DNA of 64,000 nt from an uncultured archaeon (lineage in GTDB: Archaea > Thermoproteota > EX4484-205 > JAAOZP01). The notes beneath the pieces are model-generated. The model did no database searches and was not told the DNA's origin. It saw only the letters and a program-made list of their open reading frames with translations. Positions 1 through 64,000 of this stretch are shown one piece after another. The position numbers and the translations under genes are program-made. Position 1 is the first letter of the stretch; the number at the start of each line of letters is the position of its first letter. The DNA lies in contig CALIBN010000008.1 in NCBI GenBank assembly GCA_938045545.1, forward strand, positions 42,631 to 106,630, read 5' to 3'.

Positions 1-95
1 ATGGCTGTCTTAAAATAGGCCGTTATTGCTCTCGGAGACGGGCCGAACGGGTTTTCGTTCGTGTCTAGACGAATAGGCTTTGGTGGGAATATCAT
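1..95 (-). CDS. N-terminus of HisC/CobD-like class II PLP aminotransferase (runs off left edge)
   Basis: Manual translation from ATG at 95: MIFPPKPIRLDTNENPFGPSPRAITAYFKTA; LxxNENPxGPSP is the HisC-family N-terminal motif. Not in the ORF track. Confidence 0.75.
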   Translation of the reverse strand, partial: MIFPPKPIRLDTNENPFGPSPRAITAYFKTA

Positions 96-125
96 GGGAA
101 TGAAGTTCCATTGGAAACCCACATG
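88..125. promoter_or_regulatory. Palindromic site in a divergent promoter region
   Basis: GTTCCATTGGAAAC at 105-118 (TTCCA-T-TGGAA dyad) between divergent genes, next to TTTATAA at about 126-132. Confidence 0.35.
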
Positions 126-164
126 TTTATAAGCTTTTCCCAATCCTCCTAAGATGAGGCGAGC

Positions 165-581
165 ATGCCGAAGACATACCTGCTTAAAATAGACGATAGG
201 GGTAGAATCCTGATTCCTCAAGCCGTTAGAGACCTTATGGGGCTTAGGCCCCAGTCTGAGACAGTTGGAACATATGACTCTGAGAGAAACGTTTTCACGC
301 TCATGCCCGCCCGCCAGGGCGGTAACTTCGTCAGGATAGTTTTTAAAATATCCGATCAGCCTGGCTCTTTGGCGAAGGTTGCTAACTCGCTTGCACTATC
401 GGGAATAAATCTTGTAGCAACAAGCTCAACGACCCTGGTGCCCGGTAAACTGGCTGAGTGGGAGGTTATCGCGGATGTTGAAAAGAACTATCCGTTGAAG
501 GAGCGCTTAAAAGGGGTTGTCGATAGTCTCAGGGGCATCGTGTTCGAGTTTAAAGTTGAGGAGGCCAGGGTTGAAACCTGA
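165..581 (+). CDS. AbrB/MazE-type DNA-binding domain fused to ACT domain
   Basis: N-terminal KIDDRGRILIPQAVRDLMGL (AbrB); C-terminal SDQPGSLAKVANSLALSGINL (ACT). Confidence 0.85.
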   Translation: MPKTYLLKIDDRGRILIPQAVRDLMGLRPQSETVGTYDSERNVFTLMPARQGGNFVRIVFKISDQPGSLAKVANSLALSGINLVATSSTTLVPGKLAEWEVIADVEKNYPLKERLKGVVDSLRGIVFEFKVEEARVET

Positions 582-653
582 GGTCCCTTTTTCCGGCACG
601 GTGGAAAAAGGTTTTTAAGCATCCCAGAGAATCTTTTACCGAATAAAACGTAA

Positions 654-974
654 ATGGTAGGGATAGAGGAAACGTTAGGTGAAAGGATAAAGCCGTTTGA
701 CGACAAGGAAATTTTCGAGGAGCTAAGTAAGGAGGAGCAGATAATAACCATAAGGCTTGAAGTGACCAGGTGGAACAAGCAGATGACTATAATCGAAGGC
801 ATTGATCCGAAGGAGGTGGACTTAGCCAGCCTTGCTAAGAAGCTTAAGGCTTACTGCGCATGCGGCGGGACTGTTAAGAATAATGCTATAATGCTTCAGG
901 GTGACCATAGGCAGAAGGTCTACAGCTATTTGTCTAAAAACGGCTTCTCGGAAAGAAACATAACAATACTCTAG
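654..974 (+). CDS. sui1: Translation initiation factor aIF1 (SUI1)
   Basis: MTIIEGID...LAKKLKAYCACGGTVK...LQGDHR motif. Confidence 0.95.
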   Translation: MVGIEETLGERIKPFDDKEIFEELSKEEQIITIRLEVTRWNKQMTIIEGIDPKEVDLASLAKKLKAYCACGGTVKNNAIMLQGDHRQKVYSYLSKNGFSERNITIL

Positions 975-1076
975 CCTGAGAACAAGCTAAACTGATGGGG
1001 AGAATGGTTTTCTCTTAGACTGGAGTAGGCTTGTCGATAGAAAACCTTATCTTCAACAGTAAAGTTTTCTTAAGCG

Positions 1077-1598
1077 TTGGACGCGTTTGAATGCATCTCG
1101 AAAAGGAGGAGCGTGAGGTCGTTTTTAAAGAAACCGGTTCCTAAAGAACTAGTCGACAAGGTTCTTGAAGCAGCCCTAATGGCTCCCTCAGCAGGAGACA
1201 TACATCCTTACAGGATAGTTGTCGTAACGGATGAGGGTAAAATAAGGCGGATCGCTGAGGCTGCTTTAAACCAGACATTCATATCTCAAGCCCCAATAGT
1301 GATAGTGTACTTGGTTTCGCTGGAGGAGGCTTCAGCATACGGCAAGAGGGGAGTTGAACTCTACAGTATTCTGGACGTAGGCGCGTCCATGGAGAACCTT
1401 ATGCTGGCGGCCACAAGCCTAGGGTTGTCAACATGCTGGGTTGGGGCCTTCGACGAGAGGCGGGTTGAAGAGATTCTCAACGCTCCCAAAGGATATAGGG
1501 CGGTTTCACTCACCCCCTTGGGTTATTCGGATTCAGCAGCCCGCGGGAGACCGCCGCCGGCTAGAAGCATGAAGATCCTATACGAGGGGTTCCAGTAA
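1077..1598 (+). CDS. Nitroreductase family protein
   Basis: RRSVRSF, APSAG, ENLMLAATSLGLSTCWVGAF motifs. Confidence 0.92.
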   Translation: MDAFECISKRRSVRSFLKKPVPKELVDKVLEAALMAPSAGDIHPYRIVVVTDEGKIRRIAEAALNQTFISQAPIVIVYLVSLEEASAYGKRGVELYSILDVGASMENLMLAATSLGLSTCWVGAFDERRVEEILNAPKGYRAVSLTPLGYSDSAARGRPPPARSMKILYEGFQ

Positions 1599-1599
1599 T

Positions 1600-2235
1600 A
1601 TGGGTGCCAAAGGGTTCAGGGATGTGGCTGAGGTGCTAAACCGGTTAAGCGTGTTGGGAGAGCAGGATGCTGTCCGGGAGATGGCTGCCTTGTTTAAAAA
1701 GGTTGACGCCGATTGCCTCGAAACCCTTCTCAGGATAATGAGGATGGATTTCGGAGAGGCTTCGCGGCTTATCGGGACACACTTGTTGAGGAGAATAGTT
1801 TCAGAAGCCGTGGCCGAAATAACTCTTCTTAGACAGGATGAGGCTGAAGGATTAGTGCAATCCGGAAGGCTGAGGGATGTTTTAAGCAGGAGGAGCAGCA
1901 TACTTCTCGAAAAAGGATTGAGCATAGACCAGGCTTATCTGGGAATGCTCGAAGCTTGCAGGATGAGTGGGAAGAGCAGCATCGGCTTCAAGGTTAAAAG
2001 CTTAATAGGGCTTCTCAATAAAGCTTCAGACGAGGAGGCTTTTCTCATCGTAAACATGCTGATGGGTAGGCAGGAGCCTGTGGATGACAGACTTATTTTA
2101 AAGGCTTTGGGCGAAGCATTCCATGGTTCAGCCGCCGCTGGCATAGGAATGATGGGCGGGGAGGCTGGCCTGAAAGACATTTATAAGGTGGCGCTACAGG
2201 TGGTTAAAAATGCGGGACGAGCCGACTCAGGCTAA
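1600..2235 (+). CDS. Stand-alone DNA ligase N-terminal DNA-binding-domain homologue
   Basis: LSIDQAY..MLEAC.MSGKSS..FKVKSLIGLLNKASDEEAFLIV.MLMG...ILKALGEAF resembles the archaeal Lig N-terminal domain; no KxDG adenylation motif. Confidence 0.65.
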   Translation: MGAKGFRDVAEVLNRLSVLGEQDAVREMAALFKKVDADCLETLLRIMRMDFGEASRLIGTHLLRRIVSEAVAEITLLRQDEAEGLVQSGRLRDVLSRRSSILLEKGLSIDQAYLGMLEACRMSGKSSIGFKVKSLIGLLNKASDEEAFLIVNMLMGRQEPVDDRLILKALGEAFHGSAAAGIGMMGGEAGLKDIYKVALQVVKNAGRADSG

Positions 2236-2413
2236 AAAAGAAGCATGTGAAAGGATTGAGCAGACAATAAAGTGTGCTGAAGAGTTATCAAAGATTGTTC
2301 AGAGCCTGAATACTGCTTTATCGCGTGGAGACTTCGAAGAGCTAAGGGAAATATTAAGCAAGGTTAAACTGCGCATATCGGAATTGGAAAGCCATCTAAA
2401 CATGCTTGACTAA
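2210..2413 (+). CDS. Small helical/coiled-coil hypothetical protein
   Basis: 67-aa ORF overlapping the upstream gene end; amphipathic heptad pattern. Confidence 0.6.
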   Translation: MRDEPTQAKKEACERIEQTIKCAEELSKIVQSLNTALSRGDFEELREILSKVKLRISELESHLNMLD

Positions 2414-2502
2414 AACTGAATTTTGTTTCAACTTGAAGAGGACATGCTTTTGCCACGCGTCCTCTCCGAGTAAAATTTAATAGGTTTCCAAGATTTTTTA
2501 AA

Positions 2503-2784
2503 ATGGTGGTCTCAATGTCTGAAGTTGAGGCAAAGATTGATGAGTGCATAGCTGAGTTGAAGCCTTACAGGATGTTCTCCTCAGAGGCCAGTAGCGCTAT
2601 AAAAGGCTTAGAAAATCTTAAGGAACAGTTGAAAAACATTACAAGGGAAAACATTGATGAAATTATAAAGGGTGTAGAGGAAGGATACCGGGGAAGCCTG
2701 GCGTATGCGAATTATATCCCTAAGACGGTTGAGAACCTCAGGTTCATAAAGGAGTATCTTGAGAAGATGAAGGCCTCCCTCTAG
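2503..2784 (+). CDS. Hypothetical helical protein
   Basis: 93-aa ORF with TATA-like TTTAATA upstream and a T7 tract downstream (2814-2820). Confidence 0.7.
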   Translation: MVVSMSEVEAKIDECIAELKPYRMFSSEASSAIKGLENLKEQLKNITRENIDEIIKGVEEGYRGSLAYANYIPKTVENLRFIKEYLEKMKASL

Positions 2785-2892
2785 TTGTAGCGACAAGACT
2801 GTAAAGCCCAGCCTTTTTTTAATTACGTTCATACATGGGTCGCAAGGAGAAACAGTTTAAGCTTTTTAAGCCTGTTTCCAAGTGAAGATTCT

Positions 2893-3936
2893 ATGAGGCA
2901 GGTTAAGTTCGGCGTAGCTGGTGCCGGAGTTGGTGCCAACTTTGCCCTCCGCGCCATGAAGCTCCTGGAGGAGAAGGAGGGTATTGTCAAAGCAGTTGCC
3001 GTATGCGACGTTGTTGAGGATTTAGCTAAAAAGACGGCTGAGGAGTTCGGGGTAAAGTATTTTATCAACTATAGGGATTTATTAGTCAAGGAGAGGGTTG
3101 ACGCGGTTTTCATTTCAACACCACACTATCTGCATTTCCCCATGACTTTAGAGGCCCTAGAGGCTGGTGTAAACGTGCTTGTTGACAAACCCATGGCCAT
3201 AAACGTCAGGGAGGCTGATGAGATGATAAGGAGGGCTAGGAGGGCTGGTGTGAAGTTGGGTGTAAACCTTCAGGGCAGGTTTGACCCCAGTGTTATCAAG
3301 ATAAAGGAGGCGGTGGACAGCGGTAGGCTGGGCAGGCTTTTCTACGGGGAGGCAACCGTCAAATGGTTCAGGACGAGGGAATACTATGATAAAAGCCCTT
3401 GGAGGGGGAGATGGGCTACCGAGGGGGGTGGGGCACTGATAAACCAGGCCATTCACACTCTAGACCAGCTTGTCTGGATCATGGGTCCTGTTGAATATCT
3501 TTGGGCCCAGTGCAGCACTGTTTTCCACAACATAGAGGTTGAGGACCTGGCTGTTGCCACCCTAAGGTTTAAGAACGGCGCTTTAGGCCTTGTTCAGGCG
3601 AGCACAGCCCTTTATCCCGGTTTCCCAACTGGGCTTGAGTTCTACGGGACGAATGGCACAGCCATCTTAGAGGGGGAGGTGATTAAACTATTAGACATAA
3701 AGGGGGAGAAACCGTATTCTGAGAAGGAGGCTAAGGTAGGACTTGAGACCTGGGCTAGGCCGGAGGCAGCGCCCCCGTTGAACCACGCCGCATCTATAAG
3801 GGACTTTGCCCAAGCCATCCTTGATGACAGGGAGCCGAAGGTTTCTGGCGAGGAGGGGAGAAAGTCTATTGAAATCGTCAACGCTATCTACAAGTCCAGT
3901 AAGAATAGCGAGGCAGTGAAGCTCCCGCTGACGTGA
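2893..3936 (+). CDS. Gfo/Idh/MocA family oxidoreductase
   Basis: GxGxxG, STPHYLH, VDKP, GGGALINQAIHTLD motifs. Confidence 0.93.
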   Translation: MRQVKFGVAGAGVGANFALRAMKLLEEKEGIVKAVAVCDVVEDLAKKTAEEFGVKYFINYRDLLVKERVDAVFISTPHYLHFPMTLEALEAGVNVLVDKPMAINVREADEMIRRARRAGVKLGVNLQGRFDPSVIKIKEAVDSGRLGRLFYGEATVKWFRTREYYDKSPWRGRWATEGGGALINQAIHTLDQLVWIMGPVEYLWAQCSTVFHNIEVEDLAVATLRFKNGALGLVQASTALYPGFPTGLEFYGTNGTAILEGEVIKLLDIKGEKPYSEKEAKVGLETWARPEAAPPLNHAASIRDFAQAILDDREPKVSGEEGRKSIEIVNAIYKSSKNSEAVKLPLT

Positions 3937-3960
3937 TTTAAACCGTTAGGGATTCGAGGC

Positions 3961-4857
3961 TTATTCCAAGTCGAGCTTCAAGACTCTCGCAGCGTTTCTA
4001 TACATTATTTTATCATAGGTTTTTCGCGATATTTTTCCTTCTTCTCTCAGGCTGCGAAGGTATTTCAGTTGGGGTATGTTTTGATCCGGCATGTCTAAGT
4101 CTGTTCCAAACATCAACCTATCCTGAAACTCCTCTAAGAACTGGACTCCGAACTCCGGGTCTCTAGAGATAGCGTTGTATCCGCTGCCAGCTGAAAGATC
4201 CCCGTAAAGGTTTTGATAGGTTCTGAACAGGTCGACGACCCTGCCGCCTGGAGCAACCCTGCCAGCTGGGTAACTGTTCCTCTCCTCCGGCTTAACGTCT
4301 CCAGATATCTCCGCCCAGAATGGTTGAGAGTGTCCTATGAATATCAGGCTTGGAAACATTTTTAAACACTTCTCAAGCCTAGGCAGGCCGGGTTCGTCAA
4401 CAAGCCCGTAGCAGCCACCCAGGTGGGGACCGATATGGAATATTACGGGGAGCTCTAGTTCCTCACAAATCCTGAAGAGGCACAGGGCCCTCGGGTCGTC
4501 AAAGTATATGTTGGCAGTTATTTCGCCAACGCCTTTGCATCCTTCGCTTTTATACTCCTCGATTATGAATCTCAGGCTTTTCTCCGAGCCAGCGTTTAGC
4601 CTCGGATCCGGATTGCAGAAAGGGATTAGCCTACCCCCATATTTCTTGCAGAACTCCATAACATCTCTGTTGGTCACAGGCTCTATAGTGCTTTCCGGGC
4701 TTGGCAGTGGGAGAATCACCGTCATGTCTATCCCCTCTTCCTCCATCCTTTTAACGAGTTCAGACACCGTTATCCATGGTATGTACTGGTCTTTAACCGG
4801 ATCGTAGGTAAGCCAGCTTTGTTTAGGGGAACAGTGCGCGTGAATATCAATAATCAT
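3961..4857 (-). CDS. Amidohydrolase_2 family metal-dependent hydrolase
   Basis: IIDIHAH start (ATG 4857), PVIFH, FIGH, LMFGTD motifs. Confidence 0.88.
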   Translation of the reverse strand: MIIDIHAHCSPKQSWLTYDPVKDQYIPWITVSELVKRMEEEGIDMTVILPLPSPESTIEPVTNRDVMEFCKKYGGRLIPFCNPDPRLNAGSEKSLRFIIEEYKSEGCKGVGEITANIYFDDPRALCLFRICEELELPVIFHIGPHLGGCYGLVDEPGLPRLEKCLKMFPSLIFIGHSQPFWAEISGDVKPEERNSYPAGRVAPGGRVVDLFRTYQNLYGDLSAGSGYNAISRDPEFGVQFLEEFQDRLMFGTDLDMPDQNIPQLKYLRSLREEGKISRKTYDKIMYRNAARVLKLDLE

Positions 4858-5061
4858 GTTCACAGTCTGGCGAAGCAACTTATTTAAGCATTCGGTCTGA
4901 AGTTTCAAAAGAAGATGCGCACATCCCTAGGTATTGTTTTCAGGCACCTGTGAATGCTGGTCGCCTTCAGAATCGCAGTATTCGCGATCAGGGTGAAAGA
5001 AATGGGAGCGGAAATATTTAATATCTGCTGAAGCAGTGTAACGATTGTTTAAAGGTAGGGA

Positions 5062-6383
5062 AGCGGCTTAGCTCTCTTAGGAGGTCCGAAGACTGTCAGG
5101 TCTGAACATGGAGACATATTCGCTTGGCCAATTATAACTAGCGAGGTTGAGAATGCTGTTTTAGAAGTACTTCGCGCCGGGAAAATGTCAAACATAGATG
5201 TGACTCAAAAATTCGAGGGGGAGTTCGCCCTATGCTGGGCTTGGAATATGCGCTTGCACATAGCACTGGAACCGCTGCTCTACCCAGCGCGATGTTAGGC
5301 ATAGGGATAGGGAAGGGGGACGAGATCATTTGTCCAAGCATCACTTACTGGGCCTCCTGCCTACAGGTCTACTCGCTCGGTGGAACAGTCATCTTCGCCG
5401 ACATTGATCCCGAAACGCTCTGCATCGATCCTGAGGATATTGAACGCTGGGTTACTCCGAGAACTAAGGCGATAATGGTTGTCCACTACTTGGGAATGCT
5501 GGTAGATATGGATGGATAACGAAGATAGCTGAGAGAAACGGCTTGATGGTGATTGAGTATTGTTCTGACACTCACGGTGCTCTCTACAAGGTTAGAATGG
5601 CTGGAACTTGAGATGCTGCAGGCTTCTCACTAATGTCCGGAAAATCACTGCCTTGCGGCGAGGGAGGAATGATGACTACGAACGACAGGCGGGTTTATGA
5701 AAGGGCTTTGGCCTTCGGCCATTACGAGCGCCACGGGTTCGCCTTAGCGGTGGAAGACCTTAAATGTGGAGCAGGGCTGCCCTGGGGAGGATACAAGTAT
5801 TAGGATGCACCAGTTGACTTCGGCAGTCGACGTGTCCGGTTGAAGCATTACCCGGAGCTTATGGCTGAGATAGATAAAGCCATGAACTACTTCTGGGACC
5901 TGCTTGAAGGAGTCCCCGGAATCAGGAGCCATAGGCCTCCGAAAGACTCCGGGTCAACCAAGGGTGGGTGGTACGCACCCCACGGCATCTACCGTCCGGA
6001 GGAGTTGGGAGGCCTATCTGTTCAAAGGTTCTGCGAAGCAGTAAGGGCAGAGGGAGCCCCATGCTACCCGGGCTGCAACCTCCCGCTGCATTTACACCCA
6101 TTGCTCAACGAGATAGATGTCTACAACCAGGGTAGTCGACGCGCATAACGAATTCTCCCCCGGGTGTTGACGTGAGGCAGCCGCCGGGTAGCCTACCGGT
6201 TTCAGAGAGCGTGCAGGAACGGGTGTTACCGTCCCATGGTTCAAGCATTACAGGCCTAAGATCATTGAAGAGTATGCTCAAGCATTCAGGAAGGTTGCTG
6301 AAAACTACACGGATCTTCTGCCGGGTGACTCTGCACGCGGCGTGCATATCGGATGGAGCACCTTCTGGATGGCAGGGAGGTGA
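5062..6383 (+). pseudogene. DegT/DnrJ/EryC1/StrS aminotransferase pseudogene
   Basis: Pieces in several frames: LALLGGPKTV..WP, STGTAAL, GDEIICPS, FADIDPETL, GFSLMSGKSL..GEGG, PWFKHY; multiple frameshifts and stops. Confidence 0.85.
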
Positions 6384-6481
6384 AGCAAAAACCGGTAATC
6401 AGCGTGATAAACAGGTGAAGTGGAAACAAGGATCCGAATGAAGATGGTTGCATTCTGGGGCATTATGGTTCTCCACTAAAG

Positions 6482-7282
6482 TTAATACCAGCCTACTCTT
6501 TTCATCACTTCAAGCAAGTCGTCTCCACGTATAACGATTGTTCGAGCGTCAAGGCGTTCTATGCCCGGCGTTCTGAATTGAATATCCGCGTAATTCGGAT
6601 GTGAATACTCGATTTTCAGAGTCACAGGCGGGTTGATTCTGAAAGGCTTAAAATCTTCAGCGTTTCGAACAGCCTTCTCAGCGGTTTCTCGGATAAGCTT
6701 CCTGCTCCGGGCTGGCGGCAGGCAAGCCGCAAAGTTTCTACTAAACCCTTCTTTCACAACAACGGTTTCAACCCTGCCTAATAGAGTCTTAGCCTCCTGG
6801 GCTGCCATTCTGCAACCGCTCACCAGACCCACGGGCACTTCGAAATACCCCAGTATAGCTGCGTCTATCCCGATTTCGCCAACCCGCTTCTCGTTTATGT
6901 AGGCGTTGACTATTACCCTAGTGGCCATCGTGTGGTCTAGAACCGCACCCTCTGTCCCAGCCATAGCGTGGTAGCCTATCATGAACGCTAGGCTAAAGCT
7001 CCTGTCGAGCCCAGCCATTCTACATGGCCTAGGTCCTCCTGTAACGTATTTCGCCTCCTCGTGCAGCTCCTCCGGCACAAGGTTGAAACCGTTTCGCGCC
7101 CCATGCAGGTCGTTAACAAGGACTTCTGAAGCACCTCCCTCCAAGGCTCCTTCAACAGCAGCGTTCACGTCTCTAGTTAGAAGGAGGCATGCCTCCTCGT
7201 ACTCTCTGCTCCCGGGTTTAGTCTGCTGCTCGCGGACCACGTAGCTGGCGCCCTCCATGTCGGCCAGAACGTAAACCTTCAT
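6482..7282 (-). CDS. dppA: D-aminopeptidase DppA (peptidase M55)
   Basis: MKVYVLADMEG, VNDLHG, IGYHA, DHT, GEIG motifs. Confidence 0.9.
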   Translation of the reverse strand: MKVYVLADMEGASYVVREQQTKPGSREYEEACLLLTRDVNAAVEGALEGGASEVLVNDLHGARNGFNLVPEELHEEAKYVTGGPRPCRMAGLDRSFSLAFMIGYHAMAGTEGAVLDHTMATRVIVNAYINEKRVGEIGIDAAILGYFEVPVGLVSGCRMAAQEAKTLLGRVETVVVKEGFSRNFAACLPPARSRKLIRETAEKAVRNAEDFKPFRINPPVTLKIEYSHPNYADIQFRTPGIERLDARTIVIRGDDLLEVMKRVGWY

Positions 7283-7372
7283 ATAAACCACCAATTATAA
7301 TGTTTTTCGAAGTATTTAAGGGTTTGTGAGGCTTGATGAAAATTTAAGCCGGCTGTCAGCATGAGTTAAAAC

Positions 7373-8770
7373 TCAGGTAGAACGCTTAATCTTCTGAATT
7401 AGACTGGTTCTTAAGGCTCGCTTTTTATACAGGATTGCTGCTGCGCATGCGGCGAAACATATTAAGGCTATTGTCAATAGTTTAACGTAATCTATTCTCC
7501 AAACAGCCTTTATCATCCTAGACTCGTCAACGTAGATTTCAACAGTCCTCTCGTCTATAATCCTGTCCTTAGGGCCCAGTCCTTCGAAATGGTCGAAAAC
7601 ATAGAAGCCCCAGCTTGTAATATTAATCCCTACAGGTGCATAAGTACCCTCGTCATACCAGCCTGCGCCGAAAGCGTTTCCATATTCAGTCTCAACAGTA
7701 ACATAGTGCTTCTCAGAGATCAACGCGTTTAAAAGCTCTGTTCTCCACTCTCCCTTATCTGGGTCGTAGGCTCCGAAGCCTGCACAGAACTCCCAGTAGC
7801 ACCAGGCTATTCCCCTCTTCTCCGCCTCTCTCGCAACGAAACGTGTCCATCTCACTCTCGAATCCATGTCTGCTTTACTGTATGCTCCGAACTCGCCCAT
7901 TAAAAGGGAAACGTTGCCGTGCTGCATCGCCCATTCGACAGCCATGTTCAACTCATCCGTAATCTGTTTCTTCTCACCCTGGGTTCCAAGCCATTTCCTG
8001 CCGACGGCGGGAGAGGGACTGACCCATTCCGCCCCCTGATGGGTAAATTCGAAGGGGGTGTAAAAGTGGAAGGTGACGATAATGTTCTCGTCCTCGGGAA
8101 TCACTAGTCCCTTAAGATTGTAAACGCTGTTCCACCCTGTTGGACCTACGATTATTTTTCTCGTAGGGTTAGTTCTTCTTATTATTTCGACAGTCTCCCT
8201 GATAAGCATGTTCCATCTCTCATCAGTCAGCTCGCCGTAAGGCTCGTTTAGAAGCTCGAAGAAAAGCGTTTCAGGATAATCCTTATAATGTTCAGATATC
8301 TGGCTCCACAAGGCTTTGAAACGATCTCTGTGGCCCAAGGGGTCTTGCATTATCTCCTCATAGTGGTGAATGTTTATTATGGTGATAAGACCCTGTTCCA
8401 GGGACCTGTTCACAACCCTATCCACCCTGTTGAAGAAGTCTTTATCGATCCCATAAGGCGGGTTGTTCTCAGCATGAGCCGACCATCTTATTGGTATTCG
8501 AACAGTGTCGAAGCCGGCTTCTCTTATTATCCTGAAATACTCGTCCCTAATGTAAACTCCCCACTCACCCTCCCTGGGTGCTTCCAAAGCATTCCCAATG
8601 TTTATTCCCCTGCGCATCCCGGATTCCACAACGGCTTCTTCAAACCGATAATCGTAAGCTGGCTGCGTTTGCTCACCATCTCTCCTCGTGCTAACAGGGT
8701 AGAATATTGTTAAGAAAAGTAAACTAAACAATAAGACGTATGATTCAAGCCTCTTTTCAAGTAGGGCCAT
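7373..8770 (-). CDS. Membrane-anchored GH5 endoglucanase/cellulase
   Basis: RGINIGNALEAP, RIPIRW, IHH, ELLNEP (acid/base), HFY, MGEFG (nucleophile); N-terminal hydrophobic segment and C-terminal TM followed by basic residues. Start estimated at ATG 8770. Confidence 0.92.
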   Translation of the reverse strand: MALLEKRLESYVLLFSLLFLTIFYPVSTRRDGEQTQPAYDYRFEEAVVESGMRRGINIGNALEAPREGEWGVYIRDEYFRIIREAGFDTVRIPIRWSAHAENNPPYGIDKDFFNRVDRVVNRSLEQGLITIINIHHYEEIMQDPLGHRDRFKALWSQISEHYKDYPETLFFELLNEPYGELTDERWNMLIRETVEIIRRTNPTRKIIVGPTGWNSVYNLKGLVIPEDENIIVTFHFYTPFEFTHQGAEWVSPSPAVGRKWLGTQGEKKQITDELNMAVEWAMQHGNVSLLMGEFGAYSKADMDSRVRWTRFVAREAEKRGIAWCYWEFCAGFGAYDPDKGEWRTELLNALISEKHYVTVETEYGNAFGAGWYDEGTYAPVGINITSWGFYVFDHFEGLGPKDRIIDERTVEIYVDESRMIKAVWRIDYVKLLTIALICFAACAAAILYKKRALRTSLIQKIKRST

Positions 8771-8795
8771 CTCTAGACTTCTCTGCTGAAAATCT

Positions 8796-9167
8796 TTAAA
8801 AATCTTGTTCTCGGGCAATGAAAGATATTTTCTCAATTCTTCCAGCATTCGGATTAATATTCACATTCACCACCACTTCTTTTTCTGCATAGTAAAAATA
8901 TGCTTTGAAGTATCGGCTTGTTTCATCGAAAGGGTATTTCTCCGTCATGACCAGGACTACCTGGAATTCGTATTCTATAGGTCTACTTGTAAGCCTGTTC
9001 CTACTTAATACCTGCACGATTCTCTGCCCCAGCTCGCTCGTCGCGTTAATAATCGAGACCCTTACATATGTACTTGGTAATATCCAAATATTTGACGCGT
9101 TATTCTTTAACCATGCTTCACCCATACTGTAAGTATATCCTGGATCATACGGGCTTTTTAGTTCCAA
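8796..9167 (-). CDS. Hypothetical protein, possibly the 3' fragment of a broken low-GC gene
   Basis: AT-rich ORF with TTG start; open sequence in another frame upstream to about 9320. Confidence 0.4.
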   Translation of the reverse strand: MELKSPYDPGYTYSMGEAWLKNNASNIWILPSTYVRVSIINATSELGQRIVQVLSRNRLTSRPIEYEFQVVLVMTEKYPFDETSRYFKAYFYYAEKEVVVNVNINPNAGRIEKISFIAREQDF

Positions 9168-9900
9168 CTATCGTACTTACAATAAACCCATCACCATATT
9201 TATAAATATATGTGCAAACTCTATCAGTCTTATTCCCTCCCTGAGGAATAACTGCAGCTCCCTTGACGCGTTAGAATTAGACACCAACTTATAGGTTTCT
9301 TTAAGAGTTAAGAGCATGATGCTTCAATCCCATCAACCAGCAGTTCTATTAGGAGAAAACAAAGCTGAGAATATTATGCGGCGAATATGATTCACGTTTA
9401 CTACCTACTCTGTACGAGTATCACGAATAGTTAAAAAAGCTGAATGTTGAACACGAATTCGTCATGGTAAAGGAAACGGGACATGATTATCGAGAAATAT
9501 TTGAGGGCTATGGGCAAGGTGTTTTCACATTCTGGACCAACCCTTTAGAGACTTGAGGTAATAACTTAAAGTATTGCGCGCCAAACCGAGTATTTTCAAT
9601 CCTCCGTGCAGATTGCTCTTAAGAAACCCGAATCGGTACATGACATGGTTGTCGGCGAGGACCGTATGCCTGCAAAGGTGCTCTAGCATGGACGTGAGCA
9701 AGAAGCGAAAATACAATACCTTCCCGATGCAAAACAGTGAAGCAGGTTCAGGGTAAGTGGGTCGATGAATTTCAGGCATTTGAGAAAAGATCAGATGCAC
9801 CATATATAGATGGGGGGCTGGACTAAAGAATCCCTGAACATTCACCTTAGACTCGATTAATCTAAGGCTGTTGAAGCCTTCGCGGTTTCTGAGCTAGTTG

Positions 9901-11628
9901 TTAACCCAGTGTCCCGAAGGGAAATACGCCTGCTGAAACCCAGGCGAACAGGAGCGCGTTAAAAACTGTGCCCGTGCCTATGGATGAGGTAAGCCGGTGA
10001 AACCACCATGAGCAAGCTGTTGAGATGATGAACAGTACTGTTATGAGTGGAAGGAACTCTATCAGGAAGCCGAGGAAAGAGGTGAGCGGCTTAAATTCGA
10101 ACAGGAACATCGGGATGTACTGTATTCCCATTACGAGAATGTAGGGTGTAATCTTGATCCCGATGGTTCTACCCATCTCTAAGGCTTCCGGGAGAAACCC
10201 GTTTTTCCCACCTCCCCTACGCAGAACATGGAGGTAAATTCCTTCTACGTAAAAGAAGACTAGGAAGAACGGTATGAAGGTCAGAAACAGGGTGATTCTC
10301 GCCGGAATTCTGAGAACTTTGAAAATAGGCACGAAAATCCAGAGGTTCACGCCTAAAAATAGATCTATAAGGTAAACAATGATATACAGCATGAGGAACA
10401 GGCTTATCGCGACACAGGTCTCCCTCCATGTGAAGGATTCAGATGCCAGTCTCCTAATTCTCAGCCTAACACCTGAGAACCTAGGCATGACGAGCAGGAT
10501 GAGGAAAACACCGGCTATAGCAACCATGAGCAGCCACCAGGCGATAGACGAGCCGAATAAAACCGGTGGGAAGGATAGGCTGAAGCCCAGTATGAATGTT
10601 GGTAGGAGCAGCACTATGCTCAGGGCCCCCCAAATAACCATAATCTTCCAGTCCTTAAGAGAACCATGCTTCATACTACTCTTATTCGAAGGCTTGCGCA
10701 GCAAGATTAGCAGGGAAACCGGGAATGTTAAACCCACCAGTGAGAAAACGCTCAGGAGCATCATTGTTTCACGGTAGGGGTATGTTAAGCCTTCTTCCAG
10801 CCGCCTGATTTGGCTGGTTTCGCCAGGCCTGAGAGCGCTGCCCATCCAGACGACTGTTTCGGAAACAATGGTCGGGTCAAGGGGTTCAAGCAGATGAGTT
10901 GTAGCCGGTGCTACTAGTTTCCTCGCAGTCCCAGAGTTGAAATCGCCGTATAGTCTTCCAGGAGAAACCTCCTGAACCCCGAAAACCGGGGGTAGCCATT
11001 CCTCAGTAACTTGGTCAAGGTTGAAAAGCACGTCCTCCCTACCTATGGCTACCAGCAGGTTCTTTGGGAAAGTAGTGTTGAGAACCCCGTATTCCAACGG
11101 GCTGGAAGCCATTCCGCCTAAGCCTCCCGCTATGAGCACGGTTGCTTTAACCCGCCGGTGTGCGGCGGCAGCAGCCCTGACCGCCCCAGCCCCCAAGCTG
11201 TGCCCAACTAGGCCGAGTGAAGAAGCGTTAACATACGGCAGCGTTTCAACGTATCTTAAGGCTGCAAGAGCACCGAGGCTGGGATCCTTAGTTGCGCCGA
11301 GCCGCCCGCCGGAATCACCATGACCCACAACGTCTATCGATAAAGCGACGAAACCCCTTCTAGCGAGCTCCAAAGCTATGCTGCTCATGGATTCTTTAGC
11401 ACTACTAATACCGTGCACAAGGACTACGGCCGGCAAAGGGTTTTCCTCAGCGGCTTCACGCGGACGATACAGTACCCCGCTTATGTAATGTTCGCCGTCC
11501 GGTATTTTAACGGTTTTTACTTCAAGCCTTCCAAAGTCATTGTTTATGATGAACGCGGCAGCTGTTCCAGTAAGGAAAACAACGGCTAAAGCAATCAACG
11601 CCAAACAGCCTGTTCTTGCTGGTCCCAT
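9901..11628 (-). CDS. Alpha/beta-fold hydrolase with multi-TM C-terminal domain
   Basis: VLVHG, GHGDS, GHSLG nucleophile elbow, then about 8 hydrophobic helices. Confidence 0.88.
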   Translation of the reverse strand: MGPARTGCLALIALAVVFLTGTAAAFIINNDFGRLEVKTVKIPDGEHYISGVLYRPREAAEENPLPAVVLVHGISSAKESMSSIALELARRGFVALSIDVVGHGDSGGRLGATKDPSLGALAALRYVETLPYVNASSLGLVGHSLGAGAVRAAAAAHRRVKATVLIAGGLGGMASSPLEYGVLNTTFPKNLLVAIGREDVLFNLDQVTEEWLPPVFGVQEVSPGRLYGDFNSGTARKLVAPATTHLLEPLDPTIVSETVVWMGSALRPGETSQIRRLEEGLTYPYRETMMLLSVFSLVGLTFPVSLLILLRKPSNKSSMKHGSLKDWKIMVIWGALSIVLLLPTFILGFSLSFPPVLFGSSIAWWLLMVAIAGVFLILLVMPRFSGVRLRIRRLASESFTWRETCVAISLFLMLYIIVYLIDLFLGVNLWIFVPIFKVLRIPARITLFLTFIPFFLVFFYVEGIYLHVLRRGGGKNGFLPEALEMGRTIGIKITPYILVMGIQYIPMFLFEFKPLTSFLGFLIEFLPLITVLFIISTACSWWFHRLTSSIGTGTVFNALLFAWVSAGVFPFGTLG

Positions 11629-12371
11629 GCGTATTCGTGTTTCCCCTTAAGCCTATATATCTGTTTTCTCCACACCCCAAGTATTGTTCAACTTTTCATG
11701 GGTGCATCAAACCATTTCTGCTTAAGACTGATTTCGCCTTTTTGCCTATGTTCTCCATACTTAAATCCTTATATGTATTATCGGGGGCAGAATTAGAAGT
11801 AAGGGTGTAGAAAGAAGGTCGGTCGAAAGGAAATTAAAAGCTTCTTTTAATGGTACCAGTGCTTTCGAGCAAAAGAACTGCCGGCTGAGTAAGAGATGGA
11901 ACGGATGTGACGGCACCGGTAAATTTAAACTAATAGTTGGAGAAGCCTCCAGGGGGAATACAGGCTTTACAAGACTATCTGAAATCTAAAGGTTACGGCA
12001 TGCGGGTTGACAATAGTGGATGATAGCGGTGAACCTTGAGCGGTTAAAGAGGGTGGAAACCGCTTACCTGCATGAGTGTTCAGCAAAACCAGTACTGCTA
12101 GAGCAGGCGTGCTTGATATAAAGGACTCATGATCCTTTCTATTTCGCGAAAGAACATTACAGGGATAGAGGGCAGCTGGGTGAAGACGCTGTAGTTTCCA
12201 GACAAAGAACATTTGCAGGATGGGTTGTACGTCTTCCTTTCACACTGCTCTGGCCGCGTGCGGGTTACCTACACAGAATATGTGAAACCTTAACCATAAT
12301 GGAATCAGGGGAAAGCATGAATAAATGTTTTGCAAGATAAAAATATTTGTTCTCTAAAGGGTTTCATTCCG

Positions 12372-12855
12372 TCAGCCCTCCGGCGTCCTTGTTTTTCTTT
12401 CAACGGCTGTTTTAGCTAGAGTCTCTCCAAGCCTCTTCAACTCAGACAAGTCCTTTTCAAAAGGAGCCCCATCTCCCTAAGACCCCAGACAACGCCTCCA
12501 GTAGCCTTCTCCATTTTGAAAAGCTGGGAAAATCCTCTTTGTGCTCAGCAGCGCTGAGTCGCTTGAACTACCTGCGCATGTGAATGCTGCCGCCGGTTTC
12601 CCCGCGATCTTCTCCCTTACGCTTCAGGCTCTGTCGAAGAAATCCTTCAACAATCCCGCCATGTAGCCGAAATAGTTGGGTGAGCCGAATGCTACAGCGT
12701 CGCACGATATAGGGTCTTCAACAGTAGCGTAGTCTACGCGTTCCAGCTCAGCGGTGGCTCCTTCAACCTTCTCCACGCCCTGGGCAACCGCCTTAGCTAA
12801 GGCTTAAACGTTCTCTTCTCGAGAATAGTAAAGTATTAAAACTCTAACCTGTTCC
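12372..12855 (-). pseudogene. Flavodoxin/WrbA-like pseudogene
   Basis: Manual translation VRVLILYYSREENV*ALAKAVAQG...DAVAFGSPNYFGYMAGLLKDFFDRA*SVREKIAGKPAAAF...LKRLGETLA; two in-frame stops plus a frameshift. Confidence 0.82.
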
Positions 12856-12981
12856 CAAGCCTCCTGCTGTTAACCCTCCCCTAATAAAAATATTTTACTG
12901 TGAAAGCGTCTATGCTGAACTTTTGGATTGCCAGAACTATGGAAATAAAGGTTAAAAAGGCGGCTGAAGAAGTTTTTTATC

Positions 12982-14154
12982 ATGGAAAACTTCCAGTTTC
13001 AATGTCCCACTAGAATCGTTTTCGGCAGGGGTGTTGAAAACCTGGTTGGGGAAGAGGTGAAGAAATACAGCGATAAGGTTCTTTTCCACTATGGTGGTGG
13101 AAGCATAAAGAGAATAGGTCTCTACGACAGGGTTGTCGAATCCTTGAAGAGTGCAGGCGTCAGGTTTATCGAGCTTCCGGGTGTTAAGCCTAATCCCCGT
13201 TTAAGCCTTGTTAGAAAGGGAATAGAGGTCTGCAGGAGTAGTGGTGTAGACTTCATACTGGCGGTTGGGGGCGGGAGCGTCATAGACTCTGCTAAAGCCA
13301 TAAGCGTGGGCGTCCCGTATAAGGGTGACGTGTGGGATTTCTACGTTGACAGGGCTGAGCCAGCGGAGGCTTTGCCCGTCGGGGTGGTTTTAACTATACC
13401 GGGGGCGGGTAGCGAGGCGAGCAGCAGCTCCGTTATTACGAACGAGGAGGATTGGCGTAAGCTTTCACTAACAACCGAGCTCTTACGCCCCAGGTTCGCG
13501 TTGATGAATCCTGAGGTTACTTTTTCAGTGCCACCCTACCATACTGCTTGCGGAGCAGCCGACATAATGTCTCACGTCATGGAGCGGTACTTCACCAATG
13601 TGCGGCATGCTGATCTGACGGATAGGCTTTGTGAAGCTACTTTAAAAACAATGATCAGGAATGTTCCAATCGCCTTAAGGGAGCCTGAGAACTATGATGC
13701 TCGGGCTGAAATAATGTGGGCCAGCACTGTTGCGCACAACGATCTTCTTGGAACAGGCCGGATAGGGGATTGGGCTACGCACGTAATAGAGCATGAGCTC
13801 AGCGGCCTATACGACGTGCCGCACGGCGCTGGGCTGGCAGTATTGTTTCCAAGCTGGATGAGACACGTGTATAAGCATCGCGTAGACATATTCGTGCAGT
13901 TCGCCGTTAGAGTCTGGGGTGTTGAGCCTGATTTCCAGGATCCTGAGAAAACAGCTCTTGAAGGCATAGAGATGCTGAAATCTTTCTTCAAGCGGATAGG
14001 GCTTCCGACGACGCTCAGGGAACTGGGTGTTCCTGAAGACAGGTTGGAGGAGATGGCGCTCCGGTGCACCGACTCAGGCCGCTCTAAAATAGGAAGCTTC
14101 GTAAAGCTGGGTAGGGAGGATGTCCTGAGTATTCTGAGAAACGCCAGAGGATAA
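12982..14154 (+). CDS. Iron-containing alcohol dehydrogenase (butanol dehydrogenase BdhA/B-like)
   Basis: GGGSVIDSAK, D..SH..E, HVIEHELS, HGAGLA metal ligands. Confidence 0.93.
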   Translation: MENFQFQCPTRIVFGRGVENLVGEEVKKYSDKVLFHYGGGSIKRIGLYDRVVESLKSAGVRFIELPGVKPNPRLSLVRKGIEVCRSSGVDFILAVGGGSVIDSAKAISVGVPYKGDVWDFYVDRAEPAEALPVGVVLTIPGAGSEASSSSVITNEEDWRKLSLTTELLRPRFALMNPEVTFSVPPYHTACGAADIMSHVMERYFTNVRHADLTDRLCEATLKTMIRNVPIALREPENYDARAEIMWASTVAHNDLLGTGRIGDWATHVIEHELSGLYDVPHGAGLAVLFPSWMRHVYKHRVDIFVQFAVRVWGVEPDFQDPEKTALEGIEMLKSFFKRIGLPTTLRELGVPEDRLEEMALRCTDSGRSKIGSFVKLGREDVLSILRNARG

Positions 14155-14159
14155 TTCGA

Positions 14160-15374
14160 CTAACGTTTCCTCTTTAAGAGCCCGTTCGCCCTGTCGATTG
14201 GATCCTGGTACTTTGAAATCCTCCCGTTGAGAACATCCTTATACCTTACGGCTGCACGTAGCTTAGCCGACTCATATATGGCTTCGGCTATTGCCTTGGC
14301 CCTCATCCCGTCTTCGCCGTCAACCTCAGGCCTCCTCCTTTTCTGAACGGCTTCGAGAAAATCGTAGCACTCTAAAGTAATCCCGTCGGTAAAACCATGT
14401 GGAAAAAGCCTGTTCCTACCCTCCTCGCCTATACTCCTAAGGAATTCTTCTCGAAGCTCAGGCATGGTGCGCTGTGATCCATCTTTTAGAATGAGCACCG
14501 CATTATCGAAGGGACCGTGGAAGACATCGCCCGAGTCTAGGAGACACCCCTCAGACCCATAGTAAACAACCTTCGTGAAAGAATGGCCCGGCGCGGCCAT
14601 CGTCCAGCTCCATGTTCCGACGAGACCGTTTTCAAAGCTTATTAGCGCAACCCAGCTGTCCTCCACTTCGCTGTAAACGGTTTCCCCATTCTTATCATGA
14701 GGCCATTTTTCAAACTGTCCTACGAAAGCGTAAACCCTATCGACCTCTCCGAAGAAGTACCTCATCGAATCGCAGAAATGTGCCCCACTATCCAGAACCA
14801 GGCCTCCCCCGCTCAGGTTCTTCTCAATCCTCCAATGCCACCTCCTAGGCTTCAACGGGTCGTTCCAGGAAGCGTGGATCGCGTAGAACATTCTTGGCTT
14901 GCCGATCAGCTTAGCCTCGTTAATCAGCCAGTGCATAGTCCTCTGGTTCACACCGCGGCGTATGTTCTCCGCAGTCGCAACAATCCTACCGTGTTTCTTC
15001 CCTGCAGCTATTATCATCTTGCTAGCCCTCAGCGTCACCCCTAGAGGTTTCTCAACCATAATGTCCGCCCCAGACCTGATGCATTCCAAAGCAACCCTAT
15101 GGTGTTCAGAATGCGGTGTACATATGTCGACTGCCCCAGGCTTAGCCTTCCCCAGCATTTCCCTAATGTCTAGGAAAACAGGGGGCCTGTAGCCCAGCAG
15201 TTTCTCAGCCTCATCTGCAAAGGCTTCAGCAGACTCTTTCGAGACATCGTTTAAGGCGACAAGCCTGAGTTTCCCTGGTTCTTTCTCGTTGATCCTCGCA
15301 TAAGCCGTAAGGTGTGCACGGGCTATTCCTCCGCAACCAGCTATTGCGAGTTTAACCTTCCTGCTTTCTCCCAT
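14160..15374 (-). CDS. Gfo/Idh/MocA family oxidoreductase
   Basis: GCGGIA, CTPH, VEKP, GGGLVLDSGAH motifs. Confidence 0.92.
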   Translation of the reverse strand: MGESRKVKLAIAGCGGIARAHLTAYARINEKEPGKLRLVALNDVSKESAEAFADEAEKLLGYRPPVFLDIREMLGKAKPGAVDICTPHSEHHRVALECIRSGADIMVEKPLGVTLRASKMIIAAGKKHGRIVATAENIRRGVNQRTMHWLINEAKLIGKPRMFYAIHASWNDPLKPRRWHWRIEKNLSGGGLVLDSGAHFCDSMRYFFGEVDRVYAFVGQFEKWPHDKNGETVYSEVEDSWVALISFENGLVGTWSWTMAAPGHSFTKVVYYGSEGCLLDSGDVFHGPFDNAVLILKDGSQRTMPELREEFLRSIGEEGRNRLFPHGFTDGITLECYDFLEAVQKRRRPEVDGEDGMRAKAIAEAIYESAKLRAAVRYKDVLNGRISKYQDPIDRANGLLKRKR

Positions 15375-15640
15375 GGGTCCTTGTGTTAAACGCGTCTTAA
15401 AAACATATTCATTTTTCCTTATTGTTTAAGAAATTCCCTTTAGTTTGATGATGCTGGAGTGTTTAAGCCGTTTTAACAAGCGCTAAGAGATCATTAGAGC
15501 CTTTGAAGAGTCTAGTTTCCCATGGTTTTCCTAGGCTTAGGTTTATCGCACCCGCTGTGCCCATAGGAGCCAGCCACCAGAAGTCCCGTTTAAAAAGGTT
15601 TTCTAAACAGCCGTAACCTTAATATTCTCCCTTTTAGCGG

Positions 15641-16075
15641 ATGGGGATACTGAAAGTAAGGTCTAGAGAAAAAATGGACACGATAGTGTTTAGAGAGGTC
15701 GATTCGCTCGGCAGATATTATGAGGAGGCTCTTAAGAATGTTGAAACCAGTAAAAACGTTAAGACCGGTGGGGCTCTCGTCACCTTCCCAGATAAAGAGC
15801 GGAAGGTTTGCGAGCTTTCAGCAACCTACCTGGTGAAGCTGGGCAGGTTTTCAAAGGAGCAGAGAGTGGTGGTTACTCTAACGTTCAATAGGGATGCTAG
15901 TGGGGTTTACGTGGCGAAAATCGATGACTCCGTTTTCCACGTGGTTCAGGAGGAAAAGGGGGGTCTGAAAGAGGTTTGGAGTGGAAGGCTTGCGGAAGCA
16001 ATGGATAAGCTGGGGGACGTGGCTAGGATTCATGTAAACGTAATGTCCAATCTCTCCCGTAAGTCTTCATCCTGA
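15641..16075 (+). CDS. Hypothetical protein
   Basis: ORF with genome-typical codon usage and a TATA-like element upstream; no recognised motif. Confidence 0.65.
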   Translation: MGILKVRSREKMDTIVFREVDSLGRYYEEALKNVETSKNVKTGGALVTFPDKERKVCELSATYLVKLGRFSKEQRVVVTLTFNRDASGVYVAKIDDSVFHVVQEEKGGLKEVWSGRLAEAMDKLGDVARIHVNVMSNLSRKSSS

Positions 16076-16169
16076 TTGAAACATTAATTTGCAGCATGCA
16101 GTAGGCCAGCCTCCTCGTTTAGACTTGGAGAGGCCTATCGTTTTTTGATTTAACGCTAGTGCGAAGCGT

Positions 16170-16592
16170 CTATGAAAACCTGTCTTTAAGAGACACTATT
16201 TTCCTAAAAAGTTCTTCCTCACCATGGCAGTCGGCGGTAAGCTTTTCAAACGGGCAAACGTCATTCCTTTTTCTGTTCAGGATTTCAGGGACCAGTTCTT
16301 CATATTCAACCCTTACGTCTTTCTCTCTCAAAGCTTCTAAACCTTTCCTACTTACTACTTCAGCATATACTTCAGCAATATTGGCATACAGGCAGAGCAT
16401 CGCCGCTGCCCTGCCAACGACCCTGTCGGCCACAGCCGCCCCGGATAGTTCCGAACCATAGTTTTCAATGGCTTCAACAAGCCCTATGACACCGTACTTC
16501 CTAGTAGCGTGAAAAAGCGTTCCGGGTTTAACTATAACTAGGCTAAAACCATGGTCTTTCAGCATTCTCCTAGCTGTCTCTAGACCCTTCAT
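16170..16592 (-). CDS. DUF1893 (TM1506-like) protein
   Basis: ADRVVGRAAA, ILNR...CPFE motifs. Confidence 0.85.
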   Translation of the reverse strand: MKGLETARRMLKDHGFSLVIVKPGTLFHATRKYGVIGLVEAIENYGSELSGAAVADRVVGRAAAMLCLYANIAEVYAEVVSRKGLEALREKDVRVEYEELVPEILNRKRNDVCPFEKLTADCHGEEELFRKIVSLKDRFS

Positions 16593-16729
16593 TTTTTCAA
16601 GTCGTATTGTTTTGTTTCAGTCTCGGTGCGATATAAGGCTGTTGTTCAACTTGTGGCCTCATGGTCGGAAAACGGTTCCAAAACGTTCTAAACAAAATTT
16701 ATAAGGTTTACCCCTCTATCCGTGAAGGC

Positions 16730-17866
16730 ATGAAGTATAGGCGGTTTGGGAAGCTGAACTTGCAGGTGTCTGCGCTCGGCTTCGGATGCATGAGGCTCCC
16801 GGTAATAGGCAACGACCATTCTAAGGTTGATGAGCCTGAGGCCATCAGGATGATAAGGTACGCCATAGACCATGGCGTCAACTACGTGGATACTGCTTAC
16901 CCTTATCACGGTGGGAATGGTGAGATCGTTGTTGGAAAGGCTTTAAGAGACGGCTACAGGGAGCGGGTTAGGCTGGCAACCAAGATGCCCATCTGGAACA
17001 TTAATTCTAGGGAGGATATGGATAGGATTTTTGAGGAGCAGCTTAAGAAGCTTCAGACAGAATACGTGGATTTCTACCTTCTTCACGCGCTGAATAAAAA
17101 CAGCTGGCTTAAGATTAAAAACCTGAATGTTTTCGACTGGGCTGAAAGGGTTGTTTCCGAGGATAGGATAAAGTATTTAGGTTTCAGCTTCCACGACGAC
17201 TATGAGGTTTTCAAGGAGATTATAGACGCGTATGACAAGTGGGCCCTCTGCCAAATACAGTATAACTATGAGAATGAAGAGGATCAAGCCGGGACAAGAG
17301 GGTTGAAATACGCTGCTGGGAAAGGGCTTGCCGTGGTTATAATGGAGCCTCTTTTAGGAGGGGCTTTAGCCAACCCGCCTCCGGCTGTGAAGCAGATCTG
17401 GGATGAGGCTGGTAAGGATCCTGTGGAAATGGCCCTACAATGGCTTTGGAACAAGCCTGAAGTCTCAGTGGTCCTAAGCGGCATGAGCACGATGGAGCAG
17501 GTTAAGCGAAACATTGAGTTCGCCTCAAGATCGGGTGTTGGGCTGCTTACTGAGGAGGATCTTAAGCTTATAGCTAGGGTTCACGTTAAGTATAAGGAGC
17601 TCCGCCCAATTCCATGCACGAAATGCGGCTACTGCATGCCGTGCCCGAACGGTGTGGATATACCTTGGAACTTTGAGGTTTACAATAATGGTGTCGCCTA
17701 TAACTCGATTGGCTCAGCCAGATGGACGTACAATAATATCCCTGCTGAGAAGCGGGCGAGCGCATGCGTTGGCTGCAGGAGCTGCGAGGAGAAATGCCCT
17801 CAGAGGATTCCGATCAGCGAATGGATGCAGAGGATCGATAAGGAATTAAGATTCCAGCCGCCTTGA
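16730..17866 (+). CDS. Aldo/keto reductase with C-terminal 4Fe-4S dicluster
   Basis: MKYRRFG..LGFGCMRLP, DTAYPYH; CTKCGYCMPCP and CVGCRSCEEKCP. Confidence 0.92.
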   Translation: MKYRRFGKLNLQVSALGFGCMRLPVIGNDHSKVDEPEAIRMIRYAIDHGVNYVDTAYPYHGGNGEIVVGKALRDGYRERVRLATKMPIWNINSREDMDRIFEEQLKKLQTEYVDFYLLHALNKNSWLKIKNLNVFDWAERVVSEDRIKYLGFSFHDDYEVFKEIIDAYDKWALCQIQYNYENEEDQAGTRGLKYAAGKGLAVVIMEPLLGGALANPPPAVKQIWDEAGKDPVEMALQWLWNKPEVSVVLSGMSTMEQVKRNIEFASRSGVGLLTEEDLKLIARVHVKYKELRPIPCTKCGYCMPCPNGVDIPWNFEVYNNGVAYNSIGSARWTYNNIPAEKRASACVGCRSCEEKCPQRIPISEWMQRIDKELRFQPP

Positions 17867-18491
17867 ACATGACGCTTTAAAACTCTAAACCGGGGGGCCG
17901 GGTGCAGTTTATATCTTGCACAGGATTTTCTACTGCGATATGTTTATGGGTGAGGCGGCGCTTTGGGTCCCGAGGTTCTGAGAAAACTACTGGTTTTCTT
18001 ATACTTCTTCAAATAGCGTTCGTGAAAAAGGGTGTTGCAGTCAGGATGCTTGAAACATTTGTCGTTAGGGATGATGATGGAAACATCATTAGGGTTGAGC
18101 ACGCGCTAGCATCCTGAGTATGGGTGCAGAAACTCATGCTTAACAGCACAGCCCCATTGGTTTACATGTCTGTGAACATTGATTCTTAGCATACACCGCC
18201 TTCGAAGGATTGAAAATATCTCCCTACCCGGGATCCTGGAGCGGCTTCAAGGCCTGAAGGGTCTTAGGAGTGACGTACGATATTTTCGTTAAACTTGTTT
18301 GAAAGGGTAAGAGGGTTTCGCTCAAAGTGAATGGTAAACATGTTCACAGCGACGTAGTTCCGCTTCCAACCGAAGATGCGACGAGCATGGAAGTATGGGT
18401 CGCGCTCGAGGACAATAGTTCTGCTTACTCGGAGCCCAGTCTGTTCCAGCAAAGTTTAAATTAAAATTTAAATGGTTCAAACCTGTAAAAG

Positions 18492-19580
18492 ATGAGGAGG
18501 TTTCTTAAACTCCCCACGGATCCGATTGACGTCAATCCGGATAAAAAGATTAGTCAGCTGACTGATGAAATGCTGTTTACAGGTTTTCAGGGTAGGAAGG
18601 TTGCTGAGGTTGTTCAAGTATGGTCGAGAATGCTTAAGAAAAGGAATATCGTAATATGGTTCGGCTTGGCCGGCGCCATGGTTCCAGCCGGGATGAGGAG
18701 GCTAATCTCATACCTGATTGAAAGGAGAATGGTCGACGTGGTTGTCTCGACTGGCGCAAACCTTTACCACGATCTTTTTGAAGCCCTAGGCGGGAAACAT
18801 TATGTTGGAACCCACCTGGTAGATGATGTCAAGTTGAGGAGGGAGAGGGTTGACAGGATTTACGACGTTTTCGCAGACGAGAACAAGTTCTACGAGACTG
18901 ATCTCTGGATAGAAAAGGTTTTCGCTAGGACGCTTAGGGACGATTACCCATATTCCTCCCGTGAATTACTCTATCTTCTCGGGAAGCTTTTAAGCAAGAA
19001 TGCTAAGGATAAAGACTCCATTCTTGTAAGCGCCTACAGAAGCGGCGTCCCGATATTTTGCCCCGCGTTCGGAGACAGCTCCCTGGGTTTCTCAATAATG
19101 TTCTCTAACAGGAGGGAGAGGGTTACAAGCGTCAATGGGAAGAAGGTTGTCCTTAAGAAGAAGAGGATAATCGTCGACTACCTAAAGGATGTCGACGAGA
19201 GCTCTAGAATAACTGAGAAAGCGAAGCAGACCGGGGTGATATACATAGGTGGAGGCGTGCCCAAGAATTTTATTCAACAAACTGCCGTGATAGCGAGCTA
19301 CCAGACTAGGCACGACAGAAGCCATGGTTTTGCGATACAGATCTCCACGGACGTGCCGCAGTGGGGGGGCTTATCGGGATGCACGTTCGAGGAGGGTCAA
19401 AGCTGGGGGAAAATCGGGTTCCGAGCACAGAGGGTGCAGTGCTACGCTGACGCCACCATAGTGCTTCCTCTCGTAGTTCATTCTTTAAGCGAAAAGTTCA
19501 AGAGGCTTAGAAGAGACATCCCGATTTTCGAATGGAAGGGTAGTGATTTGAAGATAACTTATGAGAGGATGAGGCTTTGA
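18492..19580 (+). CDS. dys: Deoxyhypusine synthase
   Basis: STGANLYHD, IGGGVPKNF, GGLSGCTFEEGQSWGK with catalytic Lys. Confidence 0.9.
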   Translation: MRRFLKLPTDPIDVNPDKKISQLTDEMLFTGFQGRKVAEVVQVWSRMLKKRNIVIWFGLAGAMVPAGMRRLISYLIERRMVDVVVSTGANLYHDLFEALGGKHYVGTHLVDDVKLRRERVDRIYDVFADENKFYETDLWIEKVFARTLRDDYPYSSRELLYLLGKLLSKNAKDKDSILVSAYRSGVPIFCPAFGDSSLGFSIMFSNRRERVTSVNGKKVVLKKKRIIVDYLKDVDESSRITEKAKQTGVIYIGGGVPKNFIQQTAVIASYQTRHDRSHGFAIQISTDVPQWGGLSGCTFEEGQSWGKIGFRAQRVQCYADATIVLPLVVHSLSEKFKRLRRDIPIFEWKGSDLKITYERMRL

Positions 19581-19582
19581 CA

Positions 19583-20983
19583 TTAGACGATAGCTTCCCC
19601 CCTTTCGGTTAGGGAATAATACTCTCTCTTCCTACCCATGATCCTCTTGGCCTCCACTCTTTTAACATACCCTTTTTCAACGAGATCGGAAAGATGCTGG
19701 TAAACCGTTGGAATCCTCACGTTCATGCCGTATTTCTCCCTCAACCCTCTCCAAACTTCGTAGCCGTACATGTTTTTTTCAGACAGCAGCCTCAGGATGG
19801 CTGTCTTAGTAGAACCAAGTCTAACACCTCCGCTCAACTCCTCTATCAACACGCCTAGGCTAGACTTACTGTAGGCTATTTCCTTCATAACCCTAGGATC
19901 CTTGAGGCCGCTTCCAGTTACGACGCAAACCACTTTGGCGTCTCTCCTCACCTCTCCGCTTTCAACCAGCTTCATCAAGCCTGCTAGAGGAAGGCTTCCA
20001 GCCGGTTCTGCAAGTATCCCTTCTTTCTCAGCCAGTAGGCTCAGGGCTTCAAATATCTCTTTTTCGCTGACGGATACTGCTAGCCCATCCGTCTGTCTTA
20101 TTGCTCTGAGGGCAGCGTTTCCGAACCTGGGATTGGCCACGTTCAGGTCGAATATTCTGCTTCTCGGCTCGGCTTCAGCCTCGACAGCATCGAAGCCTTT
20201 TTCAAAAGCCCTCACTATAGGCTTACAGTCCTCCGTCTGGACTCCGACTATTCCTACGCTGCCCCCAGCGACGCCAAGCTCCCTCAGCTCTCTCATCATT
20301 TTATAGGTTGCGTAGACGAGGCCTCCCTCCCCCATTGGGAGGACCACGTAGTCAAGTGGGCTCCCACTGAGCTGCAGGAGTATTTCAAGCATGATTGTTT
20401 TCTTAGCCTCGTTTATCAACGGGTCGTGCTCCGCCGCGACGATAGTTCCCCTTGAGGCGCGTTTCCCGAAGGAGTTGACTACGCTAACCTCCGCACCATA
20501 TATTATCATCTGGTAAAGTTTCCCAACGTCTATCGTGGGCTTAACCTGAACATGCGTCTTTAAACCGGCTTTAGAGGAGTATGCTGCCAGCGATGCGCCA
20601 AGGTTCCCGGTTGAATAGGTGGAGATCCTTCCGTAACCTAGACTTAGGGCAACCGACACGAATAAGGCTGAGCTCCTGTCCAAGTATGAGCCCGTTGGTT
20701 CAACGGTCTCATCCTTAATCCATAGCTCTTCAACACCTATGCTTCTCCCGATTCTTAAGCCGTGTTGGAGCATTGTGTATCCCTCTCCTAAGGAGACTCT
20801 GAACTTTTTCTCAACAGCCGGAAGTATTCCGCTGTGCCTCCAGATTCCGTGCTCTCCCGGCTCCTCTAAAAAGGATGGTTTCATCTCCAGCGTTAATCCC
20901 TGTCCACACTTTTCACACAGCTTTCTTTCAACGCTGAAACTGTAGGCTGCCCCGCAGCTCGTGCATCTGAGAGCATGATTCAA
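19583..20983 (-). CDS. Threonine-synthase-like PALP-fold protein lacking the PLP lysine, fused to a PadR-type wHTH
   Basis: Zn ribbon CxxC..CxxC, SLGEGYT, EPTGSYLDR (canonical NPTGSFKDR), STGN, TGSGLKD; C-terminal MYGYEVW...TVYQHLSDL...RKREYYSLTERG. Confidence 0.85.
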   Translation of the reverse strand: MNHALRCTSCGAAYSFSVERKLCEKCGQGLTLEMKPSFLEEPGEHGIWRHSGILPAVEKKFRVSLGEGYTMLQHGLRIGRSIGVEELWIKDETVEPTGSYLDRSSALFVSVALSLGYGRISTYSTGNLGASLAAYSSKAGLKTHVQVKPTIDVGKLYQMIIYGAEVSVVNSFGKRASRGTIVAAEHDPLINEAKKTIMLEILLQLSGSPLDYVVLPMGEGGLVYATYKMMRELRELGVAGGSVGIVGVQTEDCKPIVRAFEKGFDAVEAEAEPRSRIFDLNVANPRFGNAALRAIRQTDGLAVSVSEKEIFEALSLLAEKEGILAEPAGSLPLAGLMKLVESGEVRRDAKVVCVVTGSGLKDPRVMKEIAYSKSSLGVLIEELSGGVRLGSTKTAILRLLSEKNMYGYEVWRGLREKYGMNVRIPTVYQHLSDLVEKGYVKRVEAKRIMGRKREYYSLTERGEAIV

Positions 20984-21179
20984 GCTATGTTCAACCCTAT
21001 ATATAGGGGGGTACTTATATATATTTCTCCGCGCTTTTAAGATGGTCGGTTTCCCGCAGAGGCCGCTGCACTTGATTCTTGAGTAACCAAGGTATTGAAC
21101 GCTTCCAAAAATCCCTTTTCAAGGCTGATCACAGTATCATAGTAATGTTTTATAGATAGTTCGGGAAAGATGCCTAGGA

Positions 21180-22250
21180 ATGGCCAAGCTGGATTTAAGG
21201 ATTCTCCTCCTGCTAGCAATACTTATTACAACGGTTTCCTGCATAAGCCTGCTTATGATGCAGCAGCCTGGGAGAAGGGTGTTGCAGGGAAACTCAAGCA
21301 GTATCGAAGAGTATTTCAAAACAGTTCCCCTGGAGAGATTGGAGGTTAAGTTCTTCGGGTGGGTTACGCCCGACGATGAAAGCGTTAACAGCTTCTTGAC
21401 TAACGCCGGCAAGTTCACCTGGGTCTCTCCAACAGGTTCGGTAATAGATGCAAACGGAGTTTTTACTCAAAAAGTAGACAGCAGGGTTGTCGAGGCCGCT
21501 AGAAGGAGTAATGTTAGCATTGTTCCACTCGTGGCAAACTCCGGCTTCGACAGGAGTTTGGCTCACAGGATCCTGACGGATCAGGATGTTAGAAGACGCA
21601 CGATGGAAAGCATAGTTCGCTTCATCGTTGAGAACAATTTCTCAGGGGTTAACATAGATTTCGAGAATATTCCTCCGGAGGATAGGGGAGCGTTGAACTC
21701 CTACATGAGGGAGCTGGCTTCAATCCTACATTCCCACGGTAAGATTGTCACGATAGATGTTTCAGGTAAAACTTGGGACGACACCTCGGGTTGGGGCGGG
21801 GCATGGGACTATAGGGCCTTAGGAGAGATCTGCGACTATGTTTGCATAATGTGTTACGACTACCACTGGTCTGGAAGCGAAGCAGGCCCAATAGGACCGT
21901 TAGGCTGGCTCAGGCAGGTGGTTGAACACGCGCTTTCAACAATACCAAGGGAGAAGATAATAATCGGGATTCCATTCTACGGTTACAGGTGGCTTGGTAG
22001 GAATGGTGTCGGCCTAACTTTCAAACAAGCATTGGAAACTGCTAAAAACGTTGATACGCAGGTTTTTCTTAGCGAGAAGGATGGTGAATACCACTATTCC
22101 TACGGATCGTACGAGGTTTGGTTCCAAGGCGCGAAGTCGGTTGAGCTTAAGGCTTCCACAGTGCTTTCATACGGGATAGACAAGATAGCTGCCTGGAGGG
22201 TTGGACAGGAGGATCCAAGAGTCTGGGAGGTTATAAGCAGGAAGCCTTAG
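21180..22250 (+). CDS. Secreted/anchored GH18 glycoside hydrolase (YaaH/YdhD-like)
   Basis: N-terminal TM; FSGVNIDFE catalytic motif, MCYDYH, GIPFYG, AWRVGQED. Confidence 0.9.
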   Translation: MAKLDLRILLLLAILITTVSCISLLMMQQPGRRVLQGNSSSIEEYFKTVPLERLEVKFFGWVTPDDESVNSFLTNAGKFTWVSPTGSVIDANGVFTQKVDSRVVEAARRSNVSIVPLVANSGFDRSLAHRILTDQDVRRRTMESIVRFIVENNFSGVNIDFENIPPEDRGALNSYMRELASILHSHGKIVTIDVSGKTWDDTSGWGGAWDYRALGEICDYVCIMCYDYHWSGSEAGPIGPLGWLRQVVEHALSTIPREKIIIGIPFYGYRWLGRNGVGLTFKQALETAKNVDTQVFLSEKDGEYHYSYGSYEVWFQGAKSVELKASTVLSYGIDKIAAWRVGQEDPRVWEVISRKP

Positions 22251-22255
22251 CCCTC

Positions 22256-22810
22256 TCAAGCAGACCCCGTTTCAACTCCGGAATCCTTGTTCTCCCTGAT
22301 TATTCTGATAAACTCCGTGAGCAGCAGTATTACTAGAAGGGCAATCAGCACTATTCTGCCGAAACTCGTGTTGGCCAGCAGCAGGATGAAGCCGACCAAG
22401 TGTATTTTTATCCCGACCCATTTCCCAACAATGTCCTCAGCGCTTGGATTATAACTGTCTGGATAAGCATTGTAATCCCCCTTCGTAACATACCGCTGGC
22501 CGCCATACTGGTCCGCTTTAACTCCTATTATGCGGTGTACAATATTCTTCCCTGAGTATGGGTTTCTATAGACGACTACATCGCCCACCTGTAGATTCTC
22601 CTTCCCGCTTAAGAGCAGCAGGTCCCCTGGGAACAGGGTTGGATACATGCTGCTGACATACCAGGGGCTCATGTCTATCTCCACGACTGCCAGCGGGCTG
22701 CTGGTGCCCATCAGACTGTTTAGAAGAGATATTGCCACCGCTATTATTACTACTGGAAGTATGATTGTAGTAAGGAATACGTTTAAAGTTTCTTTAAACC
22801 TCTTATCCAT
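22256..22810 (-). CDS. Signal peptidase I (S26, Sec11-type)
   Basis: SMYPTL..GDL, IVHR, TKGDYN; TM segments at both ends. Confidence 0.9.
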   Translation of the reverse strand: MDKRFKETLNVFLTTIILPVVIIAVAISLLNSLMGTSSPLAVVEIDMSPWYVSSMYPTLFPGDLLLLSGKENLQVGDVVVYRNPYSGKNIVHRIIGVKADQYGGQRYVTKGDYNAYPDSYNPSAEDIVGKWVGIKIHLVGFILLLANTSFGRIVLIALLVILLLTEFIRIIRENKDSGVETGSA

Positions 22811-22824
22811 TTTCTAGAGCCCGT

Positions 22825-23499
22825 CTAGTCCTCCTCTACCTCCACATATCCTGTTTCAAAATTCCCCCCGGCTGCTTCAGGCCGAGCCCCTTCAGCCTCT
22901 CTTCTAAGCCTGATCAAGGAGTATACAAGGATCGCGAGTCCAGCTGCGAAGCCTACGGACGGCCCCACTGTTCTCAGAATGTCAACCTGCTCCTCCCATT
23001 CAGTGGCCCTGAGGAACCACGACTCCGTTATTTTGAACGTTGCTTCGACAGCACTATTACCAGGGGTGGTAGCGTTCAACACGTATGTGCCGTTAGCACT
23101 TATCATTAGATCCCTAGTATGGTTTCCAGCGTTGAAACTGGTTTGATTAATACTGGTACTGTTCTTCGCGAATACTAGGATGTTGATCGTACCGTTAGTT
23201 TCAACGTTAAGGCTCACTTTATACTGTTCCCCTCTCGCCGGGTTTAAAGGAACCTCTATTATCTTCTCCATGCCGGTTATAACCTTGGAGAGTGGCCCAT
23301 ATTCCTGGGGTTGGGACGGTATTAAAACCTCCTTGGGGGTAAGCATGGTGATGGGTTTTCCGTTGAAAAGCATGTTAACTACGAAGGGTGATGAAACGGA
23401 TGCGAGTACCACGCCTACGATAGCCATGATTAAACATTTCTTCCCAACATCCATTTCTCGCTCACTCCGATACTTTCTCCAGCCTCCCGTTTCTTTCAA
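22825..23499 (-). CDS. Membrane protein with extracellular beta-rich domain
   Basis: N- and C-terminal TM helices; several N-x-S/T sequons. Confidence 0.7.
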   Translation of the reverse strand: MKETGGWRKYRSEREMDVGKKCLIMAIVGVVLASVSSPFVVNMLFNGKPITMLTPKEVLIPSQPQEYGPLSKVITGMEKIIEVPLNPARGEQYKVSLNVETNGTINILVFAKNSTSINQTSFNAGNHTRDLMISANGTYVLNATTPGNSAVEATFKITESWFLRATEWEEQVDILRTVGPSVGFAAGLAILVYSLIRLRREAEGARPEAAGGNFETGYVEVEED

Positions 23500-23782
23500 C
23501 TAGTAAGAATATGTGTTTACTGTCAACTTGGCTGTATTTTTCTGAGACGATGCGTCTAGTTTCCTCCATGTGTCTTCGCGCATACTCCTCGCTCTTAAAG
23601 ATTATCTTTACTGAATAAGGGTCGCCTTCCTTCATCCTCTTCTTGAGCTTCTGCCTGAATATTTTTGCCTCCTGCTCGTCAGCCAGGTAAACCTTACCGC
23701 TGGCAATCTCACCGTCGCCATATATTATGCTAACGACCCTGGTATACTTATCGGGCTGTCCCATCTCAACTATTTTCAGCAA
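23462..23782 (-). CDS. Hypothetical protein
   Basis: ORF upstream of and co-oriented with the membrane protein and signal peptidase genes. Confidence 0.65.
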   Translation of the reverse strand: MLKIVEMGQPDKYTRVVSIIYGDGEIASGKVYLADEQEAKIFRQKLKKRMKEGDPYSVKIIFKSEEYARRHMEETRRIVSEKYSQVDSKHIFLLVERNGRLEKVSE

Positions 23783-23987
23783 AGGCTCCCCCGAAGTGTT
23801 GAGGCGGTGTGGATTTAAGGTTTACGGTGGAAACTAAAACTGTTTTACAGAATTAAAAAACTCTTTCTAAGCAGGGCCAATGCTTTACACAGGATTACGT
23901 CTCCAAATGTTCTTCGACGCTCGGTGAACCTCGCATCGGCCTAAGCATCAGGTTTATATATCTTATTGTTGTCATAATCCTGCCACT

Positions 23988-25244
23988 ATGAATTCCTCAG
24001 AAATATTTGAAGCTGCTTCTAAAAGCCGACTTTTAAAAGATCCCTACGTGGAAAAAATATGGAGTTTGATGAATGATGAAAGCCTTTTCTCAAAGTCTCC
24101 GGATTATCTCAGTAAATTGAGGAAGAGCCTTTTTAGAGACGCGTTAAACTATTTTTCAAGACATAGTGATTATTACCGTGAGCTTTTCGAGAGGCTTGAA
24201 GTAAACCCCAGGGATGCTGAGCTTGAGGATTTAGCTAAGCTTGCAGTCCCATCCGATATTCTGAGGGGGGAAGGCCATAAGCAGTTTCTGATCAAAGACG
24301 TGGAGGAGAATGGAGAGTATTTCATGTCAAGCGGCACTACCAATCCTAATCCTGTAAAGGTCTATAGGAGCCCTCTCGACTTGGCGATCATGATAAAGGG
24401 CAATACTTTTCTTTTCGAATACGTCTACGGGAAGGAGGTTGAAAGCGAGAAGGGGATCGCGCTTTTCATGGCTGCCCCGGAGCTCAGATACAGGCTTAAC
24501 TTCGTTGCTTTCGTGCATCTTACTTTAGAATCGAAGAAAATCCCTCTTCTCTACGGTATGAACCTGGTTGAAGGAACTACGGATGGTAAGCCTTGGCAGA
24601 AACTCGTCCCCAACCAGGAGAATGTTCTCCGTTTCCTGAGAAGCAGGGAAGAGCCGAAGCTCCTTTTCACCGCACCCGCCGGCGTCTATTTGCTGTCTAA
24701 AAAGTTTGAGGATATGAACATTGTTCAACGGCTACTCTATAGGCTGATTAAAATCCTCCCGATAAACCTTGGAAAGGGTGGTGTAGTTGTAACAGGAGGT
24801 GGGACCAAGGGTTTTGACCTGCCGCCCTACGATAAGATTGTAGAGTTCTCAAGGAAATATTTTGTTTCACGCGGGCATGATGGGAGTGCTCAGGCTGTTC
24901 CATTCATGGATGTTTACGGGATGACTGAAACATTAACCGCTATGCTGGACAAGTTTGGAGAAATGGATAAGATACCGCACCCGCTTTCAGAAGTTTTCAT
25001 TCTGAACCCTAAAACCTTCGAGTTAGCCAGAGGGGAGAATGCTGAGGGTGTTGTCGGAATATTTAATCCTTTCACGACATCTTGGCTTGAAATATTTTAT
25101 CCTGGAGACATTATGCGCAGCCATCCTTCCAACAGGTATTACGGGAGGGAGTATGTTTACGTGAGGAGGCTGAGCGTAGACGAGGGCTGGAGTCTTCAGA
25201 GGGCGTGCGGCGGAACCCTTGAGGAACTAATGGGTAGAGGCTAG
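23988..25244 (+). CDS. LuxE-like acyl-protein synthetase
   Basis: ANL motifs MSSGTT, TGGG.KG, DVYGMTE, GD; C-terminal RACG corresponding to the LuxE acylated Cys. Confidence 0.8.
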   Translation: MNSSEIFEAASKSRLLKDPYVEKIWSLMNDESLFSKSPDYLSKLRKSLFRDALNYFSRHSDYYRELFERLEVNPRDAELEDLAKLAVPSDILRGEGHKQFLIKDVEENGEYFMSSGTTNPNPVKVYRSPLDLAIMIKGNTFLFEYVYGKEVESEKGIALFMAAPELRYRLNFVAFVHLTLESKKIPLLYGMNLVEGTTDGKPWQKLVPNQENVLRFLRSREEPKLLFTAPAGVYLLSKKFEDMNIVQRLLYRLIKILPINLGKGGVVVTGGGTKGFDLPPYDKIVEFSRKYFVSRGHDGSAQAVPFMDVYGMTETLTAMLDKFGEMDKIPHPLSEVFILNPKTFELARGENAEGVVGIFNPFTTSWLEIFYPGDIMRSHPSNRYYGREYVYVRRLSVDEGWSLQRACGGTLEELMGRG

Positions 25245-26705
25245 TTGAACATCATGCTTGAGCTTAAGCCTTTTTGCAGCCACAGGCATACTGTTGTGGA
25301 GAAAACGCAGAATCGCTACAGAATCCTGGAGATCAGCAGTGGAAGCATGAGGGAGATCATTAACATGTCTCCAGCGATTCAGGAAAGGCTTTCGAGCATA
25401 GGGATTCAGGAAAGGCTTGGAGTAATTGGTGAGATTGGTAAAATTTGGAGGGAGAAGCTCAACGATGGCAAGCTTGAAGAGTTGAAAAAAACTATCGCTA
25501 GAACAACAGGGTACAGTGAGAAGCTTATAGAAATGGAGTTCTCCCTAATCCCTATGGTTTTAAGCAAGGAAAGCCTTTGTGAAAACCTCGCGTGCTCCCC
25601 AGCCGGAAGTATTCTTGCGTTTGAAAGGTTCGTCGAGATAAAGAACGGCGAGAGCTTTAGAATTGCTCCAGCCGGGCCGGTGTTCATCATAAGCTCGGGG
25701 AACTCGCTTCTCCCAGCAATAATTCCTTCAACAATATCCCTCGCAACCGGCAACCTAACTATAGTAAAACCCTCGCTTTCAAACTACTTGGGGGTTGTTG
25801 AAACATATGGAGCTTTATCGGAAATCGCTTCAAACTGCGAGGAGGCGGGAACCCTTAGGGACGCGCTTGTCATAAGCTACTTTACGCATGATAGTGCCTC
25901 CCTAAAATACCTTCTTAGCGAGGCTGAACTCGGCGTGGTGAACTTTTGGGGTGGTGAGCCGGCTAGAACCAGTGTTGCGAGAATGGTTTCGGAAAATCCT
26001 CATCGACCTAAACTTGTTGTGAATGGGCCTTTAACTGGATGTGCCCTTATAGATGAAAAGTCCGCTGACGAGAAAACGGCTGAAGGCTTAGCTAGAAACA
26101 TTATCCTCTATGATCAACAGCTATGCAGTTCCCCAACCTCAGGGTTTTTCATCGGCTCCTGGCAGAACGCTCTTTCCTTCGCCAGTATGGTTGAAAGGTT
26201 TCTGAACGAAATTGGTTCAGATTTCGATTCTGACTTCGACGATGCCAGTATTTTTCTAACACAGTCTGCTAGAAAGGTCTTCCAGTTGAAAGGCTCGCAC
26301 GTACTATCTTCGAAAAACCCTAGGAATTTTTGGACTCTGGCAGTGTCAAAGGAGAAAAGGGTTCTGGACGAGGTGGTCAATTCTCTTCCAGCCTTCAACA
26401 TCTATGCTCGCAGAAGATTCTTGGAACTGGTGGTTGTAGGCTCCGTTGAAGAAGCATTGGAGCACGTTAGGAAGATTCCCGGATCACCCGCCTTCAAAGA
26501 CGTTGATGGTGTTCAAACAATCGGGTACTCTATGAGCATGGATGAAAAGGTTCTTGAAAAGCTTGTTTCCCTTAGAGTATTCAGGGTTGTGCCGTTAAGC
26601 GACATGTTCATGAGGAGTCCCATTGAGCCCTACGACGGCGTCCCCATGCTCTCCGCGTTTACAAAAATAGTTTACCATAGGGATTTACAGCTGTTCAAGC
26701 CATGA
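25245..26705 (+). CDS. LuxC-like acyl-CoA/acyl-protein reductase
   Basis: ALDH-superfamily SSGN, GN..IVKPS, FWGGE, YDQQLCSSP catalytic Cys, C-terminal PYDG..L. Confidence 0.85.
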   Translation: MNIMLELKPFCSHRHTVVEKTQNRYRILEISSGSMREIINMSPAIQERLSSIGIQERLGVIGEIGKIWREKLNDGKLEELKKTIARTTGYSEKLIEMEFSLIPMVLSKESLCENLACSPAGSILAFERFVEIKNGESFRIAPAGPVFIISSGNSLLPAIIPSTISLATGNLTIVKPSLSNYLGVVETYGALSEIASNCEEAGTLRDALVISYFTHDSASLKYLLSEAELGVVNFWGGEPARTSVARMVSENPHRPKLVVNGPLTGCALIDEKSADEKTAEGLARNIILYDQQLCSSPTSGFFIGSWQNALSFASMVERFLNEIGSDFDSDFDDASIFLTQSARKVFQLKGSHVLSSKNPRNFWTLAVSKEKRVLDEVVNSLPAFNIYARRRFLELVVVGSVEEALEHVRKIPGSPAFKDVDGVQTIGYSMSMDEKVLEKLVSLRVFRVVPLSDMFMRSPIEPYDGVPMLSAFTKIVYHRDLQLFKP

Positions 26706-27697
26706 AGATACTCGTAACCGGCGCGTCTGGCTTTCTAGGCGGCCATCTGGTTGAGGAAATGGTTTCAAAGGGGTTTAGTGTAATCGGCATGGTTCGGAAA
26801 AGCAGTGACACGAGTCTCCTTAGAAGCATAGGTGTGGATCTGAGGATTGGGGATCTGACTGATCCTGAAAGCCTAAGCCGGGTTACTGAGAACATTGATA
26901 TCGTCATACATCTTGCCGCATACTACACTTTCTTCGGGAAGAAAGAGATGTACAGGAGGATTAACGTGGAGGGAACTAGGCTTCTTCTAGAAGCGGCTTT
27001 AAGAAACGGTGTGAAAAGATTCGTATACTGCAGCTCTACTGAGGCCATAGGTCCTGTTAAGAGCCCGCCGGCTGAGGAAGATTCCCCACCGAACCCTTCC
27101 TACGAGTACGGAAGGTCTAAACTCGAGGCTGAAAAAATAGTTAGGAGTTACGGTGAGAAAGGTGTCGAATACACGATCCTCAGACCATCCGGAATATATG
27201 GTCCAAGGAATGTTGACGACATATCCTACTGGTTTATCACTGCTTTCGCTAGAAACGCTCTCCCAACGAGGATTATAGTCGGAGACGGGAGGAACCTTAT
27301 ACAATTCGCGTATGTGAAGGATGTGGTTCAGGGTTTCCTCTTGGTTTTGGATAAGCCTGACATATCTAGAAACCAGACGTATTTCATAAGCGAGGACAAG
27401 GCATACACCTATCTGGAGGTCTATGAAATATTGTCTGAGCTCTGCAACAGGGCTCCTCCTAGGATTCATGTTCCCCCTGTTCTTGCAAAGACGTTTGTGG
27501 CTCCGGTGGAATTTTTAAACAGGCTAAGGGGGAGAACTGTTTTCACTTGGAAAACCAGTACTGTGAACGATCTGACGTGTGACAGGGCATACAGCATCAT
27601 GAAAGCGGTGAGGGAGCTAGGGTTTAAGCCAAAATACGATCTTAGGACTGGCTTACGGGAGACCTTGGAATGGTACAGGGAGAACGGCTATATCTGA
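26702..27697 (+). CDS. Extended SDR (NAD-dependent epimerase/dehydratase, 3-beta-HSD/OleD-like)
   Basis: TGASGFLG, HLAA, SS, YGRSK; ATGA overlap with the upstream gene. Confidence 0.9.
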   Translation: MKILVTGASGFLGGHLVEEMVSKGFSVIGMVRKSSDTSLLRSIGVDLRIGDLTDPESLSRVTENIDIVIHLAAYYTFFGKKEMYRRINVEGTRLLLEAALRNGVKRFVYCSSTEAIGPVKSPPAEEDSPPNPSYEYGRSKLEAEKIVRSYGEKGVEYTILRPSGIYGPRNVDDISYWFITAFARNALPTRIIVGDGRNLIQFAYVKDVVQGFLLVLDKPDISRNQTYFISEDKAYTYLEVYEILSELCNRAPPRIHVPPVLAKTFVAPVEFLNRLRGRTVFTWKTSTVNDLTCDRAYSIMKAVRELGFKPKYDLRTGLRETLEWYRENGYI

Positions 27698-27777
27698 TGG
27701 TGAGCATGCAGGTCTTATAAGCTCTGGTTAAAGCAATAAGGTTTATCTTAAGCAGACCGAACCCCACTACAATCACG

Positions 27778-28470
27778 ATGAGGATAAGAGTGCTGTTTGG
27801 AACCATCGACAGCTCGCTGCTCCGCTCTGATGCGGTTATTGCTATAGATGTTTTACGCTCGTCTACAACCATTCTAACAGCCTTGGCAAATGGTGCTGAA
27901 AGCGTTATTCCTGTCGCATCTGTAGATGAAGCTCTAACGGTCGGAAATAGGCTTCAAGCAGTGATTGGCGGGGAGGTGAACAGTGTTAAGCCCCTTATGT
28001 TTCACCTTGGGAACTCTCCGCTTGAATACGTTCGGGATAAGATAGGCGGTAAAAAGGTTGTGCTCTACACGTCGAGTGGAACAAGGCTCTTAAGGTTTCT
28101 GATGGCTGTTTCGAAAAAAGTATTGGTGGGAGCGATTGTCAACGTTTCCACGCTGGCGGAGTACATTGCTGAAGAAGGTTTTGAAAACGTGGCGATCGTC
28201 ACAGCCGGTAAAATCGGCTTACCTGCTCTTGAAGACTCTTATTGTGCAGGGTTGATCGCTAAAAACCTTCCTTGGGAGGAGTGCGATGGAAACGCTGAGA
28301 TCGTGATGAAGATGGCTGAGCTTAACATAGGTGTGGTGAAGAGGTCGCTTCACGCTTTGGAGCTTGTTAAACTAGGCTTGGAAAGGGATGTCGAGTATTC
28401 TCTTAATCCCGACAGCATCAGGATAGTGGCTGGCGCGGATCCTTTCAAGGGATGTATCCAGCTCCTTTAA
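27778..28470 (+). CDS. comB: 2-phosphosulfolactate phosphatase family protein
   Basis: IDVLRSSTTI, GGE, LGNSP, TSSGT, ED..CAG motifs. Confidence 0.88.
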   Translation: MRIRVLFGTIDSSLLRSDAVIAIDVLRSSTTILTALANGAESVIPVASVDEALTVGNRLQAVIGGEVNSVKPLMFHLGNSPLEYVRDKIGGKKVVLYTSSGTRLLRFLMAVSKKVLVGAIVNVSTLAEYIAEEGFENVAIVTAGKIGLPALEDSYCAGLIAKNLPWEECDGNAEIVMKMAELNIGVVKRSLHALELVKLGLERDVEYSLNPDSIRIVAGADPFKGCIQLL

Positions 28471-28747
28471 CAACTCCTTTCTTCAACATTTTTCTCTGCT
28501 CCTTATTCTGCTCATACATCCTCACAGCCAGCGAGTGTGAACACATTCTCCTCCTCAAATAGCCTAGGCAGCTGCAGTTATAATTGCCATATGCATCTCT
28601 AGAAACTATGTAAACCCCGTGATCGCCTTTAACCTCGTAGCTTGATTTGTCCAGCTGGCTGATCCTCTTCTCTTTAAGAATTGTCTTCGCCTTCAGCACC
28701 AGTTTCTCGACTCCCGTCGCATCCCTTTTCCCGCTTTCTTCGCCCAT
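28445..28747 (-). CDS. SWIM zinc-finger protein
   Basis: CSC...CSH motif. Confidence 0.85.
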   Translation of the reverse strand: MGEESGKRDATGVEKLVLKAKTILKEKRISQLDKSSYEVKGDHGVYIVSRDAYGNYNCSCLGYLRRRMCSHSLAVRMYEQNKEQRKMLKKGVVKGAGYIP

Positions 28748-28865
28748 CTCTTCAAGACCCTGCCTAAAGAGTCTTATCCCGCGTTTTTAAGATTTCCATG
28801 CCTTTTGACATGCGGGTAACCAGGTTTTGAAAGCCTAAATTACCCTGGGGAGCCAAGCATAATGT

Positions 28866-30158
28866 TTAAGACAGGCTGGTCAGGCCCTCTGGAAACTCCA
28901 GCCCGAAGTCTGAAATCCTCTTCTTAACCATGCTCATTATCTTCTTACCGCTTAGCCTCCTAATGCTCGTGGGCTGCAGTATCCCTATGTCTGTTACAAT
29001 GGCCGTTATGAACCTTGGCGGTGTCACGTCGAAAGCAGGGTTGAAAATCCTAACCTGCTTCCTATCAGGCTCACGCGTCACAATGCTTTCCGAAGGAGGC
29101 CACTCCTCCAGGGCTTTCTCGGAAACCAGCCCCCTGCTCTTCATGTCCTTCGCGATCAGACTATAGGGATACGTTACCTCATCTATGCTCCTCTCTTCAA
29201 TCTCTATATTCCTCCCCTTTTTAACGTCCAGCGATATCGTAGAGTAAGAGGTAGCATAGTAGAAGGGTGACTTGAAATACTTGAAAAGCCGCGCGATGTC
29301 AGCCGAGCCAACCTTATTGGCCACTGAGCCATCTCTAGCCACTCTGTCAGCCCCGAGAATAGCCTTGTTCACCCCTAGCCTTTCGAACGATATTGAAACC
29401 ATATTGTCGGTAATTATTGTCGTAGGAACCCCTACCCTGTTCAGCTCCCACACGGTTAGCCTATATCCCTGGCTCCTTGGCCTCGTCTCCTTAGAGACAA
29501 CCTTAACGTCAACACCGTTCGAGTATGCTTCCTCTATTATGCCTAGAGCATGCCCCATGAGTGTGGAGGAGAGGCTTCCACCGTTGCAGTGCGTCATGAT
29601 CACGTCGCCGTTTCTGACTATCCTTAAGCCGTAACTACGCATATAGTAGTTTAAAGCCATGTCTTGGGCAAGTATGAAGTCCGAGATTTTTCGCAGGGCA
29701 TCAATGGTTTTCTCCAGGCTTCCAGTCTCGTCGTAAAACTTCCTACAATAGTTGTAGGCTAGCATCGTGGCCCAGGCCAACGGGGCTGCGGTGGGCCTCG
29801 CGTAAGCTATTTCCCGAGCCATCTTGCTTAACTCTCCGAGCGGGTCTGAGGCATGCTTAGCCTGCGAGGCGCCTACTAGCAGGGTGTAAGCACCGGCAAC
29901 ACCTATTGCCTGCGACCCTCTTACAACCATGTTTTTTATCGCTTGAACCCCTTCCTTCCAGTCGCCTATTTCCCGTGTGGCGACCTCAAAGGGAAGCTTA
30001 TTCTGATCTAGAAGGATGAGCCTGTTTTTCTCATGGTTATACCAGAGGGTTACCGGGAGGCTTGTCTTCCTGTGTAGCGGGAGGCCAAGCGCAGGATCCT
30101 CCTCAAGCCCAAGCTTGTCTGAAACATGTTTCAAATACTCCAATTTCAGGGTTTTCAA
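28866..30158 (-). CDS. mtnA: Methylthioribose-1-phosphate isomerase (eIF2B-alpha family)
   Basis: LDQ.KLP, MVVRG, RPTA, THCN, ETRP..QG.RLT.WEL, GADR, NKVG, NPAFDVTP. Confidence 0.88.
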   Translation of the reverse strand: MKTLKLEYLKHVSDKLGLEEDPALGLPLHRKTSLPVTLWYNHEKNRLILLDQNKLPFEVATREIGDWKEGVQAIKNMVVRGSQAIGVAGAYTLLVGASQAKHASDPLGELSKMAREIAYARPTAAPLAWATMLAYNYCRKFYDETGSLEKTIDALRKISDFILAQDMALNYYMRSYGLRIVRNGDVIMTHCNGGSLSSTLMGHALGIIEEAYSNGVDVKVVSKETRPRSQGYRLTVWELNRVGVPTTIITDNMVSISFERLGVNKAILGADRVARDGSVANKVGSADIARLFKYFKSPFYYATSYSTISLDVKKGRNIEIEERSIDEVTYPYSLIAKDMKSRGLVSEKALEEWPPSESIVTREPDRKQVRIFNPAFDVTPPRFITAIVTDIGILQPTSIRRLSGKKIMSMVKKRISDFGLEFPEGLTSLS

Positions 30159-30202
30159 ATGTTCCGGAAGTTTTTATCTTTATCCCTCACTAAGCATCAC
30201 GT

Positions 30203-30904
30203 ATGAGGCGCGACGCTGGAAGGCAGGGAGCCGGGGTCTTCAAGTCTGCCGAGATGATAGTTGCCTCAGGAGTGAGGCCTGGTGTTAAGCTGAGCGACAT
30301 ATACGAGGTTTGCACGGAGGCCTTGAAACACGGTATTAGGGATGTCTGCATACCCAGCGTATACCTGGGGGAGGCTGCAACCGTCCTTGAGAATACTGGT
30401 CTAAAGTTGTCTACAATGATATCTTTCCCAACCGGTTTGGCGCCTGTCGAGCTGAAAATGATGGAGGTCAGGCTCGCCTCTGAGCATGGTGCTGAAGAAG
30501 TCTACTTCTACCCGAATTTGGGGAACTATCTGGACAGTAGGGTCGTAGAGTTCGAATCGGAGCTCTCCAGAATGGTGGAGGGCTCTCAGCTACTCGGCTT
30601 GAAAAACGTTAAACCGGTCGTCGAGATAGACCTGGTTTCAGAGAAGCAGTTGAGAGAGCTCACCAGTATTTTCGAAACATCTGGTTTCGACACGGTGGTT
30701 TTCTCAACAGGCTTCGGCTTGAGGAACGTGAGTCTTAAAGAGCTGAGGATTCTCAGCACTGTCGAACAGGATGTTATGGTTGAGGCTCACTGCAGGCTGG
30801 GTTCCATACGGGATTTGCGTAACCTGTTTGAAAACGGGGTTCGTAAAGTATGCACGGTGGACTACAGGGTCGTTTTGGAAGAAGGTTCTGAAAAAACGGC
30901 TTGA
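30203..30904 (+). CDS. DeoC (deoxyribose-phosphate aldolase)-fold protein with degenerate active site
   Basis: VCIPS, ISFPTG, K..E..LA...GAEE, STGF retained; catalytic Asp and both Lys appear replaced. Confidence 0.75.
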   Translation: MRRDAGRQGAGVFKSAEMIVASGVRPGVKLSDIYEVCTEALKHGIRDVCIPSVYLGEAATVLENTGLKLSTMISFPTGLAPVELKMMEVRLASEHGAEEVYFYPNLGNYLDSRVVEFESELSRMVEGSQLLGLKNVKPVVEIDLVSEKQLRELTSIFETSGFDTVVFSTGFGLRNVSLKELRILSTVEQDVMVEAHCRLGSIRDLRNLFENGVRKVCTVDYRVVLEEGSEKTA

Positions 30905-32130
30905 AGAGTAGTCTGGCGGAAAAACATATATCCGGACCCCTAGTGGTCAACATAGCTTTGTCACCGTACAGGGTTGCTTTAATGCCTGGCGATGGGATTG
31001 GGCCCGAGGTGGTGAGGGAGGCTGTTAAAGTGGGAGGAGGCCTACTTGAAGCCATGGGTATTCCGATGTTTTTCGAGGAGTTTCCCAATGGCGCTAACCA
31101 TTACCTTAAAACCGGTGAAACACTTTCAGACTATACTTTGAATAGGCTGAAGGGTTTCGACGCGATTTTCTTCGGGGCCGTCGGGGACCCTAGGGTTAAA
31201 CCGGGGGTTCTCGAGAAAGGTATTCTCCTAAGGATGCGCTTCTCGCTGGATCTTTACGTTAACCTCCGGCCAGTCCGGCTTCTTAAAGGTGTTTCAACAC
31301 CTTTGAAAATACCTGAGAATAGTAGTGTCGACTTCATAGTCATACGTGAAAACACTGAGGATTTCTACGTAGACATGGGTGGAAGGGTATGTGAAGGATG
31401 TTCGAGCGTCTTCGAATACACGGTTGAAACCGGCGGGGCTAGGGGGAGCAGGTACAGGGTTGAGGTTGAAAGCAAGCACGGCGAGGCTTTTCAAATAGGT
31501 GTGATATCGGCTAAGGGCGCTGAAAGAATAGTGAGATATGGTTTCGAATACGCTGTTAGAAAAGGCTTGAAACTCTTAACCTTCGTCGACAAGGCTAACG
31601 TGCTTACTGAAGCATATGGTCTATGGAGGGAGGTTGCTGAGAAAGTAGGCGAAGAGTATGCTGACAGGGTTAGGATAGAATTCATGTATGTCGACGCTGC
31701 GGCGCTCCACATGGTTTTAAACCCTTGGCGTTTCAAGATAATCGTTGCACCGAACATGTTCGGAGACATTTTAACGGACTTGGGGGCTGCGATCCAGGGC
31801 GGCCTCGGTTTCGCGCCGAGTGGAAACATTAATCCCGAGGGCGTTTCAATGTTTGAGCCTGTTCATGGAAGTGCTCCCGACAAGGCTGGCATGAACATAG
31901 CTAACCCTGTTGCGGCAATACTCTCGTTCTCCCTCATGCTTGAACACTTGTGGAGCAGAAGCGGGGATAAGCGTCTGCTAGAGGCCTCTAGGATAATTGA
32001 GAATGCTGTGGAGAATGTTTTGGCAAGCGGCAGGTGCAGGACTCCGGACATGGGTGGAGACTCTAAGACGAGCGAAATGGGAGACGCGGTTCTAGAGGAA
32101 TCCAAACGCTTATTGTCAGATGCGGGATGA
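30901..32130 (+). CDS. leuB: 3-isopropylmalate/isocitrate-family beta-decarboxylating dehydrogenase
   Basis: GDGIGPEV, RENTE, DKANV, NMFGDILTD, EPVHGSAPD; exact substrate uncertain. Confidence 0.82.
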   Translation: MKSSLAEKHISGPLVVNIALSPYRVALMPGDGIGPEVVREAVKVGGGLLEAMGIPMFFEEFPNGANHYLKTGETLSDYTLNRLKGFDAIFFGAVGDPRVKPGVLEKGILLRMRFSLDLYVNLRPVRLLKGVSTPLKIPENSSVDFIVIRENTEDFYVDMGGRVCEGCSSVFEYTVETGGARGSRYRVEVESKHGEAFQIGVISAKGAERIVRYGFEYAVRKGLKLLTFVDKANVLTEAYGLWREVAEKVGEEYADRVRIEFMYVDAAALHMVLNPWRFKIIVAPNMFGDILTDLGAAIQGGLGFAPSGNINPEGVSMFEPVHGSAPDKAGMNIANPVAAILSFSLMLEHLWSRSGDKRLLEASRIIENAVENVLASGRCRTPDMGGDSKTSEMGDAVLEESKRLLSDAG

Positions 32131-33242
32131 AGAGCCTAGTATTCAAGAAGGATGGGCTTCACAGGCTTAGTGCAAGCTACATTCCTGAAAGAATTCCCAA
32201 TAGGGAGGCACACCAGCTTGAGATATTCAACACTGTAATAGGCTTCCTAGAAGGCAGGCTCCCACTGAAAGCCATGGTTGTAAACGGTCCAAGTGGCTCG
32301 GGTAAAACCGTCACTGTGAAGAAGGCTTCTGAACAGGTTTTAAAATACTGCAGCCAGAGGAGTATTAAGCTTGAATACAGGCATTTAAACACTAGGTTTG
32401 CTTCCTCAGACTTCACTCTTGCACAGATGATTGCGCTCAGCCTAATGCCCAACATACCTGGCAGGGGATACAGTAGCAAGGAGCTCCTGTTCACAGTCTT
32501 CGACTATCTTGAAAAATCAGGCAGTAGCTTCCTGCTCGTCCTGGATGATTTCGACAGTTTCCTTAGCGGTGTTAGAAGCAGGTTTTTCACTGATCTTTTA
32601 AAGATTTCAGAGGAGTATGAGGACAGGGTTAAGTTAATCCTGATACTCATCGGGATAGAGGATGTTTCCCTTAAGGTTAAAGACTCTTGGGCAACCTCCT
32701 TCTTCTGGAAGATAGGCAGGAGCTTCAAACCATACAGTGCTGAAGAAATATCGGTCATACTTAAGGATAGGGTGGAGCTCTCTTTCAACGAAAACAGTGT
32801 CGACGATTCCCTCGTATACTTTATAGGTAGGCTGACTGAAAGATTCGGGTACGGTTCAGCAAGGTATGGCATTGAGCTCCTACTTGCAAGCGGGCTTAAC
32901 GCGAGCTACGAGGGGTCTTCCAGAGTGGTTCCCGAACATGTGAGAGAGGCCCAGTTCAGAATTGAAAGCATTATTACTCCGGAGGATTTGAAAACGGTTT
33001 TCTCTCAGGATCCTGAAATACACAGGCTTGTCGAGAGGCTTCTACGCGTTTTCGAGTCTTGCGAGGAGCCTTTCATAGGCTTCAAGACACTTGAGGAGTA
33101 TGGTGTTCGAACGAGGGATAGCAGTGTTGTTGATAAGCTTAAGAGGCTGCACTTAGAGGGGCTGCTGGACTATAACCCGTCTCGGAGAGAGGTTGCACTG
33201 ATAGGGATGCCCCTCCGTCTTCTTCAACAGGCTTTCGACTAG
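32127..33242 (+). CDS. cdc6: Cdc6/Orc1 family AAA+ ATPase
   Basis: YIPERIPNRE, GPSGSGKT, LVLDDFD, F.PYSAEEI..IL.DR, GSARYGIELL. Confidence 0.85.
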   Translation: MKSLVFKKDGLHRLSASYIPERIPNREAHQLEIFNTVIGFLEGRLPLKAMVVNGPSGSGKTVTVKKASEQVLKYCSQRSIKLEYRHLNTRFASSDFTLAQMIALSLMPNIPGRGYSSKELLFTVFDYLEKSGSSFLLVLDDFDSFLSGVRSRFFTDLLKISEEYEDRVKLILILIGIEDVSLKVKDSWATSFFWKIGRSFKPYSAEEISVILKDRVELSFNENSVDDSLVYFIGRLTERFGYGSARYGIELLLASGLNASYEGSSRVVPEHVREAQFRIESIITPEDLKTVFSQDPEIHRLVERLLRVFESCEEPFIGFKTLEEYGVRTRDSSVVDKLKRLHLEGLLDYNPSRREVALIGMPLRLLQQAFD

Positions 33243-33879
33243 TCTTCTTCCTGCGGGAAACCAGTATTAGTAACACTACTGCTATAAACGTCGCGAGGAG
33301 CAGGTAGTTCAGCAGAGTAACATTCCCCTCGCTGATGCTTGTTCCAACCTTCTCACCCATATAGCTGTAGAAGAGGGCTCTTGGAACCGTCCCTAAGAAG
33401 GTTGCGACGGTGAACGATGCTAAGGCTATTCCAGTCGCCCCAGCGAAGTAGGATACGGCGTCGAAGGAAATCCAGGGTATGAATCTGGCCGCGAAAATTA
33501 TTTTATACCCGTGCTTTACGAAAAGATTCTCCACTTTCTCCAGCTGTTCCCCGTTCACCAGCCTTTCAACCAGAGGTCTTCCAAACTTTAAGCCTATCGC
33601 ATAGTTTATCAGGGCGCCGCTCATCAGGCCGAGTGTCCCCGCTGCTGAGGAGGCTTCGAAGCCGAAAGCAGAGCCACCCATAATCAGCACTGCTTCAGCG
33701 GGTATAACTGCTATAATCGATTGGATAACCATGAGCAGGTAGAAGCCGAGCAATCCTCCTTTCAGCATTGCCTCCTGAAGCTGGTTGAAATACTCGGAGA
33801 AAACCCTGGGGGCAACGTTAACCATGATGATCGCTATAACCAGGATTATTGAAAGCAGCAGCTTAACGTCCAGCTTCAA
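33139..33879 (-). CDS. TVP38/TMEM64 (DedA/VTT) membrane protein
   Basis: IPAE, ARFIP.ISFD.VSY.AG motifs; multi-TM; 3' end overlaps cdc6 by about 100 bp. Confidence 0.88.
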   Translation of the reverse strand: MKLDVKLLLSIILVIAIIMVNVAPRVFSEYFNQLQEAMLKGGLLGFYLLMVIQSIIAVIPAEAVLIMGGSAFGFEASSAAGTLGLMSGALINYAIGLKFGRPLVERLVNGEQLEKVENLFVKHGYKIIFAARFIPWISFDAVSYFAGATGIALASFTVATFLGTVPRALFYSYMGEKVGTSISEGNVTLLNYLLLATFIAVVLLILVSRRKKTSRKPVEEDGGASLSVQPLSETGYSPAAPLSAAS

Positions 33880-33997
33880 CTCCAGGCCTCCCTAGCCTTC
33901 TGCACAGAGCCCTTATTAATGCTTAGCCGGCGAGGAAACCTTTAAAAAACTTTCTTAAGGAAGACGCTTATTCCCAAGAGGCAGAGGAGGATAACGG

Positions 33998-35128
33998 TTG
34001 AAGCCTGAAGCGTGTTCAAACAGCATTTCGATGCTTGACGATGTTGAAGCAATCAGGATGGTCGACAAGGGAAACATGGGGATGATGATATCCTCGTTCC
34101 CAAGGCTGTTGAAAGAGGCGGTGACACTATCCCGGGGCCTGGCTCTCCCCGGGGACTACAGGAACGTCAAGGAGATTGTTGTGTGCGGAATGGGCGGTTC
34201 AGCCATAGGCGGGGATCTTTTCAAAGACCTTTCTCAAAATAACATCCCTTTAAGCGTCTCCATAATCAGGGACTACGACCTGCCTCGGCACGTGGATGAG
34301 AACAGCCTGGTGGTAGCGGTAAGCTACTCCGGAAACACTGAGGAAACCCTGGAGGCTTTCAAGCAGGCTTACGAGAAGGGTTCACGCATTGTTGCAATCG
34401 CCTCCAACGGTCTGCTGGAGAAGTCTTGCTTCAAGCTTAGAATACCGTTCCTAAGGGTTCCATCGGGGTACACGCCTAGGTCAGCTCTCCCCCTGCTCTT
34501 CATACCTTTGTTGAAGGTGGCTGAGGAAATAGGTTTTCCACTTGTGGGCGAGGGTGAGCTGGCTGAAGCCCAAAGGCTGGTTGAAGAGTATAATAATAAG
34601 CTTACCCCGGAGAACCCTTTAAGCCGGAACCCTGCTAAACAGCTGGCTGCCAGGCTACATGGGAAACTCCCCATCATATACTCCATGGGCCACTTGAAGT
34701 CTGTAGCCCTGCGGTTTAAGGATCAGATTAATGAGAACGCTAAGATGAGGGCTATGTGCGACCAGCTTCCGGAGGCAAACCACAACGAGGTTGAAGCATG
34801 GGAGAAGATTGATTTCAAGGAGCTTCTCCATGTTGTCTTCATCGACAGCCGTTTCAAAAACCCTTATCTTGCTGAAAGCTTCAACCAGCTTGTTTCAACG
34901 ATTGAACGAGAGGGTGTTGGGTTAAGCATGGTTAAACCGCTGGGCGAAACGATGCTTGAGGAAATGCTTTCAGCAATAATCATGGGGGACTGGGTGAGCT
35001 ACTATCTTGCAATACTCCGGGGGATTGACCCTGCCCCCGTCAGGCTGATAACCGAGCTGAAGAGGAAGCACGATGAGAAAATGAGGTATTCTGAAAAGTT
35101 TGAAGAATGGCTGTTCAAGTCTGGCTGA
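33998..35128 (+). CDS. Bifunctional phosphoglucose/phosphomannose isomerase
   Basis: GMGGSAIGG, SYSGNTEET, QINENAK, PEANHNE motifs. Confidence 0.93.
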   Translation: MKPEACSNSISMLDDVEAIRMVDKGNMGMMISSFPRLLKEAVTLSRGLALPGDYRNVKEIVVCGMGGSAIGGDLFKDLSQNNIPLSVSIIRDYDLPRHVDENSLVVAVSYSGNTEETLEAFKQAYEKGSRIVAIASNGLLEKSCFKLRIPFLRVPSGYTPRSALPLLFIPLLKVAEEIGFPLVGEGELAEAQRLVEEYNNKLTPENPLSRNPAKQLAARLHGKLPIIYSMGHLKSVALRFKDQINENAKMRAMCDQLPEANHNEVEAWEKIDFKELLHVVFIDSRFKNPYLAESFNQLVSTIEREGVGLSMVKPLGETMLEEMLSAIIMGDWVSYYLAILRGIDPAPVRLITELKRKHDEKMRYSEKFEEWLFKSG

Positions 35129-35138
35129 GGGATGAGGC

Positions 35139-35894
35139 CTAGAGATACTTTTTAATACCGTTCTTCTCCAAGCTTCTCTCGCTTGCAAGTATCTTCGTCA
35201 AATCGAGCATACTGATCCTCCTAAACTCAATCCTGTTTCTCCTAAGCATTCTCTCAGCCTTCTCCGTCACGCCTGGGGCTAAGAGCACGATCCTGACGCC
35301 TGGGCCAATGCCTCCAGCATATCTTGTCAACTGTCTAACAGCCTCCAACCCCGCCCTGTCCTTCTTTATTTCCACTATTGTTCTACGGTTGTTCGCGTCA
35401 ACCCCAACGATGTCAACAACCCCGGTTTTCTCCCTTGCTTCCGCAGATGTTACTCTAAACCCTTCCTCCACAAGCTCAGGGTGCGTGCGGAGAATTTCAG
35501 AAATCTCCTTCTCGCTCAAGTACATTTGGAATCCCCCCTTATCCTCGAGCCTTCCTGAGAAAATACTTCTCACTTTGTGTATTTTCACTACGACTTTCTC
35601 TGGCTTCCTCACCCTTTTAACGGTGAGGACAATATGATCCCCTTTGACGGTAACCCCAACGTAATTCGGGGGAGGCTGCCAGTTAACGGGCTCAAGCCCG
35701 CGAGGCCTGTGGATCAGGAAGGAAGTGTCCTCCTTGATAATTAGGAGTCTCTCACCATTCTCCAGGGATGATCTTGCTCTTCCAACGTAGTCCGCCTCAC
35801 ACAGGCAGACTAGCGCGATGAACTCCTTAGTGCTAACCGCCTTCTTAAGCTGTTCCGCCACCTCCTCCAAGTCGAGTTTAACCATCAGCCTCAT
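35139..35894 (-). CDS. nucS: Mismatch endonuclease NucS/EndoMS
   Basis: YVGRA, IKED..LIH, PVNWQP, D..G.D, VEIK, QL.RY. Confidence 0.93.
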   Translation of the reverse strand: MRLMVKLDLEEVAEQLKKAVSTKEFIALVCLCEADYVGRARSSLENGERLLIIKEDTSFLIHRPRGLEPVNWQPPPNYVGVTVKGDHIVLTVKRVRKPEKVVVKIHKVRSIFSGRLEDKGGFQMYLSEKEISEILRTHPELVEEGFRVTSAEAREKTGVVDIVGVDANNRRTIVEIKKDRAGLEAVRQLTRYAGGIGPGVRIVLLAPGVTEKAERMLRRNRIEFRRISMLDLTKILASERSLEKNGIKKYL

Positions 35895-36092
35895 AAGCGG
35901 CTGACAGCATTTATTTCTTTTTTCAACATTCTGTCGCTGTTCGAATCAAGGTTTTAAACTGTTTCGCAAAGTTTATGTACGAATGCTTTTTAACCGTTTC
36001 GTTTCACGAGAATTGACGGTGAAACTTAATAAACCCCCTCTTGGAAAATCTTTTTGGTTGAAAACTGTGGATAGGAGGGGAGATGCTGAGCG

Positions 36093-38360
36093 TTGAACGA
36101 TAAGAAGGAGGGTTTTCCAAACGACTCTGGAAGAAGGAAGGATCAGCCTGACTATGTTTATCTGCGTGTCGCCGAGGCTCAGCCCACCGACGTGGGGCGG
36201 GGCTACGCCAGGATAGATCCGGAGGTTGCGAAGCTTCTGAACCTTTCACCTGGGGACGCTATTGAGATAGTTGGCAGAAGGAAGACTTATGCTCTCGTGT
36301 GGCCCGCGTCGGCCAAGGATAGGGGTCTCGGCCTGATCAGGATAGATGGTTACACAAGGGAGAATGTTGGCGTCAGCCTCGACGATAAGGTTAGGATCAG
36401 AAAGGTAACGGCTAGGTACGCTACTACCGTTGTTCTGGCGCATACCGAGCAGCCCAGGATGGTTAACGGCGAGGAGTTTGTGAAAAGCATAATGATAGGC
36501 AGGATAATAAACAGGGGAGACATTATTCCCGTGAGGATAATGGGTAAGATTGTTCAACTGGTCGTCGTATCCTATCAGCCTGCTGCTGAAGCAGTAATCG
36601 TTACTGAGGACACTGTGGTTAAGATTAGTGAGAAAATATACCAGATTAAGAAGCTTCTCCCGAGGGTGACCTACGAGGACATAGGCGGCTTGGAGGAGGC
36701 TATTCAGAAGATCCGGGAGATGGTTGAGCTCCCCCTTAGGCACCCTGAGCTTTTCGACAGGCTGGGAATAGAGGCTCCCAAGGGTATTCTTCTCTACGGG
36801 CCGCCTGGCACAGGCAAGACCCTGCTCGCGAAAGCCGTGGCGAACGAGACTAACGCGCACTTCATAAGTATAAGCGGGCCTGAGATAATGAGCAAGTATT
36901 ACGGTGAGAGCGAGCAGAGGCTGAGAGAAATATTTAAGGAGGCTGAGGAGAACTCTCCGAGCATAGTTTTCATAGATGAGCTCGACTCGATAGCTCCTAA
37001 GAGGGAGGATGTTACCGGGGAGGTTGAGAAAAGAGTTGTAGCCCAGCTTCTCTCACTTATGGACGGTCTGCAGACACGTGGAAAAGTCGTTGTGATAGGC
37101 TGCACGAACAGGGTTAACGCGATAGATCCTGCTTTGCGCAGGCCCGGGAGGTTCGACAGGGAGATAGAGATAGGAGTGCCCGATAAGAAGGCGAGGCTGG
37201 AGATACTTCAGATCCACGTAAGAGGTATGCCGCTCTCTGAAGACGTCGATCTAAAAAGGCTGGCTGAGCTAACCCCGGGCTTCGTCGGCGCTGATCTCGC
37301 AGCACTAGCCAAGGAGGCTGCCTTAAGATGTTTGAGGGAAATCCTTCCAGAGATAGACCTTGAAACCGAAGTCATACCGATAGAGGTTCTGAGCAAGCTA
37401 GTGGTTAGGATGAAGCATTTCATGGATGCTTTGAAGGAGATAGAGCCATCAGCGTTGAGAGAGATAATGGTTGAGAGTCCCAACGTGCATTGGGATGATA
37501 TTGGTGGTCTGGAGGATGTTAAGAGGGAGCTAATAACCTCGATAGAGTGGCCGCTAAGATTCCCGGAGCTTTTCAAAAAGCTTAGCATAAGGCAGCCTAA
37601 GGGTATTCTTCTCTACGGGCCGCCTGGCACAGGCAAGACCCTGCTCGCGAAAGCCTTGGCGACTGAGAGCGAGGCCAACTTCATAAGCATCAAGGGTCCG
37701 GAGCTGCTTTCAAAATGGGTCGGCGAGTCTGAAAGGGGGATTAGAGAAGTCTTTAGGAAGGCTAGGCAGGTTGCCCCCTGCATAATCTTCTTCGACGAGA
37801 TTGATTCAATCGCTCCCCTCAGAGGCAGGGATGTGAGCAGCGACGTTACTGAGAGGGTTGTCAGCCAGCTTCTAACCGAGATGGATGGACTGCAGGATCT
37901 AAGAGGAGTCATAGTCATAGGTGCGACGAACAGGCCCGACATAATTGATCCCGCCTTGCTCAGGGCTGGACGGTTCGACAAGCTTATAGGCTTAAGCTGG
38001 CCCGATAAGGAGACGCGTAAGAAAATATTCCAGATACACTTAAGGGGGAAGCCTATTGCTCCAGACGTGAACATTGACGAGCTGGCTTCGATGACTGAAG
38101 GTTTCTCTGGGGCTGACATAGCTCAGTCTTGCAACGACGCTGGCCTCATAGCGATAAAAGAGCTGCTGCAGATGACGAGCGACGAGGAGAAGGTTATGAG
38201 GATGACTGAGAAGCTCGTCATTCAGAAGAGGCACCTTATGGAGGCAATAACAAAGATAAACATCCCGTCTCCAGATGAACGCAGGGCCTACGAGCTGATG
38301 ATGTCGAAGTTCGCTGGAACAGCGAAATCGACGATAATGGCTTCGCCGACGCTTGTTTAA
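36093..38360 (+). CDS. cdc48: CDC48/VAT/p97 AAA ATPase
   Basis: N domain plus two AAA modules with [16 protein letters not shown] and SRH motifs. Confidence 0.97.
36780..37655 (+). repeat. Perfect 57-bp direct repeat (36780-36836 and 37599-37655)
   Basis: Both copies read aagggtattcttctctacgggccgcctggcacaggcaagaccctgctcgcgaaagcc. Confidence 0.95.
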
Positions 38361-38419
38361 ACAGGTTTAGAGGAGAAAACATTTATTTATTTCAGGCGTA
38401 GAGACTAGTCGAGCAAGCC

Positions 38420-39274
38420 ATGTGTGCGAGCGTAAGGTACAGGCCTCCTGAAACAGCTGAAATCGGTATTTTCGGGGGAACAGGCAACTACGATCCTTCT
38501 TATCTCCAGGACGCTAAACAGTTTAAAGTATACACGCCCTACGGGCCGCCCTCAGACCTCGTAACAGTAGGGTGGGTTAAGGACAGGAAGGTTGCCTTCC
38601 TGCCTAGGCACGGCAGGCACCACACAATACCGCCCTACAGGGTTAACTATAGGGCGAACGTCTGGGCTTTCAAAACAATGGGCGTAACAAGGATAATAAG
38701 CCCAGCGGCCGTCGGAAGCCTTCAGCCGGAGTTCATAAAACCCTACGAGTTCGTAGTAGTAGACCAGTTTTTCGACAGGACGACGAACAGGAGGAGCCTC
38801 TCCTTCTACGAGGGCGGGGTCGTTGGACACGTGCCCTTCAGCGACCCGGTCTGCCCGGAGCTGAGGAGGATATTCCTGGACTCAGGTAGGAGGGTGCTTC
38901 CCGACGTGAAGATTCATCCGACGCCGGAGGAGGAGGCTGAGGGAAAATCGTTCACCTACGTAACTATTGAGGGCCCAAGGTTCTCGACAAGGGCTGAATC
39001 CCTCTTCTACAAGAGCCTAGGGTTCTCGGTCGTAGGTATGACAGCCGTTTCTGAAGCATACTTGGCTAGGGAGGCTGAGATATGTTTTCTAAGCATAGCG
39101 CTCATCACTGACACGGATGTATACGGCTTAATGCCGGTTACGGCTGAAAGAGTCGCTAAAAGCATGAGGGAGAATGTTGCGAACGTCAATAAGCTTATCT
39201 ATGAGACGATCCCCATCATACCTAGGGAAAGGAAGTGTGGTTGCGGTACTGTGCTGGATGTTTCACTCTATTAA
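38420..39274 (+). CDS. mtnP: 5'-methylthioadenosine phosphorylase
   Basis: GIFGGTG, RHG, AVGSL, EGPRFSTRAES, GMT..E..LARE, TDTD. Confidence 0.9.
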   Translation: MCASVRYRPPETAEIGIFGGTGNYDPSYLQDAKQFKVYTPYGPPSDLVTVGWVKDRKVAFLPRHGRHHTIPPYRVNYRANVWAFKTMGVTRIISPAAVGSLQPEFIKPYEFVVVDQFFDRTTNRRSLSFYEGGVVGHVPFSDPVCPELRRIFLDSGRRVLPDVKIHPTPEEEAEGKSFTYVTIEGPRFSTRAESLFYKSLGFSVVGMTAVSEAYLAREAEICFLSIALITDTDVYGLMPVTAERVAKSMRENVANVNKLIYETIPIIPRERKCGCGTVLDVSLY

Positions 39275-39333
39275 GGAGGATGAGGATCCCATAGCTTTGA
39301 GGAGGGCTCAGCAGACGGGGGAAACGGATACGC

Positions 39334-40443
39334 GTGTCTAAACGCCTGCCGAAAACCATAGTGGGCTTCGACCCAGGGACCACGGCTGGCCTGGCTGTAC
39401 TAAACCTAAGCGGGGAGCTGCTTCTCCTGAAGAGTCTTAGACACTGGAACAGGAGCAGCATAATTCTTGAAGCTTTGAGCGTCGGAGATCCTGTTCTGAT
39501 CGCGACCGACAGGGCTGAGGCTCCTAGAGCAGTCAGGGAGCTAGCTCAGTCGCTGAACCTAGCCGTGTTCGAAACAGGGAAGGAGGAAGCGTTGGAGGAC
39601 AAGATCAGCGTTATCAACGAGTATGCTTCTAGAAGGGGTGTCAGCATTGGGGATGACCATCAGGCTTCAGCGCTCTATGCTGCGCTTAAAGCCTTCAACA
39701 GTTTTAAAAACGATTTCAGAAACATTGAGCTGAACGTGGAGAGGCGGATAAGCGACTTTAAGGAGGCTCTCATAGACGAGGTTAAAAGCGATCTTATCAG
39801 GGGGATTCCGCCTGAACGCTCGATTAGGGAGCGGCTATCTCAGACGACTGTTCAAAGCTTTGATGCAAACCTTGTGGAGCAGCTTAGGAAACAGCTGCTC
39901 GAGGAAAGAAGGAAGGTTGAGGTTCTCACGCTTAAGCTTGAAAGCCTTAAAAGCGAGCTTAGGAAAACGGAGTTTAAGAAGCCCGCTAAAGAAGCCGGGT
40001 TGAAAAGCATCGTAAGCCTCACGCCGGAGGCAAGTAGGCTGACGAGCTTAAGCCCGGTTCTCGGGAGGCGGGAGAAGGGTTCAGGCGAGCTCCTCCAGGT
40101 TGACTTGTTCACAGAGCTAACTTCGAAGAAGGCTAAGAGCGAGGTTAGCAACATGGTTGTGGCTGCCGCAACCCTTAAGGGGGATCTGAGGAAGATCTTT
40201 AAAGCCCTCTCTTTAAAAGGAGTCAGGATCCTTATACTGGATGCTGACGCTGTAGACGAGGAGGCTGTGAAGGAGGCTGCCTACCATGGTCTCCTGCTCT
40301 GCGACATTAGAAGCCTGCCCTTGGAGAAGCAGGATGAGAGGCTCTACGTGAGGAGGAGCGACATCAGGGATCTTTTAAAGAGGAAGAGGAGCCTGCTGAC
40401 CGAAGCCCTGATTGAAAGACTGACTCAGCTGAGCTTAAAGTAG
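39334..40443 (+). CDS. DUF460 domain protein (RNase H-like N-terminus plus coiled coil)
   Basis: IVGFDPGTTAGLA, IATD, DDHQ..AL.AA motifs. Confidence 0.85.
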   Translation: MSKRLPKTIVGFDPGTTAGLAVLNLSGELLLLKSLRHWNRSSIILEALSVGDPVLIATDRAEAPRAVRELAQSLNLAVFETGKEEALEDKISVINEYASRRGVSIGDDHQASALYAALKAFNSFKNDFRNIELNVERRISDFKEALIDEVKSDLIRGIPPERSIRERLSQTTVQSFDANLVEQLRKQLLEERRKVEVLTLKLESLKSELRKTEFKKPAKEAGLKSIVSLTPEASRLTSLSPVLGRREKGSGELLQVDLFTELTSKKAKSEVSNMVVAAATLKGDLRKIFKALSLKGVRILILDADAVDEEAVKEAAYHGLLLCDIRSLPLEKQDERLYVRRSDIRDLLKRKRSLLTEALIERLTQLSLK

Positions 40444-40447
40444 GCAG

Positions 40448-40726
40448 CTATATCTCTTCGGATCTTCCTACGAAAAGGATGTTGCTCCCTCTGACAAGCA
40501 CCAAGTTGAAGTTGACGGCTTCCCTGTCCCCCTCATACTCCATCGTGCCGCTCATAATAAGGTTCATCTGAGTATCCACGTTAAGCAACATCCCCCTGTA
40601 TACCGAGTGATCGTTCTTAAGCCTGAGGAAAACCTTCTTGCCAACCATGCTTCTAAGAACGTTCAGCGGCCTCTTGTTAACAGTCTCCTCGACACTTCGG
40701 TTGCTCAACTCCAGAAAAAACAGCAT
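40448..40726 (-). CDS. Sm-like (LSm/SmAP) RNA-binding protein
   Basis: RPL..L, LK, G.L..VD..MNL, VRGSNI; true start likely 40726 or 40708. Confidence 0.88.
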   Translation of the reverse strand: MLFFLELSNRSVEETVNKRPLNVLRSMVGKKVFLRLKNDHSVYRGMLLNVDTQMNLIMSGTMEYEGDREAVNFNLVLVRGSNILFVGRSEEI

Positions 40727-40860
40727 ACTGCTCCCTATATAAAAATTGCTGGATAATTCTCCTTCCACCGGAAACCCGCGCTGCCTCTTAAGGATAGCGT
40801 TACCCATTAAGCGGGCAAGTCTGAAATGTCAAGCCGGCTTCAAAGGGTTCGTCGAGAACA

Positions 40861-41649
40861 CTAGTAGGGAAAACCCTCGCTAATCTCAGAGTCGGAAAGC
40901 TCTTTAATAAGATGGGCAATCCTCTCTACAGCCTTCTCCAGGATTTTCTCTCCCTTCTCCTTGGAGGATTTCAACGGGTTTCCGAAGCCGGAATTCACGG
41001 TTAAAAAAATTCCAGGGCCTGGTAAACCTAGCCCAGGGATAGGTTAGAGACTTAACCTTGGGAGTGTTCACAAAGCCCTCCTCCGCATCCTCCATGTGCA
41101 CGAGATGCGGGAAAAGGGCAAGGCCTATGCTCGTCTCAAACTCGTCAGCATGTTCCCCAGGCTCCTCCATAATAATGCTCCTAACTTCTTCAACGGTCTT
41201 CCACCAGTCGACCGTCACGATGAAAACTCTAGTCCTGCCGTAGAGGTCCCGCATCAGGGTGTGAAATCATTGCCACCGTGGCCGTTCAGAATCACCAGCT
41301 TCCTAACCCCGTGGTGTTCGAGCGAGTCCACAATATCTCTGACAACCATGTTCAGCGTCGACTGGTCGAGGCTTATCGTCATAGGGAAGCCGAGCGAGTT
41401 CCTGTTCGAACCGTAGGGTATGGCGGGGAGCATAACCACCTTAGTACCCATCTCCACAGCTTTCTCGCAAGCCATCTCGGCAACAGCCTTAGCCTGATAG
41501 TAATCCATCCCATAAGGCAAGTGGAGGCCATGAGGCTCGGTTGAGCCAACCGGTAGGACAGCAACCTCAAACCTTGACTCCTTAACATCCTTAAGCGTAG
41601 ACTCCTGAAGATTCCAGGCAACCATAAGGTTAATCCTGTTGTCAAACAT
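40861..41649 (-). pseudogene. Creatininase/creatinine amidohydrolase family, two frameshifts
   Basis: PVGSTEPHG.HLP.G.D, NGHGGN, HADEFETS; frame breaks near 41257 (C run) and 41005 (T7 run); the corrected frame ends at stop 40861. Confidence 0.85.
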
Positions 41650-41858
41650 ATAAATCTTGTAGCTTAGTGTTGATGAGAAACTTATTTCTCTTTAGCGACT
41701 ATGCCTTGAACCGCGCCGCATTCCTTGCAGAACACTATCGTAAGCAGCTTGTCGCTCAAAGGATATTCGATGAAGGTGAACGAAGCCATCTCTGCACCAC
41801 ACTTGAAGCAAACAGGCCTATTCTTAACAGTTTTACCCCCAGTGCTCAATCTGCATCC

Positions 41859-42866
41859 TCACCTCCCCTCTATCTTTACGACGAATAGCTCGCTTCTAGA
41901 ATGCTGATACTGCTCGTCCCCGTCGAACTTCGCGTAGACCTCAGCAGTATCGGAAACCAAATCAGTCTTCCTAGCCTTCCACTCGATGGCGAAGCCTCCA
42001 TCCTCGCCTGTCGTACCAGAAGCCAGAAAGTCATCCCTTCCAACATCCCTCTCCATTATCATTATTTTAGCGTTGGCAATCGGCTTCCCGGTCTCAGCCT
42101 CCAGAAGCCTGCCCCTGAACACGAGTGGCGAGCCTATTTTAACCCTGGCCGGGGGTGCCTCCAGTTTCAACACGGTTTTGACGGGTTTAACCTGCATGGG
42201 AGGCTTCATCTTATGAATAATCTGTGTTACAACGGTCCCGCTAGGTATAAGTATCTCCCTAGTGCCGTCCGTGGATTCTAATACGAGGTGCATCAGCCTA
42301 ATCTCCTTGACAACTCCGGTCTGACCGGCGACGGTTATCGTATCCCCGAAAGTATAGGGCCGAGAAAGCAATAGGAAGACTCCTGCAACCACATTGGACA
42401 ATATGGTCTGAGTCGCGAAGCCTACGACGAGTCCTCCGAACGAGCCGACGGTTAGGGCGGCTGCAGGGTTAGCGTTGAACACAGATGCTATAAGCGAGAG
42501 CAAGACGGCGAGTCCAGCGATCCTAGTCAACGTCCGAACAGTTGCGGCAGTAGGATGGTCCGTAAATCTTCTCATATACGTATACATGACTCCGCTGAGA
42601 GCATTCACGATAAGATAGCCTAAGCAGAAAATAAGTATGGCTTGAATATACTGGACATACGGGTTTACGAGCAGTATTATTCCACTTAAATGCTGCAAGT
42701 ACGGCGGGATGGTCTCGACAGTGGTCCAGCCAAACATCATGTCGACAACCGATAGGGAGACTGCAAGTATAACGATGTAGAGGACCGTCTTAAACCATCC
42801 GGCGCGAAGACTCGGAATCTTTCTTTCAACAGCTCTTTCTCGAATCCCTTCGTCGGGAAGCGTCAA
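41859..42866 (-). CDS. MscS-family channel with C-terminal Ig-like beta domain
   Basis: VGFATQTILSNVVAG, RPYTFGD, G.V.EI; tail LVFRGRLLEA..GKPIANAKI...GTTGEDGGF. Confidence 0.85.
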   Translation of the reverse strand: MTLPDEGIRERAVERKIPSLRAGWFKTVLYIVILAVSLSVVDMMFGWTTVETIPPYLQHLSGIILLVNPYVQYIQAILIFCLGYLIVNALSGVMYTYMRRFTDHPTAATVRTLTRIAGLAVLLSLIASVFNANPAAALTVGSFGGLVVGFATQTILSNVVAGVFLLLSRPYTFGDTITVAGQTGVVKEIRLMHLVLESTDGTREILIPSGTVVTQIIHKMKPPMQVKPVKTVLKLEAPPARVKIGSPLVFRGRLLEAETGKPIANAKIMIMERDVGRDDFLASGTTGEDGGFAIEWKARKTDLVSDTAEVYAKFDGDEQYQHSRSELFVVKIEGR

Positions 42867-43023
42867 GGCTCAACACACCTTAAGCAGTAGCGCAAATAAC
42901 ATCCTTAAAGCTTTATCGAGATTAACCTTCCCTGTCCAGACGGTACCATGATGGTCAGCTAGCGCGGCTCTTATCAAGGCGGAGTCTGAATAGCAAGTGC
43001 TGTTAAAAGAGCTAAAGAAGACT

Positions 43024-44480
43024 TTATCCTGCTAAATTCTTGGCTGCCTTCGCTTCTATCTCTGAAAGCCGGTTGATAACCTGCTTGTCAATAACCGACT
43101 CCGGAGGATAATGCTCTCTAATAATCCTTTCTAAGACAGCCTGTGACCTCTTAAGCAGGTCTAGACATCCTTTCTTCTTCCATCCTATCCAGTCATCCCT
43201 GTTGAAAAGGCTCGGATACCAAAGTTCCTCCCGCATTTTCCTCAAAGTATGCTGCTCCTTAAGGAAGCTGCCTCCACCCCGATTCTTTTTATTACTTCAA
43301 GCGCTAAAGTCTCCTGATTTACTTCAAACACTTTAAGTATACGGTTAACATAGTTGAACCACTCGTTATCGATTACAAGCTGTTCAAGGCTCGCGCCTTG
43401 ATCTGCTCCCACTATCCCCTGTTGACCTATGCCCTCCGCCCCCGCTGCCAATACCAGAGCACTACTCGCCGCCTTCTCAAAGCCGGCTTGAAAGTCTGGA
43501 GTGTTTGAATCAGTCAGGGCCACATTGGCGAAGCAGCTTAAACCAAGCTCCCTAGCCACCTGGATTCCCGCTAGGGATGCTAACGTGTTCTCGGGCGCTC
43601 CGAAGGAGCATATGGCAGTCCTCTGGTCTAAAACGTGTATTGACGTTGAGAAGCCAACGGGAGAGTCTGGATTGATGAGATTGACTAAAACTATGCCTGC
43701 CAGAACCTCGGCTGCATGCAGGCTTAACGCGCCAGCTATTGTCACAGGCGCAGTACCCCCAAGGAGGCTCATGGAGCCTGACGCGCTTATGGAAAGCCCA
43801 TACTCCGTCATCTCCATCAGAATCTCTATAGCGTGACGCGAAAGCTGAAGCGGACTCGTAGGCTCAGCTCCATAGCCGACTAACTTTTTTCTCCTCAGCT
43901 CATCCTCTCCCCCAGCCACAGCCTTAGCCATGTCCAGAATATACTTGCAGGATTCAACTGAGTATATCCAGGCGTAAAACGGTTTACGCGAATATGTGAA
44001 GAGGAGCCTATGCTCCCTCACATCCGCCATCCTCACGGGCACGTCGCTGGGCACGACGAAAGGGGATACAACACCTACGTTTCCAAGCTCGTTGCCGACG
44101 GTTATGGATTTCACGCAGTCTTCAGTCCTACCTGGGCGAAGCTCCATCTTACCATAATCTACGAATTGAATCTCCAACCTCATGGTGGCCTTTATGCTCT
44201 CGTCTCAAAAGCATACAGCATCACCCTGCGGAGGCTCAACAATATACTGCTTAGGAGCCTTTTTAAGACAATCTAGGACAAGTCCTCTGGGAAGCTTTGC
44301 AACCTCCCTACTATAGTCTACAATCGCCCCATGCTCCTCAAGGATCTTGAGAGCACCTTTATGTCTGTACGCGAAACCAGCCCCTTCCAGTATTTTCAGC
44401 GTGTTCTCCTTTATTGCTTCAACACCTTCTCTGGGAAGCAGCTCCAGCCTCCTGTTAAAAGCGAGCCTCATTCTTTCTCC
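43024..44480 (-). pseudogene. Non-pyrrolysine MttB-family methyltransferase pseudogene
   Basis: SPLQL, TAPVTIAG, GAPE, TDSNTPDFQAGFEK; in-frame TGA at 44205-44207 and a 1-nt frameshift near 43275. Confidence 0.88.
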
Positions 44481-44568
44481 ACAGGCTGATTTAGCATTCA
44501 ATATCAATACTTATATGCCTTCTTAAAGGAGGCAGACTTTTTCCTCCAATGTTAAATTTTAAGCATGC

Positions 44569-45801
44569 TCAAAAATATTTCTCCGCGACCTCAGAGGCTA
44601 TTCTCGCCCAGTCCCAGAGGCGTTGAGGCTGATATCTAACAGTGCTGATATCCTTCATATGGATCTCCACCACGCAGTTAAACATCTTGGCTTTACTAAG
44701 CTTCTCCTCCAGATCCCGACGAACCGCCTCAGGCTGCCAGGTTGATTCAGCCAGTACAGCGGGATTAGGCTTCCAGGCGAATATGAAGTCACCCCTCACG
44801 TTTTCAACAGCCTTGTCGAAATCGATGAACGGGCTCATCGAGATCCTTCGCAGCCTGGGAATATTCCTCCTCAATACTTCAACCTTATTGTGGAGCGGCT
44901 CGCAGCACCCGTAGTAGTTCAACCCCCATTTCTCATACCAGCGCTTCTCATGCTTCAACGCGAACTCTTCATGCATAGCCGGGGACACGGCTGAGAAGGC
45001 TTGGGCTGCTCCAACCCCCCAAAGCCTCATGGTGGAGTCGCGCAGCAATCCGAGCTTCTCATACTGGTCAAGCCTGTGAAGCCACGCCTCAACCATTCTT
45101 TCAACAAGCCTATGCACATATGCTGGCCTGCGATACATGTCTATCAGGATCTCCTTAACCCCGGTCAGCATAACGATCTCGTCCCAGGGGGCGAACCAGA
45201 AGGCGCTGACCCCGCGCTTCTCAACAGGCAGAGTCCCGTCGAAAATTTCGCAAAGCCTCTCGAAATCCTCCTCAGCCTTCTCCGCGTCGAAAAACACTTG
45301 AGGCATTCTTATCTTTTCAATATCTTCTTCAGACTTGATTTGAACGTGATAGCGGTGGGAAACCACAGGGTTCTTCTCATCAGTCCTAACAATATCCTCC
45401 TTGACACGAATACCTATACCAGTGTCGGTAACATAATCCTGAAGCGGCTGTTCGACAACCGGTTCTAGACTCAGACTGCTGGTGAAACGGGGATCGTCCA
45501 CCAGCACCCCTAAGCCGTGTCTCCACTTGTAGATCAAACGTCTAAGCCTCTCCTCATATCTCTTGCATAACGGGTGCCTAGTTTTCAGCGTTAGCTCATC
45601 GTCAACATTCATCTCATGCCAAGGAATCTCGTAAACATAGATCGGAGGCTTCACCATCTCCAGATTAATTGCTCTTCTCTGAAGTTCAAAATACTCCTCG
45701 TTAAGGGGTGAGGCTGCGATTTCAACTATCTGCCTTCCAAGCTCTCGAAGAACCTCTTTATCCTCGCGAGGTATTCCGCTGCAAGCCATATGTTTCCCCA
45801 A
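44569..45801 (-). CDS. UroD/MtaA-superfamily TIM-barrel protein
   Basis: VSPAMHEEF, YYGCCEPLH, ISMSPF, WKPNP motifs. Confidence 0.7.
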   Translation of the reverse strand: MGKHMACSGIPREDKEVLRELGRQIVEIAASPLNEEYFELQRRAINLEMVKPPIYVYEIPWHEMNVDDELTLKTRHPLCKRYEERLRRLIYKWRHGLGVLVDDPRFTSSLSLEPVVEQPLQDYVTDTGIGIRVKEDIVRTDEKNPVVSHRYHVQIKSEEDIEKIRMPQVFFDAEKAEEDFERLCEIFDGTLPVEKRGVSAFWFAPWDEIVMLTGVKEILIDMYRRPAYVHRLVERMVEAWLHRLDQYEKLGLLRDSTMRLWGVGAAQAFSAVSPAMHEEFALKHEKRWYEKWGLNYYGCCEPLHNKVEVLRRNIPRLRRISMSPFIDFDKAVENVRGDFIFAWKPNPAVLAESTWQPEAVRRDLEEKLSKAKMFNCVVEIHMKDISTVRYQPQRLWDWARIASEVAEKYF

Positions 45802-45913
45802 CCTCTTCCTCTAGGCTTCTTCTTAAGGTTTTTAAAAAACGTTGCGGGAAGCCTCTAACAAGCCTCGTTTTCAAACGTCTTCTGGAAACAGATAGATAGG
45901 TTTTTAAACGTCT

Positions 45914-46930
45914 TCAAGTCATAGGTGGCGGCGGAGGTAGTGCTGCACGTCTTCTTCTCAACATTGGGACGGCTAGCAAGACAACTATCAGTGGAACTCC
46001 TGCTATTAAGCCAACAGCCACAATATTTATCTCAGTCCTCCAGCTTGCAACCAGCTTGACGGGCTTTTCTACGATGAAGGAGTAGGTCGGTGAAGTTGAA
46101 ACAATGTTTCCATCAATCCGCCATCCTTCGAAAACATGGTTAGCGAGGAAATCCTCCCCCGTCTGAGTCAGAGATATTGAAACGGTCGCTGTTTCTCCAA
46201 CTGCGTACCATCCTGAACCCGCCACGCTTCCCGTCCCGCTGGACACCGTGACCTCATACTCAGTATCCCATCTCCCAACTACTCTTTTCGGCTCGTTAAC
46301 AGTCACCTTGAGAACCTGCTCGCTGCCAGCTAGAGAACCATCCTCAAACCAGCCCTTAAATACTCTTCTAGTTCCGTTTCCATGGTCAATAAGAGTTTGA
46401 CCTATTGAAATGGTCGCGGCTTCTCCAGCTCCATACCATTCTGAGCCGGTTACAGTCCCCCAGTCGCTATAAGCCTCAACCAAGTATTGCTTCCCCCATT
46501 CTGCAAAAATAAACCTGGACTTATCAACCGTTATCGAGAAACTCTGCTCTACGCTTATCAAAGAACTGTCTTCAAACCAGCCTTTAAAGACCCTCCTAGT
46601 ACCGTTGTCATGGTCTATGACGACTTGGGATATTGAAACTGTTGCAACCGAGCCTCCCCTGTACCTTCCCGAGCCCTTTGCTATTCCATATGGGGTTGAT
46701 ACGTTGACGATGAATAAAGATAAATAGGGCTTCATAGAGGGGAAGTTATCCTTATTGTTCTCGTCAATAACGTAAGGGATATCGCCAACCCCGTCCTTGT
46801 CGGAATCCACGCCCGTGTAATCGCTCCAATAATTCCCCTTAGACCCGTCATCCCAAGTGTTCACACACTTATAACTGTCAATCTGCAGTTTATTGCTGAC
46901 GAAATCGTTGCGGTAAAACTTGTTGTTTGA
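45914..46930 (-). pseudogene. 5'-truncated surface protein (NosD/CASH tail plus three beta-repeat modules and C-terminal TM)
   Basis: NTWDDG..GNYWSDY.G.D...DG.GD.PY.ID..N.D; repeats G.G.Y..G..AT.S....RRVFKGW; TM plus PPPPP; no signal peptide or N-terminal part. Confidence 0.7.
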
Positions 46931-47089
46931 GGAAGACCCCCTGAGAAAAATGCCGCGCGCTTCCCTGTTGACAAGCCTGGTCTATTTAGACCGCGTGTAG
47001 ATTGGGCATGGTTCGCTTTAGAGTTCGACGAGCATAGGGTTGAGAACATGAGTAATGGAACCGGCTGATTAAGCAATTACTTTAAACGG

Positions 47090-48064
47090 CTACTTTATTC
47101 TTCTAATGGCTTCCTTAATTATCGGGTCCTCTACCCAGTAATAGCCTTCTTTCTCTTCTACTATCATGGCGGAGCAAAGGGTTTCTAAGACTATTTTCAC
47201 CACCTTGCTGTTCGCATTCAGCGTTTTTTTAACTTCGCTCCATCTGGCTCCATTGCTGACTGTCCTCAACGTTTTTACATATAGCTCTCTTCTCCTCCCC
47301 TTCAGGAAATTATTGAGTTCCTCTAAAATTATTTTCGAGCCTTCGCTGAGAGTTTCCTTCAAAGCCTCGTCGTGAGAAAGCCTTCTTATACATCTGAAGT
47401 TGCCGTAGTACGTTAGCCAGCCCACGTATCCATTCAGCCTTTCTACAGCTTCCTCTATCTCCTCGTTCCTTACCCTGACTCTACAGCTTTCTCTGAAACC
47501 ACTTTCAAGAAATTTTTTCGACACCTCGCGGCTGAACGGCTTCAGTACGAGTTTAGCGGGCTTTCTTCCGTAGAGGGGTGAAGCCGGCTTCGGCTCCAAG
47601 AGCCTGCGCAGAATCCCAACGTATGATCCTGAGAAAACTATCTTTATACCTCTATATTTATCCCAAACGCTTTTCAAAACCTTTAAAAAATAATATGAGG
47701 ATACTTCCTGCACTTCGTCTAAAGCAACCACCTTATCCTTGACATGCGAGAAAATGTCTTCTAAGACCCTGCTCCACTTGACCTGTATGAACTTTAGGTC
47801 GAGGCCAACCTCGTCAAGCTTAAACCCGGATTCAGCTGCCAATTTTCTAACTAAGTCCCCAATACTTCTGGCACCCAACAGATTTACGTAAATTCCCCTG
47901 TTTTCATTGGCAAAAGTCTTAAGCAGGCTTGTCTTGCCTGTCATCCTCTTACCAACTACAGCCACCCATAACCCTGAGTCTACCAGACGCTTGAGCTCCT
48001 GATACTCTTCCTCCCTGTCGAATAGCTCTCTACGGCTTTCTTTAGGCCTGAGGTCGAACAACAT
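47090..48064 (-). CDS. Archaeal ATPase (ATPase_2 type) with C-terminal wHTH-like domain
   Basis: MLFDLRPK..R.ELFDRE, GKRMTGKTS, LDEVQ, SGS, SPLYGR, G..GWL; RWSEVK helical tail. Confidence 0.9.
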   Translation of the reverse strand: MLFDLRPKESRRELFDREEEYQELKRLVDSGLWVAVVGKRMTGKTSLLKTFANENRGIYVNLLGARSIGDLVRKLAAESGFKLDEVGLDLKFIQVKWSRVLEDIFSHVKDKVVALDEVQEVSSYYFLKVLKSVWDKYRGIKIVFSGSYVGILRRLLEPKPASPLYGRKPAKLVLKPFSREVSKKFLESGFRESCRVRVRNEEIEEAVERLNGYVGWLTYYGNFRCIRRLSHDEALKETLSEGSKIILEELNNFLKGRRRELYVKTLRTVSNGARWSEVKKTLNANSKVVKIVLETLCSAMIVEEKEGYYWVEDPIIKEAIRRIK

Positions 48065-48096
48065 GGTTACCCAGGTAACTAGTTACCTAGGTAACT
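48065..48096. promoter_or_regulatory. Tandem 16-bp palindromes (putative operator)
   Basis: GGTTACCCAGGTAACT + AGTTACCTAGGTAACT directly between the ATPase start codon and its TATA element. Confidence 0.75.
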
Positions 48097-48507
48097 AATA
48101 AATTTTAAAACATCTTCCTCAAGAAATGCCTAAACAAGACATGCCTTCCAATCCTCCTGCCCCGCGCGCTTGATTAATAATTTGGTAAAAGAAGTTTATT
48201 GGAATTATATGTTCTCGGAATCCACTTTCTCCACCGATTCTATGCTCCAAGCTCGTTCATCCATCTTTTGTTTAAAATACCACAGCGTGGTTACTGATAA
48301 TACCGATAGTTAACATTTATTGTTCTACAAGTATTGCAGAGGAAGTTACTTAGAAAGACACACGCAGTATTCTGGTTGGCCTTTCGTAAGCATAATATAG
48401 GTGTGATTCACCGCTGCGAACAGTCTAGCGCGTACTCGTTAAGCGGAACCTGTCCACATTTCTCAGCGATGGTGCAACCCTAGACCTAGCGGTTTACGAG
48501 TGAGCGC

Positions 48508-50481
48508 TTAGGTAAACAATTTCCTAGATTGAATTGCTGAGGAAAGCCGGTTTATTGCGAGACTTACTATAAAGACGTCGACGAATTTGACAAACTCGTC
48601 TTCGGTTGACAAGAAATGATTCAACGCTTTCCTCATTGATTCAAGCGCCTCCTCATAATCCTCCCGAATATACTGTTTAATGGCCTCAAGAACGAGGGTG
48701 ACGAAAGTATTGTGATGGAGGAGAACTGCGGCAGACCTTTTTTGAACCCCTTCACCGTCCTGCACGATTTTCTCAAGCTGTTTTCTACTCTCTTTAACGA
48801 ATTCGATCATTTTCTCCACGTTTTCCGGTTTAGACAAGTATTCCCTGTGCTCATAACTAGTAGTGTCGATAAACGAATAGATCTTCTCCAAATACTCTGA
48901 AACGAATTCTGCTGAACTGCCGAACGCTGCCTGAAGATAGCTTTTCTTTATGTCTTCTAGACTAACATTTTTATTCCAAAGCGTTTCAGCAAGTATCTTC
49001 ATGTTAATTCCCGTCGGATAGAAGGCGCGCAAGGTTTGACACGATAGTAGACCGTTTAATCCAATTTTATCCAAGTCACGCAAGTCTCGCCATAATGTTT
49101 TTCCTATATCCCCTTTCAAGAAGTCGAAACCGAATGCGAACCATAAGTGGTAATCGAAGAGAAAACTGTCTGACTTCAAAGTTTTCAGCCAGCCTCTAAG
49201 CAGCTGGATAAACTCGTAGTTTGTTCTAGGCGGGGCTATTCTGTTCCTCGAAGGCGCTGCGAGGGAGGCTGATCCTGAACATTTCTCGTCATAGAGAGAA
49301 TGAAGGTAGCAACGGCTTATTGGCGCGAACATGAAGATGGTGTTTCCATACTTGTTGTCAACAAATTCCCCGACTGGAGGCCAAAGAGTGTTTGAATAGC
49401 ATAGGAAGACGATCCTCGTCTTACAGTTCAATTCTCCAAGCCTATGTGACACAGCGTTTACAAGCTTAGAATACCAGTCGGATGGGGATGTTTTCCGGCA
49501 TTCCGGGCATTCACAGTGATTGTTCATTCCGTCTGAGAGCCAGAAGTGGAGTATATCCACCTCTGGATGATCCAACGCATACTGAACGACATGGTCCACA
49601 AGCATGTTGAACGCCTTAGGGTTTGAATAGCAGAGCTCAGTGTTAACAGCAATCCCGCCAAACAGCTCTCTTTTCCCGTTGACCAGAGCCAGAAGCTCCT
49701 TCTGCTCATCCTTGATCGAGCCCTTTTCAGGATCCCATCCAAGGCCTTGAATACCGATTGATTCGCAGGTCCACCCGTGGCCAACCCTTTCAACAATCAT
49801 TCCTCTTTTTTTCAACTCCATTATCACCCTAGCATCCTGTTTTAGAGCCTCGTCCACAGAAATCTCTGGAGAGGTTTCTACCATCGGATTGTATTTTCTA
49901 GTGTAATACCTGTTATAGAAATAGCGTGAAGTTTTGAACTGTAGGAAAAACTCGTTGAGTCTTTGCTTAGCCATCCAGTCTACGAAGTCTATAACCATTT
50001 CAGGTGTTACGGCCCCTTCAATACATACGCCCCGGTGATCATATGAAGCGGTTTCCTCAATTTCGAAGCCGTCTGTCCTTGCCTTCTTAATGCTTGGCAA
50101 CAACTCTCCGTCTTCACCCGGCCACAACCATTCTGCCCCATGCAGCTTCAAATAATAATAGGTGGAGAATAGAACACTCCTAGGGTTAGATCCGGAGATA
50201 AATAGGCAGTGTCCTACCGACTTCAGAATTATCGTGTCTTTTAATTCGCTCTCTTTCTCCCAGTCGATGAAGCGAATGCCAGCAAGTGAAAGATCTCTAG
50301 GTAATCCCAAGTAAATACCCTCTTCAGCTCTATAAGCATCTATGTTTTCAACACGGCTTCTTCTCCCCGTCATTTTTTCAAGGTATCTGGACAGTTCTTC
50401 AGCCGCAAAACTGACGACAGGGTTTCTCCCAACAACATATATTTTAGTTTCTTCAACCAGACTAGAATCCTCGCCTTTCAT
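48508..50481 (-). CDS. DUF4838-type putative glycoside hydrolase with GH20/GH67-like N domain
   Basis: FAAEEL..YL, ISGSNPRSVLF..Y, RG, DWMAK.RLN, ELCYSNP, CECPEC. Confidence 0.75.
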   Translation of the reverse strand: MKGEDSSLVEETKIYVVGRNPVVSFAAEELSRYLEKMTGRRSRVENIDAYRAEEGIYLGLPRDLSLAGIRFIDWEKESELKDTIILKSVGHCLFISGSNPRSVLFSTYYYLKLHGAEWLWPGEDGELLPSIKKARTDGFEIEETASYDHRGVCIEGAVTPEMVIDFVDWMAKQRLNEFFLQFKTSRYFYNRYYTRKYNPMVETSPEISVDEALKQDARVIMELKKRGMIVERVGHGWTCESIGIQGLGWDPEKGSIKDEQKELLALVNGKRELFGGIAVNTELCYSNPKAFNMLVDHVVQYALDHPEVDILHFWLSDGMNNHCECPECRKTSPSDWYSKLVNAVSHRLGELNCKTRIVFLCYSNTLWPPVGEFVDNKYGNTIFMFAPISRCYLHSLYDEKCSGSASLAAPSRNRIAPPRTNYEFIQLLRGWLKTLKSDSFLFDYHLWFAFGFDFLKGDIGKTLWRDLRDLDKIGLNGLLSCQTLRAFYPTGINMKILAETLWNKNVSLEDIKKSYLQAAFGSSAEFVSEYLEKIYSFIDTTSYEHREYLSKPENVEKMIEFVKESRKQLEKIVQDGEGVQKRSAAVLLHHNTFVTLVLEAIKQYIREDYEEALESMRKALNHFLSTEDEFVKFVDVFIVSLAINRLSSAIQSRKLFT

Positions 50482-50654
50482 GAAAAACAACCTGTTTATC
50501 CAGATTTATATCTTTCTGATAACCCTACTGCGGCTTTAATCCCTTCGCAGATGCAAAAGTGCATCTCGATACTGTAGGCGAACTTCCCGTAAGCTCATTT
50601 TTACGCGCTACGTGGAAAAGCCTCTTAAACTCTCGCTAGAAGGTCAGAAATTTT

Positions 50655-51686
50655 TCAAATGCTTCTTTGATAGATCTCTGGGTTCAACAGATGCAATGGT
50701 TTATCTCCATCTAGGAACCTGAATATGTCCTCGACGATTAAATTCGACTGCCGTTCTACAGTCTCCCGAGTATTCCCCCCAATATGGGGTGTCACGATAG
50801 CGTTGTCCAACTCTAGGAACGGGTTTGACGAGTCGACCGGTTCATTCTCCTGCACGTCTAAAGCTGCGCCCGCTATCCTGCCTTGTCTAAGGGCCTCTAG
50901 AAGAGCCTGGTCGTCAACCGTACCAGGGGACGATGTATTGATTATGACTGCTGACGGCTTCATCATGGATATCTCCTCCTTCCCAATGATATGATAAGTC
51001 TCATCCGTGAGCCTTACGTGAAGTGTAATAATATCGGATTGTCTAACTAGCTCGTTCAGGGTAACCCTCTTCCCGCCGACTGAGAGTATCTTATCGTCGG
51101 AAACATAGGGATCATAGACCAGTATCGAAGCCCCGAAAGATAATAGGATTTTTGCGACCCTGGTCCCTATGTCTCCCAAACCTATTATCCCCACCTTCTT
51201 TCCATGTATCTCTCCACCTTCCAGAGCGTTGTAAACATCTTGAAAATCTCTATCCGTCTCATAGCTTACACCCCTCGTGAACATGCGCTGAGCGTAAACC
51301 AGTTTCCGCAACAGCGCCACCATAAGGCCTATTGTCAATTCAGCCACAGCCTGCGAGTTTCTCCCGGGCGCGTGTACAACGGGTATCCCCTTCGCGGTAG
51401 CAGCAGCTACGTCAACCGCGTAGGGAGTCCCCCTGCACGCCCCTATAAACCTAAGGTTCGTCCCTTCTATAACGTCAGCCGTCACTTGGTCCGCTTCCAC
51501 CACGAGTATTTCAACCTTGTTCTCATTAATCTTATCAGCAAGTTCGTCTCCAAAGTAAATGCGCCCAGTTTTCCTCCAGTCTTCATATATGACGTCGGCT
51601 CGTTGCGAGAGCCTTGCTAGAGCTTCTTTAGTGAAGGTCGCAGTTATCAAGCATCTCGGCCTTCCAACAGTTTGTTGTACTGCCAT
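50655..51686 (-). CDS. D-isomer-specific 2-hydroxyacid dehydrogenase
   Basis: PGRN..AVAE, GIIGLG.IG, YDPY, INTS, ALDV..EP, TPHIGG. Confidence 0.92.
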   Translation of the reverse strand: MAVQQTVGRPRCLITATFTKEALARLSQRADVIYEDWRKTGRIYFGDELADKINENKVEILVVEADQVTADVIEGTNLRFIGACRGTPYAVDVAAATAKGIPVVHAPGRNSQAVAELTIGLMVALLRKLVYAQRMFTRGVSYETDRDFQDVYNALEGGEIHGKKVGIIGLGDIGTRVAKILLSFGASILVYDPYVSDDKILSVGGKRVTLNELVRQSDIITLHVRLTDETYHIIGKEEISMMKPSAVIINTSSPGTVDDQALLEALRQGRIAGAALDVQENEPVDSSNPFLELDNAIVTPHIGGNTRETVERQSNLIVEDIFRFLDGDKPLHLLNPEIYQRSI

Positions 51687-51692
51687 CGGTCT

Positions 51693-53177
51693 TCACTCCT
51701 TAGAGTAGGGGAGCCACCACATCCTTCTAGGTTCCCTTATCTTGTTTATGCATATTTGCCTAATGTTCACCATCTCTAAAAGCCCGTATCTGGAGGAGTG
51801 TCTTCCAAGCCCGCTTCGCTTCACTCCTCCCCAGGGCGCGTGCGGAAACGTCACAGCCACATCGTTTATCCAGACTATTCCAGACTCTATTCTTCTAGAA
51901 AGCCTTATCGCCCTATCTTCATTCTCAGTCCAGATCGAAGCCCCTAGGCCGTATTCAGTAGCATTAGCGATCTCAACGGCTTGCTTTTCATCGTGAAAAG
52001 GCATCACGGGTGCAACCGGTCCAAAAATCTCCTCGCTCATGACCTTCATCGAAAGGTTCACATCGGTGAGCACCGTGGGACTATAGAAGAATCCCTTCTT
52101 AAATTCTTTTGGAGCTGAGCCGCCGCACATGATTCGAGCACCTGCCAATATGGCCTGCCTCACAGAACGCGACACATACGATTGTTGCTCTCTGCTTATC
52201 AAAGGCCCAATGTCAGTTGAAGGATCAAAACCGTTTCCAACCTTCAGGGACGAGGCTTTTTCTACGAATTGTTTCAAGAAATCATTAAAAACATTCTCGT
52301 GAACTAATATCCTCTTAGCTGAGACACATATTTGGCCTGCTCCGAAAAACCTGCCGTACAAGGCTCCGTTAACTGCTTCATCCAAGTTTGCATCATCCAA
52401 CACTATGAAGGGATCGCTTCCTCCGAGCTCTAAGATGGTTTTCTTCAAGCCCTTCGCACAATTCAAAGCAACCTGGGCCCCGGCCTTATTGCCACCTGTA
52501 AATACTACTGCTTGGACATCAGACTTTACTAGCATTTCTCCAATCCTCCCTCCGCCTTGCACCATGTTAAACACACCTTTCGGTAGCCCTGCTTCCTCGA
52601 ACAGCTCAGCAATCTTCTCGCCTACCATAGCGGTTAGGGAGGAGGGCTTGAAAATCACGGAGTTCCCAGCCACCATCGCAGGGATGATCGTTTGAATCGG
52701 AATTAGAAAAGGCCAGTTCCAAGGGGATATGACTACTACGACGCCAAGCGGCTCAAACACTATTCGGAACTCATAGTTTCCAGCTTGAGGGAAATCCATA
52801 ATCCTGGTTTCTTCCCTCAGCATTTGCTCAGCCTCAGCCACATAATAGTCAACATACATTTGAGCCCCTGTAACTTCCATGCTGGATTCTACCAAGGGCT
52901 TACCATTTTCTAAAGTTATGACGCTTGAAATCTCGTCGAGCTTATCCATCATCAGTTGTCCAACCTTCTTCAGCAGCTCAACTCTTTCTCCTATGGTCAT
53001 AGTGCTCCATTGATGGAAGGCCCTCTTCGATGATTCAAGAGCAATTCTTAAATCGGGCATTCGCGCGCTCGCCACCTCATGTATTACTTCTTCCGTGGCA
53101 GGGTTTAATTTCGGGATTTTTACACCAGTGGGCGTTATCCATTTTCCATCGATGAACGAACGAACTATATTCAACAC
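51693..53177 (-). CDS. NAD(P)-dependent aldehyde dehydrogenase
   Basis: PWNWP, FTGG, LELGG, GQICVS, EEIFGP; true start about 53177. Confidence 0.93.
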   Translation of the reverse strand: MLNIVRSFIDGKWITPTGVKIPKLNPATEEVIHEVASARMPDLRIALESSKRAFHQWSTMTIGERVELLKKVGQLMMDKLDEISSVITLENGKPLVESSMEVTGAQMYVDYYVAEAEQMLREETRIMDFPQAGNYEFRIVFEPLGVVVVISPWNWPFLIPIQTIIPAMVAGNSVIFKPSSLTAMVGEKIAELFEEAGLPKGVFNMVQGGGRIGEMLVKSDVQAVVFTGGNKAGAQVALNCAKGLKKTILELGGSDPFIVLDDANLDEAVNGALYGRFFGAGQICVSAKRILVHENVFNDFLKQFVEKASSLKVGNGFDPSTDIGPLISREQQSYVSRSVRQAILAGARIMCGGSAPKEFKKGFFYSPTVLTDVNLSMKVMSEEIFGPVAPVMPFHDEKQAVEIANATEYGLGASIWTENEDRAIRLSRRIESGIVWINDVAVTFPHAPWGGVKRSGLGRHSSRYGLLEMVNIRQICINKIREPRRMWWLPYSKE

Positions 53178-53253
53178 GTTAAAAGAACAATTATGATATT
53201 TAAGCTTTAGCGCGATAAAAAAAGTTAAATATCGGAAAAAAGAATGTGAAAGT

Positions 53254-53589
53254 ATGCCGACGAAGGAGCAGGTGTTTGAGTCCCTCGATGAAATAAGGAA
53301 GAGGTTTGAAGACCCGAGTGTCAAGGAGAAGTTTAAAGGTTTTAAGAGGGAGATATGGTTCAAGTTTCCAGACTTGAATGTAGAATACGTTCTGAGCGTC
53401 AATGAAGATGCTGTTGCAACCCTTAGGGAGGGTGCTGTCGAAAAGCCGGATGTGACGGTGGAAATGGACAGCACGACTTTCCTAGGCGTAAGAAGTAAGA
53501 AGATAAGTGCGACACAGGCCTACATGTCTGGAAAGCTTAAAGTTAAAGGCGCCATGCCCGACCTTTTAAAGCTCCAAAAACTCCTGTGA
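53254..53589 (+). CDS. SCP2 sterol/lipid-binding domain protein
   Basis: PDVTVEM, AYMSGKLKVKG...L.KL signature; divergent from the ALDH gene. Confidence 0.9.
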   Translation: MPTKEQVFESLDEIRKRFEDPSVKEKFKGFKREIWFKFPDLNVEYVLSVNEDAVATLREGAVEKPDVTVEMDSTTFLGVRSKKISATQAYMSGKLKVKGAMPDLLKLQKLL

Positions 53590-53593
53590 CGCT

Positions 53594-54238
53594 TTACAAC
53601 ATCATCGTCCTGAAGAGTTCCCGCCCCACTTCAACCGCCCATTCAGGAAGGTTCTTAGGCGACCCAATGGCCTTGGCTAGCAAATATACCGTTGAAGCCT
53701 TCTCGAGAAGCAACGCTTTATGAAAAGCATCCTGAAGATCCTTGCCGCATACAACAGCACCATGGTTTGCGAGCAAAACAGCATTCCTCTGAGTCAGACT
53801 GCTGGCGACGTTAGACGCCAACTCCTCGGTTCCAGCCATCGCATATTCGATTGTCGGAACATTCTCTCCAAGATAAGGAATTAGTTCCTCTAGAAATGGG
53901 GGTATTGTCTCGTGAAGCGAGGCAAGCGCTGTAGCGTGTAAAGAGTGGAAGTGTATCACTGCCCTTGCATCAGGCCTTTTAGAGTATATAAGGAGATGCA
54001 TCTTAGTTTCAACCGACGGATTCCTTTTACCCTGAACTACCTCGCCAACCTCATTCACAACTAGAATGTCGCTGGCCTTTATTTTGTAGCGAGGAACTTG
54101 GCTGGGGGTAATGGAATACCTGTTAGCGACGCGTGTTCTAGCACTCACGTTACCCTCATAATCCAACACGTACCCTATCTTATAAAGGGTCCTTATTGTC
54201 CGCGCGACTTTCTCCCTCACCGATTTAAAAGAATTCAT
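53594..54238 (-). CDS. Class II aldolase/adducin family (FucA-like)
   Basis: GNVS, ITPS, PSVE..MH, HFHS, LANHG. Confidence 0.9.
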   Translation of the reverse strand: MNSFKSVREKVARTIRTLYKIGYVLDYEGNVSARTRVANRYSITPSQVPRYKIKASDILVVNEVGEVVQGKRNPSVETKMHLLIYSKRPDARAVIHFHSLHATALASLHETIPPFLEELIPYLGENVPTIEYAMAGTEELASNVASSLTQRNAVLLANHGAVVCGKDLQDAFHKALLLEKASTVYLLAKAIGSPKNLPEWAVEVGRELFRTMML

Positions 54239-54240
54239 TT

Positions 54241-55737
54241 TCAAGCAATGCTTCTCAACCTCTCGTATATAAGTTTCCACCTCCAATAATTAGACTGGTA
54301 GTCTTCGTAACAAGACGTCGGATTCACGGTCTTTAACTCAACCATTCTCTCAACAATGCTCCTTGGATCCTCAGATCTTAGAAAAGACCAGCATGCGACA
54401 GACGCCCCCACAGCACTCGCCCTCGGCTCAAAGGGAGTTGCAACAGGCGTCGCCAACACATCCGCCAGTATCTGGATGAGGAGGCTGCTGTTCGTCAGCC
54501 CTCCTGAGGCAATTATGGGCGTAAGGATGCTGGGAAAGACTTCCCTAGCCTGATCCAGGTTGCCCCTACACGCGAATGCTATGTTCTCATAACATGCCCT
54601 CGCTATATCACTGGCCTTTGGCTTCTCCCCGATGAACAATGAGGGAAGTATTACGGCTGCGGGGGGCACTTCCATAAGCCTCCTAGCATCCATTATCGAA
54701 GGGCCTAAGAATGCCAGTGTATTCCTGCTTCCGCAGGGGGCTGATCCAGCCAGCTTATCGAAACGCGCGTAGTCAACACTGTCCCCCTTTCTAATCATAA
54801 GCACGTCGTAGGCAAGCCAGTCGAAGATGTTTCCACAAACGCCCAAGTTACTCTCCAGAATCCAGAGTCCATCCAGCGGAAAGCATCCTGTCCACATTCT
54901 CTTCTCCTTGTCAATACGCGGCTCTGACATTATGACGTGCAATGGTGCTGTTGAACCCATCGAGATATATGCCTGGCCGTTCGAGAGAGCCATCGACCCG
55001 ATGCCTGAACACTGTGTATCTCCTGCAGCCATTACAACAGGGGTCCCGGAGGATATTCCTGTCGCTTTTTGGAATTCCTCGGTCGGATAGCCAACCAGCT
55101 GGCCAAACTTAACGATCTCAGGCAGTTGTCCAAGTTCCACGCCCGCAATCCTGCACATCTCCTCGCTCCATCTCCGTCGACGTATGTCGAACAAATAGGT
55201 TCCTGCAGCCTGCGACGGTTCTTCAGCAGGCTTACCCGTAAGCATGAAAATCATCCAGCCGTCTATCGTCGTGAAGAACCTGGATAAGCTGAATGCCTCT
55301 GGATCGTTTTCGATGAGCCATCTTATCCTACTTCCCGAGAAAAGGAACGAGGGGTGAAGCCCAGTGATCTGATGTGCTTCCTCGCTCACCGAATTGGTGA
55401 AGACGTTCTCCACCTCGGCGCCCCTCGCATCCATGTTTGGGCAAAGCATCAACGTCCTTCCGTCTCGCCCTATGACTGCTGTTGAAAACCTTTGCCCAGT
55501 CATCGTAACTGCTGAAACACCTCCTGTTTTCAGTCGTCTCACACACTCCGCCGCTGTGCTGCAAACCGAGGACCACAGCTTCTGGGGGTCCAGTTCCACT
55601 ATATACGGGCGGTCGGGAAAAGGCAGCTTCTTTTCCAAGGGGTGGGTGGAGGAGCTCACTATTCTTCCTGACTCGGATACTAGTCGAGAATGAACTGCAC
55701 GCGTAGTTAGCTCTATTACTAGAACATGTTCCTCCAT
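54241..55737 (-). CDS. FGGY-family carbohydrate kinase
   Basis: TGQR, DAR, GDTQC, SGG, ADV motifs; N-terminal IELTT replaces canonical IDxGT. Confidence 0.88.
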   Translation of the reverse strand: MEEHVLVIELTTRAVHSRLVSESGRIVSSSTHPLEKKLPFPDRPYIVELDPQKLWSSVCSTAAECVRRLKTGGVSAVTMTGQRFSTAVIGRDGRTLMLCPNMDARGAEVENVFTNSVSEEAHQITGLHPSFLFSGSRIRWLIENDPEAFSLSRFFTTIDGWMIFMLTGKPAEEPSQAAGTYLFDIRRRRWSEEMCRIAGVELGQLPEIVKFGQLVGYPTEEFQKATGISSGTPVVMAAGDTQCSGIGSMALSNGQAYISMGSTAPLHVIMSEPRIDKEKRMWTGCFPLDGLWILESNLGVCGNIFDWLAYDVLMIRKGDSVDYARFDKLAGSAPCGSRNTLAFLGPSIMDARRLMEVPPAAVILPSLFIGEKPKASDIARACYENIAFACRGNLDQAREVFPSILTPIIASGGLTNSSLLIQILADVLATPVATPFEPRASAVGASVACWSFLRSEDPRSIVERMVELKTVNPTSCYEDYQSNYWRWKLIYERLRSIA

Positions 55738-55819
55738 AATTTCTTACACATCGTCGCCCTATAAAATCCTTATTTTTTCTCGTACCGAGGGTGAAAAGGG
55801 TTTTCAATTCTGGGATAGC

Positions 55820-56110
55820 ATGGTCGACGAAGCGCAAGCAAGAATGACATTTTATCATGCAGCACTAGGGAAAACTGGAACACCGCTCACGATAGAGTAT
55901 GACGTTAACAAGGCTGATTTACCACATTATGCTATTGAACGCCAGATGGTTCTGCTCTGTTATACGCCTTCCTATAAAGAAACTCCACTTATGGTGAAGT
56001 TTTGACGGTCAAGGTGCAGCCGCCATCATTATCGGAAGCAACGCGAAACCGTTGCAGGCTTAATTCTAGCATCACGGCTCTGCCCTACGAGCGTTTCGTA
56101 GGATGGATTA
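55820..56110 (+). mobile_element. Possible degenerate IS200/IS605 TnpB 3' remnant with terminal hairpin
   Basis: IEYDVNKADLP.. and RCSR...QRETVAGLIL weakly resemble the TnpB C-terminus; hairpin CCTACGA-GCGTT-TCGTAGG at about 56084-56102. Confidence 0.25.
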
Positions 56111-56170
56111 AATTAAACTTAAAACCCCAGCAACATCAAGAGCAGTAACGAATTCTTATGCGCATAAATG

Positions 56171-57448
56171 TTAAAGTTTAAGCAACCATTTCCAAAGGGG
56201 GATGCATCTAATTGTTTTATTATCAATCTCAAACTCATCCTCGTAATCCCAGGTGATTATAAGTAGGTTCTTGCATTTCAATTGTTCGCTTGCCTTCAGC
56301 AGGGCTCTGACTTCTCTTTTCTCAATATCGTTTCTGCTGGACGCATAGGTTACTTGAATCAGCTGCTTTACTTGGAAGTCCTCTTTTAAAACGAAATCAA
56401 CCTCGTTGTTGTTGATTTTCAAGTAGAATATTTCAAAACCCTCCTGTAGCTTTTTCCTCAAAAGTTCTACGGCTACCAGGTTTTCCATCAGTTTCCCCTT
56501 CGACTCTATAAATCTAAAGCTTAGAGTAGAGATTATGGAGTTGTCTATTACGTAAACTTTCCTAGGCGATCTTATTTGCTCACTAACCTTAAGAGAAAAA
56601 TTATTAAGGGAAAAGACTAGAAAAGTTTCCTCCAGGTATCTAGTATAGTTGATAACGGTATGTATGCTTCTAAACCCAAGCATATTGTTCAGCCTCCTGA
56701 AGGAGACTAGACTGGAAAAGTTTGAAACGAGATATCTCGCCAACTCATACATGGAGGAGGCAAACCTTATCTTATACCTCCCAACCACGTCTTTCAAAAC
56801 CACTGCGTTAAATAGGCTTTCCACGTAAGGCTTAAAATCCAGATTCTTCACAACCACCTCCGGGAAGCCCCCGGCATCCAAGTATTCTGAAAGCAGGTTC
56901 ATAACCCTCCCCTGATAATCCTTCAAGGCCAAGTATTCCTTCTCGACTTCAAACCCCTTCGCCTTCAAGAATTCTCTGAAGGAAAACGGTAGAATCGTGG
57001 TCTCCACATATCTTCCCGTCAAGTGAGATGCCAGCTCACTGCCAAGCAGCTTCGAATTAGAACCGGTTATTATCAAGTTGTACCCCTGCCTCTGCAACCT
57101 GTTAAGGAAAAGCTCCCACCCCTCCACGTTCTGAACCTCGTCGAAGAAAAGAAAGTCGAAATCGCCATAGACCCTGTGGGCAAGCTTAACAACCTGGTTC
57201 AAATCCCCTGTTCTAGCTAAAAACTCGTCGTCGAAATTAACATAGCCAAACCTTCTTCCCCTTAATATTTGAAAGGAGAAAAAGGTTTTACCGGCTCTCC
57301 GAGGACCAGTCACAGCCTTAATCAGACTCTTATCCAGAAAACTTCTTATTCTCTCCGTACCCTCCCTCTCCACAAACGGCTGTGAGTAGACCCTTTCCAG
57401 CTCCATCTTCTGCGAGAGAACCCTCTCCTCCATTACGTTATCAATCAT
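56171..57448 (-). CDS. AAA_14/DUF4143 ATPase with C-terminal PD-(D/E)xK-like domain
   Basis: GPRRAGKT, FFDEVQ, TGSNS, LTGR, GGFPE, EN.V..EL, EVDF...IQV; start likely ATG 57448. Confidence 0.9.
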   Translation of the reverse strand: MIDNVMEERVLSQKMELERVYSQPFVEREGTERIRSFLDKSLIKAVTGPRRAGKTFFSFQILRGRRFGYVNFDDEFLARTGDLNQVVKLAHRVYGDFDFLFFDEVQNVEGWELFLNRLQRQGYNLIITGSNSKLLGSELASHLTGRYVETTILPFSFREFLKAKGFEVEKEYLALKDYQGRVMNLLSEYLDAGGFPEVVVKNLDFKPYVESLFNAVVLKDVVGRYKIRFASSMYELARYLVSNFSSLVSFRRLNNMLGFRSIHTVINYTRYLEETFLVFSLNNFSLKVSEQIRSPRKVYVIDNSIISTLSFRFIESKGKLMENLVAVELLRKKLQEGFEIFYLKINNNEVDFVLKEDFQVKQLIQVTYASSRNDIEKREVRALLKASEQLKCKNLLIITWDYEDEFEIDNKTIRCIPLWKWLLKL

Positions 57449-57488
57449 ACTGCGCAAAAATTTAAACTTTTGTGCAGTATACTGCACA
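57447..57488. promoter_or_regulatory. Inverted repeats around the TATA element (putative operator)
   Basis: ATACTGCGCAAAA..TTTAAA..TTTTGTGCAGTAT plus perfect palindrome TGTGCAGTATACTGCACA (57471-57488). Confidence 0.7.
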
Positions 57489-57677
57489 TCTTTATAAAGA
57501 CTAAACAAACCGGAAACCTCATAAAAACCCGTAGGAACGCCGTCTTTACACACCATTCGGAAACCATTATCCTCAACGTCTTAAAAGGGGCTGAGCAACT
57601 GTTTCTATCTAGCGTAAAGCTGTTAGCTATTAACTATGCTAGCGCACCGGCTTCACCCGTTCACGCCGGCAGCCCTC

Positions 57678-57860
57678 TCCTGAAGAGGAGGGAAGGCAGA
57701 ACTTGGTGTCAGAACTTGGTCAGAAGCACGCCCTGGCGAAGCAAAAAAAGTACTGGGCGCGAACAGCAAGGTGGTGAAAATAGTCTTAGAAACCCTTTCC
57801 TTAACCATGATGATAGAAGAGAAAGAAGGTTGCCACTTAATAGATGACCAGTGATCAAGG
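57678..57860 (+). pseudogene. Inverted decayed copy of the 3' end of the 47090-48064 ATPase gene
   Basis: 57759-57798 is the exact reverse complement of 47176-47215; similarity continues on both sides. Confidence 0.85.
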
Positions 57861-58047
57861 TAACCAGCATAATATAGATGTGATTCACCGGCTGCAAATA
57901 ATTCGGTGCGCACGCATAACACTATGCTAACAGCATGGATGCTGAATAATACTTCGACTACCATTCTCTCCAAAGCATAAACTGGCCATACATATTTTTT
58001 TAAGCAAGTAACGATGGTCAGCTTTATATAACGCGCGTTAATCTCTA

Positions 58048-58977
58048 ATGATAATGATGGAAGGTTTAAAATATGAAAGGCCTCCTTCCCAACCACCTTA
58101 TAAATGGCTGAGTATCGCGATACTTCTTTTTGTTTCAGGCATAGTCTCCGGATTAGTCTTTGGTTACTGGGTGAGTGGCGAACAGATAGGTTTTCTTCGG
58201 AATGAAGTCACGAACCTGCAGTATAACAACGCTCAGCTGCAATACCGGATAACGCAGCTAAAAACATCCTACGACTCGCTTCTAGCATCGTATGATTCAC
58301 TTAATACACAGTATCAGAAGCTTCAAGAAAAATACAGGTTTTCGCCAACAATCCCATACGCCCTCATCTGCAACGGAACGATACAATGGTTATTCAAGGA
58401 TATGAGGGGAAACATCTTGAAATGGCAGATTCCAATCGATACGTACAGGGCATACGTGAAAAGGGAGAAAAGCAAAGACTATGTAAAACTATCCTTCAAA
58501 AACGGTACTACTGTAAAAGTTCTAGACATGAGAAACTACATCGAGCCAAAATTCTTCTCCAGTGTTATACTCGAGTTGACACGTGGCCGAACAGATGAGG
58601 AATTCGTACGGGAAGTGGATAACGTTAAGAATCAGATAGTTGTCTATGGAACCGGTCTTGGAGACCATTACAGGTGGCCTGTCGAAACACTGGTTGAAGG
58701 CAGAGGACAATGTGGAGATACTACTATTTTAATGGCAAGCATGATAATCGAGGGAAACCACCTGATGAACTACGGTATGAAAATCTACATATGGTTCGTC
58801 GATGCAGAGCACATCTCAGACCCTATCAATGTAAACCACGCTTTGATCGAGGTTGAATTTAAGAGCGGAAACAGGTGGATAATAGAGACGACGGCTAATT
58901 ACTTCTACAATTATCTTGAACATCAATCGGTCTCCGGCTGGAAATATGACGTGACCTATCAAGGCTTAGGAAATTAG
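58048..58977 (+). CDS. Membrane-anchored coiled-coil protein with transglutaminase-like domain
   Basis: N-terminal TM, heptad coil, ETLVEGRGQCGD (Cys), NHA (His), IETT. Confidence 0.78.
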   Translation: MIMMEGLKYERPPSQPPYKWLSIAILLFVSGIVSGLVFGYWVSGEQIGFLRNEVTNLQYNNAQLQYRITQLKTSYDSLLASYDSLNTQYQKLQEKYRFSPTIPYALICNGTIQWLFKDMRGNILKWQIPIDTYRAYVKREKSKDYVKLSFKNGTTVKVLDMRNYIEPKFFSSVILELTRGRTDEEFVREVDNVKNQIVVYGTGLGDHYRWPVETLVEGRGQCGDTTILMASMIIEGNHLMNYGMKIYIWFVDAEHISDPINVNHALIEVEFKSGNRWIIETTANYFYNYLEHQSVSGWKYDVTYQGLGN

Positions 58978-58979
58978 GA

Positions 58980-59676
58980 AAACAAGGAGTAACTGAATAC
59001 TCCTCTATCGTTTTACCAGGCGGCTTCAACCCCTCCTCCTTAAACCCCTCAATTAGGAACTCCTTAGACAAATCCCTAGAGAATCTCTCGATAAGAACCT
59101 CATGAACATACCTTCCGTAAAGCGGCGAAGAAGGATTGTCAACTCCGAGGAAGCTTCTTAACAAGCCGATTTCAGAGCCCGAGACCACTAGGGAAATGTT
59201 CTCCAGGTTATCGTAAGAGTATGCAATGAGGTCCCTGAGCTCAACGGATATGGGAGGCTTAAGAGACTGGACTTCGTCAACCACCAGAACAAACCTCTCA
59301 CCCCTCTTGTTAATCTCTTGGAGAAGACCCATAAGGCTCACGGAATCACTACCCCTCCACTTCACTTCAACACCCTCAGCCGAGAAGCTTATTCCCCTTA
59401 TGCCCTCCAACAGCCTCCTCACCTTGCTGAGGGGATCGTGAAGACCGTCACCTATCCTCTCGTAGAGCTCAGACCTCCTTGAAACACCCCTAGCATCTAA
59501 AGTCCTTTACGCTCCCGGAGGAACGCTTTAACAAGACTCGTCTTCCCAATCCTCCTGATCCCCAGCACGAGCGTAAGCGGCCGTCCGTGGTCAACAGCCC
59601 TATCAAACTCCCTAAGCTCATCCTCTCTGTCGAACAAATCGCTCCGAGACGATTTCGGCCTAATGTCGAAAAGCAA
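58980..59676 (-). pseudogene. Archaeal ATPase pseudogene (paralogue of 47090-48064)
   Basis: LLFDIRPKSSRSDLFDREDE, GIRRIGKTS, VDEVQ, SGSEIG, SPLYGR; frameshifted near 59500 and truncated before the C-terminal domain. Confidence 0.85.
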
Positions 59677-59710
59677 GTTCCGGTCCAGAACTCAGTTCCG
59701 GTCCGGAACT
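59676..59710. promoter_or_regulatory. Tandem 17-bp palindromes (putative operator)
   Basis: AGTTCCGGTCCAGAACT-C-AGTTCCGGTCCGGAACT abutting the TTG start of the ATPase pseudogene. Confidence 0.75.
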
Positions 59711-60068
59711 ATTAAACCTTACGCTAACCGTCCACCAAGCGATATCCCATGCCGCCCAACTTAAACCGCTTGAGAAGCCATAACACCAGGCGGAAAACAT
59801 TCTTAGAAACTAGGAGACATGTCCTCGCAACCCGTTAAAAAATGGAGGAAGGCTCCAAAACCTTAACCTTATACACCATCAGCCTCAACGCCCAGCGAGA
59901 GATGACCACAGAGAAATCAAAGAAAAAATGCTATAGTTCAACGAGATAAACATCAGAGGACGCCCCTCGTAGTACGCCAAGGCTGAAGCCCAACAACACC
60001 AAGAAACACGTATTTAGTTGACGTAAAACTTATATATTAAAAATCCCTTTCTATAGTGGGAAATAAAA

Positions 60069-60284
60069 ATGGAAATAAAAATCGGCGATAAAGGAAGGAT
60101 AACTCTTCCGCATAAAATAAGGGCTTCACTAGGCATTAGAGAAGGCGACTCATTAACAGTTGAAGTTACAAGCAAAGGCATACTTCTTAAGCCAAAAGCC
60201 CCTTCCTCCAAAGAACTATGGGGCGTAGCAAAAACAGGGAGAGTAGAAATAGAGGAGATAGAAGAAGCCTTGGGTAGGGAATGA
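60069..60284 (+). CDS. vapB: AbrB/MazE-type antitoxin (VapB)
   Basis: KIGDKGRITLP..IR..LGI.EGD; 3 bp upstream of the PIN gene. Confidence 0.88.
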   Translation: MEIKIGDKGRITLPHKIRASLGIREGDSLTVEVTSKGILLKPKAPSSKELWGVAKTGRVEIEEIEEALGRE

Positions 60285-60287
60285 AAA

Positions 60288-60689
60288 ATGCCCTTCGTAG
60301 ATTCAAACATCTTCGCATACCATTTGGCAGCCGACCCCGTATACGGTAAAACAGCGAGAAAAATAATAGAGAGAATAGAAAACGGCGAAGAATCCTACAC
60401 GTCTACGCTTGTAATCGCCCAAGTATGCAGCTACTTGAAGTGGAAGAAAAGACAGGACGCAATACCGCTATTCCTATCATTCCTAAAAGGGCTCACATCC
60501 CTGCGGAAAATCGAAACAAGCATACTTGACTTCGAGGAGGCGAGAAACCTTCAGAAACAGCAAAACCTACCGTGGGCAATCTGGGACGACATAGTGATCA
60601 CCGCACAGATGCAAAGAATCAATATAAAAGAAATATACTCAAACGATAAAGATTTCGACAGAATCCCCTGGGTAAAAAGATTATTCTAA
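60288..60689 (+). CDS. vapC: PIN-domain toxin VapC
   Basis: FVDSNIF, WDD, IYSNDKDFD. Confidence 0.9.
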   Translation: MPFVDSNIFAYHLAADPVYGKTARKIIERIENGEESYTSTLVIAQVCSYLKWKKRQDAIPLFLSFLKGLTSLRKIETSILDFEEARNLQKQQNLPWAIWDDIVITAQMQRINIKEIYSNDKDFDRIPWVKRLF

Positions 60690-60692
60690 GAA

Positions 60693-61409
60693 TCAAGATT
60701 TGTCATAGTACATTTGCAAAACTTTTTCAATATACCTCGTATGCAGCCTCTCATGGTCAACCAGCCTCCGCAAAACCTTTCTAGCCGTCCACAAGTTGCA
60801 CCTCGGGCTCTCGTCTCCTCTCGGCTGATGAACCCCCCTGCATTTTCCTCCAGGAAGATTTTCCAGAGAATCCACTACAAGCCGCGCGTACCATTAAGCA
60901 TTTTGAAGACATCTCTCGAGGATTTAACCCTTAGTTCAATATTTAACCTGCTTATGTACCATGGCTCTTCAAGAGCTATGTGTTTCAAACAGTTTTCTTA
61001 TTGTACGCGGCTTATTAGGGGGCAGCCAGTTCAGGCAAGAATCCTCCAAGCTAGAAACAAGGCTTAGCAAATCCTCTCGGGAATACGTCATTAGCCGAAT
61101 AGTCCTCGCAATATCCCGTCTGGTAACAGGTTCAACCTCGCGCCAGAACAGTGGTTCCGGCTTACCGGCCTCAACAGGATTATAATCGACGCTCATCATT
61201 TCAGCAACCTCAACCTTAAAAACCTTCATATCTGTCGGAATATGCTCGCCATGTCTCTCCATCCACTCAAACCATTCAGCGATAACAGTCTCCATCTTCA
61301 CCAAAGCCCTTTCAGGCGTTCTACCGAAAACCCAGCAACCCGGATACTCAGGGGCAAAAGCACTAGTTCCCTCAGGGCCTATTTCAAGGCAAACTTCGAT
61401 TTTATTCAC
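60693..61409 (-). pseudogene. HicB-like N domain plus DinB-like domain, frameshifted
   Basis: PEYPGCW..G.T.E.AL; corrected frame RTIRNCLKHIA..E.WY; WTARKVLRR.VDHE..H; breaks near 60995 and 60880. Confidence 0.7.
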
Positions 61410-61871
61410 ACAAGCCTTAACACTCCAACCGTATATAACTGTTCTCGCATCGAATTTGAAGAGCGCACTACACCAGCATCGGGCGTATAAATGCGTAAGC
61501 AGTGAGTTACGCGGAAACACAGGTCGATTATAAATACGATAGACTCGTTCCGCAACTTAAACCAGGCATCGTCCCGCCTGTCGCTGAGCCTGATGGAAAG
61601 GTTATCGGCCATATAGACGCAATCTTCAGGGATGAATCGCCATTAGCCGCCTCCCCAACCCCAATCTTCAGACGGTTCATAAAATCATCGCGAGACGTTC
61701 AGTAAGGGCCTTAATACAGGAAGCAGAAAGACGGAGCCTAAACAGCACGAAGAGCCTTAAAGAACACCATGTATAAAAGTTGCCAGGTCCTAATGATTCA
61801 AAACAGCCTAAGCCCATGAGACGACAAGGAAAACGCATATATACCCCCAGGTTCTTCCCGTCCCTTGAACG

Positions 61872-64000
61872 ATGGCTGCAGAGGATAAATCCGAAAAATA
61901 CGTACTTTGGTTCAATGAAATCGGCATTGAAAACGTTCCACTAGTAGGCGGAAAATCAGCAAGCCTAGGAGAAATGCTCCGGAAAACCGGCGTACCAGTC
62001 CCCAACGGGTTCGCAACCACAGCGGAAGCATACAGGTACTTCATAAAATACAACAACCTCGAGAAGAAAATAGCAGACACGTTAAGCGAGCTGAAAGACC
62101 CCAACGACACCAAAACCCTGCAAAACATAGGGGCGAGAATAAGGAAAATGATAGTCGAAGCGAAAATGCCCCCCGAAATAGAAAGCGAGATCAAAAAATA
62201 CTACGCCCAGCTCGAGCAAGAGGTTAAACAGAAAAACCCGTTCGTAGCAGTAAGATCATCAGCAACAGCGGAAGACCTCCCCGACGCGAGCTTCGCAGGC
62301 CAGCAGGAAACATACCTAAACGTCTCAACACCCGACGAAGTCGTCGAAAAAGTTAAAGAATGCTACTCAAGCCTCTTCACAGACAGAGCAATATTCTACC
62401 GTGTCCAAAAAGGATTCGACCACATGAAAGTCGCACTATCAGCAGCAGTCCAGCTCATGGTCTTCTCAAAAGCCTCAGGAGTAATGTTCACACTAGACGT
62501 GAGCAACGGCGATAGGAGCGTCGTGATGATAGAAGCAGGATACGGCCTCGGAGAATACGTCGTACAGGGAAAAATCACGCCAGACGAATACTACGTCAGG
62601 AAAACAGACCTACAAATAGTCAGGAAAAACATCTCAAACGCCAAAACAAAAATGCTCGTGAGAAAACCCAACGGAGGAACAGAAGAAAAAGAAGTACCCA
62701 AAGAACTCCAAGACAAGCAAATACTAACCGACGAGCAAATCAAAGAACTCGCGGCATACGCAATCGAAATAGAAAACCACTACGGAAAACCAATGGACAT
62801 AGAATGGGCACTAGACGAAAGAGACAACCGACTATACATCCTACAAGCAAGACCAGAAACAGTCTGGGCACTAAAAACAGTCGAAGAAAAACCAGCAGAA
62901 GCCATAACCGTAACAAAAGAGAAAGAAGTAATATGCCAAGGACTACCAGCATCACCCGGACTAGCAGTAGGAAAAGCACACATAATCATGAGCGTCGACA
63001 AACTAGACACATTCCAACCAGGAGAAATACTAGTCACCGAGATGACCGCGCCAGAATGGGTACCAGCAATGAGAAAAGCAGCAGCAATAGTCTGCAATTC
63101 AGGAGGCATGACCGCACACGCCGCCATCGTCAGTAGAGAACTCGGAATCCCATGCATCGTCGGAACAGCGAGCAAAGGAAAACCGGCGACGGAGGCGATC
63201 AAAGACGGCGAAGTAATAACAGTCGACGCAAAACTCGGAGTAGTATACAGAGGCGCATTAGCCGAAGCCGTTGAGAAGAAAGAAGAGAAGGTCGCGGTCG
63301 CAGCAGTAGCAGAATCATATCCAGTGACAGGAACAAAAATATATGTAAATCTAGGTGAACCAGAGTTAGCCGAGAAGGTTGCCGCGTTGCCAGTCGACGG
63401 AGTAGGACTAATGAGGCTCGAGTTCACCTATGCAGCCGAAGTCGGTGAACACCCGCTACACCTAATCGAAACAGGACACCCCGAAAAGCTCGTCGACAAG
63501 CTCGCCGAAGGAATGAGAAAAGTCTGCACCGCATTCTACCCGAGACCAGTCGTAGTGAGGCTAGTCGACTTCAAGTCGAGCGAGTACAGGGACCTGAAAG
63601 GCGGCGAGAAATACGAGCCCGTTGAGCCAAGTGCACTACTAGGATGGAGGGGAGCGTCAAGATACTACGATCCGAAATACCTGCCGGCGTTCAGGCTCGA
63701 GCTGAAAGCGATAAAGAAGGTGAGGGAGGAATACGGCTTGAAGAACCTCTGGGTCATGATACCATTCTGCAGGACAGAGGAGGAAATCCAGAAGGTCGTG
63801 GAAATCATGAAGGAGGAGGGATTAGAAAGAGGACCGGATTACAAGCTCTGGGTTATGGCAGAGATACCTTCAAATATTTTAATAGCTGATAAGTTCAACA
63901 AGTATATAGATGGTTATTCGATTGGTTCGAATGATTTAACTATGTTAATACTTGGAGCAGACAGGGACAACGAGACGGTTGCCAAGATCTTCGACGAGAG
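61872..64000 (+). CDS. ppsA: Phosphoenolpyruvate synthase (runs off right edge)
   Basis: Manual translation MAAEDKSEKYVLWFNE..VGGKSASLGEM, AVRSSATAEDLPDASFAGQQETYLN, DIEWA, QARPET, GGMTAHAAIVSRELG, SIGSNDL. Confidence 0.96.
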   Translation, partial: MAAEDKSEKYVLWFNEIGIENVPLVGGKSASLGEMLRKTGVPVPNGFATTAEAYRYFIKYNNLEKKIADTLSELKDPNDTKTLQNIGARIRKMIVEAKMPPEIESEIKKYYAQLEQEVKQKNPFVAVRSSATAEDLPDASFAGQQETYLNVSTPDEVVEKVKECYSSLFTDRAIFYRVQKGFDHMKVALSAAVQLMVFSKASGVMFTLDVSNGDRSVVMIEAGYGLGEYVVQGKITPDEYYVRKTDLQIVRKNISNAKTKMLVRKPNGGTEEKEVPKELQDKQILTDEQIKELAAYAIEIENHYGKPMDIEWALDERDNRLYILQARPETVWALKTVEEKPAEAITVTKEKEVICQGLPASPGLAVGKAHIIMSVDKLDTFQPGEILVTEMTAPEWVPAMRKAAAIVCNSGGMTAHAAIVSRELGIPCIVGTASKGKPATEAIKDGEVITVDAKLGVVYRGALAEAVEKKEEKVAVAAVAESYPVTGTKIYVNLGEPELAEKVAALPVDGVGLMRLEFTYAAEVGEHPLHLIETGHPEKLVDKLAEGMRKVCTAFYPRPVVVRLVDFKSSEYRDLKGGEKYEPVEPSALLGWRGASRYYDPKYLPAFRLELKAIKKVREEYGLKNLWVMIPFCRTEEEIQKVVEIMKEEGLERGPDYKLWVMAEIPSNILIADKFNKYIDGYSIGSNDLTMLILGADRDNETVAKIFDE

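Follow-up and report, generated by a model that had tools for sequence, protein, structure and literature searches.

An archaeal LuxE-LuxC-SDR gene cassette without luciferase that probably turns a carboxylic acid into an alcohol

To our knowledge, light-emitting bacteria are the only organisms in which the LuxC-LuxE relay has been described, and its reaction counts as a rare one. What use, then, would a hot-spring archaeon have for a LuxE-like gene, a LuxC-like gene and an extended SDR gene set side by side? The question is raised by positions 23988-27697 of a 64,000-nucleotide stretch of DNA from an uncultured archaeon, the whole of which we call the window. Our literature search found no paper on such an archaeal cassette and no biochemistry for any of its members. 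Based on the comparisons below, we propose that the three genes belong to a cassette that is common to many anaerobic archaea and that probably turns some carboxylic acid into an alcohol.

Layout of the locus and its genome context

Three tightly packed, co-directional genes stand behind one TATA box, as the original prediction had it:

23953-23960, + strand: TATA-box-like TTTATATA, 27 nt 5' of the first ATG; putative single promoter
23988-25244, + strand: LuxE-like acyl-protein synthetase, 418 aa; PaaK-like adenylating N-domain only, C-terminal tail with Cys407
25245-26705, + strand: LuxC-like acyl-thioester reductase, 486 aa from TTG 25245 or 483 aa from ATG 25254; catalytic Cys294 in YDQQLC
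26702-27697, + strand: extended SDR, 331 aa; probably NADPH-dependent, proposed aldehyde reductase

Counting alone does not make the octamer TTTATATA significant: the window contains three copies where chance would give 1.63, and three were reached in 22 of 100 shuffles. It is its location that agrees with an archaeal promoter driving a near-leaderless mRNA. Translational coupling had been claimed for both gene junctions. At the second, between the LuxC-like and SDR genes, the ATGA overlap is real (...aag cca TGA over ATG aag). At the first, the LuxE-like gene stops at TAG (25242-25244) and is followed by an in-frame TTG at 25245, and an ATG at 25254, opening the reading MLELKP, agrees better with the N-termini of LuxC-like homologues than the TTG start does. 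The gap is thus 0 or 9 bp according to the start used, and coupling across a 0-bp gap, which holds only with TTG 25245, is uncertain because the start could be ATG 25254.

The archaeal locus differs from those of luminous bacteria in that luxAB, luxD and luxG are absent, an SDR gene is attached and the hosts are anaerobic archaea. The lack of luxAB and luxD, first noted for the window, extends to the genome, which is 92% complete and in which neither luciferase (PF00296) nor LuxD (PF02273) was found anywhere. The window likewise has no acyl carrier protein (ACP) gene, as had been said, but an ACP gene with an AcpS gene is present elsewhere in the genome.

Kinship of the synthetase and the reductase

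The LuxC-like protein scores 85.7 bits against the Pfam LuxC family (PF05893; cut-off 21). In phmmer its sole PDB sequence match is 7xc6_A (2.7e-12; 18% identical), from the Photobacterium phosphoreum LuxC-LuxE complex, with YDQQLC lying over YDQQAC. The AF2 model of the protein (pLDDT 90.5) returned the same chain as its top Foldseek match (E 5e-21, TM 0.79/0.80; other chains listed 0.59-0.70), and across 15 LuxC-like sequences YDQQLC (289-294) does not vary. The protein scores only 59.2 bits against the LuxC equivalog of luminous bacteria (NCBIfam NF052251), whose cut-off of 750 it does not reach. Judged by sequence, then, it is a distant member of the LuxC family and a different enzyme from luminous-bacterial LuxC, with the YDQQLC motif that had been noted in it.

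The LuxE-like protein is tied to its family at the profile level. Its score against Pfam LuxE (PF04443) is 24.9 bits where the cut-off is exactly 24.9, a six-frame search of the genome with PF04443 at E<=0.001 gave no match, and a precomputed PF04443 match accompanies 2 of 120 listed homologues. When the LuxE-like family was aligned by hhalign with P0170, a LuxE-family reference that itself scores 144 bits against PF04443, the probability was 98.3 (E 2.5e-14, 336 columns); the GGGxK loop fell on the equivalent motif of P0170, and the alignment took in the C-tail region but stopped just short of the C-terminal Cys of P0170. The family profile had no match among PDB sequences at E<=0.01, the LuxE of 7XC6 included, and the LuxE chain of 7XC6 was not among the matches listed in Foldseek and VIA-align fold searches with the AF2 model (pLDDT 86.2). 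An ESM Atlas feature search placed LuxE-family archaeal clusters at 0.97, which we take as a lead only.

The nearest structures to the AF2 model among the matches listed are enzymes of the PaaK family, aryl or short-acyl CoA or AMP ligases (PaaK1 2Y27, BT_0428 4R1L, HCL 6HE0, NatL2 and ClxA; Z 23-27), with which it shares the adenylating N-domain and the SSGTT and GxTE motifs. This raises the possibility that the first gene encodes an ordinary PaaK-type acyl-CoA ligase, serving a CoA-acylating LuxC-like aldehyde dehydrogenase through free acyl-CoA, with no acyl-enzyme relay and with the SDR carrying the product on to the alcohol. The best folds, those of PaaK1, BT_0428 and a 2-hydroxyisobutyryl-CoA ligase, agree with such a reading, as do the name 'phenylacetate-CoA ligase' that JGI gives several homologues and the acceptance of acyl-CoA by LuxC itself, described in the available text of PMC9157457. 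Read superficially, the better PaaK match that the original prediction had named as evidence against itself has thus appeared. However, VIA-align pairs model residues 30-398 with PaaK1 7-330 only (Z 26.6, rmsd 2.9, 315 aligned); the likeness covers the N-domain, the LuxE-like protein ends 20 residues past it, and the CoA-ligase C-subdomain, which in PaaK carries the catalytic lysine, is absent. Whereas PaaK-family ligases release acyl-CoA or an amide with the help of a C-subdomain of about 100 residues, the archaeal protein has a 20-residue tail with a Cys and, across 21 sequences, no invariant Lys. The invariant lysine sits in a LuxE-type GGGxK loop and the tail Cys is invariant too; in a natural LuxE-LuxC fusion of 884 aa this Cys is retained in the linker between the two domains. 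We therefore consider a free acyl-CoA route very improbable.

The adenylation motifs and the RACG cysteine near the C-terminus, both called from the one sequence, proved invariant in 21 diverse homologues: SSGTT 114-118, GMTE 311-314, GGGTKG 270-275, RR 393-394 and QRACGG 404-409, and with them K274, R393, R394 and C407. Distant relatives, one marine and one from the bacterium Pseudonocardia sediminis, end in ...REGCG(G). The synthetase is unusually conserved, with 56-99% identity across phyla. LuxE as portrayed in the accessible part of Tian et al. 2022 (PMC9157457) lacks a C-subdomain and is marked by a lysine in a GGGWK loop, paired Arg residues and a C-terminal Cys; taking sequence and model together, the archaeal protein shows this architecture. 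So far as that source describes it, the Photobacterium pair also joins an adenylating enzyme without the ANL C-subdomain to an ALDH-fold reductase, encoded by adjacent genes. Common to both systems are a synthetase with the GGGxK lysine, paired Arg residues and a short C-terminal tail that bears a Cys, and a reductase with YDQQxC; they differ in that the archaeal synthetase has no sequence match in the PDB.

Conservation of the cassette and the place of the SDR

The LuxE-LuxC-SDR order is kept in 64 of the 71 archaeal loci that have at least 2600 nt of downstream DNA, so that the synteny survey found the triplet conserved. Among five genomes in which LuxE is not beside LuxC, two carry an adjacent LuxC-SDR pair elsewhere (L083, L084); in three Methanomethylicia-type genomes LuxE is present and no LuxC was found, and two archaeal loci have no SDR within 7 kb. 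Three congeners (G124, G052 and G132) keep the flanking genes, namely GH18, o22256, o22825 and o23462 on one side and ComB, o28445, o28866 and others on the other, with only 89-237 nt at the trio site (GH18 of G132 is cut off at the contig end). Since they keep all flanking genes and lack exactly these three, the trio is a discrete cassette, and the neighbouring ComB gene lies outside it. Its occurrence is uneven: of the genomes sampled in the phylum 39 of 401 carry it, as do 40 of 201 from a Methanomassiliicoccales-type order. The cassette is accessory; it comes and goes as a whole and turns up here and there among anaerobic archaeal lineages. Homology, architecture and synteny thus support a conserved archaeal unit, lacking luciferase, of LuxE-type synthetase, LuxC-type reductase and NADP-type extended SDR.

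That the third product is an extended SDR, as first proposed, is borne out by a Pfam Epimerase match of 175 bits (3Beta_HSD and NAD_binding_4 also match), by the TGxxGxxG motif, catalytic Ser, YxxxK and length of about 330 aa, and by the invariance in 14 sequences of G7xxG10xxG13, R32, S111, Y136 and K140. An Arg after strand 2 of an SDR indicates NADP(H), and the invariant R32 suggests that the enzyme is probably NADPH-dependent. Its best NCBIfam matches, HpnA, OleD and SdmB, all score far under their cut-offs, which gives no ground for naming a specific function; we propose an aldehyde reductase from its position after LuxC and its family resemblance.

The aldehyde might also be the end product, with the SDR doing other chemistry on the same molecule before or after acid reduction. 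Keto reduction, 3-beta-HSD-type oxidation or decarboxylation, and epimerisation are the options there. The resemblance of the SDR to HpnA, OleD (3-oxo reductase), SdmB (sterol C-4 demethylation) and nucleotide-sugar enzymes would suit this, but the low NCBIfam scores tell against leaning on any of these names. Loci without an SDR exist, namely the two archaeal ones and those of a distant marine clade, where LuxE and LuxC genes overlap in 23 loci. Nevertheless, the SDR directly follows LuxC in the great majority of loci and stays with LuxC where LuxE is elsewhere, and in a bacterial-type contig (L121) a convergent Zn-ADH gene takes its place beside the LuxE-LuxC pair, which fits aldehyde reduction. 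We regard an aldehyde end product as unlikely.

The proposed relay and the nature of the acid

We think it reasonably likely, by analogy with LuxC-LuxE, that the cassette is a self-contained system which reduces a carboxylic acid and works without CoA or a carrier protein. First, the LuxE-like enzyme would use ATP to form an acyl-adenylate, with Lys274 of the GGGTKG loop as catalytic lysine and with Arg393/394, roles assigned from LuxC-LuxE homology. The acyl group would then pass to the enzyme's own Cys407 on the flexible 20-residue C-terminal tail. This tail would swing into the LuxC-like partner and hand the acyl group to Cys294, where NADPH would reduce the thioester to the free aldehyde. 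Finally, the NADPH-type extended SDR would convert the aldehyde to the alcohol. A complex prediction for the two Lux-like proteins (ipSAE 0.60 against 0.00 for the best control; contacts agreeing by at least 66% between runs; partner pLDDT at least 83) weakly supports a LuxE-LuxC type relay, given that at ipSAE 0.60 or under the mark was reached by only 7 of 80 solved complexes and by both of the two mismatched pairs that passed. The pass may reflect likeness only, because a like complex (7XC6) has already been solved.

The same overall chemistry, from acid, ATP and NADPH to aldehyde and then alcohol, is carried out by CAR (A-PCP-R) followed by aldehyde reductases. In CAR the acyl group rides on a phosphopantetheinyl arm and an SDR-type R domain reduces it, whereas in the archaeal system a cysteine tail of the enzyme itself would take the place of the arm, and the reductase has the ALDH fold. 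Non-luminous LuxC/LuxE pairs with a use other than light are also described, in the portions of PMC7874193 and PMC4875605 available, from flagellin-glycosylation islands of Aeromonas and Enterobacteriaceae. Those islands, as presented there, are bacterial and tied to glycan genes, and the archaeal trio is unaccompanied by such genes.

Which acid is reduced? The original prediction favoured a long-chain fatty acid, whose aldehyde or alcohol would go into alkyl lipids or serve in scavenging lipids. Its case is that the only characterised relatives, LuxC-LuxE, use myristic acid (PMC9157457, as far as its available text goes), that the SDR resembles the lipid-related OleD and HpnA and the NAD_binding_4 domain of fatty acyl reductases, and that the ACP and AcpS genes are in the genome. 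Within the genus, AcpS occurs in 8 of 11 trio-bearing and none of 6 trio-less genomes, a weak count because kin are not independent. Against this, we saw no sign of myristate as the archaeal substrate, the closest folds to the synthetase act on small aryl or branched acids, and the archaeal residues aligned with the distal hydrophobic cleft of LuxC (M114, S118, paper numbering) are, as we read a low-identity alignment, variable and often polar. In the 92%-complete genome neither acyl-CoA dehydrogenase nor LuxD nor luciferase was found, and one AMP-binding ligase was the only one found; the accessible text of the Brockarchaeota paper reports genomes without beta-oxidation-type enzymes. Beyond single lineages, lipid genes are not among the conserved neighbours. 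Nor do the 'SCP2 and ALDH genes' at 51.7-53.6 kb, once suggested to handle the same substrates, help: the ALDH (518 bits) sits in a sugar-type operon (FGGY kinase, class II aldolase, ALDH, 2-hydroxyacid dehydrogenase) and no SCP2 domain was found there at E<=1e-5. The fatty-acid role is left without support, and we judge it improbable. A specific biosynthetic or salvage metabolite is what we expect, rather than a bulk fatty acid. Spending ATP down to AMP on activating the acid is a high price for an anaerobe, and the synthetase is conserved to an unusual degree.

In the marine relatives, 4 of 14 loci, from two lineages, have a proteorhodopsin gene immediately after LuxE-LuxC. There is a slim chance that the cassette is a mobile plug-in, free of CoA and carrier, with which anaerobic archaea reduce a lipid-type (isoprenoid or fatty) acid to the aldehyde or alcohol, either to build membranes or cofactors or for salvage, and that the proteorhodopsin-linked relatives might make an aldehyde, for instance retinal, from the corresponding acid. 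If so, the archaeal route would belong to a class of reaction that has not been reported from archaea.

For a cassette that would reduce a carboxylic acid by a LuxE-LuxC relay, the identity of the acid is accessible via three small soluble proteins. Should it be confirmed that archaea conserve such a relay together with an aldehyde reductase, the chemistry would prove to be old and widespread. We would also gain thermostable carboxylate-to-alcohol enzymes that need neither CoA nor phosphopantetheine, and a metabolite pathway would come to light in methanogens, Asgard archaea, Brockarchaeota and other anaerobes.

Gene boundaries and promoter of the trio

The trio lies in a 2.03-Mb genome of 51 contigs that is 92% complete, and among named relatives the one closest at this locus is a Candidatus Brockarchaeota MAG, whose LuxE-like protein shares 99% identity with that of the window.

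Features of the trio locus (window coordinates)
27 nt upstream of the LuxE-like ATG, forward strand: TATA-like TTTATATA, read in the sequence
23988 to the stop codon TAG at 25242-25244, forward strand: LuxE-like gene, ORF of 418 aa
From a TTG start at 25245, directly after the TAG, or from an ATG 9 nt on, forward strand: LuxC-like gene, ORF of 486 aa
Ending at 27697, forward strand: SDR gene, ORF of 331 aa

The ATGA overlap of the LuxC-like and SDR genes noted in the original prediction is seen in the sequence. The 0-bp gap described between the first two genes holds if the TTG start is used but not if translation begins at the ATG, which gives MLELKP, a better fit to the N-termini of homologues; as read from the sequence, the spacing is 0 or 9 bp. 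The position of the proposed TATA box fits an archaeal promoter, but the octamer occurs three times in the window against 1.63 expected, which is not significant. Another copy, at 58023-58030, lies 18 nt upstream of the ATG of a same-strand ORF at 58048, a placement much like that of the copy upstream of the trio. Base composition is uniform along the window, and no Rfam families were found in it. Two 'metatranscriptomic' runs, marked as probably DNA, contain contigs about 90% alike, from relatives, one spanning LuxE/LuxC (23837-25663) and another LuxC/SDR (25931-27082).

In this genus a single TAG stands between the in-frame LuxE-like and LuxC-like genes (window 25242-25247), and the open frame across both is 907-933 aa in 10 genomes, including that of the window. 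Read-through of the pyrrolysine type, giving a LuxE-LuxC fusion, was rejected because PylS scored 28.6 bits against a cut-off of 178 and PylD was not found in the genome. A natural fusion of LuxE-like and LuxC-like parts (P0131, 884 aa) keeps the Cys in its linker. Elsewhere in the window, an MttB-like gene (trimethylamine methyltransferase; 43242-44570, reverse strand) has one in-frame stop near 44205-44207; this is TGA, not TAG, and hence no pyrrolysine codon; recoding, loss of function of the gene or misassembly could each account for it. A 466-aa ORF at 19583-20983 (reverse strand) joins a PLP-dependent (PALP) domain to a C-terminal PadR-type regulator domain.

The three proteins

By sequence, LuxE membership of the first gene product is marginal: its Pfam LuxE score is 24.9 bits, exactly the cut-off, and a six-frame search of the genome with the LuxE family did not recover the gene. 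A profile of 21 diverse homologues found no match among PDB sequences at E<=0.01, and chance matches only up to E 10. Homology and architecture are clearer than the sequence score. Aligned by hhalign with P0170, a bona fide LuxE-family protein (PF04443, 144 bits), the same profile gave a probability of 98.3 and an E value of 2.5e-14; GGGTKG falls opposite GGGWK, and the alignment reaches the start of the C-terminal tail, the tail Cys of P0170 sitting just past its end.

The original prediction would have been refuted by a better fit to PaaK-type CoA ligases, and these are indeed the best fold matches of the AlphaFold model (pLDDT 86.2, pTM 0.87), with a Foldseek E value of 1e-12 and VIA Z 26.6 (rmsd 2.9, 315 aligned). 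A wide fold search placed the PaaK clade at Z 21-26 and other adenylating enzymes at 15.7 or below; the LuxE chain of 7XC6, the solved LuxC-LuxE complex of Photobacterium phosphoreum, was not among the matches listed by any of the fold searches. The PaaK fit, however, covers the N-domain only: the match to PaaK1 is limited to residues 7-330, and the archaeal protein stops 20 residues further on. As described by Tian et al., 2022 (PMC9157457), LuxE likewise has no C-subdomain, carries its catalytic Lys in the GGGWK loop, and has Arg354/355 as well as the acylated Cys364, the latter within a short C-terminal tail. The archaeal protein shares the loop Lys, the Arg pair and the tail Cys, and K274, R393, R394 and C407 are invariant in its family. 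An adenylating protein with a C-terminal cysteine, as originally described, is supported by the N-domain fold and the invariant C407.

The second protein was rightly called LuxC-like. It scores 85.7 bits against Pfam LuxC, its sole PDB sequence match is LuxC of 7XC6 (2.7e-12), and its YDQQLC pairs with the catalytic YDQQAC of that chain, which is also the top fold match of the model (7xc6_A, TM 0.79/0.80; pLDDT 90.5); the remaining chains among the matches listed reached 0.59-0.70 and are nearly all ordinary ALDHs. The archaeal protein scores 59 bits against the 750-bit cut-off of the luminous-bacteria LuxC equivalog model, and by this measure it is not an equivalog of that enzyme.

The third protein is an extended SDR, as predicted, with invariant TGxxGxxG, S111, Y136xxxK140 and R32. 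The families it resembles are HpnA, OleD, SdmB and the reductase domain NAD_binding_4, and with each of them its score falls far under the cut-off. Its best PDB sequence match is 3WJ7, which we take to be Gox2253.

Conservation and distribution of the cassette

Among 1.84 billion representatives, the LuxE-like profile matched 71 at E<=0.001 and 44 at 1e-10. The best 120 of 187 word-index matches of the LuxE-like protein share 56-91% identity, and every source name among them that gives an organism is archaeal. We surveyed synteny at 80 loci from species-representative genomes, 71 of them with at least 2600 nt downstream; the order LuxE-LuxC-SDR occurs in 64 of these 71, which upholds the trio as a conserved archaeal unit.

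No SDR was found within 7 kb at loci L012 and L031, and no LuxC beside LuxE at L027, L046, L048, L049 and L076. The genomes of L046 and L048 carry an adjoining LuxC-SDR pair at another place; in those of L027, L049 and L076 (G001, G003 and G004; Methanomethylicia-type), a search using the window's LuxC-like protein found no LuxC, which may reflect decay or another partner. In these three the LuxE-like gene is followed by glutaredoxin and FTR-rubredoxin genes, and the L076 LuxE-like branch is long (0.62). No neighbours beyond the trio were common to several lineages among the 80 loci: glutaredoxin and FTR-rubredoxin are confined to Methanomethylicia, and UbiA and radical SAM (16 and 12 loci) to Methanomassiliicoccales, so that both were rejected as lineage-specific.

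The LuxE-like gene was found in 39 of 401 genomes sampled across the phylum, in 10 of 16 other genomes of this genus and in 40 of 201 genomes in the order to which a Methanomassiliicoccus MAG belongs. Cultured carriers include Zestosphaera tikiterensis NZ3 and Methanosuratincola LWZ-6/LCB70. In three congeners that lack the trio, the flanking genes and their order are unchanged, with 89-237 nt in place of the trio; alignment of these empty sites revealed no flanking repeats and no trio remnants.

Flanks of the empty site
Left: GH18 (cut at the contig end in one congener), signal-peptidase-like gene, two small ORFs
Right: ComB, ORF o28445, IF-2B-family gene, further genes

Since these congeners keep the flanks, the trio is present or absent as one unit, and on this comparison it is a discrete cassette, gained or lost whole. 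Because the flanks, ComB included, persist without the trio, we regard ComB as a mere neighbour; as a fourth cassette gene it was rejected, adjoining the trio in only 8 of 80 loci (Brockarchaeota-like) and having a separate TATA-like TTTATCTT some 30 nt upstream of the ComB ATG.

In a LuxE tree built by a quick method, sequences cluster by lineage, Odinarchaeia and one Archaeoglobales MAG are nested within hot-spring Thermoproteota, and branches between groups are short (0.04-0.16) on a long stem (0.94). This pattern is compatible with, not proof of, transfer among co-habitants.

More distant relatives offer no more than leads. One clade shares 28-30% identity with the archaeal LuxE-like family. 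Of 46 metagenome loci from it, 23 carry a LuxC-like gene that overlaps the LuxE-like one, and the archaeal-type SDR was seen in none. Fourteen loci extend 900 nt or more downstream, and in 4 of them a proteorhodopsin gene comes directly next; these four represent two lineages, since two have the same sequence and a third is 96% alike. On these marine metagenome contigs the proteorhodopsin-type gene (Bac_rhodopsin, 157 bits) follows the pair on the same strand, at L099 (10883-11572), L107, L109 (10841-11539) and L110 (10846-11544). Upstream of this distant marine pair lies either a NUDIX gene or an ORF of 139 aa. Locus L121 (2487-8569) combines a sulfatase, an Stf0 sulfotransferase, LuxE-like and LuxC-like genes and a convergent Zn-dependent alcohol dehydrogenase, a gene set hinting that a bacterium-like organism may convert an acid to an alcohol and then to a sulfate ester.

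Candidate substrates and proposed pathway

The absence of luciferase and luxD noted for the window extends to the whole 92%-complete genome, in which no luciferase family, LuxD or acyl-CoA dehydrogenase was found and which has one AMP-binding ligase only. This argues against bulk fatty acid as the substrate. The Brockarchaeota paper reports that beta-oxidation-type enzymes are missing from these genomes, and its main text nowhere contains 'fatty acid', 'lipid' or 'phenylacetate'. Our literature search found no paper on archaeal LuxE/LuxC.

Operons bearing on the substrate
Window 50655-55737, reverse strand: sugar-type operon of FGGY kinase, class II aldolase, ALDH and D-2-hydroxyacid dehydrogenase
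Contig C15 of the same genome, locus L141, 8593-12758, reverse strand: bacterial-looking operon that includes ACP and holo-ACP synthase

The suggestion that SCP2 and ALDH genes in the window handle the trio's substrates was not sustained: no SCP2 match was obtained at E<=1e-5, and the ALDH belongs to the sugar-type operon, which looks like deoxy-sugar catabolism unrelated to the trio. From a GTG start this ALDH could have an N-terminal extension of about 110 aa.

An ACP together with AcpS is unusual in archaea. The L141 operon encodes phosphotransacetylase, acetate kinase, a nucleotidyl-transferase/hexapeptide protein, ACP (PP-binding, 47 bits) and holo-ACP synthase, and AcpS was found in 8 of 17 genomes of the genus, 8 of 11 trio-bearing versus 0 of 6 trio-less. 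The pair and this co-occurrence are a point for a lipid link, the count being weak since the genomes are close kin.

The predicted complex of the LuxE-like and LuxC-like proteins gave an ipSAE of 0.60 against 0.00 for the best control; only 7 of the 80 solved complexes reached the pass mark with a score of 0.60 or lower, as did both of the mismatched pairs that passed. Contacts agree between runs to 66% or more, with a partner pLDDT of 83 or higher. This lends weak support to their pairing and, because 7XC6 is solved, may show likeness only. We propose that the LuxE-like enzyme would convert an acid and ATP to acyl-AMP and transfer the acyl group to Cys407 on its flexible tail, from which it would pass to Cys294 of the LuxC-like enzyme. 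Reduction of the bound acyl group by NADPH would then release an aldehyde, which the SDR may reduce to the alcohol.

Follow-up and report, generated by a model that had tools for sequence, protein, structure and literature searches.

AAA+ ATPase genes of two families, ATPase_2 and AAA_14/DUF4143, carry palindromic sites in their own core promoters, and we consider it likely that each gene forms a unit with a private operator that is read by the C-terminal winged helix of its own product. The layout of these sites is conserved family-wide, the sites are private within the genome, and the operator letters of ATPase_2 genes covary with the recognition helix. From these sequence comparisons, each ATPase probably binds its own promoter, with repression as the probable outcome. 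We found the arrangement at three sites, (a) to (c), in a 64-kb stretch of DNA from an uncultured archaeon (the whole analysed stretch is hereafter called the window); no description of such a self-operator arrangement was found in the literature searched. The first site contains an intact gene and the array that adjoins it:

47090..48064, minus strand: gene (a), intact 324-aa ATPase_2 AAA+ ATPase (COG1672, SSO1545/PAB2304-type) with a C-terminal winged helix (open reading frame and translation)
48065..48080, minus strand: proximal 16-bp dyad unit of array (a), AGTTACCTGGGTAACC, 14/16 identical, abutting the ATG at 48064 (sequence; conserved in orthologues)
48081..48096, minus strand: distal unit of array (a), AGTTACCTAGGTAACT, a perfect 16-bp palindrome (sequence)
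48097..48110, minus strand: A/T-rich region, putative TATA box of gene (a) (read from sequence)

Read along the gene strand, TATA box, AGTTACCTAGGTAACT, AGTTACCTGGGTAACC and ATG follow one another in this order. Upstream of ten orthologues of gene (a), conservation was limited to the TATA box (tttaWTA) and the 32-bp array, and the arrays are the sole non-coding element conserved among orthologues. Gene (a) encodes a full-length ATPase_2 protein with Walker A, Walker B and a C-terminal winged helix-turn-helix (wHTH). The Pfam ATPase_2 domain (PF01637) scored 59.9 bits (cut-off 33.2), and the family profile matched the solved members 2fna (E 3.6e-106) and 2qen (E 2.9e-100) over their whole length; these were also the first (TM 0.83) and second (TM 0.77) Foldseek matches of the gene (a) model. 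The Walker A/B residues G38, R40, G43, K44, S46, D116 and E117 were invariant in 14/14 aligned homologues. The AF2 model (pLDDT 89.6) places the wHTH at residues 259-310, with helices H259-269, H275-282 and H286-298 followed by a wing (strands 303-305/308-310; local pLDDT >89), and Pfam detected a weak match to the MCM_C wHTH. The modelled fold, AAA+ core, lid and winged helix, resembles those of Orc1/Cdc6 and STAND regulators.

The second site contains the remains of a paralogue:

59497..59676, minus strand: 59-aa N-terminal piece of pseudogene (b), running from a TTG start to a stop (83% identity with residues 1-59 of L010, an intact orthologue)
58994..59500, minus strand: pseudogene (b), second fragment in another frame, corresponding to orthologue residues 61-229 (tblastn)
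59676..59692, minus strand: proximal 17-bp dyad unit of array (b), AGTTCTGGACCGGAACT, one arm mismatch (sequence)
59694..59710, minus strand: distal unit of array (b), AGTTCCGGACCGGAACT, a perfect 17-bp palindrome (sequence)
59711..59718, minus strand: putative TATA-like box of (b), GGTTTAAT on the gene strand (read from sequence)

Here the order is GGTTTAAT, AGTTCCGGACCGGAACT, one G and AGTTCTGGACCGGAACT, whose last base coincides with the opening T of the TTG start codon (59676). For the second fragment, with an open reading frame at 58895-59422, Pfam ATPase_2 scored 35 bits. Compared with a 341-aa orthologue, the C-terminal ~110 aa, including the wHTH, are missing, so that (b) is a frameshifted, truncated pseudogene without a winged helix. 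Arrays orthologous to (b) are present at six other loci (L010, L022, L090, L091, L109 and L110). The array is retained ahead of the dead gene, an observation that counts against the self-operator reading.

The third site belongs to the other ATPase family:

56171..57433, minus strand: gene (c), AAA_14 + DUF4143 ATPase (COG1373, PADLOC candidate PDC-S01) with a wHTH and a C-terminal alpha/beta domain (Pfam, PADLOC, AF2)
57448..57455, minus strand: operator (c), single half-site GCGCAGTA (gene strand) downstream of the TATA box (sequence)
57460..57469, minus strand: putative TATA box of (c), AAGTTTAAAT on the gene strand (read from sequence)
57471..57488, minus strand: operator (c), perfect 18-bp palindrome TGTGCAGTATACTGCACA just upstream of the TATA box (sequence)

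Both AAA_14 (104.2 bits) and DUF4143 (68.8 bits) scored above their Pfam cut-offs in gene (c). Given the TATA spacing, its start is likely the second ATG, at 57433, rather than 57448 or 57556. The AF2 model (pLDDT 90.4) shows the C-terminal alpha/beta domain at residues 317-417, and E349 and D351 were invariant in 19/19 sequences. DUF4143 is listed among PD-(D/E)XK families in the part of PMC3424549 consulted; a whole-chain Foldseek search with the gene (c) model returned ATPase folds only. In two homologues 45-50% identical to (c), L262 and L263, TGTGCAGTA half-sites also flank the TATA box. The sequence-only reading had described three ATPase genes, each with its array; the two arrays and the half-sites around the TATA box of (c) are all present at the positions it gave, and the description holds for genes (a) and (c) but not for (b), given its frameshift and the loss of its winged helix.

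These sites are rare. The window contains five perfect palindromes (arms >=8, loop <=1), against a roughly estimated two expected in random sequence, and four of the five fall within sites (a)-(c). The whole 2.03-Mb genome, a Brockarchaeota-like MAG, has 101 two-copy tandem repeats with a period of 14-22 nt; only in three of them did each unit contain a dyad, namely (a), (b) and a weak example at C23:17199. No strong tandem-palindrome array besides (a) and (b) was present in the genome. Their units did not recur elsewhere in the genome at <=2 mismatches, with the exception of one 2-mismatch match for (a), and the palindrome of operator (c) was unique at 0 mismatches.

Comparison of upstream regions, which the sequence-only reading had proposed as a check, revealed arrays or dyads family-wide in both families. 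We compared 73 ATPase_2 homologues from Brockarchaeota, Nitrososphaeria/Caldarchaeum, Desulfurococcales, Hadarchaeota, Korarchaeia, Culexarchaeia and Mars-, Micr- and Baldrarchaeota. In 53 of them a tandem pair lay upstream, with its end <=12 nt away from the start codon, as opposed to 2/134 other ORFs (>=150 aa) of the same loci, so that a general lack of arrays among homologues, named beforehand as grounds for abandoning the idea, was not what we found. When a dyad was also demanded, the figures were 42/73 homologues and 1/1624 ORFs of the genome itself, the latter being gene (a). Another 116 ATPase_2 homologues from a sample of 401 genomes of the phylum looked the same. A stricter caller recognized 118 of the 181 pooled arrays, with periods of 16-21 nt, and 107 of these 118 ended within -2 to +3 nt of the start; in these figures start codons and TATA boxes are predictions and most homologue sequences come from MAGs. 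The order in ATPase_2 is TATA box, two tandem 16-21-bp dyads and start codon, directly adjoining. Among AAA_14 homologues, an exact repeat of >=10 nt within 70 nt upstream occurred in 13/29, as opposed to 33/1624 ORFs of the genome. The private dyads of AAA_14/DUF4143 genes bracket the TATA box or are centred on it, and the bracketing layout recurs in other families of the phylum.

The tandem test failed in 20 of the 73 homologues and the strict caller in 63 of the 181 arrays. Some of these failures result from mis-set start codons and others from degenerate left arms. The latter hint that the unit may be read asymmetrically, through a G-rich centre plus the right half-site, and not as a simple dyad. 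Of 236 units, 182 had a G-rich centre on the coding strand (C exceeded G in 22), an asymmetry for which a symmetric dimer offers no explanation, and some units (L058, L062 and L063) retain nothing but the G-run and the right arm. The G-run, together with the direct tandem arrangement, recalls ORB elements with their dyad plus a G-string, and beyond its own family the nearest folds to gene (a) are Orc1/Cdc6 proteins (including the DNA complexes 2qby and 2v1u), with STAND NTPases next. The ATPase might accordingly bind its array as an Orc1/ORB-like or iteron-like site on which an ATP-dependent oligomer assembles for loading, remodelling or sensor parking, any control of its own transcription, even a positive one, being a by-product. 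We find this unlikely: an assembly site would need no pinning between TATA box and start codon, only two units are present, the inspected sequences show no A/T-rich unwinding element between inverted sites, a single genome can hold up to five paralogues, and the genome has a separate gene, at C51, that from its sequence we take to be Orc1/Cdc6-like.

No neighbouring gene is conserved with the arrays, the largest neighbour family occurring in 6 of 74 loci. With the privacy of the units, this agrees with the orthogonal gene-plus-operator units suggested from the window. The ATPase_2 gene is patchily distributed (19/41 relatives and 146/401 genomes of the phylum), and 12 of 40 match rows contain in-frame stops. 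Patchiness, decay and the presence of the same gene and operator pair in distant phyla would suit repeats that are non-regulatory remnants or ends of mobile cassettes, or recombination sites. This is an extremely improbable reading, since the repeats are confined to a single flank of the gene and keep a constant place in the promoter, and the compared ATPase_2 loci showed no integrase, transposase or other conserved flank. The units are possibly mobile or defence-related, as was also proposed from the window, the grounds being the patchy distribution, the frequent pseudogenes and the fact that gene (c) matches a PADLOC candidate still awaiting validation.

The sequence-only reading had further predicted that operators co-diversify with the HTH, and covariation between the two was found. 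In the ATPase_2 sequences compared, the outer base of the half-site tracks the residue with which the wHTH recognition helix begins, i.e., the one aligned to P0001 position 286 and starting the predicted helix H286-298. Asp at this position was associated with a C-type half-site 40 times and with a G-type once, the single exception being a mis-register of the caller, whereas Lys (19 times) and Asn (12 times) were found with G in all 31 cases and never with C; Ser occurred with either base (15 G, 7 C). As the homologues are related, raw counts overstate independence. The column was first spotted by eye, and a subsequent scan of all columns ranked it first in mutual information (0.709 of 1.0 bit; next column 0.546). 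In nine independent pairs, a small set, taken from an ML tree built without the covarying columns, the operator changed in the same direction in 7.2, in the opposite one in 0 and remained unchanged in 1.8 (median p 0.016). Symmetric double changes preserve the dyad, as in GTTCTG..CAGAAC versus CTTCTG..CAGAAG, or GTTA-G6-TAAC (IPNN) versus CTTA-G6-TAAG (IPDP). Since operator letters vary with the recognition-helix residue, each of these proteins is most likely the regulator of its own gene.

The covariation also bears on two other explanations. At archaeal promoters, small dedicated regulators are the usual binders of palindromic operators, and array (b) persists ahead of a dead gene, so that another trans-acting regulator might be the binder. 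However, it would have to be a separate one for each paralogue, every unit being unique in its genome, no conserved neighbour accompanies the array, and the operator base covaries with a residue of the ATPase itself; we hold such a regulator to be very unlikely. Alternatively, translation or stability could be controlled from a short 5' leader in which the dyads form RNA or single-strand hairpins. Judging by TATA spacing, the proximal unit is probably in part within such a leader, its G-rich centre is Shine-Dalgarno-like, and symmetric double changes would keep a hairpin too. Nevertheless, the distal unit begins right at the end of the TATA box and should stay untranscribed, the AAA_14 dyads bracket the TATA box, and a hairpin leaves the covariation with an amino acid unexplained. 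Arm mismatches comprised 28 of G.U type and 28 of A/C type, and this lack of a sense-strand G.U bias favours a DNA dyad over an RNA hairpin, which we consider highly improbable.

The two tandem dyads of ATPase_2 genes occupy the ~35 bp from TATA box to start codon and, filling this gap, lie over the point where transcription is expected to begin. Under the preferred self-operator reading, protein bound there, probably as one dimer on each dyad, would allow TBP/TFB binding and block RNA polymerase recruitment, and the outcome would be negative autoregulation; both binding and its repressive sign are suggested by this geometry, and ATP may also play a role. In AAA_14/DUF4143 genes, with dyads around or on the TATA box, the bound protein would instead occlude TBP/TFB. 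The ATPase must serve some further cellular purpose, because a purely self-regulating protein makes no sense; we would guess at a function of sensor or defence type, with the dose kept low. More speculatively, and doubtful as it stands, COG1672 and COG1373 ATPases might be sensors or effectors that park on their private promoter sites until a trigger releases them. If so, the resting protein would keep a potentially harmful ATPase (or ATPase-nuclease) scarce, and some trigger, for instance a nucleotide signal or foreign nucleic acid, would at once free the effector and de-repress the gene. A simple, evolvable code at the recognition-helix N-cap (Asp reading C; Lys/Asn reading G) would insulate paralogues within a genome, and hundreds of orthogonal ATPase-operator pairs would exist in nature.

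Gene (a) belongs to the same family as SSO1545 (PDB 2FNA) and PAB2304 (PDB 2QEN), solved archaeal ATPase_2/COG1672 proteins of unknown function with which it shares the AAA+ core, helical lid and C-terminal winged helix. No DNA target, operator or regulatory role of these two proteins was reported in the literature searched, the structure paper on SSO1545 (Xu et al. 2009) lying outside this search. Archaeal Orc1/Cdc6 proteins (1w5t, 1fnn, 2qby, 2v1u) have the same AAA+ plus winged-helix architecture, and their genes commonly adjoin their own binding sites. Likeness of gene (a) to them is at fold level only (Foldseek E about 1e-9, 13-16% identity), and its membership in Orc1/Cdc6 was rejected as Pfam gave no Cdc6/ORC family match. 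ORB sites at an unwinding element were likewise rejected for the arrays, with their two direct tandem units fixed between TATA box and start. Orc1-2 of Saccharolobus islandicus is a non-initiator AAA+/wH transcription regulator, according to the parts of PMC9738581 and PMC12490963 consulted. In contrast to the Orc1/Cdc6 proteins, the target of the ATPase would be a private two-unit array in its own core promoter, neither ORBs nor a genome-wide regulon motif.

Gene (c) matches the phage-defence candidate PDC-S01 (AAA_14 + DUF4143, COG1373) end to end (PADLOC model PDLC04787, E 2.1e-106, residues 15-422). In the part of PMC12988326 consulted, PDC-S01 ranks fourth in frequency among the candidate defence systems in prokaryotes, this candidate and PDC-S27 are archaea-enriched ATPases fused to PD-(D/E)XK domains, most such PADLOC candidates still await experimental validation, and neither autoregulation nor a winged helix is mentioned. 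Gene (a) matched PDC-S27 (ATPase_2 + DUF234 PD-(D/E)XK) weakly and in its ATPase part only (E 7e-8, residues 14-188); this assignment was rejected, as Pfam found neither DUF234 (PF03008) nor a nuclease domain and the protein ends with the wHTH.

Geometry, uniqueness and phylogenetic footprint are those of an autorepressor with a gene-specific operator overlapping the core promoter. Archaeal repressors with such operators include MDR1, Phr, LrpA and the TrmB family; a site that overlies the transcription start, downstream of the TATA box, prevents recruitment of RNA polymerase, and one over the TATA box/BRE blocks TBP/TFB. Their likeness to the ATPases lies in operator placement: they are small dedicated regulators with regulons, whereas the putative binder here is a 324-425-aa AAA+ ATPase whose only detectable genomic site is its own promoter. 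Selfish and defence modules, including toxin-antitoxin operators, restriction-modification C-proteins and WYL/BrxR-type defence-island regulators, are also autoregulated. Like the ATPase genes, they are self-contained and have private operators, with diverged, non-cross-reacting operators in same-genome paralogues; in the ATPases, however, the regulator and the presumed effector are a single polypeptide that has no partner gene.

The reading of this window from sequence alone had proposed three ATPase genes, each with a private palindrome array touching its start codon. When we re-read the sequence, all three repeat sets lay at exactly the coordinates claimed (48065-48096 for locus (a), 59676-59710 for (b) and 57447-57488 for (c)). 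Loci (a) and (c) indeed proved to be genes with their own arrays, but (b), a paralogue of (a), is a pseudogene: it is split between two frames and has lost its final ~110 residues, and with them the winged helix. The pieces are as follows:

47090-48064, minus strand: gene (a), intact, encoding an ATPase_2 protein of 324 aa (Pfam, 59.9 bits)
56171-57433, minus strand: gene (c), encoding an AAA_14 + DUF4143 protein (Pfam)
59497-59676, minus strand: N-terminal piece of (b), 59 aa, stop-terminated (ORF reading)
to ~58994, minus strand: second piece of (b), in another frame, equivalent to residues 61-229 of a 341-aa orthologue (orthologue comparison)

A search of NCBIfam with proteins (a) and (c) assigned no family to either, and gene (c) matched the PADLOC phage-defence candidate PDC-S01 from end to end (E 2.1e-106). 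The genome that carries them (2.03 Mb in 51 contigs, 48% G+C), of which the window is C8:42631-106630, has as its closest relatives in a public collection MAGs labelled Candidatus Brockarchaeota. The genes surrounding the three loci belong to ordinary metabolism (2-hydroxyacid dehydrogenase, aldehyde dehydrogenase, class II aldolase, FGGY kinase and a PEP-utilising enzyme), and the first four form a co-directional cluster (50655-55737, minus strand) that resembles an operon for the catabolism of deoxy-sugars or sugar acids. About 600 bp from array (b) is a PIN-domain ORF (60288-60689, plus strand; E 2.2e-14) that may encode a VapC-type toxin; no antitoxin partner was recognised for it. Overlapping the 3' remnant of the pseudogene is a 309-aa ORF (58048-58977, plus strand) with a weak Pfam match of the coiled-coil HALZ type, below the cut-off, and a Cys-containing motif that by eye recalls transglutaminase-like proteases; this ORF may point to the event in which (b) was truncated. 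Turnover of these ATPase genes is high: among relatives, 12 of the 40 rows matching (a)-type genes contained stops, two of the five AAA_14 paralogues in the genome are split, and an extra ATPase_2 fragment is found on contig C49. Upstream of (a), a 400-bp non-coding stretch (48111-48507) is partly conserved in a sister genome (L007/L020/L053), where the orthologue of (a) is a pseudogene with multiple stops and a single dyad unit left.

On the gene strand of (a), the TATA box is followed by a perfect 16-bp palindrome, a second copy identical at 14 of 16 positions and the ATG. Locus (b) shows the same succession: a perfect 17-bp palindrome comes first and, one base further on, a copy with a single arm mismatch, then a TTG start, the first base of which is common to the repeat. 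At (c), a perfect 18-bp palindrome stands just upstream of the TATA box and a third half-site just downstream. A palindrome scan of the window found five perfect palindromes with arms of at least 8 nt, four of them belonging to these sites. At the scale of the genome, only 3 of 101 two-copy tandem repeats of period 14-22 had a dyad in both units, namely (a), (b) and one weak case elsewhere. The units of (a) and (b) have no further copy in the genome at up to two mismatches, except for one 2-mismatch match for (a), and palindrome (c) is unique at 0 mismatches.

Homologues of (a) were present in 19 of the 41 related genomes searched and, in the upstream regions inspected, almost every homologue whose N-terminus was covered had, after a TATA box, two tandem dyads ending at the start codon, the sequence of the dyad varying between paralogue groups. 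The layout was the same at 80 loci from many archaeal phyla, obtained in a scan of one genome per species. The sequence-only reading depended on such dyads not being generally missing upstream of ATPase_2 homologues, and they are not: a tandem pair (period 14-22, at least 75% identity, ending at most 12 nt from the start) preceded 53 of 73 family homologues, compared with 2 of 134 other ORFs of at least 150 aa at the same loci and 16 of 1624 such ORFs in the genome carrying the window. A pair with dyads was found in 42 of the 73 homologues under a tolerant criterion, in 1 of the 134 neighbouring ORFs under a strict one, and in a single one of the 1624 genomic ORFs, which is gene (a) itself. 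A search of 401 genomes of the phylum gave matches in 146 and provided a second sample of 120 genes, of which the 116 usable ones gave a similar impression. For the pooled set of 181 unique proteins, a two-unit caller with stricter rules recognised arrays in 118 and left 63 uncalled. The called arrays have a period of 16-21 nt (mode 19), begin 30-42 nt upstream of the start (mode 35) and, in 107 of 118 cases, end within -2 to +3 nt of it. Judged from these upstream sequences, the dyad arrays are a trait of the family and no local oddity.

Among ten orthologues of (a) from several lineages (57-100% protein identity), the TATA box and the 32-bp array are the only upstream part in common, the remaining DNA not being alignable. 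We also sought a conserved neighbour across 74 loci; the largest neighbour family occurred at 6 of them and none travels with the unit, so that the ATPase is the sole conserved protein beside each array. At one locus (L107), the conserved LFDVAPK N-terminus comes straight after a typical array, and none of ATG, GTG and TTG stands where a start is expected, which may reflect a non-canonical start or a sequence error. A SurR-like motif (GTTn3AAC) was rejected as an identity for the units, which have a spacing of 8-11 nt and differ between paralogues.

The sequence-only reading had further held that operators co-diversify with the HTH. The AF2 model of protein (a) (pLDDT 89.6) has a C-terminal winged helix with its recognition helix at residues 286-298 and, on the tree, operator classes track both the protein clades and the start of this helix. 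Called arrays were assigned to a type from the outermost G or C of the half-sites, and the type was set against the residue aligned to position 286 of protein (a), which has Ser there.

Operator type of called arrays according to the residue aligned to position 286
Asp: C-type 40; G-type 1 (caller register error); mixed 4
Lys: C-type 0; G-type 19; mixed 0
Asn: C-type 0; G-type 12; mixed 3
Ser: C-type 7; G-type 15; mixed 7

Because this column had first been spotted by eye, all alignment columns with at most 20% gaps were then scanned; position 286 ranked first for mutual information with operator type (0.709 of 1.0 bit, the next column reaching 0.546) and also for the normalised value. Common descent was taken into account with a maximum-likelihood tree, the helix columns being left out of the alignment behind it, on which we chose phylogenetically independent pairs differing in Asp versus non-Asp. 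A smaller first data set (56 rows, from 80 loci) gave 5 such pairs (p ~0.125) and, since this was under-powered, the 120 additional genes were sampled. With 9 pairs, the operator changed in the same way in 7.2 on average, in the opposite way in 0, and was unchanged in 1.8 (sign test, median p 0.016, range 0.008-0.031). The co-diversification thus holds for operator base and residue 286, including among independent pairs. Its direction, Asp with C and Lys or Asn with G, is the one to be expected from general protein-DNA chemistry, where cytosine is a partner of acidic side chains and guanine of Lys or Asn. Between sister lineages, double changes occur symmetrically across all four half-sites, for example GTTCTG..CAGAAC versus CTTCTG..CAGAAG, or GTTA-G6-TAAC with IPNN versus CTTA-G6-TAAG with IPDP, and two genomes (G388 and G279) each contain paralogues differing mainly at the outer base and residue 286.

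Dyads this close to a start codon could also act as RNA. Non-Watson-Crick arm positions were G.U-compatible equally often in the sense and antisense orientations (28 and 28), which gives no hint of an RNA hairpin, and the distal unit, directly after the TATA box, should not be transcribed. Some features are unexplained by a symmetric dimer on DNA: 182 of 236 units have a G-rich centre when read on the coding strand (22 have the reverse bias, C>G), some units keep only the centre and right arm, L077 pairs two mirror-image units made of two different half-sites, and the first unit of L102 is inverted, with its C-run on the coding strand. An Orc1-like asymmetric protein contact might lie behind these oddities, as might a Shine-Dalgarno(-like) role of the proximal centre in a short leader. 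A predicted complex of two copies of protein (a) scored 0.00, which bears neither way on a dimer.

Private repeats also accompany homologues of (c) from relatives and from other families of the phylum, with a geometry unlike that of ATPase_2: the dyads lie on either side of the TATA box or make up a single long palindrome with TATA at its centre, and the copy on the downstream side is often in contact with the start codon. Within 70 nt upstream, exact repeats of at least 10 nt in either orientation occurred in 13 of 29 homologues, which are mutually related, compared with 33 of 1624 ORFs of the genome carrying the window (15 of 29 and 105 of 1624, respectively, for at least 9 nt). In two homologues 45-50% identical to (c), from another genome family, the TATA box is flanked on either side by the same TGTGCAGTA half-sites. 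In the model of protein (c) (pLDDT 90.4), the AAA+ core is joined by a winged helix (H230-274 plus wing) and by a C-terminal alpha/beta domain in which E349 and D351 are invariant; PMC3424549 lists DUF4143 as a PD-(D/E)XK family. The other AAA_14/DUF4143 paralogues of the genome each have their own promoter repeats:

C45, ~1520-1551: dyad with 8-nt arms between TATA and start
C35, ~2040-2125: 17-nt direct repeats flanking a palindromic TATA
C43, ~21400-21480: inverted repeat around TATA; gene split into two frames
C2, ~75950-76090: own promoter repeats; gene split into two frames

In archaea, a factor that occupies the start site, downstream of TATA, keeps polymerase from being recruited, and one that occupies TATA/BRE shuts out TBP/TFB, as known for MDR1, Phr, LrpA and TrmB-type repressors. 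The geometries of the two ATPase families match these two modes, and for this reason we read both as probable negative autoregulators, inferring binding, stoichiometry, transcription start and sign of regulation. An ATPase_2 protein on the dyads between TATA and start would block polymerase recruitment, and an AAA_14/DUF4143 protein on dyads around TATA would block TBP/TFB. Comparative evidence supports the initial proposal that the array-bearing ATPases are sequence-specific self-regulators.

Both ATPase families are very abundant in archaea and, to our knowledge, have no known function. The private operator offers a first concrete and cheaply testable activity for them, predicted sequence-specific binding to a 16-19-bp DNA site, and the predicted amino-acid/base rule can be tested by one point mutation. 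The families would also provide a natural set of mutually orthogonal regulator-operator pairs compatible with the archaeal (eukaryote-like) transcription machinery and, for annotators, the array is a mark in the DNA from which the true start codon of these genes can be set.

Gene (a) truly belongs to the SSO1545/PAB2304 family. The DUF234 nuclease that is part of the architecture of the phage-defence candidate PDC-S27 is missing from it. Its next-nearest folds are those of Orc1/Cdc6 and STAND NTPases; membership of Orc1/Cdc6 was rejected by sequence, and the sites are not in an origin-like arrangement. The genome has a separate 412-aa gene (C51:8529-9764), below the ATPase_2 cut-off, which from its sequence we take to be Orc1/Cdc6-like; no comparable array was seen in its upstream region. 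PDC-S01, the counterpart of gene (c), ranks fourth in frequency among the defence candidates of prokaryotes according to PMC12988326, a paper that makes no mention of autoregulation. We found no description of operators or autoregulation in the openly accessible main texts on the COG1672/PF01637 and COG1373/DUF4143 families. Autoregulatory operators as such are a known kind of element; here they would be built into two large families of AAA+ ATPases.
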